From: Bugula neritina
Taxonomy: Eukaryota; Animalia; Bryozoa
Assembly: GCA_964035545.1 (NCBI GenBank)
Contig: CAXIUT010000275.1
Location: 1-25,765, forward strand
Reading direction: 5' to 3'
DNA: 25,765 bases
Positions 1-25,765 of this stretch are shown one piece after another; the first letter of the stretch is position 1; the number at the start of each line of letters is the position of its first letter. The position numbers and the translations under genes are program-made. The notes beneath the pieces were generated by a model. That model had not been told where the DNA came from, made no database searches, and saw nothing but the letters and a program-made list of their open reading frames with translations.

Positions 1-76
1 CCCAACCCCAACCCCAACCCCAACCCCAACCCCAACCCCAACCCCAACCCCAACCCCAACCCCAACCCCAACCCCA
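1..76 (+). repeat. Left telomere, (CCCCAA)n
   Basis: Perfect C4A2 hexamer array at the window start, the Tetrahymena-type ciliate macronuclear telomere repeat. Confidence 0.97.
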
Positions 77-851
77 TAACTAAAATTTGTAATGAATATA
101 ATAATGTTCCAAAGAAAATGATCTCTATAAACGAATAGAGTCAACTCTGAAAAGGAATGGATGGATAAATTACTAAAAGAATGGTCTGGTGATCTTGAGA
201 TAATCAACCTAATGCTACTGTTTTAGAAGTGTCAGATAAGAAGAAGAAAAATAAATACAATCAACTAAGTAATGAGTAAATAAAATAAGAATAATTTTGT
301 CAATGTTTTTTCTGTCCAATAAAAATCTGTTTAATAAAAATAGAATCCCTTTCAAGTCTAAATGAAAATAGTTTTAAAAATAAGATTCTTAAGGTATAAA
401 CAATAAAAATGGTTTAATGATAAAAGTTTGATTTAAATAGAAGTAAAATAAAGGTCCCGGAAATGATGTGGTTATCATTTTATTTTTACTTTTATCATTC
501 ATATCATCAACAGTTTATCATAAATATCCTCAACAATCAATGTTCTATATTATTAGTTTTAAATCGACCAAAATGAAATAAATGACCTTATTAAATATTA
601 TCTTTTAATATGCCTATATTTATTGAGAAAAACGATTAGAAAATATATCTAAATTGTATTATTTATCACTGTCACTTGAGTCATTCCTTTACATTAAATA
701 TTTTAATAGTACTTAAAATATATAATCAATCATTTACTTTTATTTAGTCTATTGAATATAAAAATTTCAGCAGTTTACTATATCCTTGATTTCTTCTTAA
801 AAATAATACAAATTATTATTCTATTTATTAATTATAACAGTTATAAACTAA

Positions 852-3273
852 TCATATTTAACTAATACTTGATTAGTAAATAATTTTATACCTCTCTCTT
901 CTCTCTTCTTCTGATAACCTACACAAATCCAAAGGTTCTCGAAAAAAAGCCTTTCCTTGATAATTATTTATAACGTGATAGACAAAAAGAAGTGATGTTC
1001 TACTCTCTGTCTATAAATAATACTCTTTTGATTATTTTCCATTAGTTCTAACAGTATATTAATATAGTTTAAGTGTTTAGTAAGGAAACTATTTACCCAG
1101 CCACTCATTGATAGTGTCGAATTACTATTTACTGAAATTATTAGTTTAGTTTCTAGATAGTTGAATAGTTTTAGTAATATCAATTGCTAGCACTTTTTTA
1201 CCTTCAAATTAAAAATCATCATTATTGACTAGTTTATTTATCAGCTCTAGATGTTCTTTATTATGATAAAGAATGGCAGTAAATTTAGCTGATTTAAACT
1301 TATATTAATAAAACTTTTATTATATTTAACACTATATTCCTAAAGTTATTAATCTTTACTTTATCTATAATAGGTATTTTCTCTTTACAACTATTAAACA
1401 CATCTTTTTGTATATTTTTCTTTCTTATATTGTCAAAGATCTATCATAAAATAACCTATCTTCTGATACTCTCAGTCCTATTGAAGGCTATTTGCATCTA
1501 TGTTCAAAATAATTACTAAAGCCCTTAAAAAACATTAGCTATCCTTTTTACTTAATCCTATCATACTTGACCATTTTTTAATTTATTTCTTCTTTCAGTT
1601 CTTATCCTTTTATTTTTTTGACTTTATCATCCTATTGCTTATAACTAATAACTTAATTTACATATCTACAATAGAAGGTAGATAGATTTTGAGGACATAT
1701 AGTTATTCTTGTCATATATTGACCATGTTTGAAAGTTCTTTACATTTTATTAAGATATTAATTGTAATATTATCGGATATTAGTGCGTTATTTTTGAATG
1801 GGCTATAGGTCAATACTGAAAGGATTCTATTTGATAGGCACAAAATCTATCTTTATAATCTTTTTAAAAGAATCGAATGGAATAATACCAAATAAATAAA
1901 ATAAAATTTACTCTTCTATTATCTATTTATCAGCTTATGATAATTTGCAACCTACAGCCAATATCTCTTTATGATTTCTTTTTATATCAAAAAGAAATGT
2001 AGCCCCTCCATTATTCGCTGCTAATATTGCTAATTCGATGAGTTTTTCTTTTATAAATTTTAACTTCTTTATTGTTTCAAAAGTATGCAAAGGAATCTTA
2101 TTGATAGAAGGATCATAGATATTACAATTCTAGAAGAAAAAAGTACTACAGCTGAGACATCTATGTTCGACTAGATGTTATTTTTAAAGAGTTTGATGGT
2201 ATTTTATTTTTTATTTTACTATTTAATTATTGGTTTATATTTAATTTTTAGCCTCTATTTGATGCAAAAGATCCAATACTTTGCCTTATTATTTCTTTAA
2301 ATACTAAGATTACTCAATATGTTTATTAACTGGCTTATTTTGATTCCCAAATGACACATTAAAAACATAACTTTGCCTTGGATTGCAATTGCTTCTAACT
2401 TGATCACGAAAAACAGAAAAAAAAGTTTACGTTATCATGAATTCTCTTGATATGAAGATTTTATGTTTTTATTTGAATATTTTAATAAAGTTTTTACTTG
2501 TCCCCCCTTCATTTTATCTTTTATAAATCTAACATAAGTAGTTTATATCAGGTATACCAATAGTTGTAGTCAGTTGTTTTATAATTGCAATGACTTATGG
2601 AAATATTGTTTGATAGAGATTTAGTTTTTAGAACGATATGTATTGCAAAATAACTACTAGATGAATAATTGCAATTGTGTAGTTTATAGTGAACATTTAT
2701 CTATTCTGAAGAAAATATTTCAAAAAGGGAATAAAATAAAAGAACAATACTGATTTTATTTATAACAAATTCATCTTTTCTATCTTAAATATCGTTTGAT
2801 TTAGTTTATCATATGATAAATTTGAATTGTTTTCATTTGTGCATAATTATTCACTTTGCCTCAAAGGGTTTTTCCCTTCATTCTGATATCTTTAGATAGA
2901 ATAAACTTCATTTCTCCTCTAATTTTCTTTGTAAAATACTTACCCTTTTTCCTGATTATAAACTTATTTAGATTATTAATCTTCCAATTCGCATTTATCA
3001 TCAGTCTACTTTGAAGATTTGGTTGACCATATTATAGATTTTCTTGATTAGATATTATTTAAATCTATTGATTAAGACCCTATATTTTTATTATCTACTA
3101 AAGTTCCATCTAAACTTATCGGATATTGCTAAATGGTGCTTTATTTTGGCACAGACAGTATATCTCTTTCATTTATCATTGAAAAAAGTACAAATTATAA
3201 TTAAGACTCTATAAGTAATATTTCTAACTAATTTATTTGGTTTTGTACTTTTTTATAAAGCAACTAAACAAGT
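852..3273 (-). CDS. Large protein with a Schlafen-like AlbA_2 domain (degenerate); true ends uncertain
   Basis: With TAR=Glu, one frame is open for ~800 codons from ~3273 to TGA at 852-854. The segment ~2060-1600 reads KLIELAILAANNGGATFLFDIKRNHKEILAVGCKLSEADKE...IKIDFVPI...GQYMTRITI, resembling AlbA_2 (AFxNxxGGxLxxGV...VVG). The upstream part (candidate ATG at 3899) is frame-broken, and a possible 21-nt intron over the TGA could extend the 3' end. Confidence 0.55.
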
Positions 3274-4097
3274 TATCAACTAAACTCTCTTTAATAGATT
3301 TTTAAATTTTAAATTTACAAGAACTTGTGATAAAATAATTTATCAAAGTTTTCTTAGTAATTATGTCAACCTTAAATATTTGTTTTCAAACTTATCAATG
3401 TTAATTTTTGATCTTTAAATATAATTTATTCTATAAAACAAGTTCCTTTTCATAGTTACCTCAATGTGATCTAACAATGTTTTTTTCTTTCAGATCTTTA
3501 AGATTTAAAAGTAAAAATATTGATAGTCTCAGTCTAAAATCATCAATAAACTAAAGCTATACTTCTTTTAAACTATACTTTTTCTTGCTTTGCATATTTA
3601 ATACTGTGCCAAAGACTTGCTTCGTTCGAGTGAATATTAGTTCAGATAATATCAAATGGTAGGATCAAAACTGATGAATATAAAGAGATATCTAGGTATG
3701 ATTGGACTTGTCGACACAAATCCAAAGTCTACTTTTAATTTTTAAAATACTTAATTACATACTTTATTACTTTTTTTTTCATCTTTTTGATTATTTTTTG
3801 AATAAAAATAGAATTGATAAAAATAATTAATACAAAGACAATACAACCTATATAAACTTATCTACAATATAACTGCTATTAAATATCTATTGGCTCCATT
3901 TATTCAAATAAAAACCTCTTAAGCTTAATATTCTAGAGAATGTAAAATATAAATTAACAAAATATAAATATAAAAGACCTTTTATCATATAAAAATATTT
4001 ATTCGAACACCTTTGAATTCTGATAAAATCTTATCTCGTTTAGACTTTAAATTAAAAAAGAATTATTAGCCTTCAAATATTTATATCTTAACAAAAA

Positions 4098-4724
4098 ATG
4101 TGTAAAGATCTTGGAAATAACATCTATGAATGCAACGGAACTTGCAATAGTGGTAGTGGTGGAATTTGGGGTACTGGTCTCTACACATCTGATAGTAATG
4201 TCTACTCAGCAGCCAAACACATGGGCATGGTTCCAGGAAAATTCAAAAAAATACCAGTTCAAGGTGTCAATTCATACGTTGGGACTTCTTTAAATGGCAT
4301 AAATACCAGCAATTATGGTCAATATGGCAATAGTTTTATCTTGTTAAAGGAAGAAGGGTAAAAGGTCGAAGGAGTATCAGTAGAAACAATGAAGAAGTAG
4401 ATAAAGGAACTGATTCGAGACTAAATGTCAAAACTTGGCAATAAGCTGATGACTTCAGGAAATTCTCTTTATCTATAATTGATAAAAGAACAGCTTAAAG
4501 ATGCTTTTCATGAGGAAATGATTCAACAAAGTCACAACATGGTGCACTTATTGAAGAAAGATTCAGTGCCTTGTGTTGTTTGCTCCCAAAACTAAAGATC
4601 TCGAGTAGTATTTCCTTGCAGTCATTTTCATTATTGCGAAAAATGCATCAAGTAAGTGAGAGAAAAAGGATAATGCTTTGTCTGTAAAAAAGCTGTTAGT
4701 GGAGATATGAGAATCTATATGTGA
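4098..4724 (+). CDS. LCCL domain - helical linker - C3HC4 RING finger protein (208 aa), paralog 1
   Basis: N-terminal IWGTGLYTSDSNVYSAAKHMG...YVGTSLNGINT matches the LCCL signature (GTxxYxxxSxxCxAAxHxG...YxGSxxNGIxS). Reading through TAR gives CVVC-x11-C-x-H-x3-C-x2-C-x10-C-x2-C at the C-terminus and a TGA stop. No introns needed. Confidence 0.9.
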
Positions 4725-4743
4725 TAGTTTGAGGTTCTTTAAT

Positions 4744-4796
4744 TAAAGATTATCACTTATCAAAAGTAAATAAAGATATCACTTATTAAAAGTAAA
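4744..4796 (+). repeat. Imperfect 26-27 bp tandem duplication between the LCCL-RING paralogs
   Basis: taaagattatcacttatcaaaagtaaa followed directly by taaagatatcacttattaaaagtaaa. Confidence 0.85.
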
Positions 4797-4848
4797 TATT
4801 ATATTTCTTGCAAGTTTACAAGTATTATTATAAAATTTTATTGAAAAA

Positions 4849-5556
4849 ATGTGTAAAGATTTGGGTGGAAATATTTATGAATGTTCTGGTAATTGTGGAC
4901 ATACAGGAACAGTTTGGGGTACAGGATTATATACTGCTGATAGCAATGTCTTTGCAGCTGCTAAACATATGGGAATTATACCGTGCAAATTTAAAAAGAT
5001 AATGGCTCCTAGCTGTAATGCTTATATTGGCACTAATATGAATGGAATTTCAACAAACAACTATGGCTCTTATGGTAGCAGCTATTTTTTGATAAAAGTT
5101 GATGGGTTTAGCGGCATTGATTCAACGATGGAGTTGATTAAATCAGAAGTTAAAAGTCTAATTAAGTAATAGATGGTTTCACAAGGCAGCAACATGCATA
5201 ACTCTAGCCGTGATAGGTTATAAACAACAGCAGTATAAATAAAAAACATGGTCATGTAAGAAATGAGCAAGCAAGCTAACTCCTTAAAATAATCGACTTT
5301 ATCAAACTAAGCAACCAAAAAGGAGTTGAAAAATACAGTAAAAGAAGAAATGGTCAATCAGACAAATACTTTGATCAAATTTTTACAAAAAGATAAGATT
5401 CCCTGTGTCCTCTGTACCTAAAAGTAGAGAACTAGAGTGGTCTTTCCGTGTGGACATTGTAGTTATTGCTAAAAATGTATCAAAGTTGTTAGATAAAATG
5501 GAGAATGTTCGATTTGCAACTCTAAAATAACTGGAGACTTTCAAATTGTTTTGTGA
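4849..5556 (+). CDS. LCCL domain - helical linker - C3HC4 RING finger protein (235 aa), paralog 2
   Basis: Same MCKDLGxNIYEC start and LCCL motif (VWGTGLYTADSNVFAAAKHMG). C-terminus reads PCVLC...FPCGHCSYCEKC...CSIC with TGA at 5554-5556. The linker is longer than in paralog 1. Confidence 0.9.
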
Positions 5557-5637
5557 TATTTGACTAAATGATCATTATTAATCTATATCGATATATTTGT
5601 AATATGATTTGAGCTAGTATTAAATATAATCAAATTA

Positions 5638-6565
5638 ATGTAAAGAAAAATAGTACGTCTGGCTTCTCACGCTGGCTCCTGGTACACCCATCTTGGTACA
5701 TCTTTTTTAATCAAGAATCAAAACTAGCCCAATAACTCACTAGCAATCTTCAAAAAGCAGACATCAAACATCCATAGTCACTTAGTAAAATCAAAGGCAT
5801 TATTGGACCACACGCAGGATTGAGTTATAGTGGTCCTGTAGCTGCTTGGGGATATCAGTACTTTTAGAAAGTGAAAGATAATGACAAATTAAGAATATTT
5901 TTGTTGGGTCCTTCCCATCATAAATACCTCAATGGCATCAGTCTATCGAAGTGTACAGAACTTTAGACACCAATAGGCAACATACCAGTTGACACCTTAA
6001 GTATTATCACATCTATTCAGCTATTGACAAGTTAAAAACAGAGTTGAAGACAATCTAGTTAACCAAAAAAGATGAATAGCAATAACATAGTCTATAAATG
6101 CATCTTCCCTATATCAAAATGGTCTTAGGTAAAGCTAAAGTAGTCCCTATAATTGTAGGAGATGTCAAACGAGAGCAACTAGATAAAATATCTTCTGTTT
6201 TATCTGGTTATTTCAACGACTAAAACACTATATTTATCGTTTCAAGTGATTTTTGTCATTGGGGCAATCACTTTGATTTCCAACCATTCGATGGACAAGG
6301 ATAGATCTGGGAATTCATCAAAAGAATGGATCATAGTGGAATGGATCTGATCTAGAAACAAGATCTCAATGGGTTCTAACAATACCTCTAACAAACATAA
6401 AATACAATATGCGGATGCAATCCTATAAAATTATTTTTGGACATCTTGAAACATTCAAAAACAAAAACATAAACAAAGTTTGTCAACTACGATCAATCTT
6501 AAAAAGTAAAATCAAAAAAACAATCATCAGTAAGCTATGCCTCGAGTATCACCTACATGATATGA
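5638..6565 (+). CDS. MEMO1: MEMO1 family protein, 295 aa, two 20-nt introns (5696-5715, 6001-6020)
   Basis: Motifs RLASHAGSWY, IIGPHAGLSYSG, FLLGPSHH, EHSLEMHLPY, VSSDFCHWG, NTICG and SSVSYA. Removing the two GT-AG introns restores the frame. Confidence 0.96.
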
Positions 6566-6627
6566 CTAACTTAAATACAAATATTTAGTAAATCAAATAA
6601 TGATATATACAAAATAATATTGATTAA

Positions 6628-7927
6628 TCATTTGAGGATACTATAATTAGGTACATTGCAGATAGTACTCCCTAAATTATAGCTTCCAGGACCTGGAGTG
6701 TGGCTACTGGACATGACTGTCTTCCTTTATCGAGTAAATGAATATTTAGGAGTGGTTAGTTCATCTTTGGAAAGATAAAAAGTTGAACTTTATGTATTTA
6801 TTTTATTAAAACGATTACTTTTACCAATAGTTGCTGTTTAAGGACGTTTCTTAACAAATTTGTTGTTAGGCGTATATGTCCCTGGACCTGGATTTTGATC
6901 AGAATTATCTTTTTGACGACTTCGACCCATCGATATCTACTTTCCTCTTGTTTTGCACTCGGTTGATAGATAAGAACCTGGTCCAGGATTCTAGTTGTAA
7001 TGGATAGATAGTTTTTATGTTTTACCTATTGAATAAGACTAAGTTTTGACAGTTAACTTTTTATATTGAGGATCATACTATATAGGTCTAATGATACTTG
7101 GTTGGGTGAAGGTGATTTTTATTTTTGCTTTTATTTATATTTCTGAGCGATAGTAATAACAGGTGAATTGTTTAAATCATAGTGATTAGGATGATAGCTT
7201 TGAGGACTAGGCGATTGTTAATTTTATGTAGTTTTAATTCTACGACCCATACTATACTTTTTACCCTCACCCAATTATCCCTTCACTTAGTACTATCCAG
7301 CTAAATAAAGTAGTAAATACGGCCAATTGTGTTAATTTATTGTTTATTTGGAATGCTTTTGCCAAATACTATTCCTTTACTCAGCTAATTCGGTGAGGTG
7401 TAGTAGCTGTTGGGGGAAGGTGATTTTTAGTTACATTATGTGATAAATCTAGGTTGTCTTCCTATCTTTATCCCTTTCTTTAACTGCTTTGTTGAAGGTT
7501 GATAAGTTCCAGGCCCAGGATTATTGATATTTGGATCAGTTTTTTTATATTTAGACGCAAATGACACATGAATGGAGTGATTAGGTGTGCTAGGATGATA
7601 GTTATTGGGTGCTGGACTGATAGGTCGACTATTTTTTTATCGAGATTATCTACCTATCACGCCCATCTTCTTATCTTTTTATACTGACTTCAAATTATAA
7701 CTAGTAGGACTTGGACTATTCTATTTCTAATGCTTTTATCTTATCTCCTTACCTATTCTTAATATATCAATTGATACTTCCAAGATGGAGTTTTATTTAA
7801 TATAGTTTTAGTTTATGGTTTATAAGTTTGAGCTGATGGAGTAATGGATGGATGAGTGGGTTTGGCTGAGTAAGAGATAAATACGTTTTGATTGAATGCT
7901 GTATGCTGGAGATGATTTGAATAACAT
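6628..7927 (-). CDS. SHIPPO-repeat (ODF3/STPG-like) axonemal protein, ~406 aa, four introns (7866-7884, 7758-7777, 7301-7320, 7078-7097)
   Basis: Recurrent PGPGxY / SPSPxxY motifs followed by aromatic-S-I-G segments. Splicing introns of 19, 20, 20 and 20 nt gives 1221 nt from ATG to TGA. Confidence 0.88.
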
Positions 7928-8286
7928 TTTTGGAAATTGATTTCGAATATATGTTGGAATATAATATAAAGTTAATATTCATTTCCATTTTAGAAAACAA
8001 AAGTAAATTAATTAGACTAAATTAGAGGCTATAATATTCTTGAATAAATACTTTCCTATTATAAAGAATAAAATAAAACATAGTTACTAATTAACTATAG
8101 CAATATAATGAATAATAATCTAAGACTATTCATGTTATTTCATCATATGCAATATCCAAGATCGATGTTGTTTTGATCTCTGGATCACTTTTTGAACATT
8201 ATTTTCTTGTTTTGTTGATTTTCTTAAAAGATTTTTTATCTGATAAAGTCCATTAAATATTTATCTAATTCAATTATACAAAGACC

Positions 8287-9027
8287 ATGTAGTGTCTTTA
8301 CAAAAGCATCTAAGGCTGTGGATCTCTCTACCTAGGCCCAGAATCTACTCTCAAATAAACCCAACTCCTCGACAGTAACCCTTCATTCACCCAGAAAACA
8401 CCATCCGCGCTATCCTTTATTTCTCTTCAAACAAAACAAATAAGACCCATTCCTAGAAATGTTAATTCTTACAACTTCCTCTTCCCACTGAATCTTTTGA
8501 TTTGATGCAAACCTTTACAAAATCATATGAATTTTTAAACAAACAAAGAGTTCGAACTAATATCTTAGTGACATCTTCATAAGGAACCAATATGGCAAAA
8601 GTATTCTTATTTGCCTTTTTAATGAAAAAATACCAATATGATTTAAAATATATCAGTCGACTGTATCAAGTCAACATCAAAGCAGTATGAATGATGATAG
8701 ATATAGATGAATATACCATAAGAATACAGCAAACAATTGAAAAGAATATCAGTGCAGTTTTAAAAATAAAAATAAGAATAAGAAGAAGAATTCATGGGAT
8801 CAAGAATTGGAAGAAGAATCGTTCGAATTAGAAGAGATTATGGCAACCTTGCGACTTAAAGTCGATTTGGATCAAGATCTAAGAGTCAAAGCAAAAGTAA
8901 TCCTGAGTATTGGTCAGTTAAAAAGAAATATGAAGATAAATAAAGAAAAATGATCGAAATAAAGGGAATATAAACTTTACCAACCACCTCTAGAAAGAAA
9001 ATGGGTGGAATCAAATACGAATATTGA
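8287..9027 (+). CDS. Dual-specificity phosphatase-fold protein lacking the catalytic motif (pseudophosphatase)
   Basis: GSLYLGP...LLDKNTIRAIL...FTKSYEFLNKQRVRTNILV-TSSEGTNM-AKVFLFAFLMKKY follows the DSP layout. 20-nt intron at 8375-8394; a second intron starts at 8685 (16 or 22 nt; if unspliced the gene stops at 8690). Confidence 0.7.
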
Positions 9028-9135
9028 TTATACACAAAATTCAACCATAATTTAATTGATAAATACTAATAGTTAGTGATATTTACTTATCTGCTTATCC
9101 TATTTGACTTTAGTCATAATTAATTGAGTATAAAT

Positions 9136-9330
9136 ATGGATAAAGTTCGTAAAGAACAACTACTATAAACATTGCGCCAAGAATCATAGAAAAATAAAGA
9201 AGTCTTAAACAAATATTTGGATTCCTTGGTTTTAAAAAGAAATAGAACGTCATTAGTCATGAACAGTTTTATGCATAATGTAGTTGATATTTAAAACAGT
9301 ATCTAAACTTCATAACTATTCCTCAAATGA
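9136..9330 (+). CDS. Small hypothetical helical protein, 64 aa
   Basis: ATG-to-TGA ORF (MDKVRKEQLLETLRQESEKNKEVLNKYLDSL...) filling the gap between two genes; no family recognised. Confidence 0.45.
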
Positions 9331-9420
9331 TTACCTTTATTGTCTTTATAAGAATATCTTATATCTTATTAATATATCTTATCTTCATCTTTTGTTCAAT
9401 ATAAATTCATAATCGTTACA

Positions 9421-10884
9421 ATGGACTTGATCAAAAAGATCAGAAACTATACAATCAACTAACGCCACTGTCTAGGTTAAGGCTCATTCGGCAAAGTCTA
9501 CGAAGGCACAAGCGATGAAGGCAGAAAGGTAGCCATCAAAAAAGTAGATCAAAAGTTAATCATATCCGATCGATATCTTAAAGAATCTCTCGACAACTAG
9601 ATCAGCATTATGCAGAAGTTGAAACATCCAAATATCGTCTAATTATATGAGGTAATAACCACTGCCAACAACATCTACCTGGTAATGTAATTTTGTTCTG
9701 GAGGTGATTTAAAGCGTTACTGTTCAACTAGAAAAGTAAGTGAGTAGAATGCTTTGAATATAATAAAACAAATATCAAAAGGATTCTAGGAAATGGCCAA
9801 GTTAGGAGTGCTACATAGAGACCTCAAACCTGCCAATATTCTCGTACACCAATAAGTATTCAAAATATGTGACTTTGGATTTGCCAAGTTGTTCGGATAG
9901 GCAGGTAAAATGGCCAGAACCTTTGTTGGAACACCCATCTACATGAGTCCACAAGTTCTAAGTCAAAAACACTACACCAGCAAAACTGATGTCTGGTCCC
10001 TAGGAGTCATGCTATATGAACTCATCTTTGGTAAGCTACCTTATAGTGGGTTTAGCTAGCAAGATCTCTACAGAAACATCATGCGTGGACCCATAAATAT
10101 TCCTTAGTGCACAAGATAGAGTCGTCAGTTACTGGCCGGTATGTTAGTAATCGAGTAAAGCGGCAGATGGGCCTGGTAGGATGTAAGTTAGGTGTTATTT
10201 GGCAAAGAACCAAGAGGTATCACTGCCAACCAAGCGAATCAAGGTGGAAATGGCCTATTTTACGCCTAGAACAAGAAAGACAGAATATCGTATGATGATA
10301 AAAGAATGACTTTTGAATAGAAAAGAGGTAAATAACATGACAACCATCACAAAGGACCAGCAATTCAATCAAATGGTTACATTTAGAATGTATTTTAGCA
10401 GCCAGCAAGAATGAACTATGATCCTGTTCGAAGAGCACAGCAAGGTAAAAATATGTTAATCCCTCAATAAACAGGTTAGTAGGTTGTAAATATGGTGAGA
10501 CGTTAAAGTCAAGAATAGAAGATATAATAAAATTGTCGATTTTATTATTTTTTATTGGTTGAATATGTAGTATATCCTTTGGAAGGAAGTATCAGTTTTG
10601 ACAGTTTTATGTATACTTTATGGAAATATACTGTGACTTTATACTAAAAAATGATATAAAAACCATAAGTCAATAGTATTCAACTCTACCGTAACGTTCT
10701 TGTGAACTAACTGAGTGAATTGAAGAATCTTTAGAGTGAATTTTAGATAAAAAAAGAGGGAAATTTACGTAATTTAGCCTAGATGACATATCAGTAGGCT
10801 AGAAGTAATAGTTAGAACAGGAAAAAGATAATTTGGTTAAAAAGGTTTTTAGATAAGAAATATATCTATGATGCTATTGATTGA
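9421..10884 (+). CDS. Ser/Thr protein kinase (ULK/CAMK-like ciliate type), 487 aa, intronless
   Basis: LGEGSFGKVY, VAIK, alphaC NEISIM, YLVMEFCSGGDL, HRDLKPANIL, DFG, GTPIYMSPQVL and DVWSLG; frame open to TGA at 10882-10884. Confidence 0.95.
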
Positions 10885-10966
10885 TCGATTGATAATATTG
10901 AAGTTTGAGTAGAATTTTATTTGATTGATAATATAACCTTGACCCATAGTTATATTAATAAACTAG

Positions 10967-13215
10967 ATGGGCTGCGGTGCTCTATGCGGAGACACACTTA
11001 TTTCCTCTCCATCTCCTCTTTCCCGCTCAATTTAAGTCACAAGAACTCTTTTGCCTCGACTACCCAAGACGAATAAACTCATATCCTAGCATATCTACAA
11101 TAATTTTTTCCAAGATTATGAACTTGAACCAAAAAAGTATCACATACAAATAACAAATCACCTGGAATAGGAAATAACTACTATCAGAGAAGATATTAGT
11201 GACGTGGAAGATACTTCTTTACGGTCTTGATACATAACATAATCAATTATAGTAACTGCCTCAATGCCGATGTTTCCAGCTAAATAGCTCAATAAAACTA
11301 AAATAAAGAAGAATCAGCATTAATATATCATTAATGTTTCAGCAGATTTAAAAAAGATTTGGACAGAACATTGAATTTATCTCAATAGAAACGAGTTCAT
11401 TTTTAAAAAGTGTTGAAAAGAATCTCTAACTTCTTCCCTAAAATGGGATACACTCAAGGAATCAACTTCGTCATAGGCTTTCTCCTTATTATCGGCTATA
11501 ACTAACAAGATTGCTTCTGGATGTTTGTCCACATTGCCATTAGTCCCCGATTCTTACTTCTAGGCCTTTACTAAGATGGATTTCCTTTATGCAATGTCTT
11601 CTGTATACTATTTAAGAATATATTGAGGAGATTAGATTAGACTTTATATATCCATTTGTTTTAGAATTTAATAGTTGATGTATCTATGTGGGTTTTTTAA
11701 GTGGTTTATAACAGGATTTATCTATAGTTTTCCTTTATAAATGTGTAAAATCGTTATGGTAGATAATGATGCAGCTGGGAGGATTGGGAATAGTAGCTAT
11801 AGCTGTGGGGATAACTTTATAACTAGGACAGTATTTAAAATAGATATAAGAAATGGTTGAATTAAGTTAATTTTTTAAGAGTTTAATGGAAATATAAACA
11901 TTCAATCATTACATCAATATGGAAAAAGTCATATCTAGAGCTTATGGATTATCAATAATTCTTCAAGATTTTGATGGAATCTAATAAAATTAATTTTATG
12001 GTATATATTTTAAATAAAATCATATTCATCTTCAAAATCATATAAAAAAGTAGACAAATCTTCCTAGATATTCTTAACCAACAAACAAATCTATCTCTTT
12101 ACTTAACAACTGGTACGATAGATTAAGAGAATAGCGAATATCATTTAAAAACAAAGATAGATTATAGATATAACTACCTTTATAATCTTATGAGAAAAGA
12201 CCAAAGAAAGAATTAGTATAATAAATAAATAACAAAATAAATGAAGATTAATCTACCTCACCCGATCGCATGAGGTTGGGTAGTAGTGAACTAGGTCGGA
12301 GTGATATCGATATAAGAAGAAATATATTGAAATACCCTATAGATAGAATAAATTAGAATATCTAAGATGAAAACAAGTCAGTGATGTCTCAATATTAATA
12401 AAAATAATCAAAAGCAAACATCTAGCAGATGTCGATATCATCACATCTATCGAGAAGATCAAGACAAACCAATATAAGTAAAAGAAGTGGTATTTATAAT
12501 AGAAATCATTTATAGTAGTTAGACAAATTATAGAATGAATACTATTAGAATAAAAACAAAGTTATATTTAATAATTTTGCTAGTCCTGTTTTATAAAACT
12601 ACAAAAAAACTAGAAAAAATAAAAGACAACAAAACATAAAGTTAACATAGCAACTAAACATTCAACAAATAAAGTCATAAAAATAGACCCACTCTAACCA
12701 TAGCTGGGCAAAACACATTAAAAATATAAAACTATGATATCGTCTCAGTATCATCTAAAAACACCTCAACAAATCAAGAGTTAAAGGAGGACCCACCTTA
12801 TCATAGTCAAAAGGTCGCAGCTGTGCCTGCAAAATAAAAACATAGTAAAACAAACAATCCAACTATTAACGTAGCAGTGAACAAACCTCATCAAAAGGAC
12901 AATTCAGTGATAAGTAGTCGCTATCGAATCGCAACATGTCCCATACATAATAAAATTTATAAAGTAGTGATATACATACGACTAGTATGCAGCATACTGA
13001 TAGTCATCGATAGCGTATTCAGACAACATAGAACTATATGGCAACATAGAAACTATATGGTTAATTCTCACGGACCACAATAGAGTCAAGACAGGACAGA
13101 GGTGAGATGGAATCGTTAGAAAGAAGTTGATAGCTAGGTTTAGGTGTTACCGTTTAAGAAGGACAAGAAAGTAAAAGTAGGAAAGATATCACATATTTAA
13201 GTAGGTAATCTATGA
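10967..13215 (+). CDS. TBC-domain Rab GTPase-activating protein with long low-complexity C-terminus; contains apparent indels
   Basis: MGCGALC start (possible N-acylation), KDLDRT arginine finger, GYTQGINF glutamine finger, CFWMF, WVFKWF. Candidate introns 11137-11170 (34 nt) and 11252-11279 (28 nt). +1 shifts at homopolymers near 11695 and 11748, and probably near 12600. Confidence 0.8.
13024..13060 (+). repeat. 18/19-bp tandem duplication in the TBC gene tail
   Basis: caacatagaactatatgg followed by caacatagaaactatatgg. Confidence 0.8.
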
Positions 13216-13266
13216 TTTTTCAGTTATTAATATATGATTTAAAATATTTAAAAATATTAACGATAT

Positions 13267-13350
13267 GGGGTTGGGGTTGGGGTTGGGGTTGGGGTTGGGG
13301 TTGGGGTTGGGTGGGGTTGGGGTTGGGTTGGGGTTGGGGTTGGGGTTGGG
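13267..13350 (+). repeat. Internal (GGGGTT)n telomeric tract 1
   Basis: About 14 G4T2 units with two variant units, starting ~50 nt after the TBC stop codon. Confidence 0.95.
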
Positions 13351-13351
13351 C

Positions 13352-14371
13352 TATCACTAATCTCTTAAACAAATCACCAACCTTAAAATAACACAAGAAT
13401 AACTAGAAAAGTAAATAGCCTTGACAAAACACCAACTAGAAGTATAAAAATCAAAAACAGAACATATGAGACAAGAATACTAACTAAAATAGAATAGTTT
13501 ATTGAGACAAATTTAAGAGAAGAATATGAAGGTTAGACAGAAAGGATAAGAAGCATCAGTAGCTATGAAGAGATTAAGATAATAAAATACATAACTATCA
13601 TGCTAATTATCGCAACTAAGAGAAGATAAATTAAGATAAGGATTGAATGAAAGAAAATAGATGATATTTGAATAAAAAATGAAATAGGCTTGGATAAAAT
13701 TCGATTAATAAAAAAAAACAATGAGAACGTAGATATAGGTCCTAAAAAAAGAAGTATAAAAACTAAATCTAAGATATGAATAATAGAGAGAAAGTAGATA
13801 GAAATAAAGTGATCAATATTACAAGCAAAGATAGCAGTTTTCTTTGAGATAGAGATAATTTGGAGAATAGCTAAAGAAATTAAAAATTATGCATACAAAT
13901 ACTAAGAAAACATATAGTACTACTTATGATACAATGAAATAAAATGATAGAATATTCAGAGATGTCGAAAATATAGTTTTATTGAATAATAAATTAAATG
14001 GCTAGAAGAGATAGACTTAATAAAAAGATATAAGAAATATGAGAAAATATTATTAAAATCAAATGGAATTAATGAGATAAGACTACGAAGGATAAATCAA
14101 AATCATTAAATAGGAAATTAAAAAAATAAAAGGATTGTATTAAAACTAAAGAATAAGAGCTAACTAAAAAGAAAGTTAGCTTAAAATATGCAAAGATGAT
14201 AAAGATAGACTTAGTAAATAAGTTATATAAATGAATTAAAGGTTTATGGAAACAGTTAGTGATATTTAAAATGCAAAATAACGAGAGAGATCTTTGTACG
14301 AGGAAAGCATCGTGAGGTTGTTGGGGAATTTTTAGAAAAGATAAGAACATTTTGTGTCTAATAGAAGATGA
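13352..14371 (+). CDS. E/K-rich coiled-coil protein, apparently 5'-truncated at the telomeric tract
   Basis: 339 codons open directly from the tract edge (YHESLKQITNLKITQEELEKEIALTKHQLEVEK...) to TGA at 14369-14371, with no UTR-like spacer before it. Confidence 0.75.
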
Positions 14372-14437
14372 AAATAAGTTATTCCATGATTGATATATCA
14401 ATATATAACCATATTTGTTAGTATATATCTAAATAAA

Positions 14438-14516
14438 GGGGTTGGGGTTGGGGTTGGGGTTGGGGTTGGGGTTGGGGTTGGGGTTGGGGTTGGGGTTGGG
14501 GTTGGGGTTGGGGTTG
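14438..14516 (+). repeat. Internal (GGGGTT)n telomeric tract 2
   Basis: 13 perfect G4T2 units, starting 66 nt after the preceding stop codon. Confidence 0.95.
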
Positions 14517-14524
14517 TAAGATGA

Positions 14525-15293
14525 ATGTTTTTTATTTATCAAGGAGAAGATTTAAATAAATATTAAAGAACTTCAAAATGTAGCTAAAATATAAAGATGA
14601 ATACAAAATTTTTTATCCAGATGATTCAACTCAGAAAGATAAATATTTTAAATAATTTAACTTAAAAATTTAACTTAAAACCTATATAACTTTAAACTAA
14701 AAGATAAAATATTGAAGAAAAGAAGAAAGTTCTGAATAATTCCTATTTCAAAAAAAGGCCATAAATAGGTGATTGTGAATCAAATGATTTAAGGATATTA
14801 GATAATATTAAAGTATCAAAATATAATAGAATCATATTAGTGGTTTACTAATATTCTTGCTTCTGATCTTTTGGGGAAAAATAATAGATATAAAGAGGTT
14901 TTTGAGGAATTACAAAGAAAGGAATATCTTTATGAAGATTTATTGAATGAATATAATAGACTGGTCTAAGATTAGGCATATTAAAATAGACAAATTTAAT
15001 CATAGAACAGAAAATTCAAATAATATACTGAGTACTTATAAGATAAAGCGAATGCATTAGAAAATTAACTAAATTAAAAAGACATAATAATATGTTAAAA
15101 ATATGAATAAAAGTTTATGTAAATGGAATAAGAATTTAAATATTCGACCGATTAGTATGATAAAATTTTATAATTTGAAGTTGTTTAGAAGGATGTGAAT
15201 GAATTGAGAAATAACTAAAAGATGTTAAAGATAGTTTATAAAAAGCAAAATAAATAAATGATTATTCAGATTAATAAAGAAAGTTCCTAATGA
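14525..15293 (+). CDS. Hypothetical coiled-coil protein (one apparent frameshift near 14750; start uncertain)
   Basis: E/K-rich frame from ~14740 to TGA at 15291-15293 (…RYKEVFEELQRKEYLYEDLLMKY…); a different open frame covers 14525-14860. Confidence 0.5.
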
Positions 15294-15540
15294 ATAAATG
15301 ATTCTATTTTATTACCTTTAATATTAAACATTTAATTGACTTTTTTAATATTATGCTTCGATTGATAGAAATATGCAAAATGATTTAACTTGAATAAAAT
15401 TGTATTTTAAAAGAGTTGATGGAGGGTTTTATCAATTTCAAAATATAATTTAAAAAAATTTTAGTAGTTATCTATAAGATATAGCTTACTTGTGGATATT
15501 AAATTTAAAGGGAAATCATTTAATGTGTTATCAATAAAAG

Positions 15541-16416
15541 ATGAATAGATCTATTAATTAAAAAGTTCCTCTTTGTCCTATTAAAAGATCCTATTCACAA
15601 AACATCAATAATAAATGTTAAATTAATGATAAAATAAAAACGAATAAATATGATTAGATTGATCTGTAGTCTTAAAGAAAACGAATCCATGAAGAAATGA
15701 TGAAAAAGAAGGATGGTGAAAGGAAAGAAGATAATTAAAGTTATCAAAATACGATAAAATCTAAAGAAAATTAAATAAAATAATTTAAAAAATAACTACA
15801 ATCTTAAAAATAAAAAAATAAAGATTTATTTCTTTATTATTAACTATCAATTAAAAAATAAGTTAGAAAAAATAGAAATATTTAAATAAAATTATAGACA
15901 TAAATAAAATAAAAATAAATCTTATCTAAAATATTATAATAGAAATAGAAATAAATAAAAAATATTAAAATAAAATATTAAATATAAAAAGAACAATAAA
16001 AATAAATAATAAAATATAATATGTAAAAAGCAAACAAAGACATTTGTTTGAAATATCAAAAATAACAAAGAGAAAAGAAAAATTAAAAACCTGATAATTA
16101 TAAATAAGAAATTAAATCTTTATATCAACAACTGGACTAAATAACAAAATCAGCTATAATCTAAAAATAAAATTTATAAAAAGATATAAAATTTTGTTTA
16201 AGAGAAATTTTTGAACTCATAAAATAAAATAGACAGTTACAGTAGGCTATTTATTTGAATTAAAAGTATTAAAATAAGTAATCTTTTTAAAAATTACAAA
16301 ATTTTAAAAAAAGAAAATATTCACATCCATCTAAGGAATAATACTCTAATTAATTAATAAAAAATAAAAAAAATATTCAAAAGCTATCGAAAAGTATAAA
16401 AAACTTTACTAAATGA
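15541..16416 (+). CDS. Low-complexity E/K-rich coiled-coil protein
   Basis: About 290 codons without TGA, dominated by TAA/AAA/GAA/ATA codons; may start further upstream (~15353-15450). Confidence 0.55.
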
Positions 16417-16562
16417 TTCTATTTACATATTTTATTAAAATTGATCTTATTAAAACAATTTTAATCTTCAAAAGACTAATTTATATTAATAATATTCAAT
16501 AATGATTTATCTACTAAAATTAATATGATATTTATAGTTGATGATAATGATTGATGTTTATA

Positions 16563-19500
16563 TCAAGATAGTTTTTTGTTATTCTCCTAAACCACTAAAC
16601 TTCTAAAGTTACTTACAAATTCATGAGCAAAATTAAGATTCTTCAAAATCTATTCTATAGAACTTTGACTAGAATTAAGTTCAAATTGAATCGGACCTTC
16701 ATTCTCTTCATTTCTAACATTAACATCCAATTTAACTTTCTTTAACTCTCTCAGAACGCCCTCACTTATCTATTAATTCTCTAAAGCTTGTAATAAGTAA
16801 GGTATTTTACTAACTTTTCTAATCAAATTTAATTGAAAACGATCACTAACAAGAATAAAAACTTTTCCTTAAATTTTTAAAAAATAGCTCAATAATCCAA
16901 GTGATAAAGCTATCTCTTCCTCATACTGTGTACCTTTAACGAGTTAATCTAGCAAGACAAGACACTTATTATGAGTAGAATTATCTAATAAAGCTTTAAA
17001 ATGATGAAGTTCTGTTTGAAAATGACTCAAATTATTTTATATATTTTAATTTAAATGAATCTTACTCAATATTGTATTATATAGTGTTGTAGAATGATAA
17101 GAAGCTGGGACAGGGCAACCTATTTGAGTTAGTATTGCTAAATAGCCTAAAGAATATAGAAGATTTAATTGAGTAAATGAGTTAGGTTGTTTTTGAATTA
17201 TTACTGTTTGTTTAGTATTTGATATTTTTATAGTTATAGGATCTGATGGTAAAAACTGCGACTACTGATTCCAAAAAGTTCTGAGGTCTTTGATTTATAT
17301 ATTTTTATTAGTTTTTTGAATGATAGGAGTTGAAAAAGTAACTGATTGATGCATTTTTACCAATCCAGCAAATGATAGCAACATATCAAGAATTGATAGT
17401 TAATAATTGATTTAAAACAATACGTCAATATCTTTTTGAATTTATGAAATGATATTTTTAAGTAATCCTTCAGAAAGCAAGATAAGTTTTTTTTACGTTT
17501 ATTTGAGTCTATTATTTAAAGACAGCAAAATGGTAGTAGAAAATGTCAAAGTTCCTTTTCTTTATGTAATTTGTATGATATCATCTTCAATAGTTTCAGA
17601 TAAGGCACTCAAGTTGACCTTTTTATTACTACGTATATAATATCCTCTAAACTAGTTGTATAATAGTTTGAGTTATAGATTACTTTTTTGTTTGATATTT
17701 CTAAATATTTTTAAGATATCTTCAGTTGTGTGACTATAAGTGATTCTTAGTATTTAAATGAAGTCATCATCAAGATGATCTGCTTTGAATAAAAATATAT
17801 AATTTTATTTTTTAGTAGGTTGATTATTCTAAAAGGTCTTTAGTATTTACTCATCAAAATGAACTTCAATATGTTGTCTTAGTTGTGATACTTTATCATT
17901 ATTTATTTTGTTTCTTAGTTTTTGGAACAAAGATGAAGGCAATTCTTTATAATTTTATAATTTTTGATAAAATTTAGACAATAAAAAACAAAGATGCGAT
18001 AAAGAATAGATAGTTGATATGTAATTTTTAAGAGATTTCATATTTTTATCTTTAGGACATTGTATAAATTTAGCTGTCACTATCTAAAAATGCTTAAATC
18101 TAGAAACTTAATTACACAACAATTCATATAACGTACCATTTTATAACATAATATTCACCAACTATTGTCTCTAACGAATCATCTGCTCACTAGATAGCGG
18201 TTGCAGAAGATTACTTCTCAACATACGAGTACCTCCGCCAGTAAGACATTTGAAATGATCGATAAGACATCTATTTCCATCAAGAGTTTATCTATTCAGA
18301 AAGATCTACAACTAGATGATCGTTTGAGACTAAATAACCAATAGGTCATCAAGTACATGCCATTTGATGTTCAGTGAGTTGTAGTTGAATTTAGTTTATA
18401 AACTATTTTCTATGTGATGGAGAAGAGCATGAAGAGCAGAATAGGCTATAAATTTATGATCAGGATTATAATCATCACGATTCCCTCTTTGGTTATAAAT
18501 ATGAAAACCTCTAGTCTCGTCGAATAGCAATCTCTTCAATGATTTAAAATTTACATTTCTAAATTTAGATAACAGCTTTTGAATCAGTGGAGTGTGCTCT
18601 AGTGAAATTGAGTACAATATTTACTGAGGATAAAAACGTTCAATCGTAGATATTGTCCTAAAATAAGTCAATCTCTATATTATTTGACAAAGATGAATCT
18701 ATCCGTTGCTTGTATTGTATATTGCCAAACCAACTTCATTTGAACAGTACTAGATTAAACTAACTATATGCTATTTAATATGTCGACGTCCAGTTGTCCG
18801 ACCAGCACTAGTCTATCTCTTTGACCTTCGCAAACTCTACTACTCATGAGATTAGACAAAATTGTGAAGACTTGACCTCGATGACTGCAAATGTGAGGTA
18901 TCTAGGTGAGATAGATGAGGCCTTATGCTTGATATTAAAGGTTTTTTCGAGTATTGAAGATTAGAACTTGAATTTTCTGTTTGAGGTGGCTGTTTTGATG
19001 ATTGATTGTTTGTTGAAGTAGGTAGTTCTCTCGATGATGATCTCGGAAAGAATGTATAAGGTGATATTTGATCATTCTCTATATTCTAGAAACCTTTATT
19101 GTATTTTTAGAAGGAGAACTATTATTTTTGACTATCTTTTTTGATATGTTGTAACTTCAAAAGAGGATTGTTTTCATAGTTGAACATTGTTTATATTTCT
19201 GAGGCATCTTAGGCATTATCGTCCATCTAGTATGCTTTTTTCGATTAAGGAATATTTGAAAGCTAGAGATCACTTGTAAATCTGACTGATTTCTTTGAAA
19301 ACTAAGTTGTTTTGAAGTTTCCTTTCTTCAACCATTTTTTAGGCTCCTCATATTAGCTTTAAGGATTGCTTTTTTCAGTTCTTGTGAGGGCAAAATGACC
19401 ATATTGTCTTTTGCTAGTTTATCTATCTTTGTGGAAATATTAATTTGAAGAGGAAGGGAGGTCTTCTTTGCTTTAATCATCAGAGTCATCGTAACGGTCT

Positions 19501-19583
19501 CTTGACTAAGTGATAACAGGGAGAGATGTGTTGAGAGGACTTATACGAGAATGAGTTCTTGAGGTTTTGAGCCAGATATTCAT
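16563..19583 (-). CDS. MSH4: MutS-gamma MSH4-like meiotic protein, 1006 aa, intronless, degenerate ATPase domain
   Basis: Disordered ~270-aa N-terminus with no mismatch-binding domain I, then IVSLIE..NEVGLA..IHLCQI..TYFRTISTI, RLLFDETRG, LTGGGTRMLRSNLLQPL, LTQIGCPVPA and LVLLDELVKGT, collinear with MSH4 as I recall it. Confidence 0.85.
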
Positions 19584-19799
19584 TTAATAATTATGATTGA
19601 ATCAGTCACCTTTTGAGTCAGAAGTCCAATCAGTCAAAATATATAAATAGTTATTAACTTGATAATTGAAATTAAATGATTCTCAGATATTACATAAATA
19701 TTGTATTGTTTTGAAGTAATGAATATCTTGTTCACATAATTCTGACATTTATATTTTTCTTTTTATTAATATTGATTTAATTGATTGTTTATATCATAG

Positions 19800-20514
19800 T
19801 TTAATCAGTTATTATTGATAGTTATTTAAATACAAGTTTGATTTCAATTCAAACAGAATCAAAGAAGAGGAAGAAAAGTCAAGAGATGTAAAGGGCAATC
19901 CCACAATCATTATCAAAAGATATGCCCGAAAAGGCTGGGTTAAAAAGGTTTAAAATTGACTTAATAAAGGGAATAGTTTATTTATTTAATAGCTATTCAA
20001 GATATTGTGAATATTTGATATTCAACAGATTAAAAAATGGTCTCATGATTCTAGAATCAGAAGAAATTATATTTGACATATAAACAGGACTTCTCAATGA
20101 GAAAAACATCTTAAATAACAGTACTAACTTAGGAAGCCTAAATATATTGTTATAAACCATGAAATTTAGAGTCAAATAGTATAATTGTCGATAAAATTAC
20201 ATTGATTGATTCTAAATTAAGCTGATCAATTTATTAAATAGAAAAACAAAAAGATGATACTCTTCAGAAATGGTTGTATAAACTAACTGATCTTCAAAAC
20301 TTTTTCCAAAAACTACAATAAATCAAAAGGTAAATATCTTAAAGCAAATTCTTATCATGGTTTCAAATTGTTTAAGAAGATAAATATTGGAAACTAAATG
20401 CTAATATAGATGAAATAAGACCACAACAAAAGCTCCCCAAAAAAAGGCAAGATTAACAATGATAGAAACGCAAAACCCATTTAACAAAAACTAATTAAAC
20501 TTTTTATTCAATGA
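19800..20514 (+). CDS. Possible hypothetical protein; structure unresolved
   Basis: Two consecutive open stretches (~19800-20209 and ~20207-20514) in different frames with coding-like composition; no clear start or family. Confidence 0.3.
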
Positions 20515-20551
20515 ATTGATCTAAATATAATTGTAAATTTAATTTTAAATT

Positions 20552-21358
20552 ATGTAAAAATAGTCTCAACAATCACCCAACAACCTAATCCTCATTCGCC
20601 ACGGACAATCCAACTTCAACAGGGGATATTACGACTACCTCTCAACTCAAAACCTCAACTACACATAAATCCTCTGGTAAGATGCCTTGATTAAATTCCC
20701 TAAAATGCATTAAATCGTATGCTATGCCTAAAAACACATTGACGCTCCTCTATCTCAATAAGGAATCTAACAATGCCAACTAACAAAAAACTAACTAAAA
20801 GATTAATAAATCGATCTTGTTCTAGTCTCACCATACCAAAGAGCCCTTGAGACTTGTCAGAATATATTTGGAGATAGAAAGGTTAAAATCTAGGTGCATC
20901 CTATTTTTGCCTAAGTATTCAGGTATGCATGTGATGTGAGTCATTAATTATAAAGAAAGAGGAAATAATTTATTAATTTTGATTTTAGTCATATGGAAGA
21001 TAAAGACTAACTATGGTTTATATAAAACTTGTCACCAAAACATAAATAAACCTGGTAAAAACATCAATAATAAAATCAAAATGTAAAACAAAAACAACTA
21101 AAACTTCTATAACTACTCAAAAATAACATCATCTACTAATCACCATCATAACTAAGATCAAGAATGAATAAAGCCAAATTGGTACTAGAGTAATATCATA
21201 AAAAATATAATAAAATTGCTGTTGTATCTCACTTCTATATCTGTCGAACTTTGATCGCAGAAGAATTTACTGTTGATGGAGATATCGTTAACCCTAAAAT
21301 TATTGTCAATGCCAAACCATATCATACCTCAGTTGAAGAAATCATGAAATTCAAGTGA
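20552..21358 (+). CDS. Histidine phosphatase superfamily branch 1 (PGAM-like), 268 aa
   Basis: LILIRHGQSNFN, DAPLSQEGIEQC, VSPYQRALETC, HPIFAE, YESPSELRSR and IAVVSH; catalytic residues intact. Confidence 0.93.
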
Positions 21359-21461
21359 TTATACTTAAACTTATCTATAGCTCTTCATTTGATATATTTG
21401 AAAAGAGATATTTAAAATAGGATTGATAATAAGAACAAACTATCATTTAAATACCATCTTT

Positions 21462-21905
21462 TCATAACTTTTCACCTAAATTTCTTAAGCACTGATCTAT
21501 TGAGTTATTTACTGCAGCCATCTTCCGAGATAACAATCGGTTAAAACTGTGATATTTCATCGATTGCCTACGATCTCTATCAATCCTCTACATCTGCTCA
21601 ACTACAGCATGCTCAACCAAACCAACTCTCCCATCTCTCACATTCTCAGGAATAGGCCATTCGCCATCAGTAAAACTTACCTCGTCCTCAAAAAGCTCAA
21701 CTCCACAAAGAACTTAACCAACATTTACTCTCATTCCTTCAAATTGTTTATACAACTCCTCTGCAGTCTCAAGAGAAGGACTAACAGTCGCCTCATCCAA
21801 TTTTTTTCTTATCTAACTGTCTCTTTAAAGAATTTTAGTCAATCGAAGGGTCATTTTATCTAGTTCCCGCTAGCGATGCAACTCAGAATCTAACTATTAC
21901 TACAT
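21462..21905 (-). CDS. Hypothetical acidic protein, 147 aa
   Basis: Clean ATG-to-TGA ORF (MEEELDSELHRERELDKMTLRLTKILERD...) with higher GC than its flanks; no family recognised. Confidence 0.7.
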
Positions 21906-21942
21906 TAATATTTATAAATAACCAAAGTAATCATTCAGATAA

Positions 21943-22610
21943 TCATTCAGCTAATTGTTCGCTCATTGTTTCTCCTTCAGGATTGTTTTTCATCATAGTT
22001 TGCTTATTTAGCTCACAATTTAAGAGGTTTTTTCTATCAAAACTCTTTTCTTCAATGAAAAAACATCCGCGACAAACTGGCTTATACATATCTGCTCCTC
22101 CTATGATTTGAACCTATTTGCTCTAGCTTACTCTCTTCGTAAATGCTGCTTCTTTTGTGCAATAGACACAAATAGCATTTAGTTTTGTAACCTTTTCAGC
22201 TTTTGGAACCAATTCAACTATATTTCCAAATGCCTTTCGCTAGAATGTGCCATCAAGAGCAGCCACCACCACACTTTTCCCTAAATTAGCCACTTATTCA
22301 CAGAACTCAACTATGTCTTCAAAAAATTGTCCCTAGTCAATCCCAATCACATCATAATCTTGTAGCTTGTCAACAATAGGCATCAAGGCAGTAACTTTGC
22401 TTGCTTTTTTGGTGATTCTAAATAAAAGAAGAACTACTTATCATGAGTGACCATTTCTTCAAGTTCAGAGTAACGATTGTCATGTGCAAAATTGAGGACA
22501 TGACAACGTTTATGAGCATGTTCAAAACGACGTATTTTTCTTAGAAGTTCTGAACTTTTTCCACTAAACATGGGTCCATAGATAAGTTAAATACTCCCTC
22601 TAACTTGCAT
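21943..22610 (-). CDS. TK1: Thymidine kinase (TK1 type), 215 aa, one 20-nt intron (22418-22437)
   Basis: [39 protein letters not shown], zinc ligands CVYC and CRGC, and IGGADMY. Confidence 0.97.
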
Positions 22611-22816
22611 TTTAATTTAATTTATAATTCCTTTTGGAGGGATTTTATTTCAAATCAATATCCACTCCCACGTCAACACAAAACCATATCTAATCCAAAA
22701 AAACAACTCACAATCTGATCAATCGAAGACTATCTCAAAAAATCTCTAGATTTTATTTTTTAAAATAGCAGTCCATTTTTGATATTCCTTCATTGATTAT
22801 AAAAGATCATAAAAAT

Positions 22817-24139
22817 ATGAAATCATTCTTATCTCGATCACCTTTTACAGGACATATATTCGAACAAATCCCTTTCTGTTCTTCACCACATATTCAATAG
22901 CAATTACTCTTAGCCAGCAAAGGATATTAATTGCACAGTAAAAGATCAATTAAAGAGAAACAGGGATTGATTGGATCGGTAGGTAAGATGCTTCAAAAAA
23001 GAAAATAAGCTATTATTCAAGTATTTGGATAAGAAACAGGTAGAATTCGTGAATAAGTTGAATATTAAATCAATCAAACAACCAAATTATGCGATTTCTA
23101 TAGTCAGTATCGACAAGGTTTACTTACTTTTAATGTTAAAACAAACGCAAAAAAGAAAACTCTGATCAAATTAACTCCATTAGGCACAGTTTATTTTATA
23201 ATTCCATCAAACTATCCTCTATTAATTACTTTCTCGAAAATATTGCCCCAATTATTACTAGGCAATACAGTACTCATCCGTCCAAGTTATAATACTCCAT
23301 GCACATTGAAATTTATAGATAAAGCTATAAAACAAATAGGCCTATAACTAGGATAATATCAAACTATTTTTAATAGTTAATAACAATTCTAGTAAATTAT
23401 TGAAAATAAACAAATAATCGGAGTCAACTGCAGTGCTAGCAAATAAATAAGCTCTAAAGTAGCTTCAATAGCTGGAAAATGTCTAAAACCTTGGAATATA
23501 TCAACATAGTCTAGAAGTTTATTAGTTATAATGGAAGATGGTAGTTGCTAAAAAGCTATTGACTAGATTTTCAAACCTGGAATTCTATGTGGAGGGTAAG
23601 GATTCGGACCAAGAAAAGTTATTATCCATGAATCAGTTTATGAAAAGTTCAAAGAATTGTTGATGAATAAGTTAGAATCATTGATAGCTGGTGATCCTAT
23701 GAATAATGATATAAGTTTGGGACCTTTGCCTCGTTTGGAGCTCTTTAATGAGATATAAAACAATCTTAATTATTTATCAGGCTAATCTAGAGTTATTTAT
23801 CAAAAAAAGGGAATAAAACAACCATTTTTTCCACCAACAATATTTGAATCAGTTTAAAAATTGACATAAAATAACATAAAAGGTTTGGTTTTTGAATTAA
23901 TAAAAGTAAAATCAACTTAAAGTTTGATATCTCTTAGTAATAACATTGATTCAACCTCTATATTTATATTTAGTCAACAAAACTACAAGCATATTTTGTA
24001 AAAATTGGATACAGGAAGTATATTTATCAACAACTTCGACTACTTCAATCCAAAACATGTAGTTGGTTCTAAAATATTTAAATAAGGTTCAGGTTCAGTT
24101 AAACTTTTTGGAAACATTAAGACACAATATATAAACTGA
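22817..24139 (+). CDS. Aldehyde dehydrogenase fold protein (SSADH/Sad-like), 440 aa, catalytic motifs degenerate
   Basis: SRSPFTG, EETGR, PLGTVYFIIPSNYPL, LLLGNTVLIRPS, AGKCLKP, IIHESVYEKF, GDPMN..LGPL, FFPPTI, LDTGSIFIN and GNIKT in ALDH order. Confidence 0.85.
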
Positions 24140-24274
24140 TCTCAAATACTACAATATTTAACATCAATTATCATTATCTTTAAAAGATTGATTATCATGT
24201 ATTATAGATTATGAATATTGATATGTATTATTCGTTATATTAGATAATATATGGTAATAATCACTATTCTTGTT

Positions 24275-25504
24275 TCAATGACGAAAGACTGCATTTATTT
24301 ATCTTTTTTGTCTTTTATCCAAATGTTGTATATTTTTATAAGCTCCTTTCTTGGGTGCTCTCTACATTAACTTCCCAAAAAGACCGTTCTGATTACATAT
24401 TATCTTCTGAATCTTGTTAAATCTTATTTAACTCTGAGATACACTTTTATTCCTGATCCTTGAATTACAAATATTCTCATTTTTCTTTGCATATTTTATT
24501 ACATCTTTATTTATAGTTGATTTATTCGATTAAGTAGCCAATGATTAGCTCAAATTTTATGACTTTTTTCTTTTTTGTTTTTGTCCCTAATCCCTCAGTC
24601 TAATCACTTCTGTTTTTAGCATTTAATATCTAAGTTTTAATTCCTCTTTTTATTATATTTATTTATTCAATAGTCTTTTAGTTGCAATTTCTGATTACTT
24701 CATTTTACTAATACTCTTATCTTTTTAATACAAATTTTCAGTCATTTTTATTTTTTATTCTTTGTTTTTAGTCATAGTATAAAGCAATTATTTTTCTTTA
24801 CTTATAAATTAAATCGATTTATCTTTATTTCTATTGATCTAAATATTCTAATTAAGTTTTTTCTCAACAAAAAACATAAATTACTTATGTTTGATATCAA
24901 TCATTGATTCAATATCTTTTGTTTTTGATTATTTGTTTTTTATTTATTATTTTATCATCAACAACAACGTATCCTGTTTCTACTGCAGATGTCCTAACTC
25001 ACTAAACAAGTCTTTCATCAACTATCTGTTCCTTTATTTTTATTTTTTATCAATGTTCAGTAAAGATTTTTGATTTTCTTTATCAATTAACTACATCTCT
25101 TAAGCAATTTCATAACCAAGAATATCTTTAAATTTGCATAATCTTTTGGTAGTAAATTAAAGTTTAGACTCCAATTTTTATATTTCCTCTTTATTTTTGT
25201 ATTTATCCTAATCATATTTATTTTGAATTTAATCTACCTCTATTTCTAATAGATTTTTTTCCTCTTTAATTCTTTTAAAATTTTACTAAAAATCAAGAAC
25301 AACCCGACACTTCTTAACCTAACTCTGACGAATCATATTTTTACAGATAGGACATTTAGGAAATGCCTCGTGTCCAAAAAGTTCTTTTTTACAGCTTTAA
25401 CAAACTAGATGCTGATTTTAGCAGATAATAGTAGGATACCTATCTTGACTATTGAAATCAAGGAAGCAAAGAAAACAAGTGAAGTCGTATTTTTGAAATA
25501 ACAT
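24275..25504 (-). CDS. N-terminal RING finger plus long coiled-coil protein, 409 aa
   Basis: CFLC...YPTIICENQHLVCESC...CPIC, then an E/K-rich helical region; frame open from ATG to TGA. Confidence 0.85.
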
Positions 25505-25672
25505 GGCTAACTACCTTATTCAAATTAATATAAAAGGAAAATATTTAAATATATATTATGCGCTAATTTATATATCATATTAAAGAATTATTTAAAAGGA
25601 TAGTTTTAAAAGTTATTTAAAATAATGTTGTAAAGTAAATATTTTAAAAATTTAAATAATTATGAATTGTTA

Positions 25673-25765
25673 GGGGTTGGGGTTGGGGTTGGGGTTGGGG
25701 TTGGGGTTGGGGTTGGGGTTGGGGTTGGGGTTGGGGTTGGGGTTGGGGTTGGGGTTGGGGTTGGG
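25673..25765 (+). repeat. Right telomere, (GGGGTT)n
   Basis: Perfect G4T2 array running to the window end, after ~170 nt of AT-rich subtelomere. Confidence 0.97.

Follow-up and report, generated by a model that had tools for sequence, protein, structure and literature searches.

A telomere-capped ciliate chromosome in an animal genome assembly, with UAA and UAG apparently read as glutamate

The 25.8-kb window, meaning the whole stretch of DNA that was analyzed, is a small telomere-capped ciliate chromosome inside an animal genome assembly. It is very probably a complete macronuclear chromosome of an animal-associated ciliate whose nuclear code is NCBI translation table 30, with UGA as the sole terminator. 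The assignment of both TAA and TAG to glutamate, proposed in a preliminary description of this DNA, was borne out by a likelihood test on five protein families with sense-codon controls, and comparisons with paralogues and orthologues agreed. The match to table 30 that had been drawn was also correct (PMC11687900, PMC10553269, PMC5062323). The observation is not new, because the code is already known from peritrich ciliates; earlier work has documented UAR as glutamate in peritrichs and Sessilida (PMC11687900, PMC10553269, PMC5062323, PMC10089648), and the biology of this code is published.

The main value of the finding is practical and concerns contamination and annotation. The small telomere-capped contigs of the animal assembly are ciliate DNA, not to be passed off as sequence of the host, and their annotation calls for translation table 30. 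If the standard code or table 6 is applied instead, each gene in the window comes out either in fragments or with wrong residues at about 6% of its positions. The contigs also offer macronuclear chromosomes, from telomere to telomere, for a lineage in which few genomes exist.

The window comprises the whole of its contig (G000:C284), with telomere repeats at either end, and at least 11 genes were recognized within it (Table 1). The two introns, in the MEMO1-like and thymidine kinase genes, are 20 nt each and bounded by GT and AG. Thus, the contig has the features of a ciliate macronuclear chromosome: it is short, linear, telomere capped at both ends, and gene dense, with tiny introns. Tetrahymena telomeres are likewise of the C4A2 type. 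Many small contigs in the 216-Mb host assembly resemble that of the window, and the large contigs, when searched, yielded no second copy of the window region. The internal GGGGTT tract lies in the same orientation as the right-hand telomere, and comparable internal tracts were seen on sister contigs.

Table 1. Features of the window, with in-frame TAA and TAG counts where given
Feature	Position	Strand	TAA/TAG in frame	Basis and remarks
CCCCAA telomere repeats, left chromosome end	1-75	+		Letters read directly
LCCL-RING gene A, ATG to TGA	4098-4724	+	6/1	Pfam LCCL E=2e-10 on stop-free piece
LCCL-RING gene B, paralogue of A, ATG to TGA	4849-5556	+	9/2	Pfam and alignment
MEMO1-like gene, homology-supported part, TGA end	5775-6565	+		Memo profile positions 47-283 of 286; intron 6001-6020
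Ser/Thr protein kinase gene, TGA end	9421-10884	+	15/21	Pfam Pkinase E=9e-16 on piece; profile alignment
TBC-type segment with YTQG motif	11203-11764	+		Motif and codons; TBC family name from the preliminary description
Internal GGGGTT tract	13267-13350	+		Letters read
MutS/MSH-like gene, ~1,006 codons	16563-19585	-	33/25	MutS profile positions 12-607; first TGA is the stop
Putative histidine-phosphatase-like gene, RHG motif, TGA end	20459-21358	+	30/2	Translation
Thymidine kinase (TK1-type) gene, TGA end	21943-22612	-		Pfam TK E=4e-14; 24 bacterial/archaeal references; intron 22418-22437
Divergent aldehyde-dehydrogenase-family gene, TGA end	22817-24139	+	20/4	Pfam Aldedh, two pieces; profile positions 25-444
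RING-finger and coiled-coil gene, TGA end	24275-25506	-	27/10	Translation
GGGGTT telomere repeats, right chromosome end	25673-25765	+		Letters read directly

Nine genes, with 3,554 codons among them, contain 150 TAA and 76 TAG codons in frame and not a single TGA, although the off-frame rate predicts about 107. Each of the nine genes checked is terminated by TGA. In the six aligned LCCL-RING genes the TGA ends share one column, at the conserved C terminus, and the TGA of the MEMO1-like gene, to judge by human MEMO1, likewise falls at the conserved C terminus. The earlier claim that TGA is the only stop therefore held, because all nine gene ends fit it and no TGA occurs in frame. The alternative is a context-dependent code, in which TAA and TAG are sense codons yet sometimes terminate, as in Condylostoma and karyorelicts, or in which TGA has a second meaning (such as selenocysteine or tryptophan). 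Such codes exist in ciliates (PMC4967479) and the gene ends checked number only nine, but the uniform use of TGA at those ends and its complete absence from reading frames make such a code very improbable here.

The meanings of TAA and TAG were evaluated separately with a Codetta-style likelihood test, in which the profiles were derived from bacterial and archaeal thymidine kinase, MutS, aldehyde dehydrogenase, Memo, and kinase genes. These five unrelated families provided 79 aligned TAR sites. Scores were background normalized; the uncorrected likelihood favored common residues and was right for 32 of 59 control codons. With normalization, 47 of the 59 sense codons were decoded as in the standard code, including GAA, CAA, AAA, GAT, AAT, and TAT, and the 12 misses were mostly rare codons or near-ties (L/V, S/Q), with no sign of further reassignment. 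Glutamate scored highest for TAA (n = 48; E 23.0, D 11.0, N 7.1, Q 6.9, K 4.4, and Y -29.5 nats) and was the top residue in 98.9% of bootstraps. The result for TAG was similar (n = 27; E 15.3, D 7.9, N 7.0, Q 5.2, and K 4.4 nats; top in 94% of bootstraps). Glutamate was the best residue for TAA in all five families and for TAG in four of them. Many sites were uninformative, because the profiles are bacterial or archaeal and distant (the aldehyde dehydrogenase is about 20% identical). Three of the 79 TAR sites fell on strongly conserved glycine or proline columns (23345, 23507, and 6500), probably through misalignment where the sequences are very divergent. Among metagenome relatives, glutamate was best by only about 1 nat in an underpowered comparison of six kinase domains. 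These results support, from sequence comparison, the decoding of each of the two codons as glutamate.

The positions at which TAR codons occur point the same way. TAR was found on 8 of the 24 glutamate-dominant reference columns (hypergeometric P = 8e-6), and on none of the 13 lysine-, 5 glutamine-, or 19 tyrosine-dominant columns. The codons singled out in the preliminary description are all in frame at the positions given, and the individual sites were verified in every case but that of the histidine-phosphatase-like gene. The TAG of the thymidine kinase motif ID[TAG]GQFF (22333-22335, minus strand) occupies a column that is glutamate in 24 of 24 references, and the TAA of the MutS Walker B motif LLD[TAA]L (16944-16946) one that is glutamate in 27 of 27; a further MutS TAA, at 18621, also lies on an invariant glutamate column. 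In the kinase, the alphaC TAG at 9598 and the hinge TAA at 9688 are in frame at profile positions with glutamate emissions of 0.45 and 0.54, respectively, and the MEMO TAA codons at 6083 and 6095 are on glutamate columns with emissions of 0.39 and 0.50. The TAA at 20912 is in frame in the histidine-phosphatase-like gene. As had also been noted, the LCCL-RING genes exchange the two codons reciprocally, with GAA in gene A opposite TAA in gene B at 4638/5470 and 4662/5494 and the reverse at 4671/5503. In an alignment of these paralogues with four environmental relatives, TAR was matched by E 35 times and by D 18 times, and by N, K, and Q 5, 4, and 4 times, respectively. Conserved glutamines, as previously stated, are encoded by CAA, both in GQFF of the thymidine kinase and in YTQG of the TBC-type segment (11449, with the glutamine codon at 11455).

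Table 6, in which TAA and TAG specify glutamine as in Tetrahymena and Paramecium, resembles the code of the window in the joint reassignment of the two UAR codons and in having TGA as its sole stop, and C4A2-type telomeres like those of Tetrahymena are shared as well. UAR as glutamine is the commonest ciliate reassignment and is likely ancestral in Oligohymenophorea (PMC10553269). It is nevertheless extremely unlikely that the window ciliate reads UAR as glutamine rather than glutamate. Glutamine trailed glutamate by 16 nats for TAA and 10 nats for TAG, TAR codons occupied no glutamine-dominant column compared to eight glutamate-dominant ones, and the control codon CAA was decoded as glutamine in the same test. 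Furthermore, table 6 would push glutamine to 10.1% of codons, compared to 3.8% if TAR is glutamate. Read as glutamate, the reassigned codons are now the majority of glutamate codons (about 62%).

A split code, with UAA as lysine and UAG as glutamate, is known from Oligohymenophorea sp. PL0344, a member of the same ciliate class that shares UAG as glutamate, tRNA(CUA) genes, and the TGA stop with the window ciliate (PMC10553269). The suppressor tRNAs found in the assembly, which are all of the CUA type, would suit such a code. The two organisms differ in TAA, for which lysine scored 18.6 nats below glutamate in the window. The presence of TAA at invariant glutamate columns (MutS, kinase, and MEMO) and the lack of TAR on lysine-dominant columns also argue against the split code, as does the exchange of TAA and GAA between paralogues, and we give this reading almost no credence. 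In Mesodinium (table 29), both UAR codons have likewise been reassigned to one residue other than glutamine, but that residue is tyrosine, which fell behind glutamate by 52 nats (TAA) and 31 nats (TAG) in the window ciliate.

Of the UUA- and CUA-anticodon tRNAs whose search had been suggested, only the latter were recovered from the assembly. Two intact tRNA(CUA) genes are present on sister contigs (G000:C10:16787-16858 and C256), and BLAST with the C10 gene had the C256 gene as its sole match. No tRNA(UUA) was found in the assembly in three pattern searches that covered canonical T-loops, though TAA is commoner than TAG. The ciliate portion of the assembly may be incomplete, which bears on the missing tRNA(UUA). 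Pattern matches that were rejected were host SINE-like sequences, a tRNA-Pro(AGG), and a mitochondrial-looking tRNA on C73, and a broader T-arm pattern was drowned in host repeats. In JGI metagenomes, the family of the tRNA(CUA) includes 16 UUA and 45 CUA members, and the family has a cloverleaf fold with compensatory changes at seven pairs. The anticodon arm of the tRNA(CUA) looks glutamine-like. A candidate ciliate tRNA-Glu was observed on C54.

It is possible to envisage how the code would operate. UAA, and UAG by wobble, might be read by a UUA member of the tRNA(CUA) family, like those seen in environmental relatives; GluRS would charge both tRNA(CUA) and tRNA(UUA); and eRF1 would have lost the recognition of UAR. 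A change in the GTS motif of the eRF1 N-domain has been reported in Carchesium (PMC10089648). A ciliate contig of the assembly carries an eRF1-domain match (C314:17948-18310) with three TAG and four TAA codons in frame.

The window ciliate is most likely a peritrich. Its code shares TAA and TAG as glutamate and TGA as the sole stop with that of the peritrichs Vorticella, Opisthonecta, Carchesium, and Campanella (table 30), and no difference was found. The window ciliate sits in an animal assembly as a contaminant or cobiont, and its way of life is one typical of sessile peritrichs. Cyanobacterial aggregates are a typical habitat of sessile peritrichs. A relative was found in Lake Taihu cyanobacterial-aggregate metagenomes (SRR12678610). 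A search for 18S rRNA with RF01960 returned only host rDNA copies. The same code might instead belong to a ciliate outside Peritrichia, which would represent a second, independent origin of UAR as glutamate; a lesser variant is a peritrich in which the UAA-reading tRNA gene has turned into a CUA type and UAA is read in some unrecognized way. Taken together, these possibilities are unlikely. A single origin, in Peritrichia, is reported for glutamate as the meaning of both codons (PMC10553269), and the narrow, tiny introns in the window match those reported for peritrich genomes (PMC13685798). Both the association with a sessile animal and the Lake Taihu relative also speak against a non-peritrich. 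The preferred organism, a peritrich, would be a sessilid living as an epibiont on the host colony.

A Pfam search with the C-terminal piece of the histidine-phosphatase-like gene gave no match, and an exact-protein look-up of one window ORF returned no record. For LCCL-RING gene B, ENA and Logan assemblies contained relatives at 63 to 76% identity.

Translation of the window with TGA as the sole stop yielded long frames with abundant in-frame TAA and TAG codons (together, TAR), and stop-free pieces gave Pfam matches to LCCL (two), Pkinase (one), TK (one), and Aldedh (two). All of the TAR motifs cited in the preliminary description were present in this translation. Nine genes, comprising 3,554 codons, contained 150 TAA, 76 TAG, 99 GAA, and 42 GAG codons but no TGA, whereas TGA made up 3.0% of codons when this DNA was read in its two remaining frames, a frequency at which ∼107 would be expected. 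TGA terminated all nine genes, which bears out the earlier claim that it is the only stop. In the nine genes (4098-25506), TAR outnumbered GAA plus GAG by 226 to 141; the majority of their Glu codons are reassigned TAA and TAG. The histidine-phosphatase-like gene alone had 30 TAA in 299 codons. When TAR was read as Glu, Gln and Glu accounted for 3.8% and 10.3% of codons, respectively, compared to ∼10% and 4% when TAR was read as Gln. The amino acid composition agrees with TAR encoding Glu.

The decoding of each codon was evaluated with reference genes (TK, MutS domain V, ALDH, Memo, and Pkinase) retrieved as nucleotide sequences of bacterial and archaeal loci. Profile HMMs made from the reference open reading frames were aligned to the TGA-delimited frames of the window with each TAA or TAG masked as X, and exons were aligned as separate segments rather than as a joined spliced model. 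Following the approach of Codetta, a masked codon was scored by adding log(emission/background) across the profile columns aligned to it. As a control, each sense codon was masked and decoded identically. The uncorrected score, which was skewed to common residues, decoded 32 of 59 sense codons correctly; the normalized score decoded 47 of 59, including GAA (Glu), CAA (Gln), AAA (Lys), GAT (Asp), AAT (Asn), and TAT (Tyr).

For TAA (48 sites), Glu scored 23.0 nats, followed by Asp (11.0), Asn (7.1), Gln (6.9), Lys (4.4), and Tyr (−29.5), and Glu won 98.9% of bootstraps. For TAG (27 sites), the scores were 15.3 for Glu, 7.9 for Asp, 7.0 for Asn, 5.2 for Gln, 4.4 for Lys, and −16.1 for Tyr, with Glu winning 94% of bootstraps. 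Glu was still best whichever family was dropped, and in single families it was best in five of five for TAA and four of five for TAG. The assignment of both codons to Glu in the preliminary description was thus upheld. The alternatives, which were the code of the Oligohymenophorea sp. ciliate PL0344 (UAA as Lys, UAG as Glu), table 6 (Gln), and table 29 (Tyr), were each rejected by 10 to 52 nats.

At 24 Glu-dominant reference columns, the window had five TAA, three TAG, and three GAA codons (TAR excess, P = 8e-6). TAR was not found on any Lys-, Gln-, or Tyr-dominant reference column, and a predominance of TAR at Gln or Lys columns, which had been named as contrary evidence, was looked for in the window genes of the five profiled families, with zero such sites. 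Three TAR codons occupied Asp-dominant columns, a conservative change. Another three, in stretches of ALDH and MEMO that aligned poorly, fell on Gly or Pro columns and were taken as alignment noise.

Features of the window and of other contigs in the same assembly
Feature	Contig	Position	Strand	Observation
TAR on Glu column, TK	window	22333
TAR on Glu column, MutS	window	16944, 18621, 18306
TAR on Glu column, kinase	window	9598, 9688
TAR on Glu column, MEMO	window	6083, 6095
Intron, MEMO gene	window	6001-6020	+	GT..AG, exactly 20 nt
Intron, TK gene	window	22418-22437	-	GT..AG, exactly 20 nt
Walker A, MutS/MSH-like gene	window	~17165-17205	-	degenerate (QKQPNSFTQ); P-loop lysine missing
Stops followed by a second in-frame TGA	window	5554, 10882, 21945		second TGA within 8 codons
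Internal GGGGTT tract	window	13267-13350		~84 bases, mid-contig; oriented as right-hand telomere; unique sequence directly after
AT-rich stretch	window	13351-16413		~22% G+C; strong GC skew, up to 0.41
tRNA(CUA)	C10	16787-16858		intact; A4-A69 acceptor-stem mismatch
eRF1 domain-1 match	C314	17948-18310	-	3 TAG and 4 TAA in frame in 121 codons
tRNA-like genes	C73	~6135, ~17707		near-identical, AT-rich; odd 8-nt anticodon loop
tRNA cluster	C214	41188-45349		at least 11 genes (Met, Asn, His, Ser, Phe, Lys, Pro, Ser, Glu, Met, Tyr)

Six relatives with 63 to 76% identity to the longest LCCL piece uninterrupted by stops were found in ENA and Logan assemblies, one of them from a Lake Taihu cyanobacterial-aggregate metagenome. 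An alignment of the two window LCCL-RING paralogues with four relatives provided a check free of distant references: the residues opposite TAR were Glu (35), Asp (18), Asn (5), Lys (4), and Gln (4). Three reciprocal GAA/TAA swaps between the paralogues were found exactly where the preliminary description had placed them. All six aligned genes ended with TGA in one shared column. Because the relatives also had in-frame TAR and TGA at the end, the code is common to a group of environmental ciliates.

When the complete assembly was searched by pattern, two tRNA(CUA) genes, both intact, were recovered from the small contigs C10 and C256; they shared 80% identity. The family is widespread in JGI metagenomes, where 45 CUA and 16 UUA members have D- and T-arms in common, and it folds as a cloverleaf with compensatory changes at seven pairs. 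Most relatives have U4-A69 or C4-G69 where the C10 gene has its mismatch; the same variant was present in two JGI metagenome contigs with flanks unrelated beyond ∼20 nt. Of the two predicted decoders, only the CUA form was found, and tRNA(UUA) was not detected in the assembly by patterns that a UUA family member would have matched. Incomplete assembly of the ciliate genome would most simply account for this. UAA is commoner than UAG in the window genes, yet a CUA anticodon cannot read UAA by standard wobble. Contig C54 has a candidate tRNA-Glu(UUC). The match on C314, a small ciliate contig, is a candidate release-factor (or Pelota) gene.

The window is one entire contig of an assembly of 321 contigs (216 Mb), with ∼28% G+C. 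Its sequence, read directly, starts with CCCCAA repeats and finishes with GGGGTT repeats. It is a ciliate macronuclear chromosome, sequenced together with the animal. Such repeats were also on many other small contigs, and the multimegabase contigs had 18S genes in tandem arrays, along with tRNA families of the ordinary kind. No second copy of a 6-kb window stretch was found anywhere in the assembly, so this is not a germline-plus-somatic pair of one ciliate. No tRNA genes were found within the window. Internal telomere-type tracts like that in the window were also on sister contigs C10, C11, C14, and C15. Long TGA-free, TAA-rich frames in the AT-rich stretch did not match any recognizable gene.

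The window uses NCBI table 30, the code of peritrichs, in which UAR is Glu and UGA the sole stop, as the preliminary description had correctly recognized (PMC11687900, PMC10089648, PMC5062323, PMC10553269). Studies of peritrichs and Sessilida have reported UAR as Glu (PMC11687900; PMC10089648). The same assignment was inferred in Campanella and Carchesium (PMC5062323) and is said to have a single origin, in Peritrichia; the PL0344 code comes from the same study (PMC10553269). Intron lengths in peritrichs fall within a narrow range (PMC13685798). The genetic code, the association with a sessile host, the two tiny 20-nt introns, and the habitat where relatives occur would all fit a peritrich identity. 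The observation is real and the Glu reading correct; the code itself is already known. What novelty remains lies in the low probability that the organism falls outside the peritrichs and in the fact that the assembled contigs lack, for no evident reason, a tRNA that reads UAA.

Of the nine genes, three carried a second TGA after the stop; this resembles the enrichment of tandem UGA described in PL0344, in a sample too small for a test. The MutS/MSH-like gene retained Walker B as D-E-L, with Glu encoded by TAA, despite the degenerate Walker A. The Walker A motif of MutS proteins is GPNMGGKS. From its sequence, the gene may encode an ATPase-impaired MSH paralogue.

ARAGORN assigned no identity to the tRNA-like genes on C73 (70.6 kb), which also had tRNA-Phe and a Glu-type anticodon match; this contig is probably the mitochondrial genome of the ciliate. 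The dense tRNA arrangement on C214, a small contig, looks organellar or bacterial, and the assembly may therefore contain a further cobiont or organelle.
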